64,000 nt of DNA from an uncultured Candidatus Saccharibacteria bacterium (GTDB taxonomy: Bacteria > Patescibacteriota > Minisyncoccia > Phycocordibacterales > Phycocordibacteraceae). Position numbers and translations under genes: made by a program. The notes under the pieces were generated by a model, which saw only the letters and a list, made by a program, of their open reading frames with translations, was not told the origin of the DNA and searched no databases. The DNA is taken from the NCBI GenBank assembly GCA_964469405.1, contig CAYXYP010000003.1, positions 2,573-66,572 of the forward strand, in the 5' to 3' direction. Position 1 is the first letter of the stretch; every line of letters begins with the position of its first letter. Positions 1-64,000 of the stretch are shown in pieces.

Positions 1-593
1 GCTGATGCTCCGCGTTTCGGATCTTGCGTGGATTCGAGTATGAATCCGGTCGCGCTTTCGAGAGGGTCGGCTGTGATATCAGCAAGATCTGCTGAGAGAA
101 GGACGAGGTCAAGAAGTTCCGGTATCCCCTCGCCTGTCTTGGAGGAGACGAGTGCGAAAGCAATGTCACCGCCCATGCCTTCGATGAATATGCCATGCTC
201 GATGAGAGAGTTTTTCGTGTGACCGATATCCGCGTTATTCTTATCGATTTTCGTAATGGCGATGATATACGGAATACCTGCTTCGGCAATTGCGGTAAGT
301 GCGTCAAGGGTTTGTGGCATCACTCCCTCATCTGCCGCGACGACGAGAATTGCGATATCTGCTGCTGCTGCACCTCGAGTACGCAGTGCTTTGAATGCTT
401 CGTGCCCGGGAGTATCAAGGAAAGTGACTGGACGCTCATTGTGGAGCGCGATGTATGCAGCAACGTGCTGAGTGATGCCACCCGCCTCACCCGCAACAAT
501 ATTCGCCTTTCGGATGTAATCCAGAAGCGAAGACTTTCCATGGTCTGTGTGGCCCATCACCGCGATGACGGGCGGTCTTTGGATCCGCGCCAT
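1..593 (-). CDS. infB: Translation initiation factor IF-2, partial; 3' part beyond window start. The ORF begins directly at the G domain.
   Basis: Reverse-strand translation from ATG at 593-591 gives [47 protein letters not shown]...DTPGHEAF...ITKIDK. This is the IF-2 G-domain signature ([29 protein letters not shown]). The frame stays open to position 1. Confidence 0.85.
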
Positions 594-718
594 AATGGCT
601 CTATTTCATCACAAAAATGACTTAATTGCAACATTTTCTTTATGCTTATGATGCAATGTATTCTCTACAGAATGAGACGCGGCATCTACTAGCATGCAAC
701 ATCGTGTAGAATTGAATC

Positions 719-1861
719 ATGTTTTGGAATCATAGAAGCTATTTAGATTATGCCTCGGGCGTAAGTGGTAACCCTTCGTCGCCCCATGAAGAGGGAAGGC
801 TCGCGAAGAAAATGCTTGAAGACGCCCGGGCAACTATCGCGCGGCTTACCGAAGTGCAGTCGGACGATGTCATTTTTACGAGTGGTGCGACGGAGAGTAA
901 CGCTCTCGCAATCCTTGGGCATACAAGAGCACGTAAGGCGAACGGCGGGAAAGATATGCATATTTTATATTTGCCAAGCTCGCACGCGTCAATCGTGGAG
1001 AATGCAAAATTATTGATGACGGAGGGAAATGTAGTTGAGCCTCTTCCGATTAAGGATTGTCGCGTTGATATCGAAGCATTAACGAAAATGTTACGGAGCG
1101 AAACAACGCTGATCTCAATGGATGCTGTTTGTGGCGAAACAGGTGTGGTGTGGAATACGCGCGAAGTGGCACATCTTCTCCAGACCCATGTAGGACGTAG
1201 TACGTCCTACATGGGTGAACGGGCGCTGCTCCATGTCGATGCTAGTCAGGCCTCTTTGACCGAGAAGATGTCGCGCGCGCACTTCGGCGCAGATTTACTC
1301 ACCCTCGATGCTTCGAAAGTTGGCGAGACGCGCGGTATCGGCGTTCTGATTGCACATCAGACAATTCCGATTGCTCCGCTCTATGCAGGAGGCGGTCAGG
1401 AGCGTGGGTTGCGTTCCGGAAGTGAAGCGCCTAAACTTGCGCGGAATTTCGCGCACACGCTCTCAATTGTTGTTCATGGTCGTGAAGCGTTTCGGGCTTC
1501 GGCGGAGCGAGAGCGAACTCTTCTTATCGAAGCCATCAATAATAGTGTTCAGAATGTTTATATACAGGAAGGTCGTTTTCAGGCGCCACAGATTCTCAAC
1601 CTATCGTTCCCGGGTCGTGACACCGACTACCTCGTCGCGCTCCTTGACGAAGCGGGTTTCGCCATCTCATCGAGAAGTGCATGCGAAACAGACTCTAAAG
1701 AGGGATCGCGTGCAGTTCTGGCTCTCACGGGTGACCCCGAACGCGCTCGCGCGACACTCCGAATCTCGTGGGGTCCGGACGTTCGTTCGAGCGAATTAAC
1801 CCGCTTTGCTAGGGCGCTTGCACGGGCAGTTGCATTTATTGACAATAGTAGTCATGGGTAG
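719..1861 (+). CDS. Cysteine desulfurase-like class V aminotransferase (NifS/IscS family)
   Basis: N-terminus YLDYASGVSGNPSSPHEEGR matches the cysteine desulfurase start (YLD.A.T...NPSS.H..G). A lysine in LDASKVGETRGIGVL aligns with the PLP-lysine region. Confidence 0.7.
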   Translation: MFWNHRSYLDYASGVSGNPSSPHEEGRLAKKMLEDARATIARLTEVQSDDVIFTSGATESNALAILGHTRARKANGGKDMHILYLPSSHASIVENAKLLMTEGNVVEPLPIKDCRVDIEALTKMLRSETTLISMDAVCGETGVVWNTREVAHLLQTHVGRSTSYMGERALLHVDASQASLTEKMSRAHFGADLLTLDASKVGETRGIGVLIAHQTIPIAPLYAGGGQERGLRSGSEAPKLARNFAHTLSIVVHGREAFRASAERERTLLIEAINNSVQNVYIQEGRFQAPQILNLSFPGRDTDYLVALLDEAGFAISSRSACETDSKEGSRAVLALTGDPERARATLRISWGPDVRSSELTRFARALARAVAFIDNSSHG

Positions 1862-1873
1862 CATTATATCTGT

Positions 1874-2647
1874 ATGAATATTGAGGAACTCTCAAAATCT
1901 CAACTCATATTGCTCACGATTCTTGTGAATTTCGTGACGGCAGTCGCGACCGGTATTTTGACGGTCTCGTTGCTTGATAAAGCGCCACCTATTGTGACGC
2001 AAACGGTGAATCGTGTTGTTGAGCACACTATTGAGAGGGTTACACAGCAGGTAGCACCTGCCAGCGTCGCTCTCGCGCCGGCACCCTCGAATCAGGATCT
2101 TGTTACGGCGGCTCTTGGCATAAGCGCGTCTCGCGAGGTCGCGATCTATGCTGCGCAGACCGGTACATCGACCCCGGCCGTTTCTATCGGCACGTATCTT
2201 TCTAAATCGCGTGCCATCGCGACCGCAGCACAAGACATCTTGCCCAGAGAAGTACTCATCGAATTTTCGGACGGTTCGTATATTCCGGCTTCTCTTGCCC
2301 ATGAAGGCGGCGGCATCGCCATCTATGGTTTCGCCGATAGCGCAGTGTTGCCAAAAATATCCTCACCGATTCTGGTGACCTTGAATAATCTGAAGCTTGG
2401 TCAGACCGCTCTCGCTATCAGCACCGACGGTTCCGCGACTACCGGCATCGTGGCTCGCGTGAGCACGAAAGGTGTTCATACCACATTGCCGGATACCGGT
2501 GCAGGAAGTGCTACCGTTGATTTATCGGGGAATCTCATCGGAATCAGTGCAGGGATAACCTCGGGGCTGCTCATTCCTTCAGACAGAATAGCCATGCTCC
2601 TCGCCGCCACCTCAACGACTGCAACCTCGACCGCTGTAGTGAAGTAA
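1874..2647 (+). CDS. Membrane-anchored trypsin-like (DegP/S1C-like) domain protein, possibly degenerate
   Basis: N-terminal TM helix. The C-terminal part, LGQTALAIS...TGIVARV...DTGAGSATVDLSGNLIGISAGI, parallels DegP (LGQTVTSGIVSA...GNSGGPLVNLNGELIGINTA). The GNSGG catalytic motif is not conserved. Confidence 0.4.
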   Translation: MNIEELSKSQLILLTILVNFVTAVATGILTVSLLDKAPPIVTQTVNRVVEHTIERVTQQVAPASVALAPAPSNQDLVTAALGISASREVAIYAAQTGTSTPAVSIGTYLSKSRAIATAAQDILPREVLIEFSDGSYIPASLAHEGGGIAIYGFADSAVLPKISSPILVTLNNLKLGQTALAISTDGSATTGIVARVSTKGVHTTLPDTGAGSATVDLSGNLIGISAGITSGLLIPSDRIAMLLAATSTTATSTAVVK

Positions 2648-2659
2648 TAATCTCTACCT

Positions 2660-5341
2660 ATGCCTCCTTTTAATAATTTTACTACCAAAGCAAAAGAAGC
2701 CGTTCGTCGTGCGCACGAGCTCGCGATAGAGCGCGGACAGAATCATGTTTCGCCGCTCCACTTGCTCGGGGCGCTCGTGCTACAAGAGGAGTCACTCGTT
2801 TTCTCGATGCTTGATCGGATGGAAGTCGATACCAACCTGCTGGCGGATACCATACTTGAGCACCTTGAGACGCCTGAGAATGCTTCTGTTCTTTCACCCA
2901 CATACCAGATCTACCTCACACCGGATCTTGCCCAGGCGCTCGAAACGTCAGGAAAGATTGCTGCGCGAATGAACGATACGTTTGTTGGTACCGAGCATCT
3001 CTTTCTTGCCGTCATTGAACATCCGGGTGGGGCTGCTGATATCTTCACACGCTTCTCGATAACCCAGAACGCCGCAATAGCAGTCCTCAAAGAGCTTAAA
3101 AATTCGAAAGACGGACAGGTCACAGAGCCGAAACGTTTTCGCGCACTCACGAAGTATGCGCGCAATCTTAATAAGCTCGCTGCTGAAAATAAACTTGATC
3201 CAGTTATAGGTCGCGATACTGAAATCAATCGAGTTATTCAGATTCTTGCACGTCGCACGAAGAATAACCCGGTTCTTATAGGTGAAGCAGGAGTAGGGAA
3301 GACTGCGATTGCGGAAGGGCTTGCCGCACGCATGGCATCGGGCGATGTTCCCGAATCGCTCAAAGGCAAAGAGCTTCTCTCACTCGATCTCGGACTCATG
3401 ATTGCTGGCACCAAATACCGTGGGGAGTTCGAAGAGCGCATGAAGAATGTGATGAAAGAAGTTGAGCGTGCCGAAGGGAAGGTCATTCTCTTTGTCGATG
3501 AGCTTCATATGCTCGTGGGTGCGGGTGGTGCCGAGGGATCTTTGGATGCGTCAAACATGCTAAAGCCTGCGCTCTCGCGCGGTGAGATCCGTGTTGTTGG
3601 GGCGACCACGCTGAAGGAATATCAGAAATATATCGAGAAAGATGCTGCGCTTACGCGGCGTTTCCAGTCGGTGTTCGTACAAGAACCTTCGGTTGAGGAT
3701 GGTATCGCTATCTTGCGCGGGCTGCGAGACAAGTACGAACTTTTCCACGGCGTCCGTATTACCGATGGAGCCGTCGTCGCAGCGGTCGAACTCTCGTCGC
3801 GTTATATCAGCGACCGCTTCCTACCTGACAAGGCCATTGATCTTATCGATGAAGCTGCATCGGGGCTCCGCATCGCGCTTGAAAATAAGCCTCCGCTCTT
3901 GGAAGAAACCGATCGTAAGATTCGTCGCCTTGAGATCGAGCGTCAGGCGCTCCAAAAAGATTTGGAAGGTGAACACGCCAAAGAAATTAAAGAGCGCATT
4001 AAGGTCATCGACAAAGAAGTTGCTGATTTGAAAGAGAAAACCAGTGAGCTTGAACTCAAGTGGAAGAACGAGAAAGAGGTGTTGGTCGGTATTCGTGCTG
4101 CCAAGACTGAACTTGAAGCGTTGAAGATACAGGCGGACAATGCCGAGGCTGCGGCCGATCTTGGCACGGTCGCGGAAATTCGGTACGGGCGTATTCCGCA
4201 TATTCAGAAAGATCTTGAGACGAAATTGAAGCGTCTAAAGACGTTGCAGAAGTCGCGACGTGTATTGAATGAGGAAGTGACGGAACAAGATATTGCAGGC
4301 GTCGTCGCTCGTTGGACCGGTATTCCGGTTGCACGCATGCTCGAAGAAGAGGTCACAAAACTTTCGCGCATGGAAGAAGCTCTCAAGCGGAGTGTTATCG
4401 GCCAAGATATCGCCGTGAAGAAGGTCACTGATGCTGTAAAACGCTCACGGGTAGGCATTAGTGATCCTAATCGCCCGATAGGCTCGTTCCTCTTCCTCGG
4501 TCCCACTGGCGTGGGGAAGACTGAGCTTTCAAAAAAGCTCGCGGAGTTCATGTTTAATGATACTGATGCTCTTGTACGCGTGGATATGAGTGAGTTTATG
4601 GAGAAGCACTCAGTTGCGAAGCTTATTGGTGCGCCACCAGGTTATGTAGGCTATGAAGAGGCAGGCTCACTGACCGAACGTATTCGACATCGTCCATATG
4701 CGGTGGTACTCTTCGACGAAATCGAGAAGGCTCATCCGGAAGTGTTCAATATTCTTCTTCAAGTGCTTGATTCTGGTCATCTGACCGACAGCAAAGGACG
4801 TAAAGTCAACTTTAAGAACACGATCATCGTATTGACCAGTAATATTGGTGGGGAATTCATCGACCGACTTGCGCATATCGGCTTCGGTACCGCAGGTGCT
4901 ACAGATGCAACTCGTTACGAAGAGACAAAAGAAAGAGTTATGAGTGCACTCAAAGAGCACTTCCGCCCCGAATTTCTTAATCGTCTTGATGACATTATTA
5001 TTTTCGATGTGCTCGCAAAGGAGGCACTTGCCAAGATTGTCGATACGCAAGTTGAAGAGGTTATGAAACGACTCACGCAAAAGCGCATTGCGCTCGCGAT
5101 TGATCCCCAAGTACATTCATGGCTTGCCGACAAGGGTTATAATCCTCAATATGGTGCCCGTCCACTCCGCCGCACAATCCAGGATAAGATACTCACCCCT
5201 CTCGCATCGATGATGGTTGACCATGGGGTGATGGAGGGCGGTACCGTGACTATCACTATCAAGAACGATGAGCCCCATTTTGAAGTAAAAAAGCGTGCGT
5301 CGCGGAAGGCGCACTCGAGTTCCGTATCAGCCACAGTGTAG
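2660..5341 (+). CDS. clpB: Chaperone ClpB (AAA+ disaggregase)
   Basis: Clp N domain, two AAA+ modules ([15 protein letters not shown]; [19 protein letters not shown]) and a long coiled-coil M-domain between them. 893 aa. Confidence 0.95.
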
Positions 5342-5550
5342 AGCGTTCCTGCTTTGCTTGCGACATAATGACGAATCTGTTACATTTTACGCATGTCACA
5401 AGACCGCCTACTTAGGCTCAAGTCCACGAAGTCCAACCATGTTATCTGGACTCGCAAGAATAGAAAGACCACCGAGCGCAAGATCGAACTCCAAAAGTTC
5501 GATCCGACGTTGCGCAAACGCGTTACTTTTAAAGAGGCAAAGAGATAATT

Positions 5551-5576
5551 AAAAACCGCCGAGAAGGCGGTTTTTA
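5551..5576 (+). terminator. Rho-independent terminator-like hairpin
   Basis: AAAACCGCCGAGAAGGCGGTTTTT: GC stem followed by a T-run. Confidence 0.6.
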
Positions 5577-5671
5577 ACAAGTGGTCCTGAGACAGGGATT
5601 TCGAGAAGACGTAACTTAGACTCAGAGCAGTTGCTTCCGTGGTATCGTGATAAACAAACTACAGACACTGT

Positions 5672-6913
5672 ATGGCAACAATACAAGGGATTAGGGCTCG
5701 GGAAATTTTTGACTCGCGTGGCAATCCGACGGTAGAAGTCGAGCTCGAGACTCTGCAAGGGAAAGGATCAGCATCGGTGCCGTCAGGCGCAAGTGTCGGA
5801 GCATATGAGGCGCATGAACTGCGTGATGGTGGTGGAGCGACACGTGGTGTATCGGAAGCGATTACGCATGTGAACGAAACCGTAGCAGCGGCTGTCGTCG
5901 GAAAAGAATTCGACCAACAGAATCTCGATACCTTCTTATGTGAATTTGATGGCACACCGAATAAGAGCCGGCTCGGAGCGAATGCCATCTTGCCGGTCTC
6001 AGTCGCTTTTGCACGGGCGCAAGCTAAGGAACATGGTATAGAGCTCTACGCGTATCTCGGCGCTCTCGACAACAGAAAAGCTTTTTCCATACCGCAACCG
6101 CTCTTTAACATCCTCAACGGGGGCAAACACGCACGTTACGGCATTGATATTCAAGAGTGCATGCTTGCACCGATTGGATTCCAGAGTGTGCGCGAACGCG
6201 TTGTCGCAGCAGAGAAGTGTATGTCGATATTGAAGTCGTTATTGGAGCAGAAGGGCAGTAGTACCTCGATGGGCGATGAAGGAGGATTCGCACCCGCGCT
6301 CAGCGGGAATGACGAAGCTCTCGAATTGTTGGTGTCCGCCATATCGCAAGCTGGGTATACGACTAAACAGATACGAATCGCACTCGATATTGCGGCAAGC
6401 AGTTTTTACAAAGACGGAAGTTACGTGTTAAAAGCGGGCGGGAAAGAGCAGGTAATAGGCAGGGAGCAGATGCTCGAATGGTACGCCGCCTCGGCGAAGA
6501 AATACCCGATCATTTCAATTGAAGACGGGTTTGCAGAAGATGACTGGGATGGATTTGTAGCACTTCAGAAGTCGCTTGGCGGAACTCTGTCTATTGTCGG
6601 GGATGATCTTACCGTGACCAACGTAGAGCGTATAAGCATGGCAGCAGAAAAGAAGGCTGCCAATGCATGTATCATTAAGCCAAATCAAATCGGCACAGTG
6701 ACCGAGACTATCGAAGCAGTTCGGGCAGCGCGAAATGCAGGATGGAAACTCTTTGCCTCGCATCGTTCGGGGGAAACCATGGACACGTTCATATCGGACT
6801 TCGCCGTCGGCCTTTCGTGCGATTACATTAAGGCCGGTGCACCAACGAAAAAAGAACGCGTGGTGAAATATGATCGCCTGATCGAGATTGAAGAACATTT
6901 GCATATGCTATGA
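5672..6913 (+). CDS. eno: Enolase
   Basis: MATIQGIRAREIFDSRGNPTVEVEL... is the canonical enolase N-terminus. The catalytic-region motifs (IKPNQIGT, SHRSGET) are present. Confidence 0.95.
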   Translation: MATIQGIRAREIFDSRGNPTVEVELETLQGKGSASVPSGASVGAYEAHELRDGGGATRGVSEAITHVNETVAAAVVGKEFDQQNLDTFLCEFDGTPNKSRLGANAILPVSVAFARAQAKEHGIELYAYLGALDNRKAFSIPQPLFNILNGGKHARYGIDIQECMLAPIGFQSVRERVVAAEKCMSILKSLLEQKGSSTSMGDEGGFAPALSGNDEALELLVSAISQAGYTTKQIRIALDIAASSFYKDGSYVLKAGGKEQVIGREQMLEWYAASAKKYPIISIEDGFAEDDWDGFVALQKSLGGTLSIVGDDLTVTNVERISMAAEKKAANACIIKPNQIGTVTETIEAVRAARNAGWKLFASHRSGETMDTFISDFAVGLSCDYIKAGAPTKKERVVKYDRLIEIEEHLHML

Positions 6914-7548
6914 CACTCCCTGGTACTCTTATCATCGCGCGACACCACGAATCGGAATGGAACAAAAAAGGTCTGTGGACCGGCACGCGCGATGTGCACC
7001 TTACCGAATATGGATTCTTGAAGTCGAGTGAGATGGGAGCCTTGCTTCAAGGGGTACGCATCGACAATGCATTCGCTTCCACACAAGTTCGTTCAAGCGA
7101 GACACTCTCGTCTATGCTGGGAAATTTGGGGCTACAAAACGTGCCGACAGAGCGTGTACCGATGCTGAACGAGCGTGACTACGGCGATTACACAGGGAAA
7201 AACAAGTGGGAGATGAAGGAGATTCTTGGGGAGGAAGTTTTCGAACATATGCGTCGCGACTGGGACTACCCCATTCCTCATGGCGAGACACTTAGACAGG
7301 TCTACGAGCGAGTAGTGCCATTTTACTGTAGTACGGTCGTGCCGCTTTTACAGACTGGAAAGAGTGTGCTTATTGTTTCGCATGGGAATGCTTTGCGCGC
7401 GCTCATGGTATATATTGAATCGATTTCGAAAGATGAAGCACGCAATCTCGAGATGCTCTTCGGTGCGGTAGTGCTCTATCAAGTAGATAATGAGGGTAAA
7501 TCGGCGCACAAGGAAGTACGTACGGTGGAGTCAGATGTTAATGCGTAA
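6910..7548 (+). CDS. gpmA: 2,3-bisphosphoglycerate-dependent phosphoglycerate mutase (histidine phosphatase family)
   Basis: LIIARHHESEWNKKGLWTGTRDVHLTEYG (the RHGESEWN motif) and a later HGNALRAL. It overlaps the eno stop by 4 nt. Confidence 0.85.
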   Translation: MTLPGTLIIARHHESEWNKKGLWTGTRDVHLTEYGFLKSSEMGALLQGVRIDNAFASTQVRSSETLSSMLGNLGLQNVPTERVPMLNERDYGDYTGKNKWEMKEILGEEVFEHMRRDWDYPIPHGETLRQVYERVVPFYCSTVVPLLQTGKSVLIVSHGNALRALMVYIESISKDEARNLEMLFGAVVLYQVDNEGKSAHKEVRTVESDVNA

Positions 7549-7565
7549 GTTTTTTAATATCTTCG

Positions 7566-7584
7566 GCGGGCCCACCAGGAATCG
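7566..7584. repeat. 19-nt direct repeat of the tRNA-Trp 3' end (att-like scar)
   Basis: GCGGGCCCACCAGGAATCG occurs at 7566-7584 and again at 7681-7699. The second copy is the T-arm/acceptor 3' strand of the minus-strand tRNA-Trp. Confidence 0.7.
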
Positions 7585-7681
7585 CCTCTCGCCTTGCTAG
7601 GCTCGAGACCTTCGCACCCTCCTCGGGTGCTGCGGCCCGCGGTCCGATTCCTGTTGGACTCCTCGCTCACTATGTTCGCTG

Positions 7682-7752
7682 CGGGCCCACCAGGAATCGG
7701 ACCTGGGCTGTCGGTTTTGGAGACCGATGTACTACCATTATACGATGGACCC
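7682..7752 (-). tRNA. tRNA-Trp (anticodon CCA)
   Basis: The reverse complement folds as acceptor GGGTCCA/TGGGCCC, D-arm GTAT-AATGGTA-GTAC, anticodon arm TCGGT-CTCCAAA-ACCGA (CCA), T-arm CCAGG-TCCGATT-CCTGG and discriminator G. It is 71 nt with no encoded CCA. The T-loop reads TCCGATT (C at position 55), which is non-canonical. Confidence 0.75.
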
Positions 7753-7918
7753 GTACTAGGAAAGATAGCAGATAGAGGGTGAGAAGCGAATACCTGGGGC
7801 TTCGCAAGGTCAGACTGAGCAAAGGCGATGGAGGAGGGTTCGCGGGTTTGTTAGAAGGCAAAAAACCGTGTGGGGGAAAAGCCGCGTGGCGCAGAGTCTC
7901 GCGCGGTATGATATATGC

Positions 7919-8836
7919 ATGCGTTCTCGCATTTCTCTATTGGCACTCTTTTTTATAGTGAGTTCAATCGCACTGCTACCTCTGGCTGCGCACGCGTCAG
8001 CAATACCATTTTTTGGTCCGATTATTCCGCAAGGAGATAATCAATCAGTGTGTCCTGCAGGCTGGGGCATGGTACTTGTAGTTATCAATAACATCATTAG
8101 TTTTTCTATCACTATTGCTATTGTATTTGTCGCGCCGATCATGATTGGCTACGCAGGATTCCTCATGGTGGTAAATCCGACATCCTCTGGAGATATTCAA
8201 AAGGCAAAAAAAGTTCTCTGGAACACCATCATTGGTCTTGTCATTTCACTAGCTGGCTGGATGATTGTCGCTGCAATTATGGCGGTGCTTTATAATCCAA
8301 CTCAAGCGAATGGCTTGAAAGCATGGGCGGACATCATCGGTTCACACAATGCTCCAGCATGCCTTCCTCAAAAGGGGGCACTGCCCGGAGATACATTAAA
8401 TCAAGCGGTCACGACGCCTGGTCTTATTCCTGGAGCTGTGCAAGGCAAGTTCACGTTTGATCCGGGGATAGATGCACAAGTGATTACCGAATCAGGAGCA
8501 CTCAATTCATTGTTGTCCTGTATGGTCGCAAAAGTGCCGGCAGGCGTTGGCAGAATCTCTTCCATTTCTGATAGTGTGATAGCCAGCGGTTCGAAAACAT
8601 TTGCACAGTGCGCGGCGGGTGGAACCGCAGCTGGTTGCGCGCACGAGGTCAAATCTTGCCACTACGGCGGCAGGAGTTGTATCGGGAGTTCCTACGCGGT
8701 TGATTTCGGTGATCAGCAAAACAAACAAGCACTTTCGGCGGCAGCGATGGCATGCAACTCGGGAGCATTCATCAATGATGAAGGTGGCCACATACATATA
8801 AGTGTTGGTATGTTATCGAATTGTGAGTGTAACTAA
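7919..8836 (+). CDS. T4SS-type pilin-like (TrbC/VirB2-like) membrane protein with a Cys-rich C-terminal extension
   Basis: Signal peptide MRSRISLLALFFIVSSIALLPLAAHA, two TM helices, and a motif SSGDIQKAKKVLWNTIIGLVISLAGWMIV typical of Gram-positive/CPR T4SS pilins. The ~150-aa C-terminal region carries 10 Cys and SYAVDF...NDEGGHIHISVG. Confidence 0.55.
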   Translation: MRSRISLLALFFIVSSIALLPLAAHASAIPFFGPIIPQGDNQSVCPAGWGMVLVVINNIISFSITIAIVFVAPIMIGYAGFLMVVNPTSSGDIQKAKKVLWNTIIGLVISLAGWMIVAAIMAVLYNPTQANGLKAWADIIGSHNAPACLPQKGALPGDTLNQAVTTPGLIPGAVQGKFTFDPGIDAQVITESGALNSLLSCMVAKVPAGVGRISSISDSVIASGSKTFAQCAAGGTAAGCAHEVKSCHYGGRSCIGSSYAVDFGDQQNKQALSAAAMACNSGAFINDEGGHIHISVGMLSNCECN

Positions 8837-8838
8837 TT

Positions 8839-9690
8839 TCACACGTTCGATTCGTCTTTAAGTTTACGCAGCCAGGCCTTCTGGCGACGGGCATACTGCC
8901 AGAGTTTTGCCGACAGAGCAGGGAGGAGCGATGTTTCGGTTCGTTCCCCACGTAAAAATTCACCTACCATTTTGTATTCAAGACCAAGTTCGTTCAGACG
9001 CTCGTCGCCGACCGCATCACGCACGCGGCGTATCTCATCAATAAGTCCTCGTGCAAGAGCGGTGGCAAGTCGCGCGTCGATTCTTGTACGCAATTCTTCT
9101 TTTGTTGGGTCAATAACAATCCACTCGACCGCGTATGCGGACACGGGCTTCGTGCGCATAGGAACTTCCCCTTTCGCCTCGATAATTTCAAGTGCACGGA
9201 TGAGCCGGCGGCGATTTTGCGGGTCGAGCTCGACAGCACGACGCGCGTCCGCGAAGCGGACGCGCGTATATAATTCTTCGGTAGTGAGTTTTTCAAGTTC
9301 CTCGCGCAGCTTGGGGTTCGCGTCCACTCCTGTCGGGAGGCCATGGAGCAGCGCATTGAAATAAAAATGCGTTCCGCCGACGAGAATCGGGAGCTTTCCT
9401 CGAGCCGAAATTTCTTCGATAAGTCGTGTCGCATCACCGACAAAATCTCCCGCAGAATAGGTTGCTTCTGGGTTGAGCATATCGATGAGATGATGAGGTA
9501 TGCCGCGCATTTCCTCACGCGAGATTTTCTCGGTACCGATATCAAGTCCGCGATACACCTGTCGTGAATCGACGGAAATAATTTCACCGCTGCGTGCGAG
9601 AGCCTCCTCAACTGCTTGTGAGGATTTCCCTGAGGCGGTAGGCCCCATAATGAGTAGAATTTGTCTTTGCACTGCGAGCGATGGTATCAT
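8839..9690 (-). CDS. miaA: tRNA dimethylallyltransferase
   Basis: MIPSLAVQRQILLIMGPTASGKSSQAVEEA (P-loop) and ISVDSRQVYRGLDIGTEKI are the MiaA signature. Confidence 0.9.
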   Translation of the reverse strand: MIPSLAVQRQILLIMGPTASGKSSQAVEEALARSGEIISVDSRQVYRGLDIGTEKISREEMRGIPHHLIDMLNPEATYSAGDFVGDATRLIEEISARGKLPILVGGTHFYFNALLHGLPTGVDANPKLREELEKLTTEELYTRVRFADARRAVELDPQNRRRLIRALEIIEAKGEVPMRTKPVSAYAVEWIVIDPTKEELRTRIDARLATALARGLIDEIRRVRDAVGDERLNELGLEYKMVGEFLRGERTETSLLPALSAKLWQYARRQKAWLRKLKDESNV

Positions 9691-9712
9691 GGTGCAAGCG
9701 TAATCAAAAAAT

Positions 9713-10372
9713 ATGAAAGATACCAAAAGCAACTATTGCGAACATTGCGGTGAGTTCCATGACTTGGTGCAAGACTATATTTCGCAGATAAAAGTAGGTA
9801 CGACGGTGCCGGATTTTGAATTTGAGGTCTTTCATGAGGGCGCTATCAAGACGATGAGTCTCTCAAAACTGAGGGGGAAGTGGACCGTGTTGGTGTTCTA
9901 TCCGGCGGACTTTACCTTCGTCTGCCCGACAGAGCTCGAGGAGCTTGCAAAGTTGTATCCGAAGTTCTTAGAACTCAATGCTGAAATTATTTCGGTATCG
10001 ACCGACACGGTGCATACTCACAAAGCGTGGCACGATGTGTCTCCCGGCATAAAGGAGATTGCGTATCCGATGGCGGCGGATCCTTCCGGCAAGATCTCCT
10101 CCGCATTCGGGGTCCTTATCGAAGGCGGCGAAGCAGCACTTACTACAGACGAAGGTCTCGCGCTTCGCGGTACGTTTATCATCGATCCTTCCGGGACACT
10201 GCGTTCGATGGAGGTGAACGATAATTCTATTGGTCGCAAAGGTTCGGAGACATTAAGGAAGCTCCAGGCTGCACAGTATGTCGAGACTCATAAGGGTCAA
10301 GTCTGTCCTGCTTCTTGGGAACCGGGTGACGATACTCTTGAGCCGGGGCTAGACCTAGTGGGGAAGTTGTAG
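9713..10372 (+). CDS. Peroxiredoxin (AhpC/TSA family, 2-Cys type) with an N-terminal CxxC extension
   Basis: FYPADFTFVCPTEL peroxidatic-Cys motif, and a C-terminal VCPASWEPG resolving-Cys motif. Confidence 0.85.
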   Translation: MKDTKSNYCEHCGEFHDLVQDYISQIKVGTTVPDFEFEVFHEGAIKTMSLSKLRGKWTVLVFYPADFTFVCPTELEELAKLYPKFLELNAEIISVSTDTVHTHKAWHDVSPGIKEIAYPMAADPSGKISSAFGVLIEGGEAALTTDEGLALRGTFIIDPSGTLRSMEVNDNSIGRKGSETLRKLQAAQYVETHKGQVCPASWEPGDDTLEPGLDLVGKL

Positions 10373-10410
10373 ATTCCACCTAGAACGTTAGTTCTGCATC
10401 ATTAAGAAAA

Positions 10411-10440
10411 GGCCCTCGCATGGATATCCATGCGAGGGCC
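10411..10440. terminator. Bidirectional terminator hairpin between convergent genes
   Basis: GGCCCTCGCATGG-ATATCC-ATGCGAGGGCC, a perfect 12-bp stem flanked by A/T runs. Confidence 0.7.
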
Positions 10441-10454
10441 TTTGGCGCTAATGC

Positions 10455-10715
10455 TCAGAAATATTCAAAGCTATATCCTGTTAGCATATGCGCTTTTTTA
10501 ATTCGAAGTCCAAACATTTCTCCAAGTAGTCGCGCGAGATCTGCAAATTCGTTGTTAGATTTGATGAATTCAACTATCTTTTTATCATCGCTGTTCTCCC
10601 AGCGTATGATTACCCCATTTTCATCAAACAGCCACAAACACTGATTCTTTGGATTAAAACAGATGGAATATCCCGAACGAAGGGGAGTACTTTTTCTGGC
10701 GAGTACTTCTGGCAT
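10455..10715 (-). CDS. Hypothetical small protein
   Basis: 86-aa ORF in the gap between the peroxiredoxin gene and tRNA-Leu. A terminator lies downstream. No recognisable domain. Confidence 0.4.
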   Translation of the reverse strand: MPEVLARKSTPLRSGYSICFNPKNQCLWLFDENGVIIRWENSDDKKIVEFIKSNNEFADLARLLGEMFGLRIKKAHMLTGYSFEYF

Positions 10716-10805
10716 GTAAGGACCTCCTTTTATTGTAGGTAGTTTAATTACTTCATCCGCGTTCTAGTATATCATCGATTATATTTATGTCAAATTTCTT
10801 TTCTG

Positions 10806-10817
10806 GTGCCGGGGGAG
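10806..10817. repeat. 12-nt direct repeat of the tRNA-Leu 3' end
   Basis: GTGCCGGGGGAG occurs at 10806-10817 and at 10968-10979 (the tRNA-Leu 3' acceptor strand, reverse strand), about 150 bp apart. Confidence 0.6.
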
Positions 10818-10968
10818 GCTCGGTCACGTTTTACTAATTCGCTTCGCTCATACGTATACGCGACCCCGGTTCGGCGTCGCTCCGCGACATGCCTGTACCT
10901 TTCGAGTCTCTCATGCATGACGCGCAGGCGTCATGCTCCCCCGACACATATTCGCTCTGCTCAATCTG

Positions 10969-11050
10969 TGCCGGGGGAGAGACTCGAACTCTCATGTCTT
11001 GCGACGACGGGTTTTGAATCCGTTGCGTCTACCAATTCCGCCACCCCGGC
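10969..11050 (-). tRNA. tRNA-Leu (anticodon CAA)
   Basis: The reverse complement is GCCGGGGTGGCGGAATTGGTAGACGCAACGGATTCAAAACCCGTCGTCGCAAGACATGAGAGTTCGAGTCTCTCCCCCGGCA. It has a long variable arm and is close to E. coli tRNA-Leu(CAA). Confidence 0.9.
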
Positions 11051-11107
11051 GATAGAGTGCACAGTACCATTTCGCAATCATATTTTCATCATGTTAGAAT
11101 TGCACAA

Positions 11108-12115
11108 ATGAATGATGATGCGCGCTATATTCCCACCAAGTACGATTCGGTTTTCTGGATTGATGTCGATCGCATTATACCGAATCCGTACCAGCCACGG
11201 AGAGAGTTTACCGAGACAGGACTCATTTCGCTTGCGGAGAGTATTCGCCAGTATGGCGTGTTGCAGCCGCTAGTCGTTAGTAGAACCGATGTCGAGAAAC
11301 CTGAAGGTGGTCTCGAGAGCATATATGAGCTCATTGCAGGTGAACGGCGTTTGCGGGCGAGTAAACTCGCGGGTTTGAAGCAGATACCCGTGGTCATTCG
11401 TCATGGCGAAAGCAATCTTACGAAACTTGAGCTTGCAATCATCGAGAATCTCCAACGAGAAGATTTAAATGCTATTGATCGCGCCAAAGCACTTCAGAAG
11501 CTCATTGAAGAATTTGGTATCTCGCACGCCGAGACCGCAGCGAAGATTGGCAAGAGTCGCGAATACGTCTCGAATAGTCTTCGTCTTCTTACGCTGCCCG
11601 AGCACATGCAAAACGCTATTGTGGAGAAAGAAATCAGTGAGGGTCATGCGCGGCCGCTCCTGGCGCTCAATAGTCGTCCCGAAGAACGCGAGACTCTTTT
11701 TAAGGAAATTATTTTAAAACGCCTCCCGGTCCGCGCCGCCGAGCGCATCGCCCGATCTATTGCGCAAGAACGAGTGCGCACCCATCACCGAAAGTCGATT
11801 GAAATGGTCGAGCTGGAGAAATCTTTGACCGAGACGCTCGGCACGCGCGTCATTATTGAAACCAACGCCGAAGGAGGCCGTCTGCTTATCGATTTCTTTT
11901 CCCCAGAAGATCTTTCCGTTCTTGCTGCCTCTCTTGCGGTCCGTTCCGCACAACAAGAGTCAAATATATCCTCTCCAGAGATTTTGGCTGAGGCGAACAC
12001 ATCGATGATCGAATTTCCGAATACCACACAACTTCCAAATGACCCAATTGCACTTGCGGCACCTGAAGAGCCTTCGGAAGATGAACTCTACTCAGTAAGC
12101 AATTTTTCGGTTTAA
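11108..12115 (+). CDS. parB: ParB/Spo0J-like partition protein
   Basis: IPNPYQPRREF and LIAGERRLRASKLAGL (ParB box), followed by an HTH region. The C-terminal extension is low-complexity. Confidence 0.85.
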   Translation: MNDDARYIPTKYDSVFWIDVDRIIPNPYQPRREFTETGLISLAESIRQYGVLQPLVVSRTDVEKPEGGLESIYELIAGERRLRASKLAGLKQIPVVIRHGESNLTKLELAIIENLQREDLNAIDRAKALQKLIEEFGISHAETAAKIGKSREYVSNSLRLLTLPEHMQNAIVEKEISEGHARPLLALNSRPEERETLFKEIILKRLPVRAAERIARSIAQERVRTHHRKSIEMVELEKSLTETLGTRVIIETNAEGGRLLIDFFSPEDLSVLAASLAVRSAQQESNISSPEILAEANTSMIEFPNTTQLPNDPIALAAPEEPSEDELYSVSNFSV

Positions 12116-12128
12116 AATCCCTTGCTCC

Positions 12129-13739
12129 CTATTTCGTTTTTCGCACGCGCCGCTTCTTTTCCTCGGGCGGTTTAGCGGGCTCATTCATACCGAGGGCTGC
12201 GCGGATATGTCGTCGAGCGAGTGATGTTCGCGCTATGTCGAGCCATTTGACCGAGGGGTGTGCAGAGTCGCGTCTCAGTATTTCGACGACCTCGCCGTTG
12301 CCAAGTATCGTTTCAAAAGGGACAAGTTTACCATTTACTTTTGCACCTTGAAGATGGTCCCCAAGATCGCTATGTATCGCATAGGCGAAATCAATCGGCG
12401 TTGACGCCGCGGGCAGGTCAATGACATCTCCATTTGGAGTAAATACGAACACACGGTGTGAGAAAAAATCTTCTTTAAGCCCGTCTACGAATTCTTTAGA
12501 ACCGGCGACTTCTGTATGCGCCTCAGCGAGCTCGGTGAGCCACACCGGTGCCTTCGTGACACCTTTTATTCCTCCAGCCCCTTCCTCCTTTTTTGTGACT
12601 TTCATAAGCGAGGGGATGAGTGAGCGGATCCATGTAAAAGACAGAGATGAAAATCTACTCTTCTGAACCTGTTTGTCGAGTTGCTCAATCTCTTTGCCTA
12701 ATTGTTTATACGTCATGTGTGATGCAATACCGAATTGAGCGCTTCGGTGCATTTCTTCGGTGCGAATTTGGATTTCGACGATGCCCGCATTTGGCGTCAC
12801 GACCGTCGTATGAAGCGATTGATAGCCGTTAGGCTTGGGGAAGGCGATATAGTCTTTAAATTCGCCTGGTAGTGGCTTATAGAGCGCGTGTACGATACCG
12901 AGTGTCGTATAGCATTCCTCAATAGTTGGAACGACTATACGGAGAGCAGCGATGTCATGGATGAGGTTGATATCATCATGCTTCCTATTTAGTTTTTGGT
13001 GCAGACTCCAGAGTCCTTTCATACGGATATCGGTGCGAAGTGTTGTGAAATTCTTTTTTGCAAGTTCACTCTCAATTTCCTTCTGCACCTTAGCCAGGCC
13101 GTCCTCCGTCTCTTGTGTCTTTAATTTTCGCACCTCGGCAGTGTGATTTGCGGCGTCAGGGTCGACGTAGGGGAATGCAAGATCCTCAAGATCTCGTTTC
13201 ATCTTACCCATACCAAGTCGGTCAGCGATAGGGGCATAAATTTCAAGCGTTTCAAGTGCAATTCGGCAGCGTTTGTGTTCTGGCACATGCTCCAAGGTTT
13301 GCATGTTGTGGAAGCGATCAGCGAGCTTCACGATAAGTACGCGAATGTCGCTCGCGGTTGCCACCAAGAGTCGACGAAGACTTTCCGCATGGCGCTCAGC
13401 ACCGTGGTATTTATGGGTCCCGAGTTTGGTTACGCCATCGACAATGAAAAGCAACTCATTTCCGAACTCTTTTTCAATTTCTTCGCGCGAAGCACGTGCG
13501 TCTTCGACAGCATCATGAAGGAGGCCAGCGGCAATGGTGGTTGCGTCCATGTTGTATTCGGCAAGAATTTTTGCCGTGGCTGCGGCATGTACGAAATAGG
13601 GCTCACCCGAATAGCGGATCTGACCCTCGTGCGCTTTTTTGGAGAACTCATATGCCTTCGTCACGAAGGCGATATCCTCGGGCGAGGCATCCGACATTTC
13701 GCCAATGATCTCTTTGACGGGCGTCATTGAGGACATCAT
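12129..13739 (-). CDS. Short (p)ppGpp synthetase/hydrolase of the RelA/SpoT family, with HD, synthetase and TGS domains and no ACT domain
   Basis: HD motif GLLHDAVED, a RelA_SpoT synthetase region, and a TGS domain (VFVFTPNGDVIDLPAASTPIDFAYAIHSDLG). 536 aa. Confidence 0.85.
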   Translation of the reverse strand: MMSSMTPVKEIIGEMSDASPEDIAFVTKAYEFSKKAHEGQIRYSGEPYFVHAAATAKILAEYNMDATTIAAGLLHDAVEDARASREEIEKEFGNELLFIVDGVTKLGTHKYHGAERHAESLRRLLVATASDIRVLIVKLADRFHNMQTLEHVPEHKRCRIALETLEIYAPIADRLGMGKMKRDLEDLAFPYVDPDAANHTAEVRKLKTQETEDGLAKVQKEIESELAKKNFTTLRTDIRMKGLWSLHQKLNRKHDDINLIHDIAALRIVVPTIEECYTTLGIVHALYKPLPGEFKDYIAFPKPNGYQSLHTTVVTPNAGIVEIQIRTEEMHRSAQFGIASHMTYKQLGKEIEQLDKQVQKSRFSSLSFTWIRSLIPSLMKVTKKEEGAGGIKGVTKAPVWLTELAEAHTEVAGSKEFVDGLKEDFFSHRVFVFTPNGDVIDLPAASTPIDFAYAIHSDLGDHLQGAKVNGKLVPFETILGNGEVVEILRRDSAHPSVKWLDIARTSLARRHIRAALGMNEPAKPPEEKKRRVRKTK

Positions 13740-13767
13740 ACACCGCCGTCGTTTTTCCCACTAAACT

Positions 13768-16173
13768 TTATTTCAGATACTCAGCTGCTTCTTCTGGTGT
13801 AAATGAATTTGGTTTCGTAGCTTCGGGTAGGTAGATACGACGGAGACCTTTCTTGAGGAAGAGTCCCTGTTTCGATTTGTACAGCACAAGATTTTTCCCC
13901 GTGCGTGGGTGTTTACCAATTTCTTTTGCGATTTCGACGCCTCTCGGCAGTTTTTTGGGTTCGGCTAAAAGGGCAAGAGCTTTGTCGAGTGTGAGAGTAT
14001 AGGGATCGCCCACAATGACCTTGAGAGAGCGGAACTCACCATCACTGCCTACATAAGGCCCAAAGCGTCCGGTTGAGGCGAATACAGCCTTGCCGGTTGA
14101 AGGGTGCATCCCAAGCTCGCGTGGCAGCGAAAGATACTTGATCGCATCAGCAAGCGTTACTTGCGCGAGATCGGTACCGGCCGGAATACTTGCGCGCTTG
14201 GCGGCTTTCTTCACGCGGCCTTTGCCGCGTTTCTTTTTCCCTTTTACTTTTGCCTCCTCAGCTTCTTTTTCTTTAGCGTTTTCATCTGGTGGAAGCTCCA
14301 TTTCCACATAGGGTCCGAAACGTCCGGTCTTAATAAAAATGGGCATGCTAGTTTTTGGATCGAGTCCGATAGGCGTGTCACTCTTGAGCTCAGTGCCTTC
14401 TTCTGTACGTGCCCCGAGGCAATCAGGATATTTTTTGCAGCTCATGAAAATACCACCGCGGCCAAGCTTGAATTCCATAGGACTCCCGCAAAGAGGACAA
14501 GGGAATTCGGCCGGAGCATCTCCAAGTGATGTTGCTTTCGGAAGTTTGTCTTTCGCTCGTACGGCCTTTTCGAACGGGCCGTAAAATTCCTTAAGCGTCT
14601 CGGTATAGCCGCGTTCACCGCGCGCTATTTCATCGAGCTCGTCTTCCATCTCTGCAGTAAAGGTGTCGCTCACATATTCAGGAAAATTTTCTTCAAGCCA
14701 TCCGGAGACGACCATACCAGTCGCGGTTGGCTTCAGGGCGCGACCGAGCTTCTCGACATAGCCGCGATCCTGAATGGTTTTCATGATGGATGCATAGGTT
14801 GAAGGACGGCCGATACCGCGTTTTTCGAGCTCTTTAATAAGGCCCGCCTCAGTGTAGCGATTCGGTGGTTCAGTCTGTTTTTCTTCGCTTGCAAGCGAGA
14901 GGAGAGTGAGCACATCATCAGCTGCAAGTTTTGGCAGTTCAACGTCTTCACCCCTCGCTGATGTATCGAGTGCGAGCCATCCCGGGAAAAGCATGCGCGA
15001 ACCGTTCGCTGTAAAAAGAGGAATAACGGCGTCCGCTTTTGCGGCGACGTTTGTGCGCATGATGCGTGCCGCAGACATCTGCGAGGCGAGTGCACGTGTC
15101 CGGATGAGTTCGTACAATTCCACCTCGTCCGGTGTGGCACCCGCGCGAGTGTGCGAGGGGTCGGTAGGACGGACAGCCTCGTGAGCTTCTTGCGCGTTCT
15201 TACTCGTTGTTTTGTATGCGCGTACCTCAAGATATTCTTTGCCGAAATCTTTTTCGATAATGCTGGCCATCTTTGCGACTGCTTCTGCCCCGAGGTTTAC
15301 TGAGTCGGTACGCATGTAGGTAATGTGTCCTGCCTCGTAGAGCTTCTGCGCTGCACGCATGGTTCTCGATGGTGCAAAGCCGAGGCGTGTCGATGCGGTT
15401 TGTTGCAACGTTGACGTTGTGAACGGTGGTCGAGGATTACGCTCTTCGGCTTTTTCCGTAACGCTTGCGACGCTCCACGAAGCACCCCTGCCGGCCTGTA
15501 CAATGCGCTCCGCCGCCTCTTTTGTTGCGGGTTCTTCTACGCACACGGTAGCGATATCGCCTGCTTTCGATTTAAAAAGTGCTGAGAGTACGAAATACGT
15601 TATTGGTATGAAAGATTTAATTTCGCGCTCTCGTTCTGCAAGGATGCGGAGTGCTGGTGATTGAACACGTCCGGCTGAGAGTCCATAACGAACCTTCTTC
15701 CAAATAAGTCCGGAGAGATCGTAACCAACGATGCGGTCGAGGACCCGTCGCGCCTCCTGCGCTTGGCGCAGATTCTCATCAATTCGTCGCGGATGCGCGA
15801 TTGCTTCTTCGATTGCAGCTTTAGTGATCTCGTGGAAAACGACGCGCTTTGGCTTCTTCAGTCCCGCAACTTCTTTGATGTGCCACGCGATCGCCTCACC
15901 TTCACGGTCGGGGTCGGTTGCGAGGTAGATCTCGTCGGCTTTTATTGCGGCATGTTGGATTTTCTCAATTATTTCTCGCTTCTCAGCAGGAATGACATAT
16001 CTCGGGATGAATCCGCCTTCGATATCGACAGCGTCCTTATTGGACTTAGGCAAGTCACGCACATGTCCAACAGAGGCAAGGACGGTATAGTCCTTACCTA
16101 GATAATTTCCAATAGTTCTCGCTTTTGTAGGCGATTCAACAATAAGTAATCGTTTGGTCACATGTTCACTCAT
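13768..16173 (-). CDS. topA: DNA topoisomerase I
   Basis: TOPRIM N-terminus, topoisomerase IA core, C-terminal zinc-ribbon repeats (CPLCGSP...C) and a lysine-rich tail. 801 aa. Confidence 0.9.
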   Translation of the reverse strand: MSEHVTKRLLIVESPTKARTIGNYLGKDYTVLASVGHVRDLPKSNKDAVDIEGGFIPRYVIPAEKREIIEKIQHAAIKADEIYLATDPDREGEAIAWHIKEVAGLKKPKRVVFHEITKAAIEEAIAHPRRIDENLRQAQEARRVLDRIVGYDLSGLIWKKVRYGLSAGRVQSPALRILAEREREIKSFIPITYFVLSALFKSKAGDIATVCVEEPATKEAAERIVQAGRGASWSVASVTEKAEERNPRPPFTTSTLQQTASTRLGFAPSRTMRAAQKLYEAGHITYMRTDSVNLGAEAVAKMASIIEKDFGKEYLEVRAYKTTSKNAQEAHEAVRPTDPSHTRAGATPDEVELYELIRTRALASQMSAARIMRTNVAAKADAVIPLFTANGSRMLFPGWLALDTSARGEDVELPKLAADDVLTLLSLASEEKQTEPPNRYTEAGLIKELEKRGIGRPSTYASIMKTIQDRGYVEKLGRALKPTATGMVVSGWLEENFPEYVSDTFTAEMEDELDEIARGERGYTETLKEFYGPFEKAVRAKDKLPKATSLGDAPAEFPCPLCGSPMEFKLGRGGIFMSCKKYPDCLGARTEEGTELKSDTPIGLDPKTSMPIFIKTGRFGPYVEMELPPDENAKEKEAEEAKVKGKKKRGKGRVKKAAKRASIPAGTDLAQVTLADAIKYLSLPRELGMHPSTGKAVFASTGRFGPYVGSDGEFRSLKVIVGDPYTLTLDKALALLAEPKKLPRGVEIAKEIGKHPRTGKNLVLYKSKQGLFLKKGLRRIYLPEATKPNSFTPEEAAEYLK

Positions 16174-16194
16174 AGCGCGTATACCTATATACGG

Positions 16195-16968
16195 TCAAGC
16201 GACTTCCACTCGTATCAGGCGATGATCGGAGCCAATTCGATCGGTCAGAACCTCCGCGTTTTTGATTGAAAACGAATGAGAAACGAGAATATGGTCGAGC
16301 TGCGAACGGGAAAGTGGGTGGGTGTTTTTACCGTGTAGTGGATTGGTAAGCCCGTGAGTAGCAAAATATTTTTCAATGCGATTTCGCTCACGTGTCCAGA
16401 GAAGGGCGTCACTCATGTGTCCGCTGAGCAACCAATTCAAAATCGAAATTTTCGGAGATTCAAGAATATTAAAATCACCGCAGACTATAATAGGTCGAGA
16501 AGTGTCGTGCTTAGTCATCGCTGCCTCAAATTCTTTGAGACGCCACGCAGGTCGCGCAAGGATAAGATGCAGATTGAATACTTGCATCGACACGCCATGT
16601 ACGGCTATATCGACACATAGGCTTCTACGATCGCGCACGCGCGCGAATAATTCAAACGGCATGAATTGCATGAAGAGTCGTGTTCGCAATGGTAGAAGTG
16701 ACAAATAATCCGGATGGGGGATTTCCCCATCACTAGTTATTATATGTTTCGAAAGGATAACAATATAGTTATGCAAGAGTCCTTTTTTATAGAGAAGTTC
16801 TCGCTCCGTGCGAAATGCGATAAAACAAGAGAGTGTCTGTAATCGTTTAAGAAATTCTTCGGGCACTTCCTGCAAGCAGAAGATATCGAAATCAGTCTCT
16901 GAGATGAATTGAAACGCGCGATCGAGTTCACGATTTCGAAAAAGCATATTCCAAGAATAAATTTTCAT
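16195..16968 (-). CDS. Endonuclease/exonuclease/phosphatase (EEP) family protein
   Basis: FDIFCLQEV near the N-terminus and SDHRLIRVEV at the C-terminus match the EEP fold. Confidence 0.65.
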   Translation of the reverse strand: MKIYSWNMLFRNRELDRAFQFISETDFDIFCLQEVPEEFLKRLQTLSCFIAFRTERELLYKKGLLHNYIVILSKHIITSDGEIPHPDYLSLLPLRTRLFMQFMPFELFARVRDRRSLCVDIAVHGVSMQVFNLHLILARPAWRLKEFEAAMTKHDTSRPIIVCGDFNILESPKISILNWLLSGHMSDALLWTRERNRIEKYFATHGLTNPLHGKNTHPLSRSQLDHILVSHSFSIKNAEVLTDRIGSDHRLIRVEVA

Positions 16969-16977
16969 ATGTTCGTA

Positions 16978-17841
16978 TTATATCCGGTGCCATGAGCCGA
17001 ATTCTTCTTTGATAAGGCCGCGAAGCTCAAGGGCAACAAGTGCAGTAAGAAATTCGCCCGCCGTGGAAGCTGTGCTTCCACGGCGGAGAATCTCATCACG
17101 CGTCTTTGGCTCTTCAAGCATACCCCAAATTTCAAGTTCAGCATCTTGAAGCTCGGTCGGTATACCGCCACGCACAACGGTCTCGTGTGGCGGTATTTTG
17201 AGAGCTTCAAGAATATGAAGTGATTCGGTGACGAGTGTCGCACCGAGGCGAATAAAAAGGTGTGGGCCGAAAGCATGAGCATCCCCGATGCGGTGGGGAA
17301 TACAGAGCAGTTCACGATTATAGTCCGCCGCGAGTCGTGCAGTGATGAGCGTTCCGGATTTCTGTCCTGCTTCGACGATAAGTACCGCATCGCTCATGCC
17401 GACCATCAATCGATTACGCGATGGGAACTCTTTTAGCCACGGTTTGTGCATAGGTTCCTGTTCTGATATCAGCGCCCCTCCGGCGTTGAGTATTTCTTTT
17501 GCCAGCCCGAAGTTCGATCGCGGGCTGATAACAGAATCATCGAGTCCCGAGCCGGGTATGGCGATAGTATGGAGTCCAGCAACAAGAGCTGCTTTATGTG
17601 CGCAAGCATCAACACCAAGCGCGAGACCGCTCACGATAGAGACAGGATAATCTGCGAGACCATGAATGAGTTTCTCACAGGCTTCTTGTCCATAACGTGA
17701 CATCGCCCTTGAACCCACGACGGCGAGGATTTTCGTCCCGGCTATAGGCAATGAGCCTCGAATCCACAGTCGCGGAGGCAACTGCGGTATCTCCAGCAAT
17801 TGTTTTGGCCACTCTGTGCGCTCCAGTTCTCGAATACCCAT
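16978..17841 (-). CDS. dprA: DNA processing protein DprA (SMF)
   Basis: LAVVGSRAMSRYGQEA...SGLALGVDACAHKAAL is the DprA Rossmann-like core. Confidence 0.85.
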   Translation of the reverse strand: MGIRELERTEWPKQLLEIPQLPPRLWIRGSLPIAGTKILAVVGSRAMSRYGQEACEKLIHGLADYPVSIVSGLALGVDACAHKAALVAGLHTIAIPGSGLDDSVISPRSNFGLAKEILNAGGALISEQEPMHKPWLKEFPSRNRLMVGMSDAVLIVEAGQKSGTLITARLAADYNRELLCIPHRIGDAHAFGPHLFIRLGATLVTESLHILEALKIPPHETVVRGGIPTELQDAELEIWGMLEEPKTRDEILRRGSTASTAGEFLTALVALELRGLIKEEFGSWHRI

Positions 17842-17864
17842 CGGTGCAGTATACTAAAGAGAAT

Positions 17865-19133
17865 ATGCTTGATATCCATTTTATCCGGGAGAACGCGGAC
17901 ATTATCAAAGCGGGTGCCGCAAAAAAGCATATCGATACAGACATCGACCGTCTGCTCGCTGTGGATGATGACCGCAAACTTCTTCGGCAGGAGCTTGACG
18001 CAAAGCGCTCGGAACAAAATCGGCGAAGTAATGAGATCCAGCGCGCGAGCGGTTTTGAACGCGAGAAAATAATTGAAGCGATGCAACAGCTCAAGAACGG
18101 CATGGTCGAGAGCGAAGAGCGACTGAAGACCGTGATGGAGGAATGGCAGAAGCTCATGCTTACGGTGCCGAATATTCCGGATATGTCGGTACCGGACGGT
18201 GTCAGCGACGCCGAAAATATAGAAGTAAAGAAGTGGGGAGAGCCGGCGACGTTCTCTTTTACACCGAAGGGCCATGTCGAGCTCATGACGTCACTCGGTA
18301 TCGCTGATTTCGAGCGCGGGGCGAAGGTCGCTGGTTTCCGCGGCTACTTCATTAAAGGCGATGGGGTGCTTCTTATGAATGCCGTGTGGCAGTTGGCGCT
18401 TAAACATTTCTCCGCAAAAGGGCTTTTGCCGCTCAGTGTGCCATCCCTGGTGCGTCGCGAAGCATTCCTCGGTACTGGTTATCTGCCGCAGGGAGAAGAA
18501 GACTTATACAAAACTCAAGATGGCGAATATCTTGCCGGTACCGCAGAAGTTGCAAGTATGGGTTACTACATGAACGAGACAGTCGATCTTTCTACGCAGC
18601 CGATGCAGTTCCTCGCATTCTCCCCTTGTTTCCGTCGGGAAGCGGGTGCGCACGGAAAGGACGTGAATGGTCTTATTCGCGTGCATGAGTTTTTCAAATG
18701 GGAACAGGTTGTTCTGTGTCGGGCGGAACATGATGAGTCGGCTCGCCTCCACGAATGGCTCAATCGCAATACTGAGGAATTCATCGAACTATTGAACATT
18801 CCTTATCATACGGTCGTCAACTGCGGTGGTGATCTTGGACTTGGACAAGTAAAGAAATACGACATAGAGCTCTGGGTACCAGGAGAGAATACGTATCGAG
18901 AAATAAGTTCAGCGTCCTATTTCCATGATTTTCAAACGCGGCGTCTCAATATTCGTTATCGTGATGCTGAGGGGGTTATGCATTTCCCACATTCGTTGAA
19001 TTCGACTGCAATTCCAACACCGCGTATTTTGGTTTCCATCGTAGAGAATTATCAGCAAGCAGACGGCACCATTAACGTGCCTGAAGCTCTCGTGCCGTAT
19101 GTCGGGAAGAGTATCATCGGTATCGCGCAATAG
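17865..19133 (+). CDS. serS: Seryl-tRNA synthetase
   Basis: N-terminal coiled coil (MLDIHFIRENADII...), a class II core with FRREAGAHGKD (motif 2 region) and the SerRS C-terminus. Confidence 0.9.
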   Translation: MLDIHFIRENADIIKAGAAKKHIDTDIDRLLAVDDDRKLLRQELDAKRSEQNRRSNEIQRASGFEREKIIEAMQQLKNGMVESEERLKTVMEEWQKLMLTVPNIPDMSVPDGVSDAENIEVKKWGEPATFSFTPKGHVELMTSLGIADFERGAKVAGFRGYFIKGDGVLLMNAVWQLALKHFSAKGLLPLSVPSLVRREAFLGTGYLPQGEEDLYKTQDGEYLAGTAEVASMGYYMNETVDLSTQPMQFLAFSPCFRREAGAHGKDVNGLIRVHEFFKWEQVVLCRAEHDESARLHEWLNRNTEEFIELLNIPYHTVVNCGGDLGLGQVKKYDIELWVPGENTYREISSASYFHDFQTRRLNIRYRDAEGVMHFPHSLNSTAIPTPRILVSIVENYQQADGTINVPEALVPYVGKSIIGIAQ

Positions 19134-19962
19134 TCCGCCAACCCGGTCGGTTGGAGGACTTGCAGCGCGTCGCCATCTGCGTCGCCAGCGCATATTGCTC
19201 GCAGTGGCCATACTCGTCTTTCTATTTTTCTGCGCAGCCATATATGGACTCTGGCAGCCAGACGTTCGTATATCTGTTGTAGAAGTGCAGGGCACGGATG
19301 TCCCACTTGCAACGATTGCGAAAGAATCGATGCGGGGGAGTTATTTCGGCATCATTCCGCGCGACTCGATTTTCTTTTTTTCTGCCACGCGTATCCGCGC
19401 GGACATCAGTACGGCATATCCAGACATCGTCGCCGTTTCTATTTTCAGAAACGGATTTTCCAGCATTTCAATCACAGCGAATAATCGTGTTCCTATCGCC
19501 CGTTGGTGTGGTGCTCCGCCAGACATAGTAGAGGTAAGTTCTTTAGTGTCGTCTGCTTCAGACTGCTATTTCTTTGATGCTAATGGTTTTATCTATACGG
19601 CGACAAGCACGATACAGCCGCTCAATGCATTCACGGTATACGAATCTCTTGCTGCGTCTGAGGGAGAGCGCATTGGCTCGATACTTCCTCATGCTGAGAA
19701 ATTTCCTGCTGCTTTTGACTTTGCACGTCAACTAACGACACTCGGTTCACCGATTTCCTTGATCATTCTTCGCAATGACGAAGTCGATTATTATTTCGAG
19801 AGCGGCGTACGCGTCACGTATCTTCTTGGCGATGAACAGAACGCCTTTACGGCACTTATTTCCGCAAAGGCTCAAATAAACCTCTCTGACCCGACCCTAA
19901 AATACATCGACGTACGTTTCCCCGGGAAAATTTACCTTAAACGCATAGAGTCACCACAATAG
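19099..19962 (+). CDS. FtsQ/DivIB-like cell division protein (single TM plus a POTRA-like region)
   Basis: Short cytoplasmic N-terminus, a TM helix LLAVAILVFLFFCAAIYGLW, then VRISVVEVQGTD... which resembles a POTRA start. Confidence 0.4.
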   Translation: MSGRVSSVSRNSPPTRSVGGLAARRHLRRQRILLAVAILVFLFFCAAIYGLWQPDVRISVVEVQGTDVPLATIAKESMRGSYFGIIPRDSIFFFSATRIRADISTAYPDIVAVSIFRNGFSSISITANNRVPIARWCGAPPDIVEVSSLVSSASDCYFFDANGFIYTATSTIQPLNAFTVYESLAASEGERIGSILPHAEKFPAAFDFARQLTTLGSPISLIILRNDEVDYYFESGVRVTYLLGDEQNAFTALISAKAQINLSDPTLKYIDVRFPGKIYLKRIESPQ

Positions 19963-19986
19963 TCAAAGTGGTGTTAGTGTAGCGAA

Positions 19987-20964
19987 ATGCGATCGTTCTG
20001 GACTCAACTGCCGAAACCATTTTTTGTCATGGCACCAATGGCAGACGTGACTGATGCCGCGTTTCGGCAATTGGTCGCAAAACGCGGTGCGCCTGATGTA
20101 TTCTGGACCGAGTTTGTCTCAGCGGACGGTCTCTACCATACGCGAGAGATTAAAGAAATGAAGGACGAAGAAAATCCGCTCATGGGTATCCTTGCGAAGA
20201 GTGCTGCTGAGCGGCCAATTCTCGCACAGATATTTTCAGCGAAGCCGGAGATGATAACGTATGCGACGAAGCTCGTCGCAAGTCTTGGCTTCGATGGCGT
20301 CGATCTCAATATGGGTTGTCCCGATCGTGCCATTGAGCGGCAGGGCGCGGGTGCCGCACTCGTCCAAAATCCTGTGCTTGCCGCAAAACTTATCCGAGTG
20401 GCACAGGAGGCGAGTGATCTCCCGGTTTCGGTGAAAACGCGTATCGGTTACGCCGTCGAGTCACTCGACGAGTGGCTCATTGCACTTCTTGAAACGTCGC
20501 CGGCTGCTATTACGCTCCATTTGCGGACACGAAAGGAAATGTCGCTCGTACCGGCTGATTGGGAACTCATGAAAAAGGCAGTAGAAATTCGTAATCGCGT
20601 TAACCCGGCAGTACTCCTCATTGGTAACGGTGATGTTCAGGATATTGAAGACGCACGAGCCAAGATTGCTGAGTCGGGTTGTGATGGCGCGATGCTTGGT
20701 CGAGCGATGTTTGGTAACCCATGGGTTTTTGCTGGGCGTAAGAGCGGTAATACTTCGCGCGCACTTTTGCTTGCAGCGCTTGTCGAGCTTGCTCAAAATT
20801 TCGAAAAGCTCATGCCGCACAAGAATTTTTCAATACTCAAGAAGCATATTAAGGCGTTCGTTACTGGTTTCGATGGCGCTGCCGAGCTTCGTGCCAAGCT
20901 TATGGCAACAGACTCCGCTGATACTCTTACTGCGGTCATCGCGCAACATGCCGAGAGAGCATGA
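19987..20964 (+). CDS. tRNA-dihydrouridine synthase
   Basis: FVMAPMADVTDAAFRQL, LNMGCP and a TIM-barrel Dus signature. Confidence 0.85.
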   Translation: MRSFWTQLPKPFFVMAPMADVTDAAFRQLVAKRGAPDVFWTEFVSADGLYHTREIKEMKDEENPLMGILAKSAAERPILAQIFSAKPEMITYATKLVASLGFDGVDLNMGCPDRAIERQGAGAALVQNPVLAAKLIRVAQEASDLPVSVKTRIGYAVESLDEWLIALLETSPAAITLHLRTRKEMSLVPADWELMKKAVEIRNRVNPAVLLIGNGDVQDIEDARAKIAESGCDGAMLGRAMFGNPWVFAGRKSGNTSRALLLAALVELAQNFEKLMPHKNFSILKKHIKAFVTGFDGAAELRAKLMATDSADTLTAVIAQHAERA

Positions 20965-21051
20965 GTAGAGGATATTCACTTGTCGTTCGACTCGCTTGGC
21001 AGTAAACTTCTTTCTAGACACACCTGAACATTTTAAGAAAGGAGGTTATGT

Positions 21052-21354
21052 ATGGTGCTTCCCATGCACGGGAAAGAACGGCTGCAATTCGGTAATATCA
21101 GGCACATTCTTCTCGCACAGCAAGCGCACCTTCGTACACTGTATGCTGAGAAGTTTGAGCTTCAACGCATTCTTTTGAGTCTCGGTGTTACCTATGATCA
21201 AAAGTTCAAGCGCATGATTGTCCCTAAGAAAGGTAACGGACGGTACCAGCACGTCTTCAGAAAACTTTTGAACATCCAGGTGGAAATTAACTCCGTCCAC
21301 CGAATTATTCAGATGAAACAAGCTGAGATATTCTTCTCACAAATGGCCGACTAG
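21052..21354 (+). CDS. Hypothetical small protein (100 aa)
   Basis: Strong RBS AAAGGAGGTTATGTATGG. Ends inside a terminator palindrome. AT-rich islet. Confidence 0.45.
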   Translation: MVLPMHGKERLQFGNIRHILLAQQAHLRTLYAEKFELQRILLSLGVTYDQKFKRMIVPKKGNGRYQHVFRKLLNIQVEINSVHRIIQMKQAEIFFSQMAD

Positions 21355-21383
21355 AGAATCTAGTCGGCCATTTAATTTTTTTT
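21345..21383 (+). terminator. Rho-independent terminator (palindrome copy 1)
   Basis: GGCCGACTAGAGAATCTAGTCGGCC followed by ATTTAATTTTTTTT. Confidence 0.75.
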
Positions 21384-21445
21384 GACAAAAAGTAGTACTA
21401 GAGCATAATAGAGACAGAAGGCGAAAAACTAACTAAGGAGGGGCT

Positions 21446-22057
21446 ATGTTTATCATCAGCAGCATTCTTGATCAATGGTTCGATGAACGGACAAAGGTAT
21501 GCATAGACCCTCTTCGGGAAGTACGAGCACATTTCAGCGAGTCGTTGAGATATCACATAAAAGAATCTCAACAAGAGGTGCCAGGATCTTATGGAATCGA
21601 TTTCTGTGCCTCGCGAAAGACTGGCCAGCGTACCGTGTATCCGGAAATCTATTGGGAGACTCAATTCGGATTCGTACTGTTTGTACGAGAGGCATCGGGG
21701 TATACGCCCATTGCTTCGATTGGTTTCGAAAAGAAATCGACGTATCTTTTCGTCCGGCAATTACAAGGTGTCAAGGGCATGAAGAAATTTCTTTGCCCAC
21801 TCCATTGGGAAAAGCTCTTGTATGTAACTGTCGTCAAATTTGCTCGCGAACTGGGACTAAAAGAAGTGCGTGTATGTCCCGCGGAAAAATCGAATTATCA
21901 TCCATTTGGAAATTCAGAATGTGCTAGAGGGCTCACACTTAGTGAATGTGCACAGCGCGCGGAACGGCTCCATCTCATATACAACGTGACGCCAAAAAAA
22001 TGCGGATTTATATGGGACGAGGATTCGCGTACGCATACCTATGTACTCCCGGAATGA
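21446..22057 (+). CDS. Hypothetical protein (203 aa)
   Basis: RBS AAGGAGGGGCT-ATG. No recognisable motif. AT-rich. Confidence 0.45.
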   Translation: MFIISSILDQWFDERTKVCIDPLREVRAHFSESLRYHIKESQQEVPGSYGIDFCASRKTGQRTVYPEIYWETQFGFVLFVREASGYTPIASIGFEKKSTYLFVRQLQGVKGMKKFLCPLHWEKLLYVTVVKFARELGLKEVRVCPAEKSNYHPFGNSECARGLTLSECAQRAERLHLIYNVTPKKCGFIWDEDSRTHTYVLPE

Positions 22058-22209
22058 GCGGTGCAAACGGCCACTTCTAAGAAGTGGCCGTTTATATAAT
22101 GCATATTGAAAATTCTTTATAGGACACAATTGGTATTGTCTTTGCAAAAAATGCGGCAAGCGAGTAGGCTAGCCCGAGGAGACACTTGTACATTCTAAAA
22201 GGAGGTTAC

Positions 22210-22662
22210 ATGGCACTTTTCGCAAGGAAGATATGTGGGTCTGTATCTGTTACGGATTCTAACAAACACCACATCTCTCTGGTTGAGATTGCTAATCAAA
22301 ACAGTACTTTTTTGGAGTTCATATTGTTCATCAAAATCGTCTCTTCTGTCAAAATCCATCCAGCGAAAAAGAAAGCTGTTATTATCCGCCTCATGTATCT
22401 CGAGGAAAAAGAAGTTGACAAGGCTATCCGACGATATTTCTCTCCGCATGGGGGAGTAGCGGAAAATGTCCCAGGAATTAACGACGAACGGTGGAAAGTA
22501 GTACGACCGTGGTTCCTCGGACTGGCAAATATTACAAAAAGAAAGTCCGGTTGGATAAGAATCCATAAATCTTATCATTTTTCGCGGCCGAAATCCGGAA
22601 CTCGGTTTTTTGGTCGCTATGCTCCCCAGCGTGTTTTGTTATTGATTGAGGGTAAAAAGTAA
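22210..22662 (+). CDS. Hypothetical protein (~150 aa)
   Basis: Its RBS AAAGGAGGTTACATGG is nearly identical to that of the 21052 ORF. Followed by palindrome copy 2. Confidence 0.4.
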   Translation: MALFARKICGSVSVTDSNKHHISLVEIANQNSTFLEFILFIKIVSSVKIHPAKKKAVIIRLMYLEEKEVDKAIRRYFSPHGGVAENVPGINDERWKVVRPWFLGLANITKRKSGWIRIHKSYHFSRPKSGTRFFGRYAPQRVLLLIEGKK

Positions 22663-22688
22663 TAACGCCGCAGCTTTGTGGATAATAT

Positions 22689-22722
22689 CGGCCGACTAGG
22701 GAATCTAGTCGGCCGTTTTCTA
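22689..22722 (+). terminator. Rho-independent terminator (palindrome copy 2)
   Basis: CGGCCGACTAGGGAATCTAGTCGGCCG + TTTTCTATT. The stem is near-identical to the 21345 copy. Confidence 0.7.
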
Positions 22723-22814
22723 TTAATGTAGTCAGCGTCGGAAATCTGCTGATTTCCGACGTGATTTCTGCTCGTTTGGGTGCAAACGAAAAAATCAAGT
22801 ATACTCAAAGGATT

Positions 22815-23840
22815 ATGGCGCACCAGTCTCTTTATCGCATTCATCGGCCTGCCACGTTTGCGGATGTCGTGGGGCAGGAGCAGGTCACAAAGCCGCTTGA
22901 GGAAGTGGCCAAATCTAAGAAGATTGGACATGCGTATCTCTTCGCTGGCTCACGTGGTCTTGGGAAGACCTCAGTCGCGCGCATATTCGCGAGCGCTATT
23001 GGCTGTACCGAAAATGATTTGTATGAAATTGATGCAGCAAGCAATAACAGTGTGGAAGATATTCGCACTCTCACCGAGGGTGTGTACACGTTACCGTTTC
23101 AGTCACCCTACAAGGTGTACATCCTCGACGAAGTGCACATGCTCTCCAAGGGCGCATGGAACGCGTTCTTGAAGACGCTTGAGGAGCCGCCTGCGTACGC
23201 CGTTTTCATTCTCGCGACAACCGAGCTTGAGAAAGTTCCTGAGACGGTTCAGTCGCGTTGCCAGGTGTTCGAATTCAAGAAACCGACGCGCGCAGTTCTG
23301 GCTAAAATGACTGCGGCTGTTGCGAAAAAAGAAGGATACACGCTAGCACCGGATGCCGCCGATTTAATTTCGATGCTTGCTGAGGGTTCGTATCGCGATG
23401 CGCTTTCGGTCTTGCAGAAAGTTTTTGCGGCGACCGAGGGTAAAACATTATCGCGTGAGACTGTCGAGGTAGCGACTAGCACACCGAAGAAGGAGCAGGT
23501 ACATGCGCTCATAAGTGCGCTCGCCGCAGGTGATCGGGGCTCGGCCCTTACGGCCATCGAGCGAGCGGGGAAATCGGGTGCAGATATGAAGCTCTTTTTG
23601 GAACTTGTGCTCGAGGCGCTCCGTGCTACGCTCCTTATTCGTTATGCGGCGGATCTTCGCGCCTCGCTCTTAGAAGAGCTCGGCGCGGACGAATTTTCTG
23701 CGCTCGAAAAATTTGCCAGTGAAAAGGGAATCACTCACGCGACCATGCTCGCTTTCCTTAATGCTGCCGAGCGCATTCGCTACGCGCCTATTCCGGCACT
23801 TCCGCTTGAGCTTGCCGTTCTCGAACTCTTTGCTGAATGA
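22815..23840 (+). CDS. dnaX: DNA polymerase III subunit gamma/tau (short form)
   Basis: ATFADVVGQEQV...YLFAGSRGLGKTSVARIFA (Walker A), ILDEVHMLS and SRCQVFEF (sensor region). 341 aa. Confidence 0.9.
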   Translation: MAHQSLYRIHRPATFADVVGQEQVTKPLEEVAKSKKIGHAYLFAGSRGLGKTSVARIFASAIGCTENDLYEIDAASNNSVEDIRTLTEGVYTLPFQSPYKVYILDEVHMLSKGAWNAFLKTLEEPPAYAVFILATTELEKVPETVQSRCQVFEFKKPTRAVLAKMTAAVAKKEGYTLAPDAADLISMLAEGSYRDALSVLQKVFAATEGKTLSRETVEVATSTPKKEQVHALISALAAGDRGSALTAIERAGKSGADMKLFLELVLEALRATLLIRYAADLRASLLEELGADEFSALEKFASEKGITHATMLAFLNAAERIRYAPIPALPLELAVLELFAE

Positions 23841-24640
23841 AGGGAGATATAATTCGTTTTTCAGTACTCGGCATTGTTCTCGCAATAGCGGGTGGAGGTC
23901 TCTACTATCAATATCAAAACTCCCGCCCCTGTACTCGTCCGATCTCATACGCCATTGGTGCGGTTGACGCACGTTTTGGCATCACGAAATCGGCACTCAT
24001 TAGTGATACTGAGGTTGCTGCGGCTATCTGGAATAAAGCGATGGGGAAGACTCTACTTGCTTATGACCCGAATGCGGCATTGAAAATTAGCTTTATCTAT
24101 GACGAGCGTGAGGCGAGTGCCAAACTTGGCGCAAAGATTCTTCAGCAACAAGAAGATTTGGATAGTGCGCGAGCAGCTCTCGACGCTGAGCAATCGCGAT
24201 TCGTTACAGAGCAATCGGCGTACAATCAAACCGTGAAGACTATAAATGCTCGCGGAGGAGCCACTCCTAGCGAGGCCAGAGATCTTTCAAAGCAACAAGA
24301 ATCTCTAAAACAACTTGCGGACTCGATCAATAATCGGGTCGCAAGCTTCAACACAAGTGTTACGGCGCTGAATGCCGTGACTGCAGAGTACAATCAGAAT
24401 ACTGGACATACCTTCGAACAGGGGAAGTACGTTCGAGATTCAGCGGGGGAGCGCATCAGTATTTTTGAATTCATTGGTGAGGCACAACTCAAGCGCGTAC
24501 TCGCGCACGAGTTTGGACATGCGATTGGTCTCGACCATAACAATGATTCCAAATCCATCATGTTCGCCAAGAACGAGAGCGGTAACCTGGTTCCGACTCA
24601 ATCCGATCTCTCCGCGCTTCAGGCTGTCTGCGGGACGTAA
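23837..24640 (+). CDS. Membrane-anchored zinc metalloprotease, matrixin-like (M10)
   Basis: N-terminal TM helix. HEFGHAIGLDH zinc-binding motif (HExxHxxGxxH) followed by a Met-turn SIMF. Confidence 0.7.
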   Translation: MKGDIIRFSVLGIVLAIAGGGLYYQYQNSRPCTRPISYAIGAVDARFGITKSALISDTEVAAAIWNKAMGKTLLAYDPNAALKISFIYDEREASAKLGAKILQQQEDLDSARAALDAEQSRFVTEQSAYNQTVKTINARGGATPSEARDLSKQQESLKQLADSINNRVASFNTSVTALNAVTAEYNQNTGHTFEQGKYVRDSAGERISIFEFIGEAQLKRVLAHEFGHAIGLDHNNDSKSIMFAKNESGNLVPTQSDLSALQAVCGT

Positions 24641-24727
24641 CTAATACCTGCAGATAGAATTGAATTATCAACATTCGAACTGTTAGATATAGGCCACTAG
24701 GCATATGTCCATGATACGATTGTCAGG

Positions 24728-25282
24728 ATGAAAAATCTCCCAAAAGAAAAGGAGCACGCAATTCAACTTCGCAAGCAGGGAAAAACATACGGAGAGATTG
24801 CGAAGAAAATTAAAATTGCAAAATCCACACTCTCTTTGTGGTTACGGAAAGTTGAAGTGTCCGCAGAATTTATTACCCGCCTTCGCCAAAAGAAATTAGA
24901 TGCCGTTAGACTTGGCTGGGCGGCGCGGAGGAAAGAGCGCATTGATAGAACTCAGCGGGTTACCGTATCAGCTCGAAAAGAAGTTAAGCAGCTTATGCGT
25001 GACCCTCTCTGGCTTGTCGGAGTAACGCTCTATTGGGCGGAAGGGCATAAGGAGAAACTTTGGCGTCCTGGAGCACTTGTCACCTTTACGAACATGGACG
25101 AGAACACAATTGTTCTTTTTATGGGTTGGTGTCGTCAGTTTTTGTCCGTGGCTAGAGATGGCTTTATCTGCAGTCTTTATATTCATGACTCGCATAAGGC
25201 GCGCGCTACTGAAGTGCAGAAATGGTGGGGGTGGCAACTTTCAATTTTCAATAAATCCCAAAAATATCACAGTATATTATAA
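24728..25282 (+). CDS. Hypothetical HTH-domain protein
   Basis: N-terminal HTH (GKTYGEIAKKIKIAKSTLSLWLRK) resembling transposase/terminase-type HTH. Trp-rich C-terminal domain of unknown function. AT-rich region next to tRNA-Gln. Confidence 0.45.
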   Translation: MKNLPKEKEHAIQLRKQGKTYGEIAKKIKIAKSTLSLWLRKVEVSAEFITRLRQKKLDAVRLGWAARRKERIDRTQRVTVSARKEVKQLMRDPLWLVGVTLYWAEGHKEKLWRPGALVTFTNMDENTIVLFMGWCRQFLSVARDGFICSLYIHDSHKARATEVQKWWGWQLSIFNKSQKYHSIL

Positions 25283-25459
25283 AAAACATACCTTAAAACA
25301 TGTGCGACATAACGATGCTGCCGACTATCATGGTGTTTTCCGTGTTCGGGTGAGAAAAAGTGTGGATATGAATCGACGAATTGCTGGTTGGACATCCGAA
25401 CTAGTACGTTCGCTTAAAAATAAAAATGAGTTAGCATAGAGTATGCTCGTGCCCAGGGC

Positions 25460-25533
25460 TGGGGGATCGTCTAAAGGTAGGACAGCGCCCTTTGAAGGCG
25501 TGAATCGGGGTTCGATTCCCTGTCCCCCAGCCA
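25460..25533 (+). tRNA. tRNA-Gln (anticodon TTG) with encoded CCA
   Basis: Acceptor TGGGGGA/TCCCCCA, anticodon arm GCGCC-CTTTGAA-GGCGT (UUG), T-arm CGGGG-TTCGATT-CCCTG, discriminator G, CCA. Confidence 0.8.
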
Positions 25534-25564
25534 TGAGCAGGAGTTCAGTGCGAGGCGATTCCAA

Positions 25565-25575
25565 GTCCCCCAGCC
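25565..25575. repeat. 11-nt direct repeat of the tRNA-Gln 3' end
   Basis: GTCCCCCAGCC at 25522-25532 (tRNA 3' end) and again at 25565-25575. Confidence 0.5.
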
Positions 25576-25708
25576 GAATTGAAGTTTTTTCCAAGCGAAG
25601 CGATCCATTAGAAAAAAGCTTCAATTCGCTTCGCAGTGCCGTCGCAGGCACAAGAAGGTATTGAAGTATTATTGAGGCAGGTTCGGACTCTGAGGAGGGT
25701 CTAGACGT

Positions 25709-26083
25709 ATGAAAACTTATAAAAATATAAATGAATATATAACAGATCTTCCAAAGGATTTTCTCTTAAAGCTGAAGGAAATACGATTTATAGTTAAGAA
25801 ACTTGTTCCTAATGGAGAAGAGACTATAAGTTATGGCATGCCGACAATAAAACTGAATGGGAAAAATTTTATCCACTTTGCTTCAATGAAAGGGCATTTG
25901 GGTTTTTATCCAACACCATCCGGGGTAAAGGTTTTTGAAAGTCAACTTAAGAAGCTAGGAATTGGCTATTCAAAAGGTTGCATTAGATTTTCTTATGATA
26001 AACCACTTCCAGTTTCACTTATAACGAGAATAATTACATTCCGTTTAAAGGAAGAAAAAATAAGGAATAAGAATACAGTTTGA
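25709..26083 (+). CDS. DUF1801 (YdhG-like) domain protein
   Basis: GMPTIKLNGKNFIHFASMKGHLGFYP matches the DUF1801 core. AT-rich gene. Confidence 0.6.
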   Translation: MKTYKNINEYITDLPKDFLLKLKEIRFIVKKLVPNGEETISYGMPTIKLNGKNFIHFASMKGHLGFYPTPSGVKVFESQLKKLGIGYSKGCIRFSYDKPLPVSLITRIITFRLKEEKIRNKNTV

Positions 26084-26208
26084 ATGGGAATGGGCTTAGG
26101 TAGCTTCATACTTGAAGGGAGATGGGAGACAGGAATTATTCACCGATGCGCGAATACTCTTTAATTCCTTAGACTGGCGGATGTCCCCATTGGTCCTATA
26201 AGGGGTAA

Positions 26209-27135
26209 TTGATCCCTTTTTGTGCGGTGTACTATACTGTAATCATTGTGACGCATCAGGTACTGCTTTTCTATAAATACGTGACGGTCGAAAACCCGGA
26301 AGCATTAAAGGGCTGGGTGACTACGCGCGCGAAAGCACTTGGTCTTACCGGCAGGGTGATTGTTGCGGAGGAGGGTATTAATGGCACGCTCGAAGGTACG
26401 CTTCAGAATACGAATACATTTAAGGATGAGTTACTACTTGATTCGCGTTTCAGTGATATACAAGTCAAAACAAGTACCAGTCATGGCGATTCATTCCCAA
26501 AACTCTCGGTAAAAGTACGTGACGAAATCGTAGGTACTCGCTTTGATAAGAATACGGTAGATCCGCGTAAAGAGACGGCACGGCATCTGCGGCCCGAAGA
26601 ACTCCGTGCATGGTACGAAAATAAAAAAGACTTCGTGGTCGTCGATATGCGAAACGATTACGAATTCCTGTCAGGGCATTTTAAGGATTCAATAAATCCA
26701 AAACTCGATAACTCTCGTGATCTACCCGCGGCTATTTCGCGACTTGAACCGCTCAAGGACAAGACCGTGCTCACGGTATGTACAGGCGGAGTGCGCTGCG
26801 AAAAAATGTCCGCGTATCTTCTCACGGAGGGATTCAAAGATGTCTATCAGCTGGATAACGGTATACACGGATATATGGAAAAATACCCTGGCCAAGATTA
26901 TCTCGGCACGCTCTATACATTTGATCAACGCCTCACGATGGATTTCGGTGGCGATCGCGAAATCATCGGACGGTGTCTTCTCTGTGATGCCCAGACTGAA
27001 TTGTATGTAAACTGTTCCGACAATATGTGCCATCTACACTTCCTTGCTTGCGAAGCGTGTCAGAAGGAAAGTGGAACGTTCTGTTCACAAGAATGTTCGC
27101 GTAACGTCACACTCTTGATGGAGGTTTCGAGCTAG
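26209..27135 (+). CDS. trhO: Rhodanese-domain protein, TrhO/YceA (UPF0176) family (tRNA U34 hydroxylase-like)
   Basis: LLFYKYV...GRVIVAEEGINGT..., a rhodanese domain with CTGGVRCEK, and a C-terminal Cys cluster. Confidence 0.75.
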   Translation: MIPFCAVYYTVIIVTHQVLLFYKYVTVENPEALKGWVTTRAKALGLTGRVIVAEEGINGTLEGTLQNTNTFKDELLLDSRFSDIQVKTSTSHGDSFPKLSVKVRDEIVGTRFDKNTVDPRKETARHLRPEELRAWYENKKDFVVVDMRNDYEFLSGHFKDSINPKLDNSRDLPAAISRLEPLKDKTVLTVCTGGVRCEKMSAYLLTEGFKDVYQLDNGIHGYMEKYPGQDYLGTLYTFDQRLTMDFGGDREIIGRCLLCDAQTELYVNCSDNMCHLHFLACEACQKESGTFCSQECSRNVTLLMEVSS

Positions 27136-27162
27136 TTCTATAGATAATATATACTGATAATT

Positions 27163-28071
27163 ATGACTAAAATAATACTGTATGTTTTTGTGGCGCTCGC
27201 CTTGATTGCTGGGTTTTTTTCTTTCACTAACTATAAGCAGTCAACTACGACAAATGACTACAAAAGTATTGAGTATGTCATCGACGGGCAGCATATAAAG
27301 CTTGTTAATGGGGTGTCTGAAATTCCAGCTGCTCCCGGCTCGGCGTCAAAGATAGTGACGCGATATTTCGGCAATGAAGTGCGCCACGACCTCAATGGGG
27401 ATGGGAAAGAGGATATTGTGTTTCTCGTGACGCAAAGTACTGGAGGAACCGGGACTTTCTATTACGTCGTCGCGGCACTTGCTATGCCTAATGGTGGGTA
27501 TGTTGGTTCACAAGCATTGCTCTTGGGTGATCGCATAGCTCCACAGACCACTGGAATGAGTAGGGAGGTTGGTAAGGAAAATATCGTCGTCGTTAATTAC
27601 GCAGACCGGAAACCCGGAGAAAGTTTTGCCGAGCGTCCATCGATGGGAAAGAGTATGTGGTTAAAACTTGATCCCGAGACCATGCAGTTTGGCGAAGTTG
27701 TGCAAAATTTTGAAGGCGAAGCCGATCCGAGTCGCATGTCTCTGTCCATGAAAACGTGGGTATGGGTACGTGCGGTCTACAATGATGGCAAGATAGTCAC
27801 CCCGAAAAAATCGCAAGCGTTTACTATTACCTTTGACAAGGATGGAAGATTTTCCGCCACCACAGATTGCAATGGAGTAGGAGGCAATTACACGGTCAAA
27901 GACAACAAAGTCTCTTTCGGCGATATGATGTCAACCCTTATGGCTTGTGAAGCCTCAGAAGAGGCGGTATTTACTAAACTTATTAGCGAGTCACAGACGT
28001 ATCACTTCACCTCAAAAGGAGAACTTATCCTTGGTCTAAAATTCGACAGTGGCTCCGTTATTTTTAGGTAA
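27163..28071 (+). CDS. Membrane-anchored protein with a C-terminal META/HslJ-like domain
   Basis: N-terminal TM. C-terminus CNGVGGNYTVKDNKVSFGDMMSTLMACEASEE...LILGL resembles the META domain (DUF306). Confidence 0.55.
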   Translation: MTKIILYVFVALALIAGFFSFTNYKQSTTTNDYKSIEYVIDGQHIKLVNGVSEIPAAPGSASKIVTRYFGNEVRHDLNGDGKEDIVFLVTQSTGGTGTFYYVVAALAMPNGGYVGSQALLLGDRIAPQTTGMSREVGKENIVVVNYADRKPGESFAERPSMGKSMWLKLDPETMQFGEVVQNFEGEADPSRMSLSMKTWVWVRAVYNDGKIVTPKKSQAFTITFDKDGRFSATTDCNGVGGNYTVKDNKVSFGDMMSTLMACEASEEAVFTKLISESQTYHFTSKGELILGLKFDSGSVIFR

Positions 28072-28126
28072 GTTTTACCTAACTCAGACATTTTATTTCC
28101 GATGATAATTGCGCTAGTATAGTGAA

Positions 28127-28414
28127 ATGAATTTCAAAATAAACAAAACCCTATTGATATGGGGGAGTGTTGTGGCGACCGTCGTGATAAGTATTTCTAT
28201 CGTCTGGAGCACGTTCACTTCGAGCAGTTTCCGGTGCCCAAATGAATACGGAACAGCAGAACAATATATTACGGGAGTGACGGAGTGGGCGAGCGGACAG
28301 CTGGCAGGCTCGCCGAATATGACAAAGGAAGAGTTATTGAGTGAGCGGCAAAGATTATTTAAGGAGCACCACTGCGAGTCGTCGCGCTGGCCAACTCTGC
28401 CAAACGGACTCTAA
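28127..28414 (+). CDS. Hypothetical small membrane-anchored protein
   Basis: 95-aa ORF with an N-terminal TM helix. No known domain. Confidence 0.35.
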   Translation: MNFKINKTLLIWGSVVATVVISISIVWSTFTSSSFRCPNEYGTAEQYITGVTEWASGQLAGSPNMTKEELLSERQRLFKEHHCESSRWPTLPNGL

Positions 28415-28444
28415 AAAAGCGCTATCTACCTTGGCTCCTGATTT

Positions 28445-28891
28445 GTGAAGGAATTTCTAAAATTGTTCCCATTATTTACTCGATATCGCATCGTACGTGT
28501 CAGGCGGCGTCGCAAAAGTACTCGTGGATCGCGGAAGCACTATCTCCAACATAAAGAGGCTGCCCGGACGTTAGTCATGCAGAAACTTGAGCAATTCAAT
28601 CAGCATTACGCTCTCTCATGGGGGAAGGTCGCTATCAGGAATCAAAAGACACGTTGGGGCAGCTGTTCAAAAAAAGGCAATTTGAACTTTCATTACCGTA
28701 TCGCTTTCCTTCCCGAATTGCTTCAAGATTACATTATCGTGCACGAGCTGTGTCACTTGAAGATGTTTAATCACTCACAAGATTTCTGGAATTTGGTTGC
28801 TGAACGAATTTCCAATTATCGGGAGTGTCGCAAAGGTTTACGGAAATTCAGTACCAGGAGTATGTCGACAGTAGAGCCTCCCCTGTTCTGA
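28445..28891 (+). CDS. YgjP/DUF45-like metal-dependent hydrolase (SprT-like HExxH)
   Basis: YIIVHELCHLKMFNHSQDFWNLV is the DUF45/YgjP HExxH signature. Only the C-terminal half of the family appears to be present. Confidence 0.55.
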   Translation: MKEFLKLFPLFTRYRIVRVRRRRKSTRGSRKHYLQHKEAARTLVMQKLEQFNQHYALSWGKVAIRNQKTRWGSCSKKGNLNFHYRIAFLPELLQDYIIVHELCHLKMFNHSQDFWNLVAERISNYRECRKGLRKFSTRSMSTVEPPLF

Positions 28892-28903
28892 TATAATCTC
28901 TGC

Positions 28904-30127
28904 ATGTTCGAATCAATTCCGTATCTTTGGCAGTACATACTGCAGACGATTGGGTTCTTTGCAATGTGTGCTTTCGTGGCGTATCTCAGTTTTCTCATTT
29001 TCAGGAAGCTTCATTCTCGTCGAGTCACGGCAATGTTTGTCGGCGTACTTTCTGTGGTCTCCGTTGCATTTTTTGTTGTGAATGGATTACCAAATGTCTT
29101 AGCGTACCCATTCTTCCTAAAAACATACGGACCGGCAGAAGGGCCGATACTTCCGTTGAAAAACGTATGGGCGTTTGTTACACATTTTGATTCTTTTGAG
29201 AAAGTCGCAAATATTGCTCGAAATCCAACGAGCCTTCCTGCTCCGTTGAATCGCTTAAAGCCCGAAAATGTTGTTATCGAAATGACTGCAAAAGAAGTGA
29301 TCTCTGAAATGGCTCCTGGTGTCACATTCAATTATTGGACATTCGACGGCGCTATCCCGGGACCGTTTCTTCGTGTGAGAGAAGGGGACACTGTTACATT
29401 GACGCTTCATAATGATGCGACAAGCCTGCACCACCACTCAATAGACCTTCACGCGGTTACGGGGCCCGGTGGAGGAGCCGCTGCGACTAACGTTGCGCCT
29501 GGGGAAAGTAAGACGATTACGTTCAAGGCTCTCAATCCGGGTATGTATGTGTATCATTGTGCCGTTCCGAATGTGGCCAGTCATATGGCGCATGGCATGT
29601 ACGGGCTGATTTTGGTTGAACCGAAAGAGGGTCTGTCGCCTGTTGATCACGAATTCTATGTTATGCAGGGAGAATTTTATAGTGCAGGAGCTCTTGGGCG
29701 CACCGGTCTGCAACTCTTCGATGCTGAGGCTATGCTTGACGGGAAGCCTCAGTACGTAGTGTTTAATGGGCGTACGGGAGCACTTGCAGAGAGTATGAAC
29801 GCGAAGGTTGGGGAGACAGTTAGGATCTACGTCGGCAATGGAGGAGTAAATCTAATCTCCAGTTTCCACGTCATTGGAGAAATCTTTGACAATGTATTTC
29901 GAGAGGGAGATCTCGTAAGTCCTCCAGCACCGAGTGTGCAGACGACGCTGGTTCCCGCGGGAGGTGCCTCTGTGGTGGAGTTCCGTGTCGATTATCCGGG
30001 AAATTACGTCCTCGTTGATCATGCCCTTTCTCGTCTTGATCGTGGCGCGTGGGGAGTCCTACATGTCACAGGTGAAGCAGATCCAGTTATCTTTACAGGT
30101 GAAATCCAGAAGGCTGGTGGGCATTGA
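28904..30127 (+). CDS. nirK: Copper-containing nitrite reductase (NirK-type multicopper oxidase), membrane-anchored
   Basis: Two N-terminal TM helices. HHHSIDLHAVTGPGGG, YVYHCAVPNVASHMAHGMYGLILVEP (type-1 Cu His-Cys...His...Met) and NLISSFHVIGEIFDNV (the classical NirK SFHVIGEIFD motif). Confidence 0.85.
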   Translation: MFESIPYLWQYILQTIGFFAMCAFVAYLSFLIFRKLHSRRVTAMFVGVLSVVSVAFFVVNGLPNVLAYPFFLKTYGPAEGPILPLKNVWAFVTHFDSFEKVANIARNPTSLPAPLNRLKPENVVIEMTAKEVISEMAPGVTFNYWTFDGAIPGPFLRVREGDTVTLTLHNDATSLHHHSIDLHAVTGPGGGAAATNVAPGESKTITFKALNPGMYVYHCAVPNVASHMAHGMYGLILVEPKEGLSPVDHEFYVMQGEFYSAGALGRTGLQLFDAEAMLDGKPQYVVFNGRTGALAESMNAKVGETVRIYVGNGGVNLISSFHVIGEIFDNVFREGDLVSPPAPSVQTTLVPAGGASVVEFRVDYPGNYVLVDHALSRLDRGAWGVLHVTGEADPVIFTGEIQKAGGH

Positions 30128-30220
30128 TTTTCCCACGGAATAGGAGTGGTGCGATTTTAGTATGGAATCATTAAAAATGTTTCCATACGGTCATCTTGAC
30201 TTGCGTTAAGTTTGCGTAGT

Positions 30221-30889
30221 TCAAATGACAGTCGCTGATGATTTCCCTTGGTAGCTTTTTGCAACGACGAGTCCAATGACTGAGCCGATAATTGCGCCAG
30301 CGATGACATCAGAAAACCAGTGAATGCTCACGGATACGCCAAGGCCTATATAGGTCGCATAGATCGTAGCAGACAAGATTATTTCTTTGCGTCTTGGGTA
30401 CAGTGCAATAAGCGCTGCAGCCATTGCGAATGCCACGGCGGTATGTGAGGAAGGCCAGCCCCAAAATATGCCCTCCTTGAAGAACCCAAAGTTAAAGTCT
30501 CTGCTGATGTCAATATTTGAAATGTTCGCGATAAGTTCGGGGTGTAGTCGTCCCGTAAATGCCTTATAGGAAGATGAAATAATCCAACCTATCACGGCTG
30601 CTTGCCCGAGCACAGCCGCAGTTTTCTCTAGCGTGAGAGATTTTCGTATCTTCCCGATAAAGTACAAACTCACGGGTACAATAATCGGAATAAAAAAACC
30701 AAGAACGGCAGCAGGGAACCTGAATGAGTACAGCCAAGTCGCGCCGACAGATTCTGAATACCACCAATCAAAGCCGGAAGTGACGAGAAGATACGTAAGA
30801 ATTATAGCGAGAATATGCCACAGAAAATTGAACCCCCGGAAGCTCCGCACAATATTGCTTGGAAGTTTGTAACTAAAATCTCGTAGCAT
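30221..30889 (-). CDS. PAP2 family membrane phosphatase
   Basis: Multi-TM. PSSHTAVAF (PSGH motif) and SVSIHWFSDV (SRxxxxxHxxxD motif). Confidence 0.7.
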   Translation of the reverse strand: MLRDFSYKLPSNIVRSFRGFNFLWHILAIILTYLLVTSGFDWWYSESVGATWLYSFRFPAAVLGFFIPIIVPVSLYFIGKIRKSLTLEKTAAVLGQAAVIGWIISSSYKAFTGRLHPELIANISNIDISRDFNFGFFKEGIFWGWPSSHTAVAFAMAAALIALYPRRKEIILSATIYATYIGLGVSVSIHWFSDVIAGAIIGSVIGLVVAKSYQGKSSATVI

Positions 30890-30996
30890 ATGGTTATGCT
30901 ACCCCATGATCATGTGAAATTTAAGTTCTCCGGTGGGCATTTATTTTGTATTAAAACAGAAACCGTCCGTACAGAGATACTCTCTGCCGGACGGCA

Positions 30997-31197
30997 TCAA
31001 CTTTTTAGATACACAAAAAATCTATCGAGTGCGACCACAACTAATATGACGATGAAGAACAGTAAGGCACACTTTCGGAGCACTCGATTTTTCCAAGGCA
31101 CCTTCTCTCTCTTTGGTGGTTCCAAGCCGTCATTCATGACAGCACCTCCTTCCTTAGGTTCGTTCAGTGAATGAAGCCGAGAGTTTTCTGAGCACAA
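30997..31197 (-). CDS. Hypothetical small membrane protein
   Basis: 66-aa ORF with a C-terminal TM helix (ALLFFIVILVVVAL) between two minus-strand genes. Weak. Confidence 0.25.
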   Translation of the reverse strand: MCSENSRLHSLNEPKEGGAVMNDGLEPPKREKVPWKNRVLRKCALLFFIVILVVVALDRFFVYLKS

Positions 31198-31273
31198 TGA
31201 TGCCGTTTATCAGTATTTATGTCAAGTTGTATGTCTATAAAAATAATAGTCGCGCACAAGTGCGCGACTATAT

Positions 31274-31744
31274 TCAATCAATAAACGGATAAAATTCAAT
31301 ACGAATAAAACCTTTTGCACGCTCTCGGTAGAATACGTTTGCGCGGAATTTTTTACCTCGAATAACAAGAGGGAACCACGCACGGTCCGACTCGAGCATT
31401 CGGCCAATTGGGAATGCGTTAATGTCGTACCATGCGGGAATCATGCTCGGAGTTTCGCGGGGTTCGCCGCTGAAACTGCTTGTGCGGTACACATGTACCT
31501 GGAAGTCCGGCACCTCAGCTGCGTAAAAGGTGATAATCGCTAATTTCTCAACCTGTTGTGGGTCGAGGACAATACCAACTTCCTCCGCTGTCTCGCGTGT
31601 GAGGCACTCGAGAATTGTCTCATGTGGCTCTTGCTTTCCTCCGGGGCCGTTCAGCGTCCCGTCACCGATTTCTGACCCTCCCTGTTTTAGGCCAAGTAGA
31701 ACCTGATTCCCACGCGTGATAATACCCAACGTTGCGATCTTCAT
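31274..31744 (-). CDS. NUDIX hydrolase
   Basis: Nudix box GGKQEPHETILECLTRETAEEVGI (GX5EX7REUXEEXGU). Confidence 0.8.
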   Translation of the reverse strand: MKIATLGIITRGNQVLLGLKQGGSEIGDGTLNGPGGKQEPHETILECLTRETAEEVGIVLDPQQVEKLAIITFYAAEVPDFQVHVYRTSSFSGEPRETPSMIPAWYDINAFPIGRMLESDRAWFPLVIRGKKFRANVFYRERAKGFIRIEFYPFID

Positions 31745-31798
31745 GGACGTCTTCTCCTTTGTTTGTACAGTCTGGCCGTATGGTATCATCGCCGCTAT

Positions 31799-32518
31799 AT
31801 GGAAACCAATGAATCAAACAATAAATTTTTACCAGCAGCAGTTTTAGTGGCCGGAGTTCTCATCGCGGGCGCGGTTATTTGGAACGGCTCGCATCCTGTA
31901 ACCGCACCGACGGGGACCGGAACTGCGCCGAAAGTGAATATCAAGGATGTGAAGACTGCCGGCAATCCTTTTATTGGCAAGGCCAATGCCCCAGTCACTA
32001 TTGCCTTCTGGAGCGACTTCCAGTGTCCGTTTTGCAAGTCCTTTGAAGTTGGTGGAGTTCCTGGGATTACGACACCTGCGGCTCTACCCGACATTATTAA
32101 GAACTATGTCGATACCGGTAAAGTGAAAGTTGTCTTTATGGACTTTGTCTTCCTTGGTAAAGATTCGGCTATTGCTGCTCTATACAACCGGTCAGTGTGG
32201 AAACTGTATCCAAGCCAGTACTTCGCTTGGCGTACGGCTATGTACAACGCACAAGACGAGGAAGGGGATCAGGGCTTTGGCAATGCCGAATCCATCGACA
32301 AACTTAGCGCAACGATCGATGGCATTGACGCAACAAAGATTGCCGCTGACGTGGTTGCAAATACTGTTGCGTATCAGGCATTCGTAGATGCTGATAAGGC
32401 GGAGGCGAAGAAAGTCGGTGTGAATGCGACACCATCTTTTGTCATCGGTACGGAGGTCATCCAAGGTGCATATCCCTATGCAAACTTCCAAGCAGCGATA
32501 GATACAGTCTTGAAGTAA
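31799..32518 (+). CDS. DsbA-like thiol:disulfide oxidoreductase (thioredoxin fold), membrane-anchored
   Basis: N-terminal TM. CPFC active site inside FWSDFQCPFCKSF. Confidence 0.8.
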   Translation: METNESNNKFLPAAVLVAGVLIAGAVIWNGSHPVTAPTGTGTAPKVNIKDVKTAGNPFIGKANAPVTIAFWSDFQCPFCKSFEVGGVPGITTPAALPDIIKNYVDTGKVKVVFMDFVFLGKDSAIAALYNRSVWKLYPSQYFAWRTAMYNAQDEEGDQGFGNAESIDKLSATIDGIDATKIAADVVANTVAYQAFVDADKAEAKKVGVNATPSFVIGTEVIQGAYPYANFQAAIDTVLK

Positions 32519-32532
32519 ATTATTAAGTACGG

Positions 32533-32575
32533 CAAACACCGAGCTCCGCGATCGCAGAGCTCGGTGTTTGCTATT
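32533..32575 (+). terminator. Rho-independent terminator
   Basis: GCAAACACCGAGCTC...GAGCTCGGTGTTTGC, a 15-bp stem, then TATTATT. Confidence 0.7.
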
Positions 32576-32583
32576 ATTGCTGG

Positions 32584-33030
32584 ATGAAAATAAAAGAGTT
32601 GGGCCACGTAGTGCTCTATGTCACTGATCTTACGCGGATGGCAGATTTCTATGAGCACACGCTTGGATTTCACCAAATTTCCCGCGAGTGGCCTGTAGCG
32701 CTTTTTTCAGGCGGTCGTACCCACCACGAACTTTTGCTTATTGAAGTGGGCGGTCAGCCAAAAGTTGCTGAACGCACTCACGAAATGCGTCCCGGTCTTT
32801 ACCATATTGGTTTTAAGATTGGCGAGGGTCCCGAAGCTGCGAAAGCAGCGTATGTTGAACTCATAGAAAAGGGCGTCAAGATAGTCGGGACGACGGATCA
32901 TAATGTGACCCATAGTATTTATATACTCGATCCTGATGGGAACGAGCTTGAGCTCTATGCGGATGTAAGCGATGATTGGAAAAAAGATCCGAAAGCGGTA
33001 CTTGCAGCACCGAAACTTTTGCGGCTGTAA
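32584..33030 (+). CDS. VOC family protein (glyoxalase/bleomycin-resistance/dioxygenase fold)
   Basis: MKIKELGHVVLYVTDLTRMADFYEHTLGF is a typical VOC N-terminus. Confidence 0.7.
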   Translation: MKIKELGHVVLYVTDLTRMADFYEHTLGFHQISREWPVALFSGGRTHHELLLIEVGGQPKVAERTHEMRPGLYHIGFKIGEGPEAAKAAYVELIEKGVKIVGTTDHNVTHSIYILDPDGNELELYADVSDDWKKDPKAVLAAPKLLRL

Positions 33031-33057
33031 TCCTCACTCATCGCATAGGAAGATGTA

Positions 33058-33786
33058 GTGTATGATTTCGGAATGACCGTCCTCTATGTCGCGTTAGCCG
33101 CTTCCGTTGCTACTTTTGTCGGCGGGTCCTTTGCGCTCCGGTTCCGCGACAAGCTCCACCTTATTCTTGGATTTTCGGCTGGTGCGGTTGCCGGCGTTGC
33201 GCTCTTTGATCTATTGCCGGAAGCTATCGAGCTTGGCACCGAGTATCACAGCGCTTCGACGGTTGCGCTTTTTGTTGCTCTTGGTTTCTTCGGCTACCTT
33301 ATCCTTGATCGGCTTATTCTTCTCCATACGCATGAAGAAGATGATGAAGTGAATGCTCCTCGCGGATTCTTCGGTGCGCTCACGCTTTCTGCGCATAGTT
33401 TTTTAGACGGTATGGCAATCGGTGTCGCATTTCAAGTCTCTGCTGTCGTGGGTATTGTCGTTGCTGTAGCTGTACTCACTCACGACTTTTCTGATGGTAT
33501 TAACACGGTAAACCTCGTGTTGCGCAATGGCGGGAGTTGGAAAAAAGCGCTTAATTGGCTGCTTGTCGATGCTGCTGCTCCGCTTCTAGGCGCCGCCTCC
33601 ACTCTGCTTTTCCATATTCCTGAATCGTACATTGGACTTATACTGGCTATTTTTGTTGGCACGTTTCTCTATCTTTCGGCGAGTGATCTTATTCCTGAGA
33701 GTCATCATCGGCATCCGCGCGCACTCACAACTGGCATGACGCTTCTTGGGGCATTCGTGATGTATGTAGTTGTGCATTTGGTATAA
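33058..33786 (+). CDS. ZIP family metal transporter (ZupT-like)
   Basis: Multi-TM. HSFLDGMAIGVAF and HDFSDGINTV are ZIP signature motifs. Confidence 0.8.
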   Translation: MYDFGMTVLYVALAASVATFVGGSFALRFRDKLHLILGFSAGAVAGVALFDLLPEAIELGTEYHSASTVALFVALGFFGYLILDRLILLHTHEEDDEVNAPRGFFGALTLSAHSFLDGMAIGVAFQVSAVVGIVVAVAVLTHDFSDGINTVNLVLRNGGSWKKALNWLLVDAAAPLLGAASTLLFHIPESYIGLILAIFVGTFLYLSASDLIPESHHRHPRALTTGMTLLGAFVMYVVVHLV

Positions 33787-33793
33787 TCATGTC

Positions 33794-34135
33794 ATGAAGA
33801 TATTTTTTCATTGGCTCATTGCGACTCTCGCGATTTTGATTGCTGCGCGTATTGTTCCTGGCATCCATGTCACCGTCACCGGAGCAATTATCGCAGCGGT
33901 TGTTCTTGGTGCGTTGAATCTATTTATCCGTCCGATTCTTCTCATTCTTACACTTCCAGTAACTATTCTTACGCTCGGCCTCTTCTCGCTTGTCATCAAT
34001 GCACTTCTGGTCATGCTTACGTCTTATCTCGTGCCGGACTTCTTGGTTATTGGGTTCTGGTCCGCGTTTCTATTCGCACTCGTGCTTTCCATCGTAAACT
34101 GGGTTTTCAATCTCTGGAGCCGTCCAATACCATGA
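33794..34135 (+). CDS. DUF360 / phage-holin-4_2-like small membrane protein
   Basis: MKIFFHWLIATLAILIAARIVPGIHV...LGLFSLVINALLVMLTSYLVPDF matches the 4-TM DUF360 pattern. Confidence 0.6.
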   Translation: MKIFFHWLIATLAILIAARIVPGIHVTVTGAIIAAVVLGALNLFIRPILLILTLPVTILTLGLFSLVINALLVMLTSYLVPDFLVIGFWSAFLFALVLSIVNWVFNLWSRPIP

Positions 34136-34341
34136 TTGATCCTGAACTCGCTGCAAAGCTCGAAGAGATTTCTGCAAAAGCGGATCGCGCTTACCAAGCC
34201 TCTGAGAGCGTGCGAAAATATCTTTTCTGGACGGGGGTTATTACCATCGCTCTTTTTGTATTGCCGCTTATTGGACTTGCGTTTGCCCTTCCGCAATTTA
34301 TCAGTTCTTACACCATGAGCCTGAACGAGATCGGCCTCTAG
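34132..34341 (+). CDS. Hypothetical small membrane protein (69 aa)
   Basis: ATG overlaps the stop of the previous gene (ATGA). One TM helix, GVITIALFVLPLIGLAFAL. Confidence 0.35.
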   Translation: MIDPELAAKLEEISAKADRAYQASESVRKYLFWTGVITIALFVLPLIGLAFALPQFISSYTMSLNEIGL

Positions 34342-34461
34342 CCCCTTGGAAGAGAGAAATCCCCACATGGGGTGTTTTGATATATAGCAAACAATATGTG
34401 TGGTATAAGAAATGCAGATGACTTTGGAACTTTATAGTTATAATCAGAGAGGAGGTGCCAT

Positions 34462-34968
34462 ATGCGCATTGCTGGGCTGTTCGTCTTGCTGTTAGTTCTT
34501 GGGTGGTCTCTATCTTGGCCTGCGACAGAACCAGAAACATTCCTTACGGATAGTCCGAGGGACGTGCTCGTCTTGACTCTCACTAAGGAGATCTTAACTT
34601 TTATCAAGGAGGATAAACTTTCCGAAAAAGATCAAAACACAGTCCGCATAATAGCTGCCTCGCTCATTAGCGATTTGCCTCTCAAAACGATAGAAGAAAT
34701 AAAAAATGATGACGCAAGAGAGAAGGATCAGCCGGGAATTACAGGGAGAGAATTCAAAGAGCAATTGAGGAAAAAACTGACAGACACTCTTGTATCGATT
34801 AATGTCGATAATCATCCACTCCCAACGGTTAGCCCGGATCTCGCGTATGACTTAGAACGACTGGATGTTCTGGATGGTATTTTGAGAAATTCAAACCTAG
34901 GAAGCGAAGCCCTGGATATTCTTTTAGTTAGTGTGATTACTCGCTTATTCACACAAACAGAAGCATGA
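34462..34968 (+). CDS. Hypothetical secreted protein
   Basis: RBS AGAGGAGGTGCCAT-ATG. Signal-peptide-like N-terminus. A strong terminator follows. Confidence 0.5.
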   Translation: MRIAGLFVLLLVLGWSLSWPATEPETFLTDSPRDVLVLTLTKEILTFIKEDKLSEKDQNTVRIIAASLISDLPLKTIEEIKNDDAREKDQPGITGREFKEQLRKKLTDTLVSINVDNHPLPTVSPDLAYDLERLDVLDGILRNSNLGSEALDILLVSVITRLFTQTEA

Positions 34969-34980
34969 TGTTAACTACAT

Positions 34981-35015
34981 GTCCTGCGTACGATCGTACG
35001 CAGGACATTTTTATG
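34981..35015 (+). terminator. Rho-independent terminator
   Basis: GTCCTGCGTACGATCGTACGCAGGAC, a perfect 13-bp stem, then TTTTTATGTTTTTT. Confidence 0.8.
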
Positions 35016-35022
35016 TTTTTTA

Positions 35023-35640
35023 CTAAATGCCTCGTTTGCCACGGGCGAGATTGGTAATGATAGGAAGAAGAGAAATGACGACGATTACGAGCGAGATAGG
35101 GACCACGTATTTCTCGCTATTCGGAATCACCGAGCCAAGAAGGAAACCAAAGAGTGTCATGCCTGCGCCCCACAAGATTCCACCGATGACGTTGTAGGAG
35201 AGAAATTTTCTATAGCTCATGGAACCGGCACCGGCAAGTATGGGTGCCATCGTTCGTACGACGGGTATAAATCGTGCGAGTATGAGCGCCCGCCCGCCAT
35301 ACTTTTGATAAAAACGTTCAGTGCGTCTGAGATAGTCCTGCTTGAAATACCATGAATCTTTGCGATCCTGGAGATGTCCTCCCACCTTTGCGCCAAACCA
35401 ATATCCCACTGAGTCGCCTAGTATTGCCGCGGCCACAACGACCATCATGAGTGGTCCGATAGAGAAAAATCCACCTTCCGCAAGGAGCCCTGCTGCAAAG
35501 AGGACCGAATCGCCGGGAAGGAACATGCCGATAAGAAGTCCGCTCTCAGCAAAGACAAGGAGCGCGATACCGATATATCCTCCCGTTTGCAAGATAGCAA
35601 TCGGGTCGAGCTGTATACATGCTAAAAGAAAGTTAAGCAT
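35023..35640 (-). CDS. DedA family membrane protein
   Basis: GGYIGIALLVFAESGLL...VVRTMAPILAGAGSMSYRKFLSYNVIGGILW is the DedA/SNARE-associated signature. Confidence 0.8.
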   Translation of the reverse strand: MLNFLLACIQLDPIAILQTGGYIGIALLVFAESGLLIGMFLPGDSVLFAAGLLAEGGFFSIGPLMMVVVAAAILGDSVGYWFGAKVGGHLQDRKDSWYFKQDYLRRTERFYQKYGGRALILARFIPVVRTMAPILAGAGSMSYRKFLSYNVIGGILWGAGMTLFGFLLGSVIPNSEKYVVPISLVIVVISLLPIITNLARGKRGI

Positions 35641-35663
35641 TCGGGTGCAGTATACTAGAACAA

Positions 35664-38426
35664 ATGGAATCAGCACCTACGTTGTCCACGCCAGAACAGG
35701 AGCTTGCATACTTGCGCGAGCAGGTGGCGCGTAAAGAGGCAGAGCTCGCTGGAGGGGGGAATGATGAGCGAGTAAAAATTATTTCTGAACAGATACACGT
35801 GCATGCAGCTGCACCAGTAGAAGTGCTCGCGAGCGAGTATCGTATGGCCGAATCTGCGATTATTAATACTGCAGACAAGATACTTGCCGAACTACATCTC
35901 GGTGGAAGTGAACAAGCTATCAAGAGTTTGCAGCAGACGATAGTGGAAAAGGGGATTAAGAATGCGCTCAGTGTCGCCGAGAAACTTAATGATCCGCATG
36001 TCACAGACGATTTCCATCGGTATCTCGTGCGTTACGTAGCCGCAGGCCTGCTCGCTCCAGGATACGACGAGAAAATGCCGCGTTTCCAAGCACTGAAGAT
36101 GACACTTTACGAGATTGCACTTCCCGGGCCAAAAAATGTGGAGAAAAACGATCGCGCGAAGACGCTCAAGGAGCTTATTTCAGGCATGGAACAATTCTAT
36201 GCGGGTCTTCTTTCAGTCGAAGATGCGACACCGGGTGAGCCTCACTACTACGCGCTTGAGCTCGCGGTGCCTGCCGACAGTCCAGAGCTTCAATTCTATG
36301 CAGCGGTGCCAAACGGGAAGCGGAATTTATTTGAGAAACAACTTCTTGCCATCTTCCCCGATGCACATCTCGTGCCACAACCATCTGATTACAATATTTT
36401 TGCTCCGAATGGGGTCTCGCTCGTCTCGACGGCAACGTTTGCGGAGAATCCCGCACTTCCTCTCAAGGATTACACTGATTTTGATTATGATCCGATTAAT
36501 GCGATTACAAACGCATTCGCGAAAATAGCGCATGCAGGCGAGGGTGCAGCGCTCCAGTTCATTATTGAGCCACGTGCAGAACGGTACGTGAAGCATTATC
36601 AGAAAATTCTTCAAGCTCTTCGCAAAGGAGAAAAATATTCTTCGGCGTTTAGTATTCCCGATACGGTTCTCGGCACAATTACTCGCGATATCGGCCGGAC
36701 ACTTTTTTCCAATAAACCGAAAGATGTCGTAAAAGCAAAAGAGGCTGAGACGCGACAAATTGAAGCAAACAAGACGCATATTGAACAAGTGGAGAAGAAA
36801 ATTTCAGCGCCTATACTCGGCGCGACGATACGGCTCGCTGTTTCCTCAAAGGATGCATCGACGAGCGGTCAAGTACTCGGCGAGCTTGAAGCAGCGTTTA
36901 ATCAGTTCGCAAATACGCAAGGGAATCGTTTAGAGTTCATTCGTGCCGATCAGCGCCAGACTCAGAGTACGCTAAACGATTTTTCCTTTCGCTTGCCGGA
37001 TGCTTCGCATACGCTCCCACTGTCGCTTCATGAGCTCACCGCCATGTATCACTTCCCGCCGTCTGGTATCGAGAGCTCTCCACATCTGAAGCAGGCGCGC
37101 TTCACGCATGCTCCGGCGCCACTCTCGCTTCCTCAGGTCGGAACGCTCCTTGGTATCAACAATTATCGCGGACAAGCCACAAACATTCATCTTGGTACCG
37201 AGGATCGTCTGCGTCATCTCTACATCATCGGACAGACTGGCACGGGTAAGACAGGACTGATGAAGTCGATGGTCGTCCAAGATATACAAAATGGCGAGGG
37301 ATGTTGCTTCATTGACCCTCACGGGTCAGATATTATGGACATTCTCGCCGCAGTACCGCCTGAGCGGTATACGGACGTAATCTATTTCGACCCTGCAGAT
37401 CTCTCGCGTCCATTCGGACTGAACTTTCTCGAATACGATCTTTCGCGTCCCGAACAAAAGACGTTTATCGTAAATGAGCTCCTGATGATTTTCAGGCGCC
37501 TGTATGGTGATGTTCCGGAAAGCATGGGTCCGGCATTTGAACAATATTTTCGAAATGCGACGTTGCTCGTGATGGAAGATCCGTCGAGTGGTTCAACCAT
37601 GCTCGATATCGCTCGTGTGCTTGCCAACAGCGAGTTTCGTCACGAGAAACTCGCAAAGAGTATGAATCCCATCGTGAATCAATTTTGGAACGAAATTGCG
37701 ACGAAAGCCGGTGGTGATGCTGCGCTTGAAAATATCGTCCCCTACATCACCAATAAGTTTGATGACTTCACAGCGAATGATTTCATTCGTCCAATCGTAG
37801 GACAGCAGGAGTCTTCTTTCAAATTTCGCGAGGTCATGGATACAAAAAAGATACTTCTCATCAATCTCTCCAAAGGCCGCTTGGGCGAGCGAAATGCGAA
37901 CCTACTTGGTCTCATTATTGTTGGGAAGCTTTTTATGGCGGCACTTTCCCGCGCAGACAATCCGCGTAAAGAGTATCCGCCTTTTTATCTCTACATCGAT
38001 GAGTTCCAGAACATCACGACCGACTCGATTCCTGGCATTCTCTCTGAAGCGCGCAAATACAAACTCGCACTGACGATGGCGCACCAATTTCTCAATCAAG
38101 TTGAAGAGAAAACACGTAGCGCAGTCTTCGGAAACGTAGGTAACATGGCGGTCTTTCGAACGGGCGAAGAAGATGCCGAGTTCTTTGCCAAACAATTTTC
38201 TCCGGTTTTCGAGGCGCTCGATTTCGTAAATATAGAGAATCGCAATGCGTACGTGAAGATTCTTGCGAGCGGCGTGCCGCAAAAACCTTTCGATATGAAA
38301 ACGCCGGATGTGCCTGCGGCACATCCGGCGCAAATAGACGATCTTATTCACCTCTCGTCGCGCACCTACGGTCGCGACCGTGCTACAGTCGAAAATATGA
38401 TTCGTGAGCGCTATCTCTCGAAATAA
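35664..38426 (+). CDS. Large P-loop ATPase with a VirD4/TraG/TraD (type IV coupling protein)-like C-terminal domain and a ~500-aa N-terminal domain of unknown function
   Basis: Walker A GQTGTGKTG followed by FIDPHGS. C-terminal YLYIDEFQNI (Walker B-like) and ILSEARKYKLALTMAHQFLNQVEEKTRSAVFGNVGNMAVFRTGEEDAEFF, which closely matches the TraG-D_C/TrwB consensus. No N-terminal TM helices. Confidence 0.65.
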   Translation: MESAPTLSTPEQELAYLREQVARKEAELAGGGNDERVKIISEQIHVHAAAPVEVLASEYRMAESAIINTADKILAELHLGGSEQAIKSLQQTIVEKGIKNALSVAEKLNDPHVTDDFHRYLVRYVAAGLLAPGYDEKMPRFQALKMTLYEIALPGPKNVEKNDRAKTLKELISGMEQFYAGLLSVEDATPGEPHYYALELAVPADSPELQFYAAVPNGKRNLFEKQLLAIFPDAHLVPQPSDYNIFAPNGVSLVSTATFAENPALPLKDYTDFDYDPINAITNAFAKIAHAGEGAALQFIIEPRAERYVKHYQKILQALRKGEKYSSAFSIPDTVLGTITRDIGRTLFSNKPKDVVKAKEAETRQIEANKTHIEQVEKKISAPILGATIRLAVSSKDASTSGQVLGELEAAFNQFANTQGNRLEFIRADQRQTQSTLNDFSFRLPDASHTLPLSLHELTAMYHFPPSGIESSPHLKQARFTHAPAPLSLPQVGTLLGINNYRGQATNIHLGTEDRLRHLYIIGQTGTGKTGLMKSMVVQDIQNGEGCCFIDPHGSDIMDILAAVPPERYTDVIYFDPADLSRPFGLNFLEYDLSRPEQKTFIVNELLMIFRRLYGDVPESMGPAFEQYFRNATLLVMEDPSSGSTMLDIARVLANSEFRHEKLAKSMNPIVNQFWNEIATKAGGDAALENIVPYITNKFDDFTANDFIRPIVGQQESSFKFREVMDTKKILLINLSKGRLGERNANLLGLIIVGKLFMAALSRADNPRKEYPPFYLYIDEFQNITTDSIPGILSEARKYKLALTMAHQFLNQVEEKTRSAVFGNVGNMAVFRTGEEDAEFFAKQFSPVFEALDFVNIENRNAYVKILASGVPQKPFDMKTPDVPAAHPAQIDDLIHLSSRTYGRDRATVENMIRERYLSK

Positions 38427-38429
38427 TCT

Positions 38430-40775
38430 ATGTCTGAAAAGCTCCCGCGAATGAAAAAAGAAAGTTTAGAACCTTCTTATAATCCGGAAATAGAAGGACT
38501 TATTGCGCGAGCCCCGAAAGGCTCTGACACTAAGGTTAATCAAGAAATTCAGCCAAATGAGCTACCGAAGTCCGTAGAGAAGCAGCGCACAATTATCGAA
38601 TCTCCGAATGAGGAAGAATTGCAAAAACTTTTGGATGCGACAGCTCACGAAAGACCAGATCCCAGACAATTTATGGACGTTCTTAATAAAGCCAACGCCA
38701 ACACTCAGGGCGCAATTTCATATCATTGGTTAGAACAGATCGGAATAATAGCGGCCAAAAGACTTGGAGGAAATGAGTACAATGAGTTCAAAAAATATGT
38801 CAATGATACATATGAATTAAACAGTCCAGATATAAAAGATATAACGCCGGGACTTTCTTTTTTGAGAGACGCGCTCAATACAATACCTCTCGAGCCGAAG
38901 CAAGTAAGTAAGGGAGAAGTAATTACTACGGCACCCAACGTTCAAGAATACCAAGCACCAAAGAAACTGCCGGGTAGTTCGCCGGAAGAATTAGAAATTT
39001 TTCAGAGAAATCTTCGCATGAGCGTTGAAGACTGGCGGAAAGAAAGAAAAAGTATCGGGGTCTCAGAACCGCTTCAGAAAATCGAATCAGGAGTTGAAGA
39101 TCCTAATGTAGTTGATGCCGAATGGAGGTCCGTGTCCGAATCTGAAGAGCAGATTGGGAGAGAACAAAAAAAGGAAGTATCCTCATTAGATGGAGGCATG
39201 CCCGCATCATCAAATGAAAGAATTTCTGGAAACTCGGTTTTTACTGACGCACAGAAAGAATATTTAGAAAATTTGGACGTCGATATGTCTGTGGACGGGT
39301 TGGAGAATATGACGGAACCGACAACACGTAAGGAATGGAAGGCGGAATTGCGTCGGCTCATTTTTGGTGAGAAGAAGAGTGAAGGAAACAAAGAACGCAG
39401 CGAGATACTAAAGGAACACCTTGCGAAACGTTCGGATGAGTTGGAAGAGGTAGCGACAGAGCGTGGACCGACAGTCGTAAAACTTATCGGTTCTGTTATT
39501 GAACGATACAATAATCTGAATTGGAAGACGAAATTGGTTGTTACGGGAGGTCTTATGCTCGGCGCCTCGTTTACTGCAGCGACGCTACCGATTATTTCGG
39601 GAGCATTGGGTGCAGCACTGTATGGTCAGCGGGTGCTTGGTGGTATCGGTTTTGCAATGAATCGACGTAAAGCACTTGACGCAGATCCGAATCATTGGTT
39701 GGCAGGCAAATCAGAACTTATTAAAAATACGTATGCGACTGCGCTTGCGGCAATGTATATGGGGACTACGATATTTGCCGTACACGAGGGCGTCGAGGGA
39801 TTGAAAGCAGTTGCAAATAGTGAGTGGCTTAGCACCATGCTCGGACATCATTCTGTATTGCCGAGTAGCGAAACTCTTGAAACGATCGCACCTACGCCTG
39901 CTGAAGAGACGATTCCCGAAATACCTACTGCAGACGCCGCACCGGAAATAGTAGGAGGCGAGGGTCATCTTGAGCCGTACAATGTGTATGATCCAAAATT
40001 CGACCAGGAGATAGCTGAAGCACGAGCAGAAGTCGATGGGGGATTAGCTAATGCCCAAGCAGCAGTAGAAAGAATGCAAAAAATTGTTGAAGAGCAAAAA
40101 AATATTTTGAATACCATGCCGGGTGGGTCACCGGTCTCTGATAACAGTATTCCTCAATCAGAGGCGCCGGTTACTCCGGACCACAGTCAGATGAGTGGAA
40201 GTGCAGATACGAGCCCGACTACAGATGCCATTCCTGCGACTGAATCATCACCCGAGACGTCTTTTGCGCCACCGGAAGAAGTGGCAAAATTCGGACTCGA
40301 CCCTATAGATGGGCATCCAATGTCTGAATTAGAAGCTCAAAAATTGGACGACCTTAGGAGAGCTATGCATGACCCAAGAGTAACCGGGGAATGGCCTCCC
40401 GGTCCTTCGGAAGGAAAAAGTTTTACTGAAAAAATTTCTGACTGGTTTACGAGCAATCAGGAGACAGCAAATCAATTCGATATCGGTAGCGTATCCCCAA
40501 TAGAGCCGCACATATATGCAGATTCGGGTGAGCACTTATTTGCCTATGGCGGCTCGTCGATAGAGAAGATGGATGCAATTTATAAATTCCTCACCGATAA
40601 TCCAGGTAAAATTGTTTACAGTACGGATGATCATGGCGCATATCGCATCCCTCTTCATCTCGTAGAAGGGAGGGTTGTTCCGGGGGAACCGATGCGCACG
40701 AGTGGCTTCTTTGGATTCGGTGCTTCATTTATGGATGCCCCAAAGCCAGAGGAATTTGCGAAACTTGTTAAATAG
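38430..40775 (+). CDS. Large hypothetical protein with a central transmembrane segment and acidic/low-complexity flanks
   Basis: Start 4 nt after the ATPase stop, so the two genes form an operon. 781 aa. Central hydrophobic block LVVTGGLMLGASFTAATLPIISGALGAALYGQRVLGGIGFAM ... ALAAMYMGTTIFAV. No known domain. Confidence 0.5.
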   Translation: MSEKLPRMKKESLEPSYNPEIEGLIARAPKGSDTKVNQEIQPNELPKSVEKQRTIIESPNEEELQKLLDATAHERPDPRQFMDVLNKANANTQGAISYHWLEQIGIIAAKRLGGNEYNEFKKYVNDTYELNSPDIKDITPGLSFLRDALNTIPLEPKQVSKGEVITTAPNVQEYQAPKKLPGSSPEELEIFQRNLRMSVEDWRKERKSIGVSEPLQKIESGVEDPNVVDAEWRSVSESEEQIGREQKKEVSSLDGGMPASSNERISGNSVFTDAQKEYLENLDVDMSVDGLENMTEPTTRKEWKAELRRLIFGEKKSEGNKERSEILKEHLAKRSDELEEVATERGPTVVKLIGSVIERYNNLNWKTKLVVTGGLMLGASFTAATLPIISGALGAALYGQRVLGGIGFAMNRRKALDADPNHWLAGKSELIKNTYATALAAMYMGTTIFAVHEGVEGLKAVANSEWLSTMLGHHSVLPSSETLETIAPTPAEETIPEIPTADAAPEIVGGEGHLEPYNVYDPKFDQEIAEARAEVDGGLANAQAAVERMQKIVEEQKNILNTMPGGSPVSDNSIPQSEAPVTPDHSQMSGSADTSPTTDAIPATESSPETSFAPPEEVAKFGLDPIDGHPMSELEAQKLDDLRRAMHDPRVTGEWPPGPSEGKSFTEKISDWFTSNQETANQFDIGSVSPIEPHIYADSGEHLFAYGGSSIEKMDAIYKFLTDNPGKIVYSTDDHGAYRIPLHLVEGRVVPGEPMRTSGFFGFGASFMDAPKPEEFAKLVK

Positions 40776-40783
40776 TCCATGGT

Positions 40784-41092
40784 ATGATGCCACCTATGCA
40801 AGATGAAGTAACTGCTCTCATCGCTACCGATCTCGGTATTACAGATCTTCCATCCGAAGAGCAGCATGCCCTCATTGCGCAGTTCGGTGAGATAGCGCTT
40901 AAATCTGCGACTCTTGCGGTGATGGGCAAGCTTGCCGAAGATAAACGAGACGAATTCGCGAAGATTGCCGAAACTGGTGATCCAACAGCACTAAGAGCGT
41001 TTCTCGATCGTGAGGTGCTTGGGCATGAAGATATCGCGAAGGCCGCAGTCGCCGAGGAGGTGAAGCGGTTTAAGGCTTTTCAAGCCCCGTAG
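40784..41092 (+). CDS. Hypothetical small protein (102 aa)
   Basis: Starts 9 nt after the previous stop. Acidic, helical, no domain recognised. Confidence 0.4.
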   Translation: MMPPMQDEVTALIATDLGITDLPSEEQHALIAQFGEIALKSATLAVMGKLAEDKRDEFAKIAETGDPTALRAFLDREVLGHEDIAKAAVAEEVKRFKAFQAP

Positions 41093-41120
41093 TATAATCA
41101 AACTGTAATTATCATAATTT

Positions 41121-41687
41121 ATGCAACCAACTCAGACTGGTATCGCCGTCGCACTTGCTCTTGTCGTGGTGATTATTTTCTTCATTTTCCCTGGTCTCTC
41201 GCCTTTTGGGGCAGCAACCCCACCTTCTTCAGACGAGGTGAACACTGAAATTACTACTGCCGCTGCTACTTCAGCTACTTCAGCTGCTACTGCTGCTACT
41301 ACTAATAATACTCAAACAACATCTACCACTATGCCTACTGAACCCGTAACCCAACTCCAGGTAATCGACGAGACCGTAGGCAGTGGTGCTGTGGCCGCAG
41401 TCGGCGATAGTGTGACAGTGAATTATGTCGGATCACTCACGACGGGTGTCGTCTTTGATGCTTCTGCAAATCACGGCACCACTGGCTTCACTTTTAATCT
41501 TGGAGCAGGACAGGTGATTAAGGGTTGGGATCAAGGTATCGTCGGCATGAAAGAAGGAGGAAAGCGTATACTTATCATTCCTGCATCGCTCGCATATGGC
41601 AGTCAGGCAGTCGGGGGTGTGATTCCAGCGAACTCAACTCTCATCTTTGAAGTACAACTACTCAGTGTAAAAAAAGGAGCTAGGTAG
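41121..41687 (+). CDS. FKBP-type peptidyl-prolyl cis-trans isomerase, membrane-anchored
   Basis: N-terminal TM, a Thr/Ala-rich linker, then an FKBP domain (VTVNYVGSLTTGVVFDAS...GAGQVIKGWDQGIVGMKEGGKRILIIPASLAYG). Confidence 0.85.
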   Translation: MQPTQTGIAVALALVVVIIFFIFPGLSPFGAATPPSSDEVNTEITTAAATSATSAATAATTNNTQTTSTTMPTEPVTQLQVIDETVGSGAVAAVGDSVTVNYVGSLTTGVVFDASANHGTTGFTFNLGAGQVIKGWDQGIVGMKEGGKRILIIPASLAYGSQAVGGVIPANSTLIFEVQLLSVKKGAR

Positions 41688-41741
41688 ATTTCCAAAAAAA
41701 AGTAATGGGCAGGAAATCATATGATTTCCTGCCCATTTCGT

Positions 41742-42281
41742 TTAGTAAGGGCTCTTAAGGAGCACCTGCACTTTGTACGTCGGGAACCGACTGAAGACCT
41801 CTCGGCCACAATTCTCGAAGGTATAAATTTTCCCTCCGAGAGTTAATGCTCCATACGCCCCCCCGAACATTCCTCCTGAAGCTCCAGAGAACATAGCGTA
41901 CTGAGCTGCTTTGGCGAACGGGAAAGCTAGAGAGCCGATTCCACCACCTGCAGCACCAGCGGCACCAAATATGACCGCATCCGTTAATACCGTAACTGAA
42001 TCAAGCGGGTGGACCACTTTGGTGTACTCTCGACAGACCCGCTCAGCTTCTTCGATCGCTGCGAATTGCTTCGCGGCGGGTTGTTTCCCTGCGATCATGT
42101 AGTTTAGGCCGTAGGTGTCTGAATCTATCATCCAATTAGGAAATACCTGATTGTGCGCCACAATAGTGGCTTGTTCACCGTCAGGCATGGTAAGAGGAAT
42201 TAACCTCCGTTCCCCCTGACTCGCACATGCGACGGTCAAGAATGCCATAATCAGTATGGCCGCACCGAATCTCTTGTCCAT
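41742..42281 (-). CDS. Hypothetical lipoprotein (Gly-rich)
   Basis: Lipobox LTVAC after a signal peptide (MDKRFGAAILIMAFLTVACAS). GAAGAAGGGIGS and GASGGMFGG repeats. Confidence 0.45.
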   Translation of the reverse strand: MDKRFGAAILIMAFLTVACASQGERRLIPLTMPDGEQATIVAHNQVFPNWMIDSDTYGLNYMIAGKQPAAKQFAAIEEAERVCREYTKVVHPLDSVTVLTDAVIFGAAGAAGGGIGSLAFPFAKAAQYAMFSGASGGMFGGAYGALTLGGKIYTFENCGREVFSRFPTYKVQVLLKSPY

Positions 42282-42399
42282 GACGAACCCCCTTTGTGTT
42301 GGTTTTTTGTGGGCAAATGTATGCAATCTCTCTAGAAGAGATGATACACCATCATTATGGTCTTGTCAATAGCTAGTGGATACGCTATGGTGTGAAGTA

Positions 42400-43647
42400 A
42401 TGAGTGCAATGAGTTTTAAGATAGAAAAGCGGTCGATTGGCTCCCGTGGGGGGACTTCGGAAGGGAAGCATGTCGGTCGTGCAGGGACACTTACTACGCC
42501 CCACGGCGACATTCACACGCCCGCCTTTGCGCCAGTCGGCACAAAAGCAAATGTGAAGGGTGTTCTGCCAAGTGCCCTTACGGCACTTGGGGCCGAAGTT
42601 GTGCTGGCAAACACCTACCACCTTTATCTACAACCGGGTGAAAAAATTGTGAAAGATGCCGGAGGTCTCGGTAAATTTATGGGATGGAAGGGTCCCACCA
42701 TGACCGATTCGGGGGGTTTTCAAGTCTTCTCGCTTGGCGCCGCCTTTGGTAAAACCATATCGAAGTTCGTGAAAGAGGATGCTCCCGAAGTTGAGTCGAT
42801 CGCGGTGTACGACGAAGGCGTCGCGAGTCAGCACGGGCAGCTCGCGGTCATCGACGATGAGGGCGTTTCATTTACATCACATCTCGACGGTTCTCTTCAT
42901 CGATTTACTCCCGAACGTTCGGTTGAGATACAGCATGCACTTGGTGCGGATATCTTCTTTGCGTTTGACGAGTGTACGTCGCCGACGGAGCCATACGAGT
43001 ACCAGAAGGAAGCGATGGATCGCACGCATCGCTGGGCGGAGCGGTCTCTTAAAGCTCATCGACAGAATATTGATGCCGTAGGAACGCAGGCACTTTTTGG
43101 TATTGTGCAGGGTGGTCGGCACGAGGACTTACGTAAAGAATCTGCACGCGAAATCGTTCGTTTGGGTTTCGATGGCATCGGCATCGGCGGCTCATTTTCG
43201 AAAGAAGATATGCGTGGCGCTCTTGCTGCCGCTATGAGCGAACTGCCGGAAGAATTGCCACGACATTTCCTTGGCATCGGCGAACCGGGAGATATTCTTG
43301 AGGGTATTGCAGGCGGTATGGACCTTTTTGATTGTGTCGCTGCGACGAGGATTGGTCGCCATGGTTCTATCTATACAAAGCGCGGCGTTGTGCATCTCAA
43401 GAACGAAAAATATCGTACGGAGTTTTCTCCACTTGATCCGGAAATGAGCATCAAGGGCACGGAACCATTCACTCGGGCGTACGTGTCGCATCTATTGCGG
43501 AGTGGAGAGATGCTTGGCGCCGTCATCGCATCAACGCATAATGTCGGTTTCATTCTGAACCTCATCGCAGGTGCCCGCGAAGCGATACTTGAGGGACGAT
43601 TCAATGAATATCGTGCGGAGTTTACCGAGAAGTATCGAGGATATTGA
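42400..43647 (+). CDS. tgt: tRNA-guanine transglycosylase family protein
   Basis: LANTYHLYLQPG, DSGGFQVFSL and FGIVQGGRHEDLR are core TGT motifs. The canonical CxCxxC zinc site was not seen. Confidence 0.75.
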   Translation: MSAMSFKIEKRSIGSRGGTSEGKHVGRAGTLTTPHGDIHTPAFAPVGTKANVKGVLPSALTALGAEVVLANTYHLYLQPGEKIVKDAGGLGKFMGWKGPTMTDSGGFQVFSLGAAFGKTISKFVKEDAPEVESIAVYDEGVASQHGQLAVIDDEGVSFTSHLDGSLHRFTPERSVEIQHALGADIFFAFDECTSPTEPYEYQKEAMDRTHRWAERSLKAHRQNIDAVGTQALFGIVQGGRHEDLRKESAREIVRLGFDGIGIGGSFSKEDMRGALAAAMSELPEELPRHFLGIGEPGDILEGIAGGMDLFDCVAATRIGRHGSIYTKRGVVHLKNEKYRTEFSPLDPEMSIKGTEPFTRAYVSHLLRSGEMLGAVIASTHNVGFILNLIAGAREAILEGRFNEYRAEFTEKYRGY

Positions 43648-43733
43648 CACAGTAACGTTGGAATGTTTTCATCCGGATGGGAGTCCAGGTTCTTTTCTCA
43701 ACCGTACAAGACCATATGTAACTGGAGGGAATC

Positions 43734-44273
43734 ATGAACGCATTAATCACTGTCGTCGTTGTTCTGGCTTCTCTGTTCCCAGTTCACTCGTTTGCGGCTA
43801 TTACCTATCCTCATATTGATCCGCTGCGAAGCATCACTCCCACATTCAATGTCTCACCCGTCAGTCCGGAGCTTAGTGGCGACGCATTCATACGTCTGCG
43901 TGAATACACGCTCACTTTCTTCGTGTCATCGACCATTGGACCCAATGCCGCCAGGCTTCTCGGACTAGAAGTAACCGGCTTAAGCATACCGGCGAAATAT
44001 GTGTCTTCCGTGCTTCCCGATGGCGAGTGTTATTTTATCGTGAGTTTGAAGCCAGACACCGATGATATCGTTATCATCGAGATGAGGGAAAGTGCATCTC
44101 CCATCATGTACCTGACGAATTCTAAGGTCGAGTTGCGTGCGGCGCTTGTCAATCAGCCTGGCCGTCCTCACTTGATCACCATCGAACAGGCAATAGTCGG
44201 CTTCAGAGTTCTTCTTGAATTCTGGACCGAGGCGGCCAAAACTCTTCCGTCAAATGAGCCGCTTCCCAAGTAG
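43734..44273 (+). CDS. Hypothetical secreted protein
   Basis: Signal peptide MNALITVVVVLASLFPVHSFAAI. No domain recognised. Confidence 0.4.
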   Translation: MNALITVVVVLASLFPVHSFAAITYPHIDPLRSITPTFNVSPVSPELSGDAFIRLREYTLTFFVSSTIGPNAARLLGLEVTGLSIPAKYVSSVLPDGECYFIVSLKPDTDDIVIIEMRESASPIMYLTNSKVELRAALVNQPGRPHLITIEQAIVGFRVLLEFWTEAAKTLPSNEPLPK

Positions 44274-44293
44274 TGTAGCCCGACTCAATAAAC

Positions 44294-44325
44294 CGCGAGC
44301 AGGTTAAAAACCTGCTCGCGTCTTC
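44294..44325 (+). terminator. Rho-independent terminator
   Basis: CGCGAGCAGGT-TTAAAA-ACCTGCTCGCG followed by a T-rich tail. Confidence 0.65.
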
Positions 44326-44364
44326 ATTTCTATAGAAACACGCAAAATGCTACACTGCACTTTT

Positions 44365-46398
44365 ATGAGCAATTTCAAACTCCATACACCATTTCCTCCG
44401 GCGGGCGATCAGCCGCAGGCGATAAATAACCTTGGAAAAGGGCTTGAGAAGGGTCTGTGGCATCAGACGCTTTTCGGCGTCACCGGAAGCGGAAAAACAT
44501 TTACGGTGGCGAATGTGATTGCGAAATACGATAGGCCTACACTTGTCCTCGCGCACAACAAAACACTTGCTGCCCAGCTCGCACAGGAATATCGCGAATT
44601 CTTTCCCGAGAACGCGGTACATTACTTCGTTTCGTATTACGACTACTATCAGCCGGAGGCATATATCGCGCATTCGGATACCTATATTGAGAAGGAGGCG
44701 ATGATTAATGCCGAGATTGACCGCCTGCGTCACGCTGCGACACAAGCGCTCCTTACGAGAAAAGACGTCATTATTGTCGCCTCGGTCTCCGCTATCTACG
44801 GCCTTGGTTCTCCCGAGGAATATGAAAAAGTTCACGTGAAGATTGAGAAGGGTACTGTTGAGGATCGTGCGGCGTTGATTCGGAAGCTCATCGGCATTTA
44901 TTTTGAACGGACAATTGCTGACCTTAATCCCGGACAACTACGCGCTATTGGCAACTCGCTCGAGTTCATGCCGGTTAACGAGCGTTCGATTTACCGCATT
45001 ACGTTTGACGGAGATGTAGTAGCGACGTTGGATCAACTCGATCCAGTTTCGCGCGCAAGAATTGCGGAACCGAAATCTGTTTTTGTATTCCCAGCGAAAC
45101 ACTTCGTCACGAATGAGGAAGAGCGTTTGCGCGCTATTGAAGACATCAAGCTTGAGCTTGCGGAACAACTCGCAAAATTTAAACGCGAAGAGAAGCCACT
45201 TGAAGCTGAGCGCTTGAAGCGCCGCACGCTCCACGACATCGCGCTCATTCGCGAGCTCGGGTACACGAGCGGTATTGAGAATTACTCTCGCCACTTCGAT
45301 GGGCGTAGTCCGGGCGAGCCTCCCTACACGCTCCTTTCGTATTTTCCGAAAGATTTTCTTACGGTCATTGATGAGTCGCATGTCACAGTCCCACAGATAG
45401 GCGGTATGTACGCGGGGGATAAATCGAGGAAAGATACGCTTGTCGAATACGGCTTCCGTCTCCCATCGGCACGCGATAATCGCCCACTCCGGTTTGAAGA
45501 GTTTGAACAGCGCACAGGGCAGGTCATTTATACGAGCGCAACGCCGGGGCCGTATGAACGTGAGCACTCCGAACAAGTCGTCGAACAAATAATTCGCCCG
45601 ACGGGTCTTATTGATCCCGAGCTTACGGTGCGTGCGGTGAGCGAGACGAAGGGTTACAAGGGGCAAATCGCCGATTTTATCAACGAAACAGAGGTAGTCA
45701 TAAAGCGTGGTGGGCGTGTCCTTGCAACGACACTTACCAAGCAGATGGCCGAAGACCTCTCATCATTCTTGCGTGAGAAGGGGATTAAGGCCGAATACCT
45801 CCATTCAGATGTAAAAACTATAGACCGTATCGATATTCTCACCAATTTCCGTAAAGGAATATTTGATATCTTGGTTGGCGTGAATCTCTTGCGCGAGGGT
45901 CTCGACTTACCCGAAGTGGAGCTCGTTGGCATTTTGGACGCCGATAAAGAGGGATTCCTTCGCAGCGAGACATCACTCATTCAGACTATCGGTCGTGCGG
46001 CGCGCAATGTCCTCGGCCGAGTCATTCTCTATGCCGACACGATGACCGGTTCTCTCGATCGAGCTATCAGCGAAACGAATCGCCGTCGCGCGCTCCAGGT
46101 TGCGTACAATGAGAAGCACGGCATTACACCGATGACAATCAAGAAAGAAATTCATGACATTGCAGCGTCGATGCGCACGGAACACCAGCGGACTATTGAC
46201 GAGCTTTTGGTGCTCGATACGCTTGCGTATAAAGACGATCCCGCCGTGTTCATCAAACGCAAACGAGAGGAAATGGCAGAGGCAGTAGAGCAACTTGATT
46301 TCGAGACCGCTGCACTCATTCGCGACGAGCTCTACAAACTGGAAGGGAATGGACCGAAAAAGAAACCACGCGCGCGAAAGGCGCTTTCGGGTTCCTAA
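44365..46398 (+). CDS. uvrB: Excinuclease ABC subunit B
   Basis: GDQPQAI...LFGVTGSGKTFT, helicase motifs, a beta-hairpin region and C-terminal UVR domain (ALIRDELYKLE). Confidence 0.95.
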   Translation: MSNFKLHTPFPPAGDQPQAINNLGKGLEKGLWHQTLFGVTGSGKTFTVANVIAKYDRPTLVLAHNKTLAAQLAQEYREFFPENAVHYFVSYYDYYQPEAYIAHSDTYIEKEAMINAEIDRLRHAATQALLTRKDVIIVASVSAIYGLGSPEEYEKVHVKIEKGTVEDRAALIRKLIGIYFERTIADLNPGQLRAIGNSLEFMPVNERSIYRITFDGDVVATLDQLDPVSRARIAEPKSVFVFPAKHFVTNEEERLRAIEDIKLELAEQLAKFKREEKPLEAERLKRRTLHDIALIRELGYTSGIENYSRHFDGRSPGEPPYTLLSYFPKDFLTVIDESHVTVPQIGGMYAGDKSRKDTLVEYGFRLPSARDNRPLRFEEFEQRTGQVIYTSATPGPYEREHSEQVVEQIIRPTGLIDPELTVRAVSETKGYKGQIADFINETEVVIKRGGRVLATTLTKQMAEDLSSFLREKGIKAEYLHSDVKTIDRIDILTNFRKGIFDILVGVNLLREGLDLPEVELVGILDADKEGFLRSETSLIQTIGRAARNVLGRVILYADTMTGSLDRAISETNRRRALQVAYNEKHGITPMTIKKEIHDIAASMRTEHQRTIDELLVLDTLAYKDDPAVFIKRKREEMAEAVEQLDFETAALIRDELYKLEGNGPKKKPRARKALSGS

Positions 46399-46533
46399 GC
46401 TGTAGGAACAGCTTCCTCCCCACGCTTACCTCAGATGAATACATAAGTAATGTATTCATCGCTCGGTTCGCTTGGTAGAAGCAGAAGTGGTATATTCACA
46501 ACGTACCTGCCCCTCCATGGGCAGGAAATTCCT

Positions 46534-49206
46534 ATGAAGAAGGCAAAATCTGAAGAGCGTGCACATCGTCACGGGAGCGACTGGCTCACGGTGAAAGGTG
46601 CGCGCACCCATAATCTCAAGAACATCTCGGTTGAAATGCCGCGTGGGGCCATGACGGTTATTACCGGACTTTCAGGAAGCGGGAAATCCTCGCTCGCATT
46701 TGACACCATCTTTGCCGAAGGGCAGCGACGGTATGTTGAGTCACTTTCCGCGTATGCACGACAATTTCTCAATCAGATGGCGAAGCCGGATGTCGATGAG
46801 ATCACCGGTCTTTCCCCAGCTATTTCGATAGATCAGAAGAGTCGGTCGAATAATCCGCGCTCGACCGTAGCGACAGTCACCGAAATTTACGATTACTTGC
46901 GTGTTCTTTATGCACGCGCTGGGCAGCCCTATTGTATTCATCACGATGTGCCCATTGTGAGACTTTCAAAAGAAGAGATGATCAAGATGGTATTTTCGCG
47001 CGTAGATGCGAAACGCAAAGGAACGGATGTATCCCGCAATGGTGCGTCCGAAGGGACGCAGGTCATGGGTGTAGCGGTGGATAAGACCGCAGTTACTATC
47101 TATGCTCCTGTCGTTGTCGGTAGGAAGGGCGAGTACTACCAGCTGCTCTATGATCTTCTCAGTAAGGGATATGAAAAAGTGGTTATCGATGGGAAATCAC
47201 AATCGCTCCGCGAGAAGATCGTGCTTGATCGGAACAAACGGCATAGTATTGATGCGGTTGTGGACTCTATCTATGTTTCTGAATTTGCACGCACAACCGC
47301 GGGCGCTCGCGAGCGACTCTCGGAAGCTCTCGAGCTCGCGCTCAAACAGGCAGACGGTTTAGTGAAGATCCAGCATGCCGATGGAACGATGGAAACCCTT
47401 TCCTCGAAATTTATTTGTCCAGACGATGGTGCGTCTTTCCCTGAAGTAGAGCCACGATTGTTCTCTTTTAATTCGCCCTACGGTGCGTGTCCAGCGTGTC
47501 ATGGTCTTGGCACCGAGTCCCTTTTTTCAGAAGAAATTTGCCCCGTATGTGTTGGGAAGCGGTTGCGCCCTGAAGCGTTGCGGGTATTTCTAAAAAGTAA
47601 AAAAGATAAGACGCTCGGCAAAAGTATCGTTGATTTCACTAATTTTTCTATCAAGGAGGCGAAGGATTTTGTTGATTCTATTGAGCTTTCGGAAATGAAG
47701 AAGGATATCGCGGCGCCCATTCTGAAAGAAATCGATAGTCGTCTAACCTTCATGCTGAATGTTGGCCTTGATTATCTGACTCTCAATCGTTCAGCGGCGA
47801 CTCTCTCGGGTGGGGAAGCGCAGCGTATCCGACTTGCTTCACAGCTCGGCAGCGGACTTACCGGTGCGCTCTATGTGCTCGACGAACCCACCATCGGACT
47901 TCATCAGCGCGACAATGATCGTCTCATCAAAACTCTCCTTGTCCTTAAGGAGCTTGGTAATACGATCATAGTCGTCGAACATGATGAAGACACTATTTAC
48001 TCTGCTGATTACATTATCGATATCGGTCCAGGCGCCGGTGTCCATGGTGGTACTGTTGTCGCCTCTGGATGGCTGGATAAATTGCTGACCTCGAAAGAGA
48101 ATGAGAGTGGTTCCGTAACTCTTTCGTATCTCCGGCAAGAGAAAGAGATATCAATACCTGAAACCCGTCGTACGAGCGAGAAGGGCTATATAAAAGTGCG
48201 TGGCGCAACGCTCCATAACCTGACAAATCAGAATATCGACGTGCCATTGGGGAAACTCGTCTGCATCACGGGTGTTTCAGGAAGCGGGAAATCAACTTTT
48301 CTGTACGATATATTACATCGCAATATCGCCGGTCGGTTTGCACGCCGCGAAGCGAAGCTCGAGCATATTTCGTCACTCACCGGCACAGAATACGTGGGCC
48401 GTGCTGTTCTTATCGATCAATCGCCCATCGGGCGTACGCCACGCTCTAACCCAGCCACGTATACCGGGGCTTTCACGCACATACGCGATCTCTTCGCTGC
48501 AACTCCTGAAGCACGCGCGCGGGGATGGAAGCCGGGACGTTTTTCCTTTAATGTTCCCGGTGGTCGTTGTGAAGCATGTCAAGGAAATGGTTCTATCGCG
48601 GTCGAGATGCACTTCCTTCCGACGGTATATGTGACGTGCGACATTTGTATGGGGAAACGTTTTATGAAAGAAACGCTCGAGGTTACCTTTCGAGGTAAGA
48701 CCATTCACGAAGTGCTTCAGATGACTATTGAAGAGGCGGAGAAATTTTTCGGCGATATTCCTGCCATTGCCGACCGTTTGATGAGTTTGAATTCGACTGG
48801 GCTCGAATATCTGACGCTTGGACAAAGCGCGACAACCCTTTCCGGTGGAGAAGCACAGCGCGTGAAAATCGCGAGTGAGCTCTATCGCTCGATGACGATG
48901 AAAACGATTTATCTCCTTGATGAGCCGACAGTCGGTCTTCATTACGAGGATGTACGGAAGCTCATCGAAATTCTGCAGGAGCTCGTGCTTCGCGGGAATA
49001 CGGTTGTCGTCATTGAGCACAATCTTGATGTGATCAAGAGTTCTGACTACATTATCGACTTTGGTCCCGAGGGTGGTACTGGCGGCGGGAAAATAATTGC
49101 GAAAGGCACTCCGGAAGAAGTCGCAGAGACAGAAGGTTCTTACACGGGCGAGTATCTAGCGAAAGCATTGCGACGCCATGCAAAAAAGCGATCTACAAAA
49201 ACTTAA
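46534..49206 (+). CDS. uvrA: Excinuclease ABC subunit A
   Basis: Tandem ABC ATPase modules ([12 protein letters not shown]; [11 protein letters not shown]), zinc-finger Cys clusters and LSGGEAQR signature motifs. Confidence 0.95.
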
Positions 49207-50452
49207 TTTGCCGGACGTACCGGGGGTCTATCTCTTTAAACAGGGAAGAAAAGTGTTGTACGTGGGGAAGGCGACCAGCCTTCGGGATCGTGTCCGTTCA
49301 TATTTCGACGATGATCTGATCGCAACACGTGGCCCGCGCTTGGTTGATATGGTGACACGAGCCGATCGAATCACTCACGAGACGACACCGACGGTGCTTG
49401 AGGCTCTGGTGCGCGAGGCTGCTCTTATACGGCTGCATCGGCCACCAGCAAACAGTGGAGGGAAGGATGATAAGACATTTCTGTATGCCGTCATTACGGA
49501 AGAGGAGATTCCTCGAGTTCTCGTTGCACGGGGAAAAGATATTGATTTCAAAACAAAATGCGCGAGCGATGGGCAAAAAATAAAAGCATCGTATGGCCCC
49601 TTTCCATCGGGTGCACAGCTGCGGCAAGGTCTGCGGCTTATACGACGCATCTTTCCATTTTTCGACACGCCGAAACCGATCGGGACGAAGAGTAAGCATC
49701 AGGTGGCAAAAATAGAATTCAATACGCAGATTAAGCAGTATCCAAGGGAGTTTTCAGTAAAGGCGTATGGCCGCACGATACGTCACGTCATGCTTTTCTT
49801 AAGCGGTCGCGGGAAGGAATTGCGCTTGACGCTAGAGAAAGAGATGCGACAGGCCGCCAAAGAAGAACGGTTTGAAGATGCGGGAGATCGACGCCGCGAA
49901 CTTTTCGCGCTCGATCATATACAAGACGTCTCGCTTATCAAGAACGAAAGTATCGAAGACTCGCGAGGGAAACATGGAAGTATTCGTATCGAAGCATTTG
50001 ACACCGCTCATCTTTCGGGAACGAACGCAATCGGAGTGATGACCGTCATCGTCGGTGGTATACCGAGTAAAAAGGACTACAGGACCTTCCGTATCCGTGG
50101 CATGAAGAAAAATGTAGGACGTCGTACGTCCTACATTCAAAATGATGATATTGCTTCGTTAAAAGAGGTTCTTTCGCGACGGCTTGGGCACCCAGAGTGG
50201 CAGTTGCCCTCCGCGATAGTAGTAGATGGCGGTACGACGCATAAAAAAGCTGCAGAGAATGTACTCGCTAATGCGGGCGTCACCATCCCTATAGTTGCAG
50301 TAGTGAAAGACGAGCGACATCGCCCGCGCGAAGTCATTGGTGCCCAGCGCGCGAGTATCACGGAAGCGGAAGCGGTGTTGGCCAATAGTGAAGCGCATCG
50401 ATTCTCTCTTGCACGTCATCGTGCGGCGCGTTCTCGAAATATGCGTGACTAA
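49178..50452 (+). CDS. uvrC: UvrC-like excinuclease subunit (short, 424 aa) with an N-terminal GIY-YIG domain
   Basis: PGVYLFKQGRKVLYVGKATSLRDRVRSYF (GIY-YIG). Overlaps the uvrA end. Roughly 180 aa shorter than canonical UvrC. Confidence 0.7.
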   Translation: MQKSDLQKLNLPDVPGVYLFKQGRKVLYVGKATSLRDRVRSYFDDDLIATRGPRLVDMVTRADRITHETTPTVLEALVREAALIRLHRPPANSGGKDDKTFLYAVITEEEIPRVLVARGKDIDFKTKCASDGQKIKASYGPFPSGAQLRQGLRLIRRIFPFFDTPKPIGTKSKHQVAKIEFNTQIKQYPREFSVKAYGRTIRHVMLFLSGRGKELRLTLEKEMRQAAKEERFEDAGDRRRELFALDHIQDVSLIKNESIEDSRGKHGSIRIEAFDTAHLSGTNAIGVMTVIVGGIPSKKDYRTFRIRGMKKNVGRRTSYIQNDDIASLKEVLSRRLGHPEWQLPSAIVVDGGTTHKKAAENVLANAGVTIPIVAVVKDERHRPREVIGAQRASITEAEAVLANSEAHRFSLARHRAARSRNMRD

Positions 50453-50489
50453 GTAGATATTATTGTCTCGTGTTTGTTATACTAATCGT

Positions 50490-51452
50490 ATGCAAACCAT
50501 TGTCGGTGTGCTTAGAGGAGGGCCATCTTGCGAGCATGAAGTTTCGCTGAAAACAGGTGCCGCAATTCTTGCGAATCTTCCAAGCGATCGATACGTTGCT
50601 CGCGATATTTATATTGATAAAAGTGGTCAGTGGCATGAGCGCGGCAAACCGACTTCTCCCGAGCGTGTATTGCGACAGATTGATGTCGCGCTCATCGGGC
50701 TCCATGGCGAATACGGAGAAGATGGGGAAGTGCAGAGACTCCTCGAATTGTTTGGTGTCCCTTATGCTGGCTCGGATTCTTTCGGTTCTTATCTTGCGAT
50801 GCATAAGCTCATGGCGAAGACTCGTGCGAAAGAGGCGGGATTACTCACGCCGGAGTTCCGTCATATTGAGCGCGTTGAGGATAGTGAGGCTATAGTGCGC
50901 GATGTCATCCAAAATTTTTCCCAGCCCGTTATCGTGAAGCCTGTTGGTTGGGGTTCTTCCGTAGGCGTCTCGGTTGTCGGCGGCTACGTCCCAGTGCTTG
51001 CCGCTGTTGAAGAGCTTTTTGCTAAAGGTGCATCGAATGTCCTCATCGAGGAATATATTCGCGGGAAGGAAGCAACCGTTGGTGTTGTTGAAGGTCTGCG
51101 AGGCGAGGCGCTGTATGCACTCCCTTCGGTCGAGGTTATTCCGCCTGAAGGAGATATTCTATCTTACGGCGCTAAGTATTCAGGCAAAATGCGTCAAGCC
51201 TGTCCCGGCCATTTTTCCCGTGTAGCTGCGGAGGAATTGCAGCGTGCTGCAAAGGTTATGCATCGTGCTTTGGGACTGCGCCACTATTCGCGTAGCGATT
51301 TTATCGTTTCCCCAAAGGGTGTGTATTATTTAGAGACTAATACGCTCCCGGGACTTATGAAAGAGTCGCTTATGCCGAGGTCTCTCTCAGCTGTCGGTGT
51401 CCCGTTTCCCGACTTCTTAGGGCATCTGGTCAATTTGGCGCGCTCGCGCTAA
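50490..51452 (+). CDS. ddl: D-alanine--D-alanine ligase
   Basis: VLRGGPSCEHEVSLKTG (the GGxSxEHEVSL motif) and an ATP-grasp C-terminal half. Confidence 0.9.
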   Translation: MQTIVGVLRGGPSCEHEVSLKTGAAILANLPSDRYVARDIYIDKSGQWHERGKPTSPERVLRQIDVALIGLHGEYGEDGEVQRLLELFGVPYAGSDSFGSYLAMHKLMAKTRAKEAGLLTPEFRHIERVEDSEAIVRDVIQNFSQPVIVKPVGWGSSVGVSVVGGYVPVLAAVEELFAKGASNVLIEEYIRGKEATVGVVEGLRGEALYALPSVEVIPPEGDILSYGAKYSGKMRQACPGHFSRVAAEELQRAAKVMHRALGLRHYSRSDFIVSPKGVYYLETNTLPGLMKESLMPRSLSAVGVPFPDFLGHLVNLARSR

Positions 51453-51551
51453 AATCGATAGAAGGGCACTCATATCGATTTCTTGCACCGATATGATATC
51501 CTCGCACGGAGGGAAAGAAATCGAGGGTCCTCGTTTCTCTCGTCCTCGCTC

Positions 51552-51624
51552 GGGCCCATAGCTCAATCGGTAGAGCGCCTCATTTGCAATGAGGAGGTAG
51601 CCGGTTCGAAACCGGCTGGGTCCA
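51552..51624 (+). tRNA. tRNA-Cys (anticodon GCA)
   Basis: GGGCCCATAGCTCAATCGGTAGAGCGCCTCATTTGCAATGAGGAGGTAGCCGGTTCGAAACCGGCTGGGTCCA. Anticodon loop TTTGCAA. Acceptor stem has one G-U pair. Confidence 0.85.
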
Positions 51625-51669
51625 CACACAGTAAAAAACCTCCAGCAGTGGAGGTTTTTTACTGTGTGT
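51625..51669. terminator. Long A/T-flanked hairpin (bidirectional terminator) after tRNA-Cys
   Basis: CACACAGTAAAAAACCTCCAGCAGTGGAGGTTTTTTACTGTGTG, an extended palindrome. Confidence 0.7.
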
Positions 51670-51675
51670 GGAAAG

Positions 51676-51766
51676 CGGAGTCATGTTTTCGCGCTAGCAA
51701 AAACAGACGAGCTAGGGTCGTGCAATTTTGAGCACGACGGTGCTCACAATATCCCTGACCACAAAA
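51676..51766 (+). repeat. tRNA-linked repeat element, copy A (ends ...CCCTGACCACAAAATT)
   Basis: Aligns over about 90 nt with 53398-53482 and partly with 55745-55822. Shared blocks are ATGTTTT, GCAAAAAC/GACAAAAC, GGGTCGTG, AATTTTGAG, GACG(A/G)CG and TGACCACAA. Confidence 0.6.
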
Positions 51767-53152
51767 TTACCAACCAAAGAGTTTGCTGACGTCTTCAGGT
51801 TGTTCCCGTTTCCGAGCGATTTTGAGCTCCCCGTTGCTTGCGATAAGTTTTACCGGGCTTGAAAGCAGACAGTGGTGCGATGCGAGAGGGTCCTGGTATG
51901 CGCCAGTGTCAAGGACTGCTATATACAGTTCCTCAAGTTGTTTAATATCAGGAAGGGGAATATAGGTACCGCCAGCAGAGTAAATGTCGTCACTGTCGCA
52001 CGAAGAGCCAGCAAGCCAGCATTTCTTCAGTTTCCGGCTATGCATCGCATTGACGGGTACGATATGCCAACGTTGATGAATCGCCCATGTGTCGATGAGG
52101 TCGTTCATAAAACTTCCATCGATGACATACCAGCTTCTGCCCGACTTCATCTCGATGTTTTTTTCGGCAAGAATTTTATATATAGTTATCTGTGCCGGGG
52201 CAGCAACGTACCTACCCCACTCGATGATGATATTCGGGTGCTTGACCTCCCATTTGTCCGAATAGGCTTTAGATGTTTTTATGATTCGCTGGATTAATGT
52301 TTTGGCGGTGTAGAATCGCTTTTTTTCATAGGGGATGCCTGCGCCTCCTCCGATATCAAGTGTATCGAGGCCCGGGTTCTTTTTCCGCAACTCTTTGTAT
52401 AGCCAGAGCCCGCGCTTGAGAGCTGTAAGGATGCCGTTGACTGATTCAATCTGGCTTGAGACGTGATAATGGAGGATAGAAAGATTTCGTACTTTGCCCA
52501 GTTCCAGGAGTTCTTCCTCAGTGAATCCAAATCGATTGAATTTTTTATCCCAATGGCCATCAATTTTGACGTTCAGACTTACACGGATGCCAACGGGCCC
52601 GCTGAATTTCTTCATGCGCTCAAGCTCGTTGTAGTCTTCAATGATTGGTATAACGTGGAGTCCTTTCCCGCGGAGTTCTTCTATGAGATCCATATACTGT
52701 GGAGTTTTAGGCCCGTTGCAGGTAACACGAATTTTCATGTTGAAATGCTCTTTTTCAATCATGCGTTTTACGATATATAGCTCGTTTGCGCTTGAGACGT
52801 CGAGATTCGCACCTTCAGCGACTGCCGGAAGAACGTATTCCCGGTTTTGGTTAACTTTCATTGGATAGTGATATTGGAACTTCCCTTTATATTCGAGAAT
52901 TTTTATATAGGCATTGAAAGTGTCAATGAGATCACGCACTCGATTCTCAATGATGGTAGGGAAGACTATCTCAGCCGAGGTGCCGTATTTTTTTACTATA
53001 TCGTAGATGTTGTATTGGTAGTTTCCTTCACGGACAATAAGTTCACCATCAGAATTAACATCAAACTGCCCGGTATTGAATTCTTCAATACCGAGTTTCC
53101 AAAAACGTCTGAATCCGTTTTTATGGGTGGAATTTTTTTTTGATTTGAACAT
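51767..53152 (-). CDS. PLP-dependent decarboxylase, fold type III (arginine/ornithine/DAP decarboxylase family; arginine decarboxylase-like)
   Basis: YPMKVNQNREYVLPAVAEGANLDVSSANEL (PLP-binding region, Y-x-K-x-N) and GSSCDSDD near the C-terminus. Confidence 0.7.
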   Translation of the reverse strand: MFKSKKNSTHKNGFRRFWKLGIEEFNTGQFDVNSDGELIVREGNYQYNIYDIVKKYGTSAEIVFPTIIENRVRDLIDTFNAYIKILEYKGKFQYHYPMKVNQNREYVLPAVAEGANLDVSSANELYIVKRMIEKEHFNMKIRVTCNGPKTPQYMDLIEELRGKGLHVIPIIEDYNELERMKKFSGPVGIRVSLNVKIDGHWDKKFNRFGFTEEELLELGKVRNLSILHYHVSSQIESVNGILTALKRGLWLYKELRKKNPGLDTLDIGGGAGIPYEKKRFYTAKTLIQRIIKTSKAYSDKWEVKHPNIIIEWGRYVAAPAQITIYKILAEKNIEMKSGRSWYVIDGSFMNDLIDTWAIHQRWHIVPVNAMHSRKLKKCWLAGSSCDSDDIYSAGGTYIPLPDIKQLEELYIAVLDTGAYQDPLASHHCLLSSPVKLIASNGELKIARKREQPEDVSKLFGW

Positions 53153-53279
53153 TGGTATGGTGGGGATTGTAGCACCAAGTGGCGTAAAAAAGTCTATAAA
53201 CTACTTTTAATCGAACATGGCGAGATACTCGTAATGTATATGGGAATCCGACCTTGCATCTGATATGGTAATCGTGTCC

Positions 53280-53353
53280 GCGCTCTTAGCTCAGTTGGTT
53301 AGAGCGTCCGCCTCACACGCGGAAGGTCGCAAGTTCGAATCTTGCAGAGCGCA
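53280..53353 (+). tRNA. tRNA-Val (anticodon CAC). Coordinates are +/-1 because of a display/ORF-track offset in this region.
   Basis: GCGCTCTTAGCTCAGTTGGTTAGAGCGTCCGCCTCACACGCGGAAGGTCGCAAGTTCGAATCTTGCAGAGCGCA. The canonical form was reconstructed using the ORF-track translations, which imply one C at positions I read as CC/missing C at two line breaks. Confidence 0.7.
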
Positions 53354-53397
53354 CAAGCAAGCAAAAGCAAACGGCTTTGCTTGTTTGTGCGCGTCGG

Positions 53398-53482
53398 AAC
53401 GATGTTTTGTCAGCAGACAAAACCGCGAGGCTGGGTCGTGAAAATTTGTGAGTGACGACGAGCAAATTATTCTTGACCACAA
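53398..53482 (+). repeat. tRNA-linked repeat element, copy B (ends ...CTTGACCACAAGGG)
   Basis: Same element as 51676-51766. It lies about 45 nt downstream of tRNA-Val, after an A-rich hairpin (GCACAAGCAAGCAAAAGCAAACGGCTTTGCTTGTTTGTGC). Confidence 0.6.
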
Positions 53483-53634
53483 GGGAGGCGTTTTGTGTCG
53501 GGCCGCCGTATGCCGGTAGTATCCAGTAGGTGATTGCGCTCAATCACGCTCGTAGCACGTATGTAACATGAAATCGGGGTGTGTTCGAAGCGATTGCTTC
53601 TTACACACCCCGATGTAAATCAATACAATATAGA

Positions 53635-53910
53635 TTATCGAGACTTTCTCTCATGAGGGCCGTACGTCCCATCCGAAGTTCTCATTTCTAGGGTTCCTTC
53701 GAGGTGGTGTCCTCCTTTTGCGTACACATTCTTTCCACAAGTTGTACAGGTAATCATATGCACTTTATCGCATGCCTCATCGTATACCAGAGTGGTCCCG
53801 AGTATTTGGGATTTGCATTTAGGACACAGTCCGGTCGTTTGATAGAAAAACCAATCTTCATCGAGAAGTCCGATACTTTCTCGCATGAGATCTGGTGGAA
53901 TGTTTTCCAT
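53635..53910 (-). CDS. Hypothetical zinc-ribbon protein (CxxC...CxxC)
   Basis: GLCPKCKS...ITCTTCGKNV forms a 4-Cys zinc-ribbon arrangement. 91 aa. Confidence 0.45.
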   Translation of the reverse strand: MENIPPDLMRESIGLLDEDWFFYQTTGLCPKCKSQILGTTLVYDEACDKVHMITCTTCGKNVYAKGGHHLEGTLEMRTSDGTYGPHERKSR

Positions 53911-54038
53911 GTGGAGCCCTCCTCTTCCTCGAATGGTAAGTTGATATAAGCACTCTATCTTCTATCTGATGACAATATATAGCACATTGATGAATTTCCT
54001 CAAGGGAGTTTTGATTGTTTGCTATACTCTCCACCACT

Positions 54039-55337
54039 ATGAGATCAAACATTGTTCATCCAGGAGCCAATAAGCTCCGATACGAAATACGAGAGATCGT
54101 CACGGTTGCGAAGCGAGTCGCGCTCTCGGGTATACCGATTGTGTGGGAAAATATCGGTGATCCTGTTGCCAAGGGGGAAGTGCCTCCTGAGTGGATGAAG
54201 AAAATAATCAAGGATACCCTCAAGGAGGATATGAGCTTCGCCTACTCACCAACCAAGGGTCTCGATGAGACTCGTGTTTACATCGCACGGGAACGAAACT
54301 TGGAGGGAGGTATACAGATAACTCCCGACGACATACTGTTCTTCAACGGTCTCGGAGATGGTATTTCCCACCTCTACCGAAACCTGAATCCCCAGGCGCG
54401 GATACTGGGTCCTGATCCTGCTTATCCGACACATTCTTCTGCCGAAGCAGCTCATGCAAATAAGCCCCATATCACGTATCGTCTTGATCCCGAGAATGAA
54501 TGGCGACCGGATCTTGCTGATATGGAGAAAAAAATACGAACGCACAAGCATATCGTCGGTATTCTCATCGTGAATCCGGATAATCCAACCGGTTTTGTGT
54601 ACCCTCAAGAAACGATACGAGCTATCGTCGCACTTGCTAAGAAATACAAACTCTTCCTTATTTCTGATGAGATTTATTCAAATCTTGCATATGAGGGAAG
54701 TGGTATGCGCAAACTCGCTTCAGTCGTAGGTATGGTTCCTGGCATCGCCATGCGTGGAATCTCAAAGGAATTTCCATGGCCGGGCGCGCGGTGTGGATGG
54801 GTTGAGTTCTATAATCGGGATAAGGACAAAGATTTTGATCGTTACGCGCGCTCCATCATGGATGCAAAAATGCTCGAGGTATGTTCAACAACACTCCCGC
54901 AAAAAGTTTTACCGAAAGTGATGGGGGATGCACGGTACTATCCCTATCTGGCGACGCGGGCACGTCGCTACGAAGAGCGCGCAGAGTATGCACATGCAAT
55001 ACTCTCCAAAATTCCAAATATGATCGTTCATAAACCGCGCGGCGCGTTTTATATGACGTGTGTATTCCGGCAGGGATCTCTCAAGAAGTATCAAACACTT
55101 CCCGTGCGAAAGGATTTAAAAAAGTTCATTGATTTTTGTTTGACGAAGGCTTCTCCAGATAAGCGCTTCGTGTACTACCTATTGGCGTCTACGGGTGTGT
55201 GTGTCGTCCCACTCTCCTCCGGTTTCAATTCGTCCCTTCAAGGGTTCCGATTCTTGCTGTTAGAGCAAGATATCGAGCGATTTAAAAAAACTATACATAC
55301 GATAGCGAAGGCTATTTCTGATTTCAACGCGTCTTGA
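54039..55337 (+). CDS. Class I/II PLP-dependent aminotransferase (alanine aminotransferase-like)
   Basis: N-terminus IREIVTVAKRVALSGIPIVWENIGDPVAKG resembles AlaA-type aminotransferases. The PLP-lysine region GISKEFPWPGARCGW is present. Confidence 0.7.
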   Translation: MRSNIVHPGANKLRYEIREIVTVAKRVALSGIPIVWENIGDPVAKGEVPPEWMKKIIKDTLKEDMSFAYSPTKGLDETRVYIARERNLEGGIQITPDDILFFNGLGDGISHLYRNLNPQARILGPDPAYPTHSSAEAAHANKPHITYRLDPENEWRPDLADMEKKIRTHKHIVGILIVNPDNPTGFVYPQETIRAIVALAKKYKLFLISDEIYSNLAYEGSGMRKLASVVGMVPGIAMRGISKEFPWPGARCGWVEFYNRDKDKDFDRYARSIMDAKMLEVCSTTLPQKVLPKVMGDARYYPYLATRARRYEERAEYAHAILSKIPNMIVHKPRGAFYMTCVFRQGSLKKYQTLPVRKDLKKFIDFCLTKASPDKRFVYYLLASTGVCVVPLSSGFNSSLQGFRFLLLEQDIERFKKTIHTIAKAISDFNAS

Positions 55338-55340
55338 CGA

Positions 55341-55392
55341 ATTACAAAGGAGAAAGACTGATCGAGCGATCAGTCTTTCTCCTTTGTAATTC
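55341..55392 (+). terminator. Rho-independent terminator (23-bp perfect stem)
   Basis: ATTACAAAGGAGAAAGACTGATCG-AGC-GATCAGTCTTTCTCCTTTGTAAT. Confidence 0.8.
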
Positions 55393-55744
55393 GCGTCGGA
55401 ATTTTCTCATTCAGAAAATTCCGACGCACATGGTAAAATGTTCTGCGTAAAAGATTCATAAAAAGGGGTTTATATAGAAATGCCTATATAAACCCTTCGT
55501 TTGGAGAGAATAATCACAATAAGACTTGTGTTATTCTTCCTTCACTCAGGGCCTATAGTAAAGCGGTATTACGACGCCATGGCATGGCGTAAGTCGGGGT
55601 TCGAGCTTGGTAGTATAGAGTCACAAAAACAACGAGCGAAGCGACTATGTTTTTGTAGGCTCCCGATTTTCAGATCGAGTCTTCGAGATATTGAAAATCG
55701 CAGTCCCCGTAGGGGAATGCCGCGCGGGTACCCGCGGCCCCACT

Positions 55745-55822
55745 AACATGTGACCGAGAGGAGTCGGACCGCGGGCCGTAGGTTTCGAGCGACGGCGAAA
55801 GAATTATCTGTGACCACAAAAA
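55745..55822 (+). repeat. tRNA-linked repeat element, copy C (ends ...CTGTGACCACAAAAATT), with an embedded tRNA-3'-end-like fragment
   Basis: GAGCGACGGCGAAAGAATTATCTGTGACCACAAAAATT aligns with the 3' halves of copies A and B. The reverse complement of 55757-55790 (GGCCCGCGGTCCGACTCCTCTCGG) matches 7636-7660 next to tRNA-Trp. Confidence 0.5.
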
Positions 55823-55842
55823 TTAAGCTATACTTTACCCAC

Positions 55843-56244
55843 ATGCTACAAGAATTCAAACAATTTTTGCTTCGCGGGAATGTCGTTGATCTAGCGGTTG
55901 GTGTCGTAATCGGTGCTGCATTTGGTACGGTTGTGAGCGCACTCGTGTCCGATCTACTCACTCCGCTCATTGCGGCAATCGCAAAGGTGCCAGATTTTGG
56001 AGGACTCGCGATCACGCTGAATGGAAGTAAGTTTATGTACGGTCATTTTATAAACGCCGTTATTTCCTTCGTGCTGGTCGCGAGCGCCGTCTTCTTCTTT
56101 GTGGTAAAGCCGATGAACGTTCTCATCACTCGCTCACGCAGGGAGCCACCGGCAGACCCGACGACGAAGAAATGCCCAGAATGTATGAGCGAGATTCCGC
56201 TCTCCGCAAGACGGTGCATGCACTGCACCCAGGTAGTTGTCTAA
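55843..56244 (+). CDS. mscL: Large-conductance mechanosensitive channel MscL with a C-terminal zinc-ribbon-like tail
   Basis: FKQFLLRGNVVDLAVGVVIGAAFGTVVSALVSDLLTPLI is the MscL TM1 signature. The C-terminus is CPECMSEIPLSARRCMHC. Confidence 0.85.
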   Translation: MLQEFKQFLLRGNVVDLAVGVVIGAAFGTVVSALVSDLLTPLIAAIAKVPDFGGLAITLNGSKFMYGHFINAVISFVLVASAVFFFVVKPMNVLITRSRREPPADPTTKKCPECMSEIPLSARRCMHCTQVVV

Positions 56245-56254
56245 AAGATGTATA

Positions 56255-56290
56255 CAAAACAAAACCCGCTTTAAGCGGGTTTTGTTTTGT
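56255..56290. terminator. Bidirectional terminator hairpin between mscL and the SWIB gene
   Basis: CAAAACAAAACCCGCTTTAAGCGGGTTTTGTTTTG. Confidence 0.75.
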
Positions 56291-56306
56291 AAATGCTCTC
56301 TATGGT

Positions 56307-56555
56307 CTAACTCAAATGTGGTGAAACGAGTTTCGTCATCTCAAACATCGTCACTTCGCCTTTGCCACCGAATATTGCCTTCAACTTGTCATCAGCAAGA
56401 ATGTTTCGCTTGTTCTTAGGATTCTGAAGATCATGCTTCTTGATGTATACCCAAAGCTGCTTGACTACTTCGGTTCTCGGCATCGGACCTTTGCCGACGA
56501 CCGCCTCCAATTCAGGAGAAAGTGTAAGCGGTTTTGATAATGCTGAATTTGCCAT
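56307..56555 (-). CDS. SWIB/MDM2 domain protein
   Basis: LSPELEAVVGKGPMPRTEVVKQLWVYIKKHDLQNPKNKRNILADDKLKAIFGGKGEVTMFEMTKLVSPHL matches the SWIB consensus along its whole length. Confidence 0.8.
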   Translation of the reverse strand: MANSALSKPLTLSPELEAVVGKGPMPRTEVVKQLWVYIKKHDLQNPKNKRNILADDKLKAIFGGKGEVTMFEMTKLVSPHLS

Positions 56556-56629
56556 AGTGAATGTAATTCTGTTAATACTAAAGGGACTGACCTAGTATAT
56601 AGCATACTTTTGGGGCCATCTGCTACAAT

Positions 56630-57436
56630 GTGCACATGCACGAGGGGATCTCAATCCATTTGGCGCCTTTGGCGCTTTTTCATATTGGGACTATTTCTGT
56701 GACGAATACTTTTCTGACGGCGCTTACGGTTTCCATACTGCTCATACTTTTCGCCTTTTTTGCCACTCGCGCACTTACATTAAAACCTTCTGGTTTCCAG
56801 GCAATTCTGGAATTGCTGATTACGTACCCATACGATTTCGTGCGTGACACATTGGGGAACGACCGTCTTGCCGAGCGCATGTTTCCGGTCATCATGACGA
56901 TTTTCCTTTTCGTGCTATCCGTAAATTGGTTTGGTCTCTTGCCGTTTGTCGCTTCCATCGGCATACACGCAAGCGTTCAGGGCATTTCAGAGTTCATTCC
57001 ATTCTTCTACCCAGGAGCTACGGATCTCAACATGACGCTCGCGCTCGCGATTATCGCTTTCTTTACCATTGAGATTGCCGGTATCGTTACGCTCGGCGCA
57101 TTGAAATATGCTGGGAAATTCATTACCTTTAAATCACCCCTTGCGTTTGTGGTGGGGATAATCGAACTCATCTCCGAGCTCGTGCGACTTATTTCGTTTT
57201 CATTTCGTCTTTTCGGCAATATCTTCGCGGGGAAAGTTCTTGTGCTGGTCATCATGCTCTTCGTCCCTATGATTCTCCCCGTGCCTTTTCTTGCGTTTGA
57301 AACTTTCGTGGGATTCATTCAGGCAGCAATCTTTGCGCTACTAACGCTCTTCTTTACGAAGATCGCCATTGAATTGCACGAAGAGGAGCATTCCTCGCCG
57401 GTCCCCTCTGGCGAAAAGGTGCATTTAACAATATAA
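56630..57436 (+). CDS. atpB: ATP synthase F0 subunit a
   Basis: Multi-TM. FRLFGNIFAGKVLVLVIM contains the conserved Arg of subunit a. Confidence 0.85.
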   Translation: MHMHEGISIHLAPLALFHIGTISVTNTFLTALTVSILLILFAFFATRALTLKPSGFQAILELLITYPYDFVRDTLGNDRLAERMFPVIMTIFLFVLSVNWFGLLPFVASIGIHASVQGISEFIPFFYPGATDLNMTLALAIIAFFTIEIAGIVTLGALKYAGKFITFKSPLAFVVGIIELISELVRLISFSFRLFGNIFAGKVLVLVIMLFVPMILPVPFLAFETFVGFIQAAIFALLTLFFTKIAIELHEEEHSSPVPSGEKVHLTI

Positions 57437-57673
<237 letters not shown>

Positions 57674-57686
57674 TCTCGGGTAATTC

Positions 57687-58136
57687 ATGTCAGCTCTTTT
57701 TTCAACCTTTGGTCTCGACTGGCATCTTCTCGTAGCGCAGGTAGTGAACTTCAGCGTGCTTGCGGTAGCACTTACGTGGTTCCTCTACAAGCCGGTTTTG
57801 AAGATGGTGCAAGAACGTAAACGTATTGTCGCAAAGGGTGTTGAAGATGCGCTGCGTGCCGGAGAAATGCTAGCGGAGGCAGACAATGAAGCATCGAATC
57901 GCGTTAAGATTGCCGACGAGGAGGCAGAAAAAATTGTCGCGAGAGCGCGAGAATCCGCCGCGGCTGAGAAGGCGCGTCTTCTGAAAGAAGCTGAAATGCG
58001 AGCAATAGCAGTCACCAATGATGCAGCAGCGCGGGCAGCAGAAATAGCAGCACGTTTTCGTCGTGAGAGTGAGCATGAAGTTGCACGGCTCGGTATCCTG
58101 GCCGCCGAGAAAATTTTAAGAAAACAGTATGATTGA
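57687..58136 (+). CDS. atpF: ATP synthase F0 subunit b
   Basis: N-terminal TM followed by a long charged helix rich in A/E/K/R. Confidence 0.8.
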   Translation: MSALFSTFGLDWHLLVAQVVNFSVLAVALTWFLYKPVLKMVQERKRIVAKGVEDALRAGEMLAEADNEASNRVKIADEEAEKIVARARESAAAEKARLLKEAEMRAIAVTNDAAARAAEIAARFRRESEHEVARLGILAAEKILRKQYD

Positions 58137-58500
58137 TACCTATACACGTCTCTTGGAAGTTACGGCAGAAATTGAAGACGAGACAGCGTCGTCCGCAGCA
58201 ATAACGAAGCTTATTATGCATTTAAAAAGCGCAGGACGTATGAGGATGCTTCCCCAAATTGCACGCGAGTTAAAGAAGGTTGCAGCGCGTCGATCCGCGC
58301 TTCGACCGCATGTGGAAGTCGCTCACAAGAAGGAGGAGGCGGCGGCGCTTATTGCCGCCACACGCGAAGGGATCGTCGTTCGGCATGCGAGTGTGAATCC
58401 GACTCTCATCCACGGCTGGCGTGCGCAGAGTGGCGGTACGCTTATCGACCGCTCGGCAAAGCGTGCGCTCCTGCACATGTATCAGAATATTTTTACATAG
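58129..58500 (+). CDS. atpH: ATP synthase subunit delta (short, 123 aa)
   Basis: Sits between atpF and atpA. The C-terminal GGTLIDRSAKRALL resembles the OSCP/delta C-terminal motif. Confidence 0.6.
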   Translation: MIDTYTRLLEVTAEIEDETASSAAITKLIMHLKSAGRMRMLPQIARELKKVAARRSALRPHVEVAHKKEEAAALIAATREGIVVRHASVNPTLIHGWRAQSGGTLIDRSAKRALLHMYQNIFT

Positions 58501-58503
58501 CAT

Positions 58504-60090
58504 ATGCAAACCATCATTGAGAGAATCGAAAAAGAGATTGCCACATGGTCACCGGAAGCCGGCGCCGAGGAGGTTGGCATCGTGCGTGCGACTGGTGACG
58601 GTATTGCCGAGATTGACGGTTTGAGGAATGCGGTCATGTCGGAGATGGTACTTTTCGATCCAACGTTTGACCGGACGCTTGCTGATGCTCTCAAAGATCC
58701 TAATCCCGTCTACGGTCTCATTCTTAATCTTGAGGAAGATGGTGTGCGTGCAGTAATTCTCGACGATACATCGAAGGTGTATGAAGGGATGCTGGTGCGT
58801 CGACTGACCGCCGAGTCTTCACCGAAAGGTGGATTAGGTCGTCTACTTTCGATTCGGGTCGGTGAGTCACTCATTGGGCGGGTCGTGAATCCTCTCGGAG
58901 AGCCGGTTGACGGCAAAGGTAAGGCGGAAGCAACGGTCGCACGACCTATTGAACATCAAGCATATGGAGTTATCGATCGGGCGCCGGTGCATGTCCCATT
59001 GCATACGGGCATTAAGGCAATTGATGCAATGATCCCTATTGGTCGTGGTCAGCGCGAGCTCATTATTGGAGATCGCGGTACTGGCAAGACCAGTATTGCG
59101 ATTGACACGATCATTAATCAAAAAAGCGAACCATCTGCGACGCGCCCAATCTGTATCTATGTGGCTATCGGTCAGAAGGAATCGAAGACGGCAAAACTTG
59201 TTGCAGAACTTGCCGCGCGCGGGGCCATGGAGTACACCATCATCGTGACGGCTCCCGCCTCTGCTCCAGCCGCGCTTCAATTCCTAGCTCCTTTCGCAGG
59301 AGCGGCTATCGGTGAGTATTTCATGGAGCAAGGGAAGGACGCTCTTGTCGTCTACGATGATCTTTCGAAACATGCGGTTGCCTATCGTCAGATGTCACTT
59401 CTTTTGCGTCGTCCGCCAGGTCGCGAAGCGTATCCGGGCGATATTTTCTATCTACATTCGCGTCTTCTCGAGCGTGCAGCAAAACTTTCTAAAGAAAAGG
59501 GCGGGGGCTCGCTCACGGCGCTTCCTATCATTGAGACGCAAGAGGGCGATGTCTCCGCGTATATTCCGACGAACGTCATTTCAATCACTGACGGGCAAAT
59601 ATATCTTGAAGCCGATCTCTTCAATAAGGGCCAGCGCCCGGCTATCAATGTCGGCATTTCCGTCTCTCGCGTGGGTAGTGCAGCGCAGACAAAAGCCATG
59701 AAGAAAGTTTCAGGCACGATTAAACTCGGGCTCGCGCAATTCCGTGAACTTGAAGCATTTATGCAATTCTCATCCGACCTTGATGCCGATACCAAGAAAC
59801 GTATCGACGCGGGTCGGCGTATGACCGAAGTCTTGAACCAAGGACGCGGTGTACCCCTCCCATTTGCTATGGAGGCAGCCATTATATTTGCAGCGACGAA
59901 CGGCTATCTTGACACCTTCCCGCCCGAAGAAGTGGGCGCGATTGAAACGAAATTGCAGGAATACTTATCGCGTGAAGCAGGCGGTCTGCTCATTGCGATT
60001 CGCGAATCAAAAGAAATCCGTGAAGAATCGGAAAAAACACTTCGCGAGAAGCTCGACGCGTTTATCGCGAGGCACACAGCTATTGCGTAG
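58504..60090 (+). CDS. atpA: ATP synthase subunit alpha
   Basis: [19 protein letters not shown] (P-loop) and the alpha-subunit signature. 528 aa. Confidence 0.95.
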
Positions 60091-60095
60091 GATAT

Positions 60096-61010
60096 ATGGC
60101 GCTTAAAGATATCAAGACAAAAATAAAAGCAACGAAACGTACGCACAAAGTGACGCGCGCCATGGAAGCTGTCTCGGCGGCAAAAATGCGGAAAACGCAG
60201 AGCATTGCACTTGCGGGAAGACCGTATGTCCGTGCAGCACTATCGATACTCGCGCGACTCTCCGGCAGTAACGATCTCGAGCGACATCCGCTGGGGAAGG
60301 TCAGGACTTCTCAGAAAATTGCTCTGGTGATTATTACGAGCGATAAAGGTCTTGCGGGAGCACTCAACAGTAACGTCATCAGAGCAGTGACTGAATATAT
60401 TGATGGACACGGCGTGTCCATCAATGATGTGACGGTGTATACCTATGGGAGGAAAGGTGCAGAGTATTTTGCGCGGCGCGATTATCGAATCGCTCGCTCA
60501 TTTGAAAATCGACAGGACGTCATCGATCTTTCCGTTATGGAAGAACTTGCCGCAGAGTTAATACGCGAGTTTACACGGGAGACGTATGACGAAGTATTAG
60601 TTGCGTATAGTAATTTCAAGTCGACGTTCGAACAGATGCCTGCGGTGCGTCGTCTACTCCCGCTAGTACTTGTGGATATCGAACAGCTCGTCAAAGATAT
60701 TGTTCCGGTGAAAGGCAAGTGGAGCGAACTCACCACGCTTGCCTCACCGGCGGCATATTCGTTTGAACCGGATGAGAGCAAGGTGCTGGAATACCTTTTG
60801 CCGCGTCTCGTTTCGATTTCGCTCCATCATTTTCTGCTAGAAGCGAAGGCGTCCGAACATTCTGCACGCATGGTGGCGATGAAAAATGCCTCGGATAAAT
60901 CAAAAGAAGTTACGCACGACCTCACTCGTCTCTATAACAGAATTCGCCAAGCAGGAATCACGCGTGAAGTTTCAGAAATCATCAGTGGTCGTGAAGCGCT
61001 TGCTACATAG
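60096..61010 (+). CDS. atpG: ATP synthase subunit gamma
   Basis: MALKDIKTKIKATKRTHKVTRAMEAVSAAKMRK is the canonical gamma N-terminus. The C-terminal helix is present. Confidence 0.9.
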   Translation: MALKDIKTKIKATKRTHKVTRAMEAVSAAKMRKTQSIALAGRPYVRAALSILARLSGSNDLERHPLGKVRTSQKIALVIITSDKGLAGALNSNVIRAVTEYIDGHGVSINDVTVYTYGRKGAEYFARRDYRIARSFENRQDVIDLSVMEELAAELIREFTRETYDEVLVAYSNFKSTFEQMPAVRRLLPLVLVDIEQLVKDIVPVKGKWSELTTLASPAAYSFEPDESKVLEYLLPRLVSISLHHFLLEAKASEHSARMVAMKNASDKSKEVTHDLTRLYNRIRQAGITREVSEIISGREALAT

Positions 61011-61013
61011 ATT

Positions 61014-62809
<1,796 letters not shown>

Positions 62810-62818
62810 TCATCACGC

Positions 62819-63067
62819 ATGACGAAAACTTTTCATCTCATGGTTGCAAAAGTTGGTGAGAACCTTTTCGATGGGGAAGCGATTTCAGCAACTCTCCCGG
62901 GAAGCGAAGGTGTATTCCAAATTCTAGCCGGACACGAGGCGTTCGTTTCCGGGCTCGTCTCGGGAGAGATGCATATTAAAACACTGGATGGAGAAACACG
63001 CGCTTTTGAGATACAGCACAGCGGCGTAGCGGAGGTCTCGTACAATCAAGTAACTGTCCTATTGTAA
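62819..63067 (+). CDS. atpC: ATP synthase subunit epsilon (N-terminal beta-sandwich only, 82 aa)
   Basis: The position after atpD and the sequence HLMVAKVGENLFDGEAISATLPGSEGVFQILAGHEAF fit the epsilon N-domain. The C-terminal helical hairpin is absent. Confidence 0.7.
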   Translation: MTKTFHLMVAKVGENLFDGEAISATLPGSEGVFQILAGHEAFVSGLVSGEMHIKTLDGETRAFEIQHSGVAEVSYNQVTVLL

Positions 63068-63090
63068 TTTTTCGATGGTAATCCATCGAG

Positions 63091-63145
63091 GTCAATACGC
63101 GTCGAAAATCAGTAGATTTTCGACGCGTATTGACACTATTTTTTG
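63091..63145 (+). terminator. Rho-independent terminator of the atp operon
   Basis: GTCAATACGCGTCGAAAAT-CAGTAG-ATTTTCGACGCGTATTGAC then ACTATTTTTT. Confidence 0.8.
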
Positions 63146-63160
63146 TAGTATACTGGTGGC

Positions 63161-63580
63161 ATGGCTTTTGAAGGCAATGGGGGCGAGATGATTCCGCCTC
63201 GTCGTGAGATACCGCATTATCATGGGGACGAAGTGCGGGTGCTTTTCTTTGTGAGTGCGATTGTCCTGATTGTCGCACGATCTACTGGTGCTGATCTCCC
63301 ACTCTCTACATTCGGTACCGTCGTTTCTGCGGTGCTACTGGTGATCGTCGCTGGCATTACGAATCCAGCACAATATTGGATTCATTTCGCAAACGCTTCA
63401 ATTGCGATAGTTGGCGCACTTCTTTTTGGCACGACGGCCATTGATCATTATCGTGCAGGGGAAAGCTTGTTGCATCCCTCATTTGTGTATGTTGAGGCTC
63501 TTGCAATCCTTTCACTTATGGCGCTTTATTTCACCACGCGGACTATCCGCGGCATCAATCAACGCAACAATCTCATCTAG
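63161..63580 (+). CDS. Hypothetical membrane protein
   Basis: 139 aa with about 4 predicted TM helices. No domain recognised. Confidence 0.45.
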   Translation: MAFEGNGGEMIPPRREIPHYHGDEVRVLFFVSAIVLIVARSTGADLPLSTFGTVVSAVLLVIVAGITNPAQYWIHFANASIAIVGALLFGTTAIDHYRAGESLLHPSFVYVEALAILSLMALYFTTRTIRGINQRNNLI

Positions 63581-63685
63581 ACAAGGGTGGTATGCTAATG
63601 AGCAGAAGTTCTTGATTTTAATGCTCTTATAAAAATATGATTGGGTCAATCCCGACCCCGACCATCATTATGGAAGGAGAAATCT

Positions 63686-64000
63686 ATGAAGACGGCGGAG
63701 ATTCAGTTGACTTACGTCATTAAAACGACCAAACTCATGGCGCTTGATTCGAAGAGGACGGATCAATGTTTTGTTCCTCCGATGTGCAAACACCGACATC
63801 TTGATATGGCCAACCTTCTTCCAGAATGTCAGCCGGAAACGGTTCCTTGCACCATCTCGACACTCGCTCTCACGGGGAGTTCGACATTCTTACAGTATGC
63901 GATCACACTCCTCGGTGCTCCGGTGGGCAGCTCGGTCAAGAGGGTTAGCGCTCTTCTGAAGGATCGTGGTTACCCGCTGCTTCTGACGCACTTCGATCAG
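63686..64000 (+). CDS. Hypothetical protein, 5' part; continues beyond window end
   Basis: Strong RBS GGAAGGAGAAATCT-ATG. Open frame of 105 codons to the window end with no stop. Not in the ORF track because there is no in-window stop. Confidence 0.45.
   Translation, partial: MKTAEIQLTYVIKTTKLMALDSKRTDQCFVPPMCKHRHLDMANLLPECQPETVPCTISTLALTGSSTFLQYAITLLGAPVGSSVKRVSALLKDRGYPLLLTHFDQ

Follow-up and report, generated by a model that had tools for sequence, protein, structure and literature searches.

The three genes at positions 35,664-41,092 of the window (the whole 64-kb stretch of DNA analysed here) form a genuine operon, in which a VirB4/VirD4-type ATPase carrying a DUF8128 domain is followed by a large membrane protein and a small protein of the DUF5663 family. 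This three-gene set recurs in part of the phylum Patescibacteria and possibly constitutes a self-standing device for membrane transport. The locus is a chromosomal module that lies outside any conjugation gene cluster. It is read tentatively here, at somewhat less than an even chance, as a membrane-associated ATPase module of Patescibacteria that derives from type IV secretion motors and works as a partner-tethered device for export, assembly, or display. Orphan coupling-protein genes have already been published for this phylum; no description of the present architecture or of the three-gene operon was found. The genes and their parts are as follows:

35664-38426, plus strand: ATPase ORF, 920 aa, from ORF translation
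35664-36065, plus strand: N-module, aa 1-134 of the 920-aa protein, acidic and all-helical (profile match E 1.4e-38)
36066-37133, plus strand: DUF8128 (PF26449), aa ~135-490, folded like the N-terminal domain of VirB4
37134-38426, plus strand: P-loop ATPase of VirB4/VirD4 (HerA-FtsK superfamily) type, aa ~491-920
37230-37253, plus strand: Walker A GQTGTGKT, aa 523-530
37986-38006, plus strand: Walker B YLYIDEF, aa 775-781
38430-40775, plus strand: membrane-partner ORF, 781 aa, starting 3 nt past the ATPase stop codon
~39402-39839, plus strand: conserved juxtamembrane and Gly/Ala-rich TM core of the partner, aa ~325-470
40302-40775, plus strand: conserved C-terminal domain of the partner, aa 625-781
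40784-41092, plus strand: DUF5663-family ORF, 102 aa, directly 3' of the membrane-partner gene

An initial annotation of this DNA had proposed ORFs of 920, 781, and 102 aa, and all three are present as claimed, on the plus strand, with gaps of 3 nt between the ATPase and 781-aa genes and 8 nt between the 781-aa and 102-aa genes. The 920-aa ATPase has more than 1,000 homologs, the best 120 of which are at least 79% identical to it, and identical copies occur on several independent metagenome contigs; therefore, the ORFs are real genes. The source names of close homologs point to a Kaiserbacteria-like patescibacterium, a groundwater bacterium with a tiny genome, which bears out the earlier suggestion of a reduced-genome bacterium.

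The N-module of the ATPase was recognized with a profile built from separate genes that lie upstream of the ATPase in other lineages; its predicted structure has helices over aa 10-126 (pLDDT 60-95), and it matches no Pfam family. DUF8128 is listed in the precomputed Pfam column for the exact 920-aa protein and for all close homologs, although the local Pfam scan did not report PF26449. The motifs quoted initially for the ATPase were all found (GQTGTGKTG, FIDPHGS, YLYIDEFQN, SEARKYKLALTMAHQFLNQV, and VFGNVGNMAVFRTGEEDAEFF). Residues G523, G526, G528, and K529 of Walker A and D779 and E780 of Walker B are invariant among 70 diverse homologs, as are the ARKY/HQ motifs in the homolog alignment, and an all-helical insertion (aa ~598-712) is located between Walker A and Walker B. 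The protein lacks an N-terminal TM helix, as had been noted: its sole hydrophobic window (744-762) falls within the ATPase fold. Pfam DUF87/HerA scores 21.5 on the ATPase with a cut-off of 23.2, and the best PADLOC match is mad8 (E 3e-12), which covers the ATPase fold only. Two readings were rejected here, namely, a HerA-NurA pair, given the sub-threshold DUF87 match and no NurA or other nuclease partner, and a defence system (MADS), given the extent of the mad8 match and no PADLOC match for either neighbour; no Sir2, NurA, or other mad gene was found among the neighbours.

The 920-aa protein has the domain order of VirB4, a VirB4-type N-terminal domain and then a RecA-like ATPase at the C terminus; VirB4 is represented here by TrwK of R388 (7o42, 8rtd) and the C-terminal domain from Thermoanaerobacter pseudethanolicus (4ag5). 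However, NCBIfam VirB4_CagE (TIGR00929) reaches 15.7 bits on the protein, over the P-loop only, against a cut-off of 643.1; no Pfam VirB4 family matched, and a profile search of PDB sequences returned no VirB4 chain. Unlike in VirB4 loci, no VirB3, VirB6, VirB8, or pilin gene adjoins the window ATPase. Sequence profiles group the motor with type IV coupling proteins (T4CPs), and the all-alpha insertion in the nucleotide-binding domain is shared with VirD4/TrwB (1e9r), DotL/IcmO (7ovb), Cag-beta (8dol), and TraD/TraG; the T4CP-partner structures 7ovb and 8dol are among the structure matches. In contrast to these T4CPs, the 920-aa protein has an extra ~350-aa VirB4-type domain ahead of the motor, lacks a TM anchor and any relaxase or T4SS linkage, and scores far under every NCBIfam T4CP cut-off (e.g., 48 bits vs 366).

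According to a recent survey, 5,713 genes matching VirD4 profiles are present in 2,918 of 3,035 Patescibacteria genomes (96%), approximately two per genome; VirB4 is present in 2,417 of the 3,035, usually as a separate bona fide gene elsewhere in the genome, and only 148 of the 5,713 T4CP-like genes lie near virB4, with exaptation suggested (Quinonero-Coronel et al., 2025; PMC12102498). These orphan "T4CP homologues" are very probably DUF8128 genes, as a whole set or in large part; the passages of the survey consulted here describe no VirB4-like N-domain, fused or split N-module, or partner cassette. A literature search for DUF8128/PF26449 and DUF5663 found no paper, and neither the ATPase architecture nor the operon was found described.

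The DUF8128 ATPase family is very large, and the 80 loci retained from reference genomes all appear to be patescibacterial; neighbourhoods were counted over 79 species-level loci. The N-module is carried by 63 of the 79, being fused to the ATPase in ~39 and encoded in ~24 by a separate adjacent gene of ~135 aa immediately upstream. A strong N-terminal TM helix is found in 49 of 52 short family members, where the ~350-aa DUF8128 domain sets it apart from the motor, and in none of 18 fused forms. The missing TM anchor thus holds for the 920-aa protein but not as a family trait, being restricted to one sub-clade. The giant members of the family (1.4-2.0 kaa) have C-terminal extensions that resemble one another; a reading of these as fusions to the partner was rejected, the extensions being unlike the partner, DUF5663, or any Pfam family.

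The 781-aa protein, with a net charge of -45, is composed of a variable N-terminal half (1-324), a conserved core (~325-470), a variable linker (471-624) rich in Pro/Ser/Thr/Glu, and a conserved C-terminal domain (625-781). The "multi-helix hydrophobic core" described initially is indeed central and contains one strong segment (aa ~369-397), but further helices, although plausible, rest on the weaker segments read by eye at ~401-411 and ~433-452; the core is moderately hydrophobic, with a single 19-aa window above KD 1.4. No known family was matched in Pfam, NCBIfam, PADLOC, or PHROGs (a match to a well-characterised family was among the outcomes that the initial annotation would have taken against its proposal), and no similarity to VirB6 or VirB8 families was detectable. 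The protein has 15 detectable homologs. Identity among the Kaiser-type homologs is 55-68% in the TM core and 23-68% (51-68% in most) in the C-terminal domain, compared with 13-39% in the N-terminal half and 14-31% in the linker. Relatives whose partner is 39-48% identical have ATPases with 83-88% identity; the partner evolves fast and the ATPase slowly. The very high conservation of the ATPase also fits a housekeeping nucleic-acid function.

In other lineages, the positional equivalents of the 781-aa protein are 584-1271 aa long, with a central TM segment, and are encoded directly 5' of DUF5663. An hhalign comparison with these equivalents gave a probability of 75% over 30 columns, around a juxtamembrane YNxL..K motif. 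BLAST joins the large proteins encoded upstream of the ATPase to one another and not to the window's 781-aa protein, iterated HMMs for the large partners did not grow, and no sequence family takes in all of the large neighbours. At the sequence level, the window's 781-aa protein and the large proteins of the other gene order thus show no more than a hint of homology, and it is mostly their position and architecture that make them equivalents.

The 102-aa protein is acidic (net charge -8). PF18908 (DUF5663) is listed for the exact protein (P0306) in precomputed annotation, and the local Pfam scan gave it 15.5 bits with a cut-off of 23.7. In a profile search, DUF5663 was found in 12 of the 79 ATPase loci, always co-oriented with the ATPase and always directly behind the large membrane-protein gene; reciprocally, a DUF8128 ATPase shares the operon of each of the five DUF5663 homologs inspected. 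The cassette, in which DUF5663 comes after a large central-TM protein, adjoins the ATPase in about 11-12 of the 79 loci, with partners that are strongly acidic (net -8 to -66). It is located downstream of the ATPase in the window and in L004, L007, L009, L044, L072, and L087, and upstream in L051, L057, L058, L069, L084-L086, and L088. The three-part arrangement thus recurs in two gene orders with ATPases that are 40-48% identical, and this adjacency, which outlasts rearrangement, argues for functional coupling. The expected conservation of the ATPase-membrane protein pair in related genomes holds for these loci, but most sampled loci have housekeeping neighbours instead, including a clade of ~20 loci with adk-map upstream and ndk downstream of the ATPase. 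The cassette is adjacent in ~15% of sampled loci, and in ~65 loci no partner of this kind lies within 10 kb. The ATPase can thus evidently function when no cassette adjoins it, and perhaps when there is none at all.

The scanned ORFs of the window are housekeeping genes (ClpB, enolase, ParB, RelA/SpoT, TopA, DprA, SerRS, DnaX, UvrABC, TGT, and ATP synthase). The reported absence of adjacent conjugation machinery was confirmed, with no VirB4, VirB6, or relaxase gene among these ORFs and none evident from gene tables or Pfam scans at the related loci inspected; VirB3/VirB6/VirB8-type membrane components were likewise found neither in the window nor in those loci. The "pilin-like gene 27 kb away" is probably the ORF at 7868-8836, which encodes a signal peptide as well as a pair of long hydrophobic helices, but its match to Pfam T4SS_pilin is sub-threshold (16.6-18.4 bits, cut-off 26.6). 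GC content is 0.46-0.49 across the locus, within a window range of 0.45-0.53, and tblastn of DUF8128 against 72,556 plasmid records and against a phage collection gave no match at E 1e-3. With housekeeping flanks, no GC anomaly, and no such match, a mobile-element reading was rejected. IMG/VR matches mostly share the ATPase half only; one that was examined (L094) is a more canonical T4CP of a different subfamily, in an integrative-element context that includes a serine recombinase, a methyltransferase, and an AAA+subtilase pair.

The same DUF8128 and motor architecture is found, over approximately 700 residues, in Bacillus/Geobacillus phage proteins of phrog_5156, whose profile matches aa 202-915 of the 920-aa protein (E 1.2e-65). 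Phage G gp156 is 23% identical to it (E 3e-37), with phage relatives spanning 21-23%, and gene 033 of phage 0105phi7-2 is annotated as "DNA helicase or translocase," its annotators having also noted a TrwK match. Unlike the window operon, these relatives occupy phage or plasmid-prophage contexts, gp156 adjoining a VirB4-like ATPase and the 0105phi7-2 gene adjoining ParA/RepB, and DUF5663, the N-module, and a large TM partner all went undetected at their loci. The position of gp156 would suit a protein that partners a VirB4 machine. Its neighbour gp155 was considered as kin of the ~550-570-aa genes in Moranbacteria-type operons and rejected as unrelated, being itself a VirB4/TraG-type ATPase. 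Type VII secretion, with EccC/EssC, EccE, and WXG100-type substrates of ~100 aa, resembles the operon by analogy only: the window ATPase has a single ATPase domain in place of three, no WXG motif could be seen by eye in the sequence or alignment of DUF5663, and no other T7SS genes are present.

In the preferred reading, the 920-aa protein combines an acidic helical adaptor-like module with DUF8128 and a P-loop motor whose catalytic residues are intact, and the motor, by analogy with all structural relatives, probably works as a hexamer that forms a ring on the cytoplasmic side of the membrane. Most family members would tether this ring through their own N-terminal TM helix, the place of which is taken in the window's sub-clade by the fused helical module. 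Since the fused form has lost the helix, recruitment to the membrane would have to come from a partner, for which the co-transcribed 781-aa protein is proposed, with the three proteins presumably in contact. By our reading of the positive-inside rule, the 781-aa protein would have three hydrophobic segments in an N-in/C-out topology, which would leave its acidic N-terminal half in the cytoplasm beside the ATPase and expose the Pro/Ser/Thr-rich linker and the conserved C-terminal domain on the cell exterior. The DUF5663 protein could be a cytoplasmic adaptor or chaperone similar to IcmS/IcmW or CagZ, and ATP hydrolysis would power the assembly, export, or surface display of a protein, either the partner itself or other substrates. 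A bolder proposal, which is unlikely, is that the ATPase, the ~135-aa module, the membrane partner, and DUF5663 constitute a self-contained, T4SS-independent minimal translocon specific to Patescibacteria, which would carry surface or host-interaction proteins out, or host nucleic acid in, across the single membrane of the epibiont.

Alternatively, the ATPase may be the unlinked T4CP of the phylum's canonical VirB4 T4SS, with the 781-aa protein as a substrate or effector, DUF5663 as its chaperone or adaptor, and no channel formed. Small acidic partners are typical of T4CPs, as IcmS/IcmW are of DotL and CagZ is of Cag-beta. The grouping of the motor with T4CPs, the position of gp156 directly after gp155 in phage G, the weak VirB2-like pilin candidate in the window, which suggests a T4SS in the genome, and the fast evolution of the neighbour, as expected for an effector, are all consistent with such a role. 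T4CP genes also often sit away from virB4 (PMC12102498), and no recognizable coupling protein is encoded within the essential T4SS cluster of S. epibionticum (PMC10633639). However, a VirB4-type N-terminal domain is found in no canonical T4CP, and the conserved TM core and C-terminal domain of the partner look structural rather than effector-like. In addition, the survey places T4CP-like genes in ~500 more genomes than VirB4 (2,918 vs 2,417) and reports the S. epibionticum t4cp homologue, whether or not of DUF8128 type, as non-essential while the T4SS is essential (PMC12102498). On balance, this explanation falls on the unlikely side.

A nucleic-acid translocase similar to FtsK, HerA, or archaeal Ced/Ted, pumping DNA or RNA at or through the membrane, for example in chromosome segregation, DNA uptake, or the import of host nucleic acids, is decidedly improbable. 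It would suit a highly conserved, phylum-wide family set amid genes for housekeeping and DNA repair (uvrABC lies within 10 kb, and the window also has dprA) and a best PADLOC match to mad8, the ATPase of a DNA-modification defence system. Nevertheless, VirB4 and VirD4 provide the nearest folds, the N-terminal domain specifically resembles that of VirB4, and VirB4 is not known to thread DNA. The strong acidity of all conserved partners is awkward for nucleic acids, DUF87/HerA stays under its cut-off, and neither other mad genes nor any nuclease, relaxase, or DNA-binding domain lies beside the gene. On the favourable side, a 2026 preprint reports host-RNA uptake in Patescibacteria and calls its mechanism unresolved (bioRxiv 10.64898/2026.06.21.733656). 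Lineage-specific synteny, with an ATPase that acts alone or with unlinked partners beside an unrelated surface protein of 781 aa, would agree with the other neighbours seen at most sampled loci, such as those of the adk-map/ndk clade, with the 15 homologs of the 781-aa protein, and with large neighbours that no one sequence family unites. It is nonetheless very doubtful, given the recurrence of the arrangement across divergent ATPases in two orders, the five of five DUF5663 genes independently looked up in such operons, and gaps of 3-8 nt.

Patescibacteria constitute a large share of bacterial diversity and live attached to other cells. Their orphan VirD4-like genes gain an anatomy, with a VirB4-type N-domain and a T4CP-like motor, a fused or separate adaptor module, and anchored or anchor-less forms, as well as a recurrent partner cassette. 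The annotation "DUF87/TraM-recognition domain protein" can accordingly be replaced with testable hypotheses for genetically tractable Saccharibacteria, and the hybrid ATPase bears on the evolutionary relation of the VirB4 and VirD4 motor families. Should the minimal translocon be real, one of the largest lineages of bacteria would have a system for secretion or uptake that had previously gone unrecognized; should the ATPase simply serve the known T4SS, the result is a useful annotation refinement and no new system.

Three further features flank the operon:

34979-35008, strand not given: second terminator-like hairpin, setting off the upstream 168-aa gene
41121-41687, plus strand: FKBP-type peptidyl-prolyl isomerase, 188 aa, membrane-anchored or exported (Pfam FKBP_C E 1.9e-30)
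41704-41737, no strand assigned: perfect palindromic hairpin with a T-tract, terminator-like, from a consensus scan

The hairpin at 41704-41737 would end a plus-strand unit of 35664-41687 and also a convergent gene. Site counts from the promoter/terminator scan of the region are not above the shuffled-sequence expectation, so the hairpins lend weak support to the operon boundaries. The FKBP gene, which starts 28 nt downstream of the 102-aa gene and encodes an N-terminal hydrophobic segment (aa 1-35), may be co-transcribed with the operon; its membership of the system is uncertain. This gene type (cluster 17) is found in 8 loci; the Kaiser-type locus L087 has an FKBP gene in the same position, and L007 and L009 have in its place ORFs of 176-177 aa with an N-terminal hydrophobic segment, matched by length and segment only.

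The locus belongs to the VirB4/VirD4 motor clade, in which it represents a catalogued but uncharacterised DUF family, and its ATPase is encoded together with a large membrane partner and a small acidic protein. All three ORFs predicted from the sequence alone were found at the claimed positions on the forward strand, as was every motif quoted for them.

35664-38426, + strand: ORF of the DUF8128 ATPase, 920 aa
38430-40775, + strand: ORF of the membrane partner, 781 aa
40784-41092, + strand: ORF of the DUF5663 protein, 102 aa
41704-41737: palindromic terminator-like hairpin that closes the unit, such sites being no commoner here than in shuffled sequence
7868-8836, + strand: 322-aa ORF, VirB2-like pilin candidate (sub-threshold match to Pfam T4SS_pilin, PF18895)

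The ATPase and 781-aa genes are separated by 3 nt and the 781-aa and 102-aa genes by 8 nt, and a fourth co-oriented gene, 28 nt further downstream, encodes an isomerase of the FKBP type whose N-terminus carries a hydrophobic segment. Elsewhere in the 64-kb window, the scanned ORFs belong to the usual chromosomal repertoire (ClpB, enolase, MiaA, ParB, RelA/SpoT, TopA, DprA, SerRS, Dus, DnaX, TGT, UvrA/B/C, and ATP synthase), accompanied by five tRNAs, and no compositional break was seen across the window. Groundwater metagenome contigs carry identical copies, and close homologs of the ATPase, where their source is named, come from Kaiserbacteria, Paceibacterota, or Minisyncoccota, i.e., Patescibacteria/CPR.

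For the coupling-type C-terminal ATPase proposed in the initial annotation, the Pfam models TraG-D_C (24.7 bits; cut-off 22) and TrwB_AAD_bind (21.4 bits; cut-off 20.5) exceed their thresholds, and the NCBIfam T4CP models give scores far under their cut-offs. A profile of 70 homologs searched against PDB sequences matched TrwB (1.1e-7), DotL/IcmO (4.1e-6), and HerA (1e-3), with VirB4 absent from the matches, and the Walker A and Walker B residues together with the ARKY and HQ motifs are invariant in the homologs. Judged by sequence, this half is a weak yet genuine coupling-protein-type motor. The N-terminal region had been described as carrying no placeable motif; it is in fact assigned to PF26449 (DUF8128) by the protein database's precomputed Pfam annotation and is thus a catalogued domain of unknown function.

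Comparison of the DUF8128 ATPase with known motor proteins (value of each comparison)
VirB4 C-terminal domain, T. pseudethanolicus (4ag5): 29.5
DndH C-terminal domain: 28.4
TrwB: 27.1
HerA: 25.8
DotL: 24.1

From these comparisons, the ATPase has a domain plan like that of VirB4, whereas its sequence signatures are T4CP-like; it is a hybrid of, or an intermediate between, both T4SS motor families.

A profile built from genes of approximately 135 aa located directly upstream of shorter family members matches aa 1-134 of the window ATPase (E 1.4e-38), and these first 134 residues are, on profile evidence, a third module of the protein. Across 79 species-level loci, this N-module is fused to the ATPase in approximately 39 and encoded by a separate adjacent gene in approximately 24, and this alternation of fusion and fission singles out the small protein as a functional partner of the motor. 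The fused or short state tracks the absence or presence of an N-terminal TM helix: a strong single helix just before DUF8128 was found in 49 of 52 short (~800-aa) members and in none of the 18 fused ones. The missing TM anchor noted earlier is therefore true of the window protein, but the absence is a trait of one sub-clade only. At seven loci without a detectable N-module (L064, L070, L073-L075, L077, and L081), the position just before the ATPase is taken by a lysine-rich ORF of ~166 aa (cluster 24) with a hydrophobic C-terminal stretch, which belongs to no Pfam family and may have replaced the N-module as a divergent counterpart.

The ATPase family is large. Searched exhaustively, 1.84 billion cluster representatives yielded 20,552 clusters at E ≤ 1e-3, of which 5,275 reach E ≤ 1e-30, and among the 150 matches listed, most align from aa ~140-200 to 916 of the ATPase. 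Contigs sampled at one genome per species contain no fewer than 599 stretches coding for relatives, and the best 80 among them are named as, or are consistent with, many Patescibacteria lineages (Kaiser-, Taylor-, Nomura-, Zambryski-, Wolfe-, Vogel-, Azam-, Moran-, Falkow-, Uhr-, and Komeilibacteria), with a few automatically labelled bins bearing other names. DUF8128 alone gave no tblastn match in 72,556 plasmid records or in 50,697 phage records. The PHROG family phrog_5156 matches aa 202-915 (E 1.2e-65), and the full-length ATPase finds distant relatives with 21-23% identity in Bacillus and Geobacillus phages, including phage G gp156 and gene 033 of phage 0105phi7-2, the TrwK match of which was noted by its annotators too. 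In Bacillus phage G, gp155, a VirB4/TraG-type ATPase, is followed in tandem by gp156, a DUF8128-type ATPase (L104 3285-7427). In the plasmid-prophage 0105phi7-2 (L103 5384-9109), the homolog follows three hypothetical genes of ~111-117 aa and precedes ParA- and RepB-type genes. Matches in IMG/VR mostly share the motor half only, and the one examined, carried by an integrative element, is closer to a canonical T4CP.

A second set of ~850-950-aa proteins (P0235, P0238, P0254, P0258, P0266, and others) shares only the motor half, with 43-48% identity to aa ~455-917, and DUF8128 finds no alignment in their N-terminal ~400-500 aa. Given the published figure of about two T4CP homologues per genome (PMC12102498), this set may represent the second T4CP-like paralog. 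Giant members of 1.4-2.0 kaa (P0196-P0198, P0201, P0204, P0211, P0214, and P0216) have mutually related C-terminal extensions of 800-1,200 aa with no Pfam domain, while P0183 and P0221 possess a second, tandem motor domain.

The 781-aa membrane partner has no match in Pfam, NCBIfam, PADLOC, or PHROGs and only 15 detectable homologs. For several of these homologs, whose longest contigs match those of ATPase matches in length, the ATPase is 83-88% identical and the partner 39-48%. Among Kaiser-type homologs, the juxtamembrane region and Gly/Ala-rich TM core (aa ~325-470) retain 55-68% identity and the C-terminal domain (aa 625-781) mostly 51-68%, whereas identity falls to 13-39% in the N-terminal half and 14-31% in the Pro/Ser/Thr/Glu-rich linker, both variable and rich in insertions and deletions. 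The protein has WKTK before the core, NRRK in a loop, and acidic residues after the last segment, from which we infer, reading the positive-inside rule by hand, a probable N-in/C-out topology with three hydrophobic segments.

Clustering of all ORFs within 7 kb of the ATPase in the 79 loci revealed no neighbour type in more than ~20 loci. The commonest neighbours, Adk and Map upstream and Ndk and the beta-CASP RNase downstream, are lineage-specific housekeeping synteny. The DUF5663 (PF18908) gene type occurs in 12 loci, always co-oriented with the ATPase, the adjacent ATPases being 40-74% identical to the query. In nine of the 12, a large central-TM protein of 584-1045 aa, nearly always acidic, immediately precedes DUF5663; L004, with an 809-aa protein in that place, also counts as a cassette, and L050 and L082 are looser versions. 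The cassette lies downstream of a fused ATPase in the window, L004, L007, L009, and L044, downstream of a short ATPase in L072, and upstream of a separate N-module gene and a TM-anchored ATPase in L051, L057, L058, and L069. The large proteins of the upstream arrangement are mutually related by BLAST; their tie to the 781-aa protein is hinted at by a single hhalign match of 30 columns (probability 75%, E 2.6e-5) around the juxtamembrane YNxL..K motif, which leaves their equivalence mainly positional and architectural. The ATPase-membrane protein pair is conserved in part of the family: the cassette recurs in two positions, but approximately 65 of the 79 loci have none within 10 kb, and an architecture-only scan for hidden cassettes detected no further ones.

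A DUF5663 profile search served as the reciprocal test, giving 483 matches, of which five on long contigs were inspected; all five lie in operons with a DUF8128 ATPase, a somewhat circular result as top-ranked matches are likely orthologs of the ATPase-adjacent seeds. Four (those with a named source being Moranbacteria or Dojkabacteria) carry, in this order, one or two proteins of ~550-870 aa, a 1035-1271-aa protein, DUF5663, a ~135-aa gene, and the ATPase, and the fifth is a Kaiser-type locus in the same order as the window, FKBP gene included. In the Moranbacteria-type loci L084-L086 and L088, the one or two extra genes of ~550-870 aa are co-oriented upstream of the large partner in the same gene string, which a divergent PMT_2 glycosyltransferase gene precedes each time. 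These extra genes have no Pfam match on record, nor in local scans of four, and are related across loci (e.g., L085_571 to L088_566 and L086_738); in these loci the system may include more parts than in the window.

The 322-aa ORF has a signal peptide, two long hydrophobic helices with a short polar loop between them, and a Cys-rich C-terminal extension of ~170 aa. Its best Pfam match, T4SS_pilin, covers nearly the whole profile at 16.6-18.4 bits against a threshold of 26.6, and the ORF, solitary in the window, may encode a VirB2-like pilin belonging to the canonical T4SS of the phylum.

The feature initially read as a candidate translocation system is real, and that interpretation was right in part only. 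The best-supported reading, still tentative, is a T4SS-derived, chromosomally fixed, membrane-associated ATPase module. In it, the ATPase would form a ring held at the membrane by its own TM helix or, in fused forms, by a partner, and would act with a membrane-spanning protein of conserved core and fast-evolving periphery and with small acidic adaptor-like proteins; together they would build or export protein at the cell surface. Purely coincidental synteny is unlikely because the adjacency is kept through rearrangement and the reciprocal test gave five of five.

In the main rival, which we consider somewhat unlikely, the ATPase would serve the canonical T4SS of Patescibacteria as a coupling protein encoded away from it, and the neighbours would be a substrate and the chaperone of that substrate. 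In favour of this reading are the phage G gene pair and the weak VirB2-like pilin candidate; the VirB4-like N-domain, a spread wider than that of VirB4, and the partner's conserved core speak against it. A nucleic-acid translocase, suggested by high conservation and by the HerA/FtsK/DndH neighbours of the motor, is improbable given uniformly acidic partners and no nucleic-acid-handling domain.

Orphan T4CP-like genes of Patescibacteria are already published. A survey of 3,035 Patescibacteria genomes (Quinonero-Coronel et al., 2025; PMC12102498) reports VirB4 in 2,417 of them and, in 2,918, a total of 5,713 VirD4-like T4CP homologues, of which only 148 lie near virB4; its authors describe the T4CP homologue of S. 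epibionticum as non-essential and suggest exaptation. In S. epibionticum, the T4SS cluster, which is essential, is reported to be without a recognisable coupling protein (Wang et al., 2023; PMC10633639), and a 2025 review gives the same picture. Full-text searches for PF26449, DUF8128, DUF5663, and CPR with DUF87 found nothing. In the literature searched, nothing appears to have been published on the VirB4-type N-domain, the fused and separate forms of the N-module, the presence or absence of the TM anchor, or the partner cassette.

Elsewhere in the window, the gene of DNA processing protein A (DprA; 16978-17841, - strand) adjoins topA and an exo/endonuclease-phosphatase family gene and indicates natural-competence machinery in the same genome. 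Genomes of this type are usually described as being without respiratory functions. A multicopper oxidase of 407 aa (28904-30127, + strand), with Cu-oxidase_3 and Cu-oxidase_2 domains and an N-terminal membrane segment, is possibly nitrite-reductase-like.

Follow-up and report, generated by a model that had tools for sequence, protein, structure and literature searches.

Structured repetitive extragenic elements, such as BOX in pneumococci, ERIC in enterobacteria, Correia in Neisseria and REP/REPIN, are transcribed and fold as RNA; they have flanking inverted repeats and predicted hairpins and are located where genes end, often forming part of a terminator or an RNase III site. The copies found in the 64-kb stretch of DNA analyzed here (the window) are members of a large, real and previously uncatalogued family of folded elements of ~100 nt, located just 3′ of tRNA genes in one major group of ultra-small bacteria from groundwater. 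Like BOX, ERIC, Correia and REP, the element is short, non-coding, multi-copy and modular. Unlike them, it is associated almost entirely with tRNA 3′ ends, the repeats on its flanks copy the end of the neighboring tRNA, its copies within a genome are old and divergent, and the family is conserved across a class-level lineage with compensatory changes.

Plant tRNA-snoRNA dicistrons are cited in PMC12045711. The element resembles these, the MALAT1 mascRNA and the E. coli 3′ETS-leuZ in its position directly downstream of a tRNA or tRNA-like structure, with a presumed release by tRNA-processing nucleases that for the element is putative. The plant dicistrons, mascRNA and the 3′ETS-leuZ trailer RNA are single loci or eukaryotic, and we know of none in which antisense and sense copies of the tRNA 3′ end close a conserved junction. 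As in integrase target duplication, a direct repeat runs from about T-loop position 57 through the tRNA 3′ end into the trailer; unlike that case, the "island" is only 100–200 nt long and has no integrase, one core occurs at many different tRNAs, and an inverted copy (alpha) is present too. An internal alpha complementary to a flanking target, and placed within a hairpin whose other arm holds the junction, recalls the IS200/IS605 guides, the group I intron internal guide/P1 and the group II EBS-IBS pairing. Unlike these, the element contains neither a transposase nor an intron core (a search for Rfam intron matches gave none), its complementarity spans 7–20 nt, and alpha pairs with the downstream copy as well. 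The hairpin in the spacer between tRNA and element has a GC-rich stem between an A tract and a U tract, as bidirectional intrinsic terminators do, but differs from a generic terminator in its conserved tetraloop, its fixed length and a stem that reaches into the tRNA acceptor end.

Copies of the element in the window

Covariance model R1 was built from 77 family members. An earlier note on this DNA had described three copies of a repeat, two of them behind tRNA genes. The repeat is real. Copies A and B scored as full members of one family, and all three copies were matched by the model, which also detected a fourth on the opposite strand. The copies and their neighbors are as follows.

51552..51624, plus strand: tRNA-Ala(UGC), called by ARAGORN, with an Rfam tRNA match of 70.6 bits; no encoded CCA (…GGGTCCA followed by CAC)
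51621..51672, plus strand: hairpin A, a perfect 24-bp inverted repeat, TCCACACACAGTAAAAAACCTCCA / TGGAGGTTTTTTACTGTGTGTGGA, from an inverted-repeat search
51664..51766, plus strand: element copy A, full length (R1, 90 bits, E 3e-19), with alpha / P1 5′ strand at ~51664-51671, P2 at ~51674-51713, P3 at ~51716-51760 and the tail CACAA at 51760-51764
51767-53152, minus strand: decarboxylase gene, its stop adjoining the end of copy A
53280..53353, plus strand: tRNA-Val(CAC), no encoded CCA (…GAGCGCA followed by CAA)
53347..53394, plus strand: hairpin B, in which the tRNA end and trailer GAGCGCACAAGCAAGCAAAAGCAAA pair with TTTGCTTGTTTGTGCGC, overlapping the 5′ end of the element
53383..53484, plus strand: element copy B (R1, 102 bits, E 4.5e-22)
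53498..53620, plus strand: disrupted or degenerate tRNA-Pro(CGG) homologue 3′ of copy B, from alignment with intact tRNA-Pro genes
55549..55613, plus strand: tRNA-Ala(GGC)-like 5′ portion upstream of copy C, broken off after the T-loop TTC
55715..55821, plus strand: element copy C, divergent (R1, 29.5 bits, E 4.6e-5)
10968..11050, minus strand: tRNA-Leu(CAA), upstream of the fourth copy
10818..10909, minus strand: fourth copy, divergent, class II (R1, 29.6 bits, E 4.3e-5)
10804..10822, minus strand: beta2, a direct repeat of the tRNA-Leu 3′ end (CGAGCCTCCCCCGGCACCA), immediately after the fourth copy

The first tRNA, previously taken for a tRNA-Cys, was identified as tRNA-Ala(UGC) by ARAGORN, and a G3:U70 pair can be read from its sequence. 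Hairpin A contains an A tract and a U tract; its 5′ arm starts with tRNA nt 70-73 (TCCA) and its 3′ arm ends in alpha, the 5′ strand of the element (GTGTGTGGA). The predicted junction fold is −45.1 kcal/mol at hairpin A and −31.5 kcal/mol at hairpin B. Copy A (MFE z-score −3.8) abuts the decarboxylase gene of the minus strand, as had been noticed earlier, and ends 1–3 nt short of its stop. Copy B is the most canonical in the window, with a core 89% identical to the copies in L038 and L107, which are likewise placed at Val(CAC)-Pro(CGG). When the region behind it was aligned with the intact tRNA-Pro genes found behind the element in L077, L090 and L109, the acceptor 5′ strand and D arm were seen to be kept while the remainder had diverged; the region contains a hairpin (53573-53614), and ARAGORN called no tRNA at 53498..53620.

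Copy C is not simply truncated, as had been supposed, but divergent. Its P3 arm and 3′ tail (55770-55819) are conserved, and in place of the P2 arm it has other hairpins, among them GGACCGCGGGCCG, also present in the insert after tRNA-Trp. The tRNA-Ala(GGC)-like portion upstream gave a sub-threshold Rfam tRNA match (55553-55613, 24 bits, model positions 5-66). A repeat search returned a 57-nt repeat between copies A and B at 70% identity and a 33-nt 3′ block common to all three plus-strand copies, over which copies C and B are 76% identical. The exact sequence TGACCACAA occurs three times in the 64-kb window (51756, 53474 and 55811), always on the plus strand, with ~0.5 occurrences expected by chance. 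The fourth copy lies 58 nt downstream of tRNA-Leu(CAA) and has the closing stem GAGACTCG / CGAGCCTC and the P3 apex GAGCGAAGCGA. Its beta2 has an encoded CCA, which the tRNA-Leu gene itself does not; the longest exact direct match to the tRNA-Leu 3′ end is 12 nt, as is the inverted match to the 5′ end of the element.

Fold, covariation and distribution of the family

The element is a three-way junction, with P1 as the closing helix of two long, irregular arms (P2 and P3). The sequence blocks listed in the earlier note correspond to helix strands or loops: P2 has ATGTTTT and GNCAAAAC as its strands, GGGTCGTG and TGACC form the base of P3, and GACG is the P3 loop. A further sequence, GGCTGGGTC, had been read as a copy of the tRNA-Cys acceptor strand; it does not copy the acceptor strand of tRNA-Ala, and GGGGTCG is conserved across the family whatever the upstream tRNA. 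The covariance analysis that the note proposed was run with RNAalifold on 77 copies and predicted 29 pairs, 20 of them with compensatory changes. In 150 model-aligned copies P2 and P3 were 96–98% paired, with compensatory changes in 33 of the 35 pairs tested. The covariation score was 0.486 compared to 0.161 for shuffles, none of 500 reaching 0.486, and slid controls gave 0.06–0.09. The loops AGCA and GACG are conserved, and the fold also contains two tandem G-A internal loops. Only the tRNA-sense strand accommodates a conserved G-U pair, present in 127 of 149 copies, and a GC/GU alternation (89/42), which places the element on the tRNA strand. This strand evidence is compatible with folded single-stranded DNA, in which G-T pairs are tolerated, and does not in itself prove RNA.

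The note had also called for a search beyond the window. A 29-nt pattern from the 3′ block, run on species-representative genomes, matched 108 stretches against a chance expectation of ~9. Nearly all matches were in Patescibacteria of Paceibacteria type, ~97 of the 108 belonging to Nomura-, Kaiser-, Taylor-, Zambryski-, Yonath- or Adlerbacteria or to MAGs labelled Paceibacterota. The pattern was also present in >119 metagenome contigs, the pattern search found no viral contig with the element, and Rfam 15 gave no match for it. The same ~100-nt core was found with >15 different tRNA species, and genomes contain many paralogues; in L029 the element stands behind all five tRNAs. Copies at one locus are no more alike (identity 0.652) than copies from different genomes (0.649), and the same tRNA-element-tRNA arrangements recur across genera, which points to selection that has long maintained the fold and not to a recent spread.

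The junction with the tRNA 3′ end

Of 152 model hits, 96 have a same-strand tRNA within 120 nt upstream, and a further 16 lie behind another copy. The usual start distance after a same-strand tRNA is a spacer of 38–41 nt (73 of 102 junctions), which forms a ~22-bp hairpin with a CUGC loop (68 of 102) and base pairing between an A tract and a U tract. The distance from N73 to the loop is 18–21 nt in 91 of the 102 junctions, and 88 have a run of at least four U. At the base of the hairpin, tRNA nt 70-73 and the trailer (C74 A75 …) pair with alpha, and the paired bases covary with the identity of the tRNA. Of 77 cases, 62 have alpha column 7 paired with tRNA nt 71 and 64 have column 8 paired with nt 70, compared to 38 and 35 (maximum 47) when the alpha-tRNA pairings were shuffled. 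Behind tRNA-Ala, alpha is GGA, complementary to U70, where GGG would equal the tRNA 5′ end, indicating that alpha follows pairing and not copying. The 3′ end of the element (beta2) repeats the tRNA 3′ end and trailer and is complementary to alpha (P1). Every copy of the element is in part made up of a sense and an antisense version of the 3′ end of its own tRNA. At ~20% of loci the element is followed after 3–30 nt by another tRNA and the gap contains nothing promoter-like, so transcription must pass through the element at those loci.

Possible roles of the element

The candidates offered earlier were a non-coding RNA, an att-like site and a MITE. A conserved and covarying structure, specific to one strand and linked to the 3′ ends of tRNAs, is strongly supported and favors RNA, some features fit a mobile or recombining element, and a plain prophage att scar is unsupported. 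As the best reading, we tentatively propose that the element is a transcribed, conserved RNA module of the tRNA 3′ trailer in Paceibacteria-type Patescibacteria (CPR), acting in pre-tRNA termination or processing. This proposal builds on the observed fold and strand, the tRNA link, and the complementarity of alpha to both tRNA and beta2. The tRNA promoter would drive transcription through the hairpin and into the module, and the hairpin would act as a "ruler", serving as terminator and/or site of cleavage by a double-strand endonuclease and setting a constant distance of ~20 bp between the loop and the tRNA 3′ end. After tRNA release, alpha would switch to pairing with beta2 and the junction would close into a compact autonomous fold, unable to disturb the folding of neighboring tRNAs. 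The closed fold could then be discarded or become a platform for protein binding, for which its two tandem G-A internal loops and its conserved loops, AGCA and GACG, make it a candidate. Against the trailer module, the hairpin resembles an efficient intrinsic terminator, which would keep most polymerases off the junction, and pairing of alpha with tRNA nt 70-73 needs the top of the acceptor stem to be opened. Nor does the trailer module give the conserved junction core a task, and it does not predict several signatures of insertion or recombination: direct repeats of up to 25 nt that take in non-functional trailer sequence, an empty site in L077, identical tandem units in L103 and a copy within a xer gene.

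The main rival, which we regard as rather unlikely, is a non-autonomous miniature mobile or integrative element that targets tRNA 3′ ends by base pairing, alpha being the guide complementary to the target and beta2 the target duplication. A recombinase or transposase acting in trans on folded single-stranded DNA would move it, by analogy with IS200/IS605 ends, REPINs, integron attC sites and the folded CTX phage attP; the conserved arms would be the enzyme's recognition structure, and hairpin and terminator would make insertions harmless. Consistent with this, a perfect direct repeat of ≤25 nt, covering the tRNA T-loop-to-3′-end and trailer, brackets the class II copies, whose 5′ end is an inverted copy of that repeat; class I copies have a 6–10-nt flanking repeat (CACAAG…). 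In L077, tRNA-Val runs directly into the spacer (…GCGCA, CAAGGAGGTGTTTTGTGT, tRNA-Pro), and the element is present at exactly this point in the window, in L090 and in others, but such an "empty" site would also result from deletion between direct repeats. In L103 a 144-nt unit occurs twice in tandem without a difference, in L063 two copies share an identical core and have alphas that match different tRNAs, and other copies contain nested insertions of ~55 nt or hairpin modules shuffled between arms. One copy lies within a xerC/D-like gene, in its 3′ end at GTGCACAAGAAG, which looks like a tRNA end and trailer; this copy has a matching alpha and a duplicated 27-nt coding end whose 5 differences are all synonymous; Xer-like genes, however, occur in 3 of ~220 loci, roughly chance level, and no transposase or integrase is linked to the element. 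Mobility is also opposed by the equal divergence within loci and between genomes, which gives no sign of recent bursts, by the same positions being filled across genera, by compensatory evolution, which argues for sustained selection in place, and by the lack of a viral contig with the element. Such a load on most tRNA genes would be unexpected in streamlined genomes.

It is improbable that the element is a stable, trans-acting small RNA family merely cut out by the tRNA processing machinery. RNase Z or RNase III would cut upstream and RNase P of the next tRNA downstream, the class II closing stem would imitate the tRNA acceptor and T-stem stack, and the released RNA would act elsewhere, for instance by binding a protein; such a system would be similar to mascRNA, the plant tRNA-snoRNA dicistrons or the tRNA-like ends of tmRNA. 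The autonomous, strongly conserved fold with its loops, and the many paralogues per genome, agree with this, as does the class II alpha:beta2 stem, which reproduces 10–18 nt of the T-stem and acceptor 3′ strand and is followed by the same discriminator and trailer as the tRNA; the fourth copy in the window ends …CCCCGGC-A-CCA. Against it, an RNA acting in trans could do without dozens of divergent paralogues, each fitted to its own tRNA, a variable "specificity" loop is not evident, and the hairpin loop does not covary with the P2 loop.

The region from T-loop to 3′ end of a tRNA is a classic sublocation for integrase crossover, and the direct repeats span it; we nonetheless disfavor, as very improbable, decayed prophage or genomic-island scars (attL and attR with the island mostly lost), since one core accompanies so many tRNA species and shows compensatory changes and conservation between genera, neither an integrase nor a cargo gene lies next to it, and a scar would be expected to decay, not to covary. 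The reading as a promoter or operator of the downstream gene (mscL or the next tRNA), or as mere low-complexity A-rich similarity, is refuted for practical purposes: copy C lies close to mscL, ending 22 nt short of its start codon (55843), and the P3 3′ strand contains AATTAT and AAATAT, but a consensus scan of the elements gave no promoter-like site, copy A faces the end of a convergent gene and stem covariation is not a promoter property, all in keeping with the earlier note's dismissal of a simple promoter role, and the RNAalifold pairs, the covariation test and the excess of pattern matches in one lineage tell against this reading as a whole.

Element copies in the window and their neighbours

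An exact search of the window placed TGACCACAA at 51756, 53474, and 55811, all on the plus strand, and repeat finding returned a 57-nt repeat shared by copies A and B as well as a 33-nt block common to copies A, B, and C, in agreement with the three-copy repeat proposed in the earlier note. The order described there, with a long hairpin between tRNA and repeat, was also found at the tRNA-Ala and tRNA-Val loci. The gene before copy A had been taken for tRNA-Cys; it contains a G3:U70 pair and is therefore not tRNA-Cys but tRNA-Ala(UGC). Copy A does abut a convergent PLP-decarboxylase gene, its 3′ end lying 1-3 nt short of the stop codon, and the 3′ end of copy C lies 22 nt from the start codon of mscL.

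Features of the window. Bit scores are from R1, a covariance model built from an alignment of 77 element copies.
51552-51624 (+), tRNA-Ala(UGC), upstream of copy A
51664-51766 (+), copy A, 90 bits
53280-53353 (+), tRNA-Val(CAC), upstream of copy B
53383-53484 (+), copy B, 102 bits
55549-55613 (+), interrupted tRNA-Ala(GGC)-like sequence, upstream of copy C
55715-55821 (+), copy C, 29.5 bits
10818-10909 (-), fourth copy, 29.6 bits
7681-7752 (-), tRNA-Trp, with a structured insert of ~97 nt at 7584-7680 (-) and a direct repeat at 7565-7583 (-)
25460-25533 (+), tRNA-Gln with an encoded CCA and a second copy of its T-loop-to-3′-end within 25534-25575

Copy C retains one arm of the element (P3) and the 3′ tail. 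Other hairpins make up its 5′ half; one of them, GGACCGCGGGCCG, is also present in the insert 3′ of tRNA-Trp. The tRNA-Ala(GGC)-like gene upstream of it (55549-55715, +) breaks directly after the T-loop TTC, where ~95 nt of hairpins intrude, among them a highly stable mini-hairpin motif, GCGAAGC. An acceptor 3′ strand to match could not be located in 55549-55715, where TAGGGGA (55708-55714) does not pair. A tRNA-Pro(CGG) gene follows the element in relatives, and its homologue in the window (53498-53620, +) is disrupted, keeping the acceptor 5′ strand and D arm. Beyond these, unrelated hairpins occupy ~100 nt and the loop of a T-arm-like stem is oversized. Either a pseudogene or a tRNA with sizeable insertions could explain the sequence.

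The gene content of the contig is CPR-like, and an MscL protein identical to that of the window is encoded on an 82.5-kb Hainich groundwater contig (ena:ERZ1292627 Hain_H51_01um). The mscL gene (55843-56244, +) encodes a C-terminal UPF0547 zinc-ribbon-like motif at residues 109-128, below the cut-off in Pfam, and a TATACT box ending 8 nt before its ATG (55826-55845) suggests an mRNA that is leaderless or nearly so. The gene beyond the element of tRNA-Leu is preceded by a textbook TTGACA-16/17-TATACT promoter (10770-10800, -).

A lineage-wide family with a covarying fold

To look for the element in other genomes, a 29-nt search pattern was derived from the shared 3′ block, GACGNNGNNNNNAWTATNNNTGACCACAA, for which ~9 matches are expected by chance in the 1.2e12 bases searched. 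The pattern matched 108 stretches in a collection of species-representative genomes, of which 11 are unrelated coding sequence of other phyla, a number that fits the chance expectation. The other matches are in Patescibacteria MAGs labelled Nomura-, Kaiser-, Taylor-, Zambryski-, Yonath- or Adlerbacteria, Paceibacterota, Parcubacteria, or Minisyncoccia, some bearing the generic label 'uncultured Saccharibacteria'. Among the matches listed for metagenomes, more than 119 contigs carried the pattern, other Hainich contigs included; the viral contigs searched gave no match, and a phage origin was rejected on this basis. Approximately 70 nt 5′ of each match is also conserved, giving the whole-unit consensus cTTGTGCGAGcCGGAGCgATGTTTTGcCAGCAGgCAAAACcGCGAGgCgGGGTCGcGGAAATTTTcGAGCGACGGCGAGaAAATTATCcGTGACCACAA, and a covariance model run on 97 related loci returned 167 matches, ~70 of them lacking the search pattern. 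The repeat is thus a lineage-wide family and not a local one. No known family corresponds to it in Rfam 15: at gathering thresholds the window gave tRNAs only, nothing credible except tRNAs was found in 51400-56000 at E up to 10, and eight related loci with more than 25 copies yielded no family for the element at E up to 0.01. A limited literature search found no prior description, and earlier work may exist.

The covarying structure that the earlier note had made a test of its proposal was found, on one strand. From 77 copies aligned with MAFFT, A and B among them, RNAalifold predicted two long arms totalling 29 pairs, 20 of which show compensatory changes. Across 150 model-aligned copies, 96-98% pairing was counted in helices P2 and P3, and 33 of 35 pairs have changed on both sides. 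The covariation score of 0.486 compares with 0.161 for shuffled alignments, none of 500 shuffles scoring as high, and with 0.056-0.093 for slid controls; compensatory changes exceeding controls, with G-U pairs that fit the plus strand only, are as expected of a conserved structured RNA. A third helix, P1, pairs the first 7 nt with the 7 nt after GACC (GGATTTG/CAAATCC, GGAATCG/CGATTCC, ACAAGTG/CACTTGT) and was seen in copies that had not been selected by the pattern, so that the element is a three-way junction.

Helices of the junction.
P1, closing helix
P2, base GCC/GGC, internal loop GGA/GA, and a U-rich end hairpin with a C-AGCA-G loop
P3, base GGUCG/UGACC, an A/U-rich stem, a tandem G-A loop near the top, and a GC-GACG-GC cap

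A G-U pair is conserved in 127 of 149 copies and GC alternates with GU (89 vs 42); since both features would be A-C mismatches on the opposite strand, the functional strand is the tRNA-sense strand. Variation on this fold includes a shorter variant of 78 nt with the same two hairpin types and the arms swapped, and nested insertions of ~55 nt in some copies. In five loci (L015, L038, L077 at 1085-1242, L094, and L107), otherwise canonical copies carry a ~55-nt module, …CCTAAATTTTAACGACC…GGGAGTATAAAATTGGAAGTACTCT(C)TGTGGTG, in the P3 apical loop or directly before P2, a possible nested element or optional domain. A standard K-turn at the P2 internal loop was rejected for unsuitable bulge geometry, and the motifs are named here as tandem G-A loops only.

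Attachment to tRNA 3′ ends

At most of the genome loci, the start of the element is 34-43 nt 3′ of a tRNA on the same strand, larger distances being due to tandem copies or insertions. The tRNAs before it are Lys, Arg, Val, Ala, Glu, Ile, and Leu, to which the covariance model added Gly, Pro, Cys, His, and Trp. Of 152 model matches, 96 lie within 120 nt after a tRNA and 16 after another copy, and the rest mostly follow tRNAs that ARAGORN missed or mis-ended; ~90% of interpretable copies are tRNA-linked. At one locus (L029), a copy follows every one of the five tRNAs. In about one-fifth of loci the next tRNA starts 3-30 nt after the element with no promoter between, as in Val(CAC)-element-Pro(CGG) and Lys(CUU)-element-Leu(UAG), and these positions inside tRNA operons imply that transcription would run through the element. 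At four loci (L139, L153, L196, and L225), AT-rich sequences ending …GTCCA and containing GTTCCAA(T/C) T-loop-like motifs fill the place of the tRNA without an ARAGORN call; these may be unusual or degenerate tRNA-Ala-like genes.

The spacer hairpin was characterized at 102 distinct tRNA-element junctions. It is near-perfect, with a median of 22 bp and a CUGC loop in 68 junctions, in a spacer of 38-41 nt in 73; a U run of at least four occupies its 3′ arm in 88 and an A run of at least four its 5′ arm in 76. In 91 junctions the distance from the loop to the discriminator N73 is 18-21 nt, N74 is C in 100, and tRNA nt 70-73 are all paired in the minimum-free-energy fold of the hairpin in 89. By its GC-rich stem-loop followed by a U tract, the hairpin has the form of a candidate intrinsic terminator; the hairpins of copies A and B fall outside the stem and loop limits of a simple terminator scan and were therefore not listed by it. 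Perfect, very long palindromes with arms of 27, 15, and 19 bp were observed at the window gene ends 55338-55393, 55393-55427, and 56253-56291, respectively, apparently as bidirectional terminators; none has the CUGC loop of the hairpins linking tRNA and element. Kissing between the CUGC loop and GCAG of the P2 loop was rejected, as both are conserved with no covariation, and the mean longest complementarity was 3.34 observed vs 3.42 shuffled.

The 5′ strand of the element, alpha, is the partner of tRNA nt 70-73 and covaries with tRNA identity, reading GTGGA after Ala, GTGAC after Glu, GTGCG after Lys, Val, and Ile, and GTGCC or GTGCT after Arg. Of 77 cases, 62 have column 7 of alpha paired with tRNA nt 71 and 64 have column 8 paired with nt 70, compared to 38 and 35 when shuffled (maximum 47). 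After tRNA-Ala, alpha contains GGA, complementary to U70, rather than GGG, the copy of the tRNA 5′ end, indicating that alpha follows pairing and not identity. The element 3′ end, …GACC-A-CAAG, repeats C72-A73 of the tRNA and its trailer. P1 is thus the pairing of alpha with this downstream copy (beta2) of the sequence (beta1) that can also be its partner upstream. The element resembles two kinds of known feature, structured repetitive elements and RNAs linked to tRNAs. Its unusual trait is a closing helix built from sense and antisense copies of the 3′ end of the adjoining tRNA.

This relationship is extended in copies of a second type (class II), where a perfect direct repeat of up to 25 nt follows the element 3′ boundary; it starts at the T-loop (~57) and continues past the tRNA 3′ end into trailer sequence. 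Over 10-18 nt, the reverse complement of this repeat forms the element 5′ end. A tRNA-like structure processed as a tRNA, of the tmRNA or mascRNA type, would be expected to have a closing stem imitating the acceptor and T stems, with a discriminator and trailer or CCA; class II copies have such a 10-18-nt mimic, and copies A and B, of class I, do not. The fourth copy is of class II: its tRNA-Leu ends …TCTCCCCCGGCA/CAG and …CCTCCCCCGGCA-CCA stands after the element, the copy terminating in A-CCA. At tRNA-Trp and tRNA-Gln of the window, a short insert is likewise followed by a direct repeat of the tRNA's own T-loop-to-3′-end, led by GAGGCGATTCC. For tRNA-Trp this repeat is 19 nt, GATTCCTGGTGGGCCCGC, led by GAGGC, and model R1 detected nothing in the insert (7584-7680). 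For tRNA-Gln the second copy, GAGGCGATTCCAAGTCCCCCAGCC, is imperfect, lies ~21 nt downstream, and is followed by a long GCGAAGC-containing hairpin at 25580-25632. Given these own-end repeats, the phenomenon is wider than the subfamily of the earlier note.

RNA module, mobile element, and other readings

The analysis establishes the fold and its strand, conservation across the lineage, attachment to tRNA 3′ ends, and the three-way relationship of beta1, alpha, and beta2. Our leading interpretation, tentative and at somewhat less than even confidence, is that the element is an RNA-level module of the tRNA trailer. It is favored by the compensatory evolution, the operon-internal positions, and the measured-looking hairpin: sustained compensatory evolution in place within streamlined genomes implies function, and the CUGC tetraloop, the fixed stem length, and the burial of N73 and C74 in a duplex look like a measured processing or termination device. 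In such a module alpha would switch partner from beta1 to beta2, a nuclease would take part in processing the trailer, and the junction core would presumably have a role of its own.

The main rival, possible but on balance unlikely, is a miniature element mobilised in trans and targeted by base pairing, acting as folded single-stranded DNA. It explains better than an RNA module the direct repeats and three further observations. First, locus L077 (536-570) is an orthologous empty site to window 53476-53500, reading tRNA-Val …GCGCA/CAAGGAGGTGTTTTGTGT/tRNA-Pro with an 18-nt spacer, while the window, L090, and others carry hairpin and element exactly at that junction, resuming …GACCA/CAAGGAGG…. 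Second, tandem units occur, L103 having two identical units of 144 nt; L063 has two copies with the same core and alphas matching different tRNAs. Third, in L071 (3160-3345) the 3′ end of a gene for a xerC/D-like tyrosine recombinase contains a canonical copy, at GTGCACAAGAAG, a look-alike of a tRNA end and trailer. The last 27 nt of this gene are duplicated on both sides of the element, both encode HKKFHSRK-stop, and all five differences between them are synonymous, indicating that both duplicates evolved under coding constraint.

A mobile element explains the age, divergence, and positional conservation of the copies worse than an RNA module does. Recent mobility is opposed by copies within a locus being no more alike than those between genomes (identity 0.652 vs 0.649), and by nearest neighbours falling on the same tRNA only slightly above chance (14 of 88 vs 6.2 expected), a weak orthology signal. 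No recombinase is linked either, since tyrosine-recombinase (Xer-like) signatures occur in 3 of ~220 loci, about chance level, and only one adjoins an element. A MITE would be expected to have terminal inverted repeats and a short target-site duplication. Alpha and beta2 form inverted repeats around the core and direct repeats of 6-25 nt flank it, but the right-hand 'TIR' is the direct repeat itself and the repeat length varies. The many near-identical copies of a MITE, scattered over intergenic sites, were not found, given the identities above and the ~90% tRNA linkage. As in att sites, the tRNA 3′ portion is directly repeated in class II copies and at the window tRNA-Leu, tRNA-Trp, and tRNA-Gln loci; the inserts are 30-200 nt, and no adjoining integrase with cargo was found among the ~220 loci. 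The RNA-module and mobile readings may both be partly true, for example in a domesticated mobile module.

A bolder proposal, which we consider quite unlikely, is a self-propagating module that picks its sites by base pairing, or else a cis-acting RNA device that replaces protein in setting tRNA 3′ ends. If self-propagating, the module would be guided by alpha to the 3′ end of a tRNA gene or to a similar sequence, for example that at the xer 3′ end, and would restore the end of its target on insertion; such a guided, transposase-less (trans-mobilised) insertion system would have spread to most tRNA genes across a whole bacterial class. That the element is a trans-acting small RNA borrowing tRNA processing appears improbable. 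The evidence in effect excludes an island scar, a promoter role, or a chance similarity; for promoters, a consensus scan gave no promoter-like site in the elements, and the P3 3′ strand, inspected by hand, lacks sigma-70 geometry.

Several RNA classes were also rejected. A group I or II intron, which would have a catalytic core (P3-P9 or domains I-VI), had no Rfam match, the element being ~100-140 nt with two arms. A T-box or tRNA-sensing leader had no Rfam match in 51400-56000 and no consistent downstream gene, and the partner of alpha is the genomic trailer, not the mature CCA end. An HDV-like, hatchet, or other self-cleaving ribozyme appears unlikely, with no Rfam match and no diagnostic core. 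5S rRNA, SRP RNA, tmRNA, box C/D and H/ACA RNAs, and TIGR arrays were set aside by motifs, copy number, unit size, or lack of an Rfam match. The TIGR-Tas arrays have 36-nt units, unlike the element (PMC12045711).

If the element is an RNA module, it would represent an unrecognised step in termination or 3′-end maturation of CPR tRNAs; if mobile, it would illustrate in compact form how base pairing can select a target at tRNA genes. Paceibacteria rank with the most abundant bacteria of groundwater and have some of the smallest genomes known; CPR tRNA genes are mostly without an encoded CCA. These organisms appear to spend 100-200 nt of conserved folded sequence on a large share of their tRNA genes. 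On either reading, the element is a new feature for annotators to mask or label, and it accounts for tRNA finders missing or mis-ending some tRNA genes in Paceibacteria genomes. In a sister assembly (L002, 1667-1765), an N run lies exactly at the region of the tRNA-Ala-like gene and copy C; an apparent extra unit there was rejected as a variant, being a scaffold gap of Ns, and its position suggests that element repeats break assemblies.
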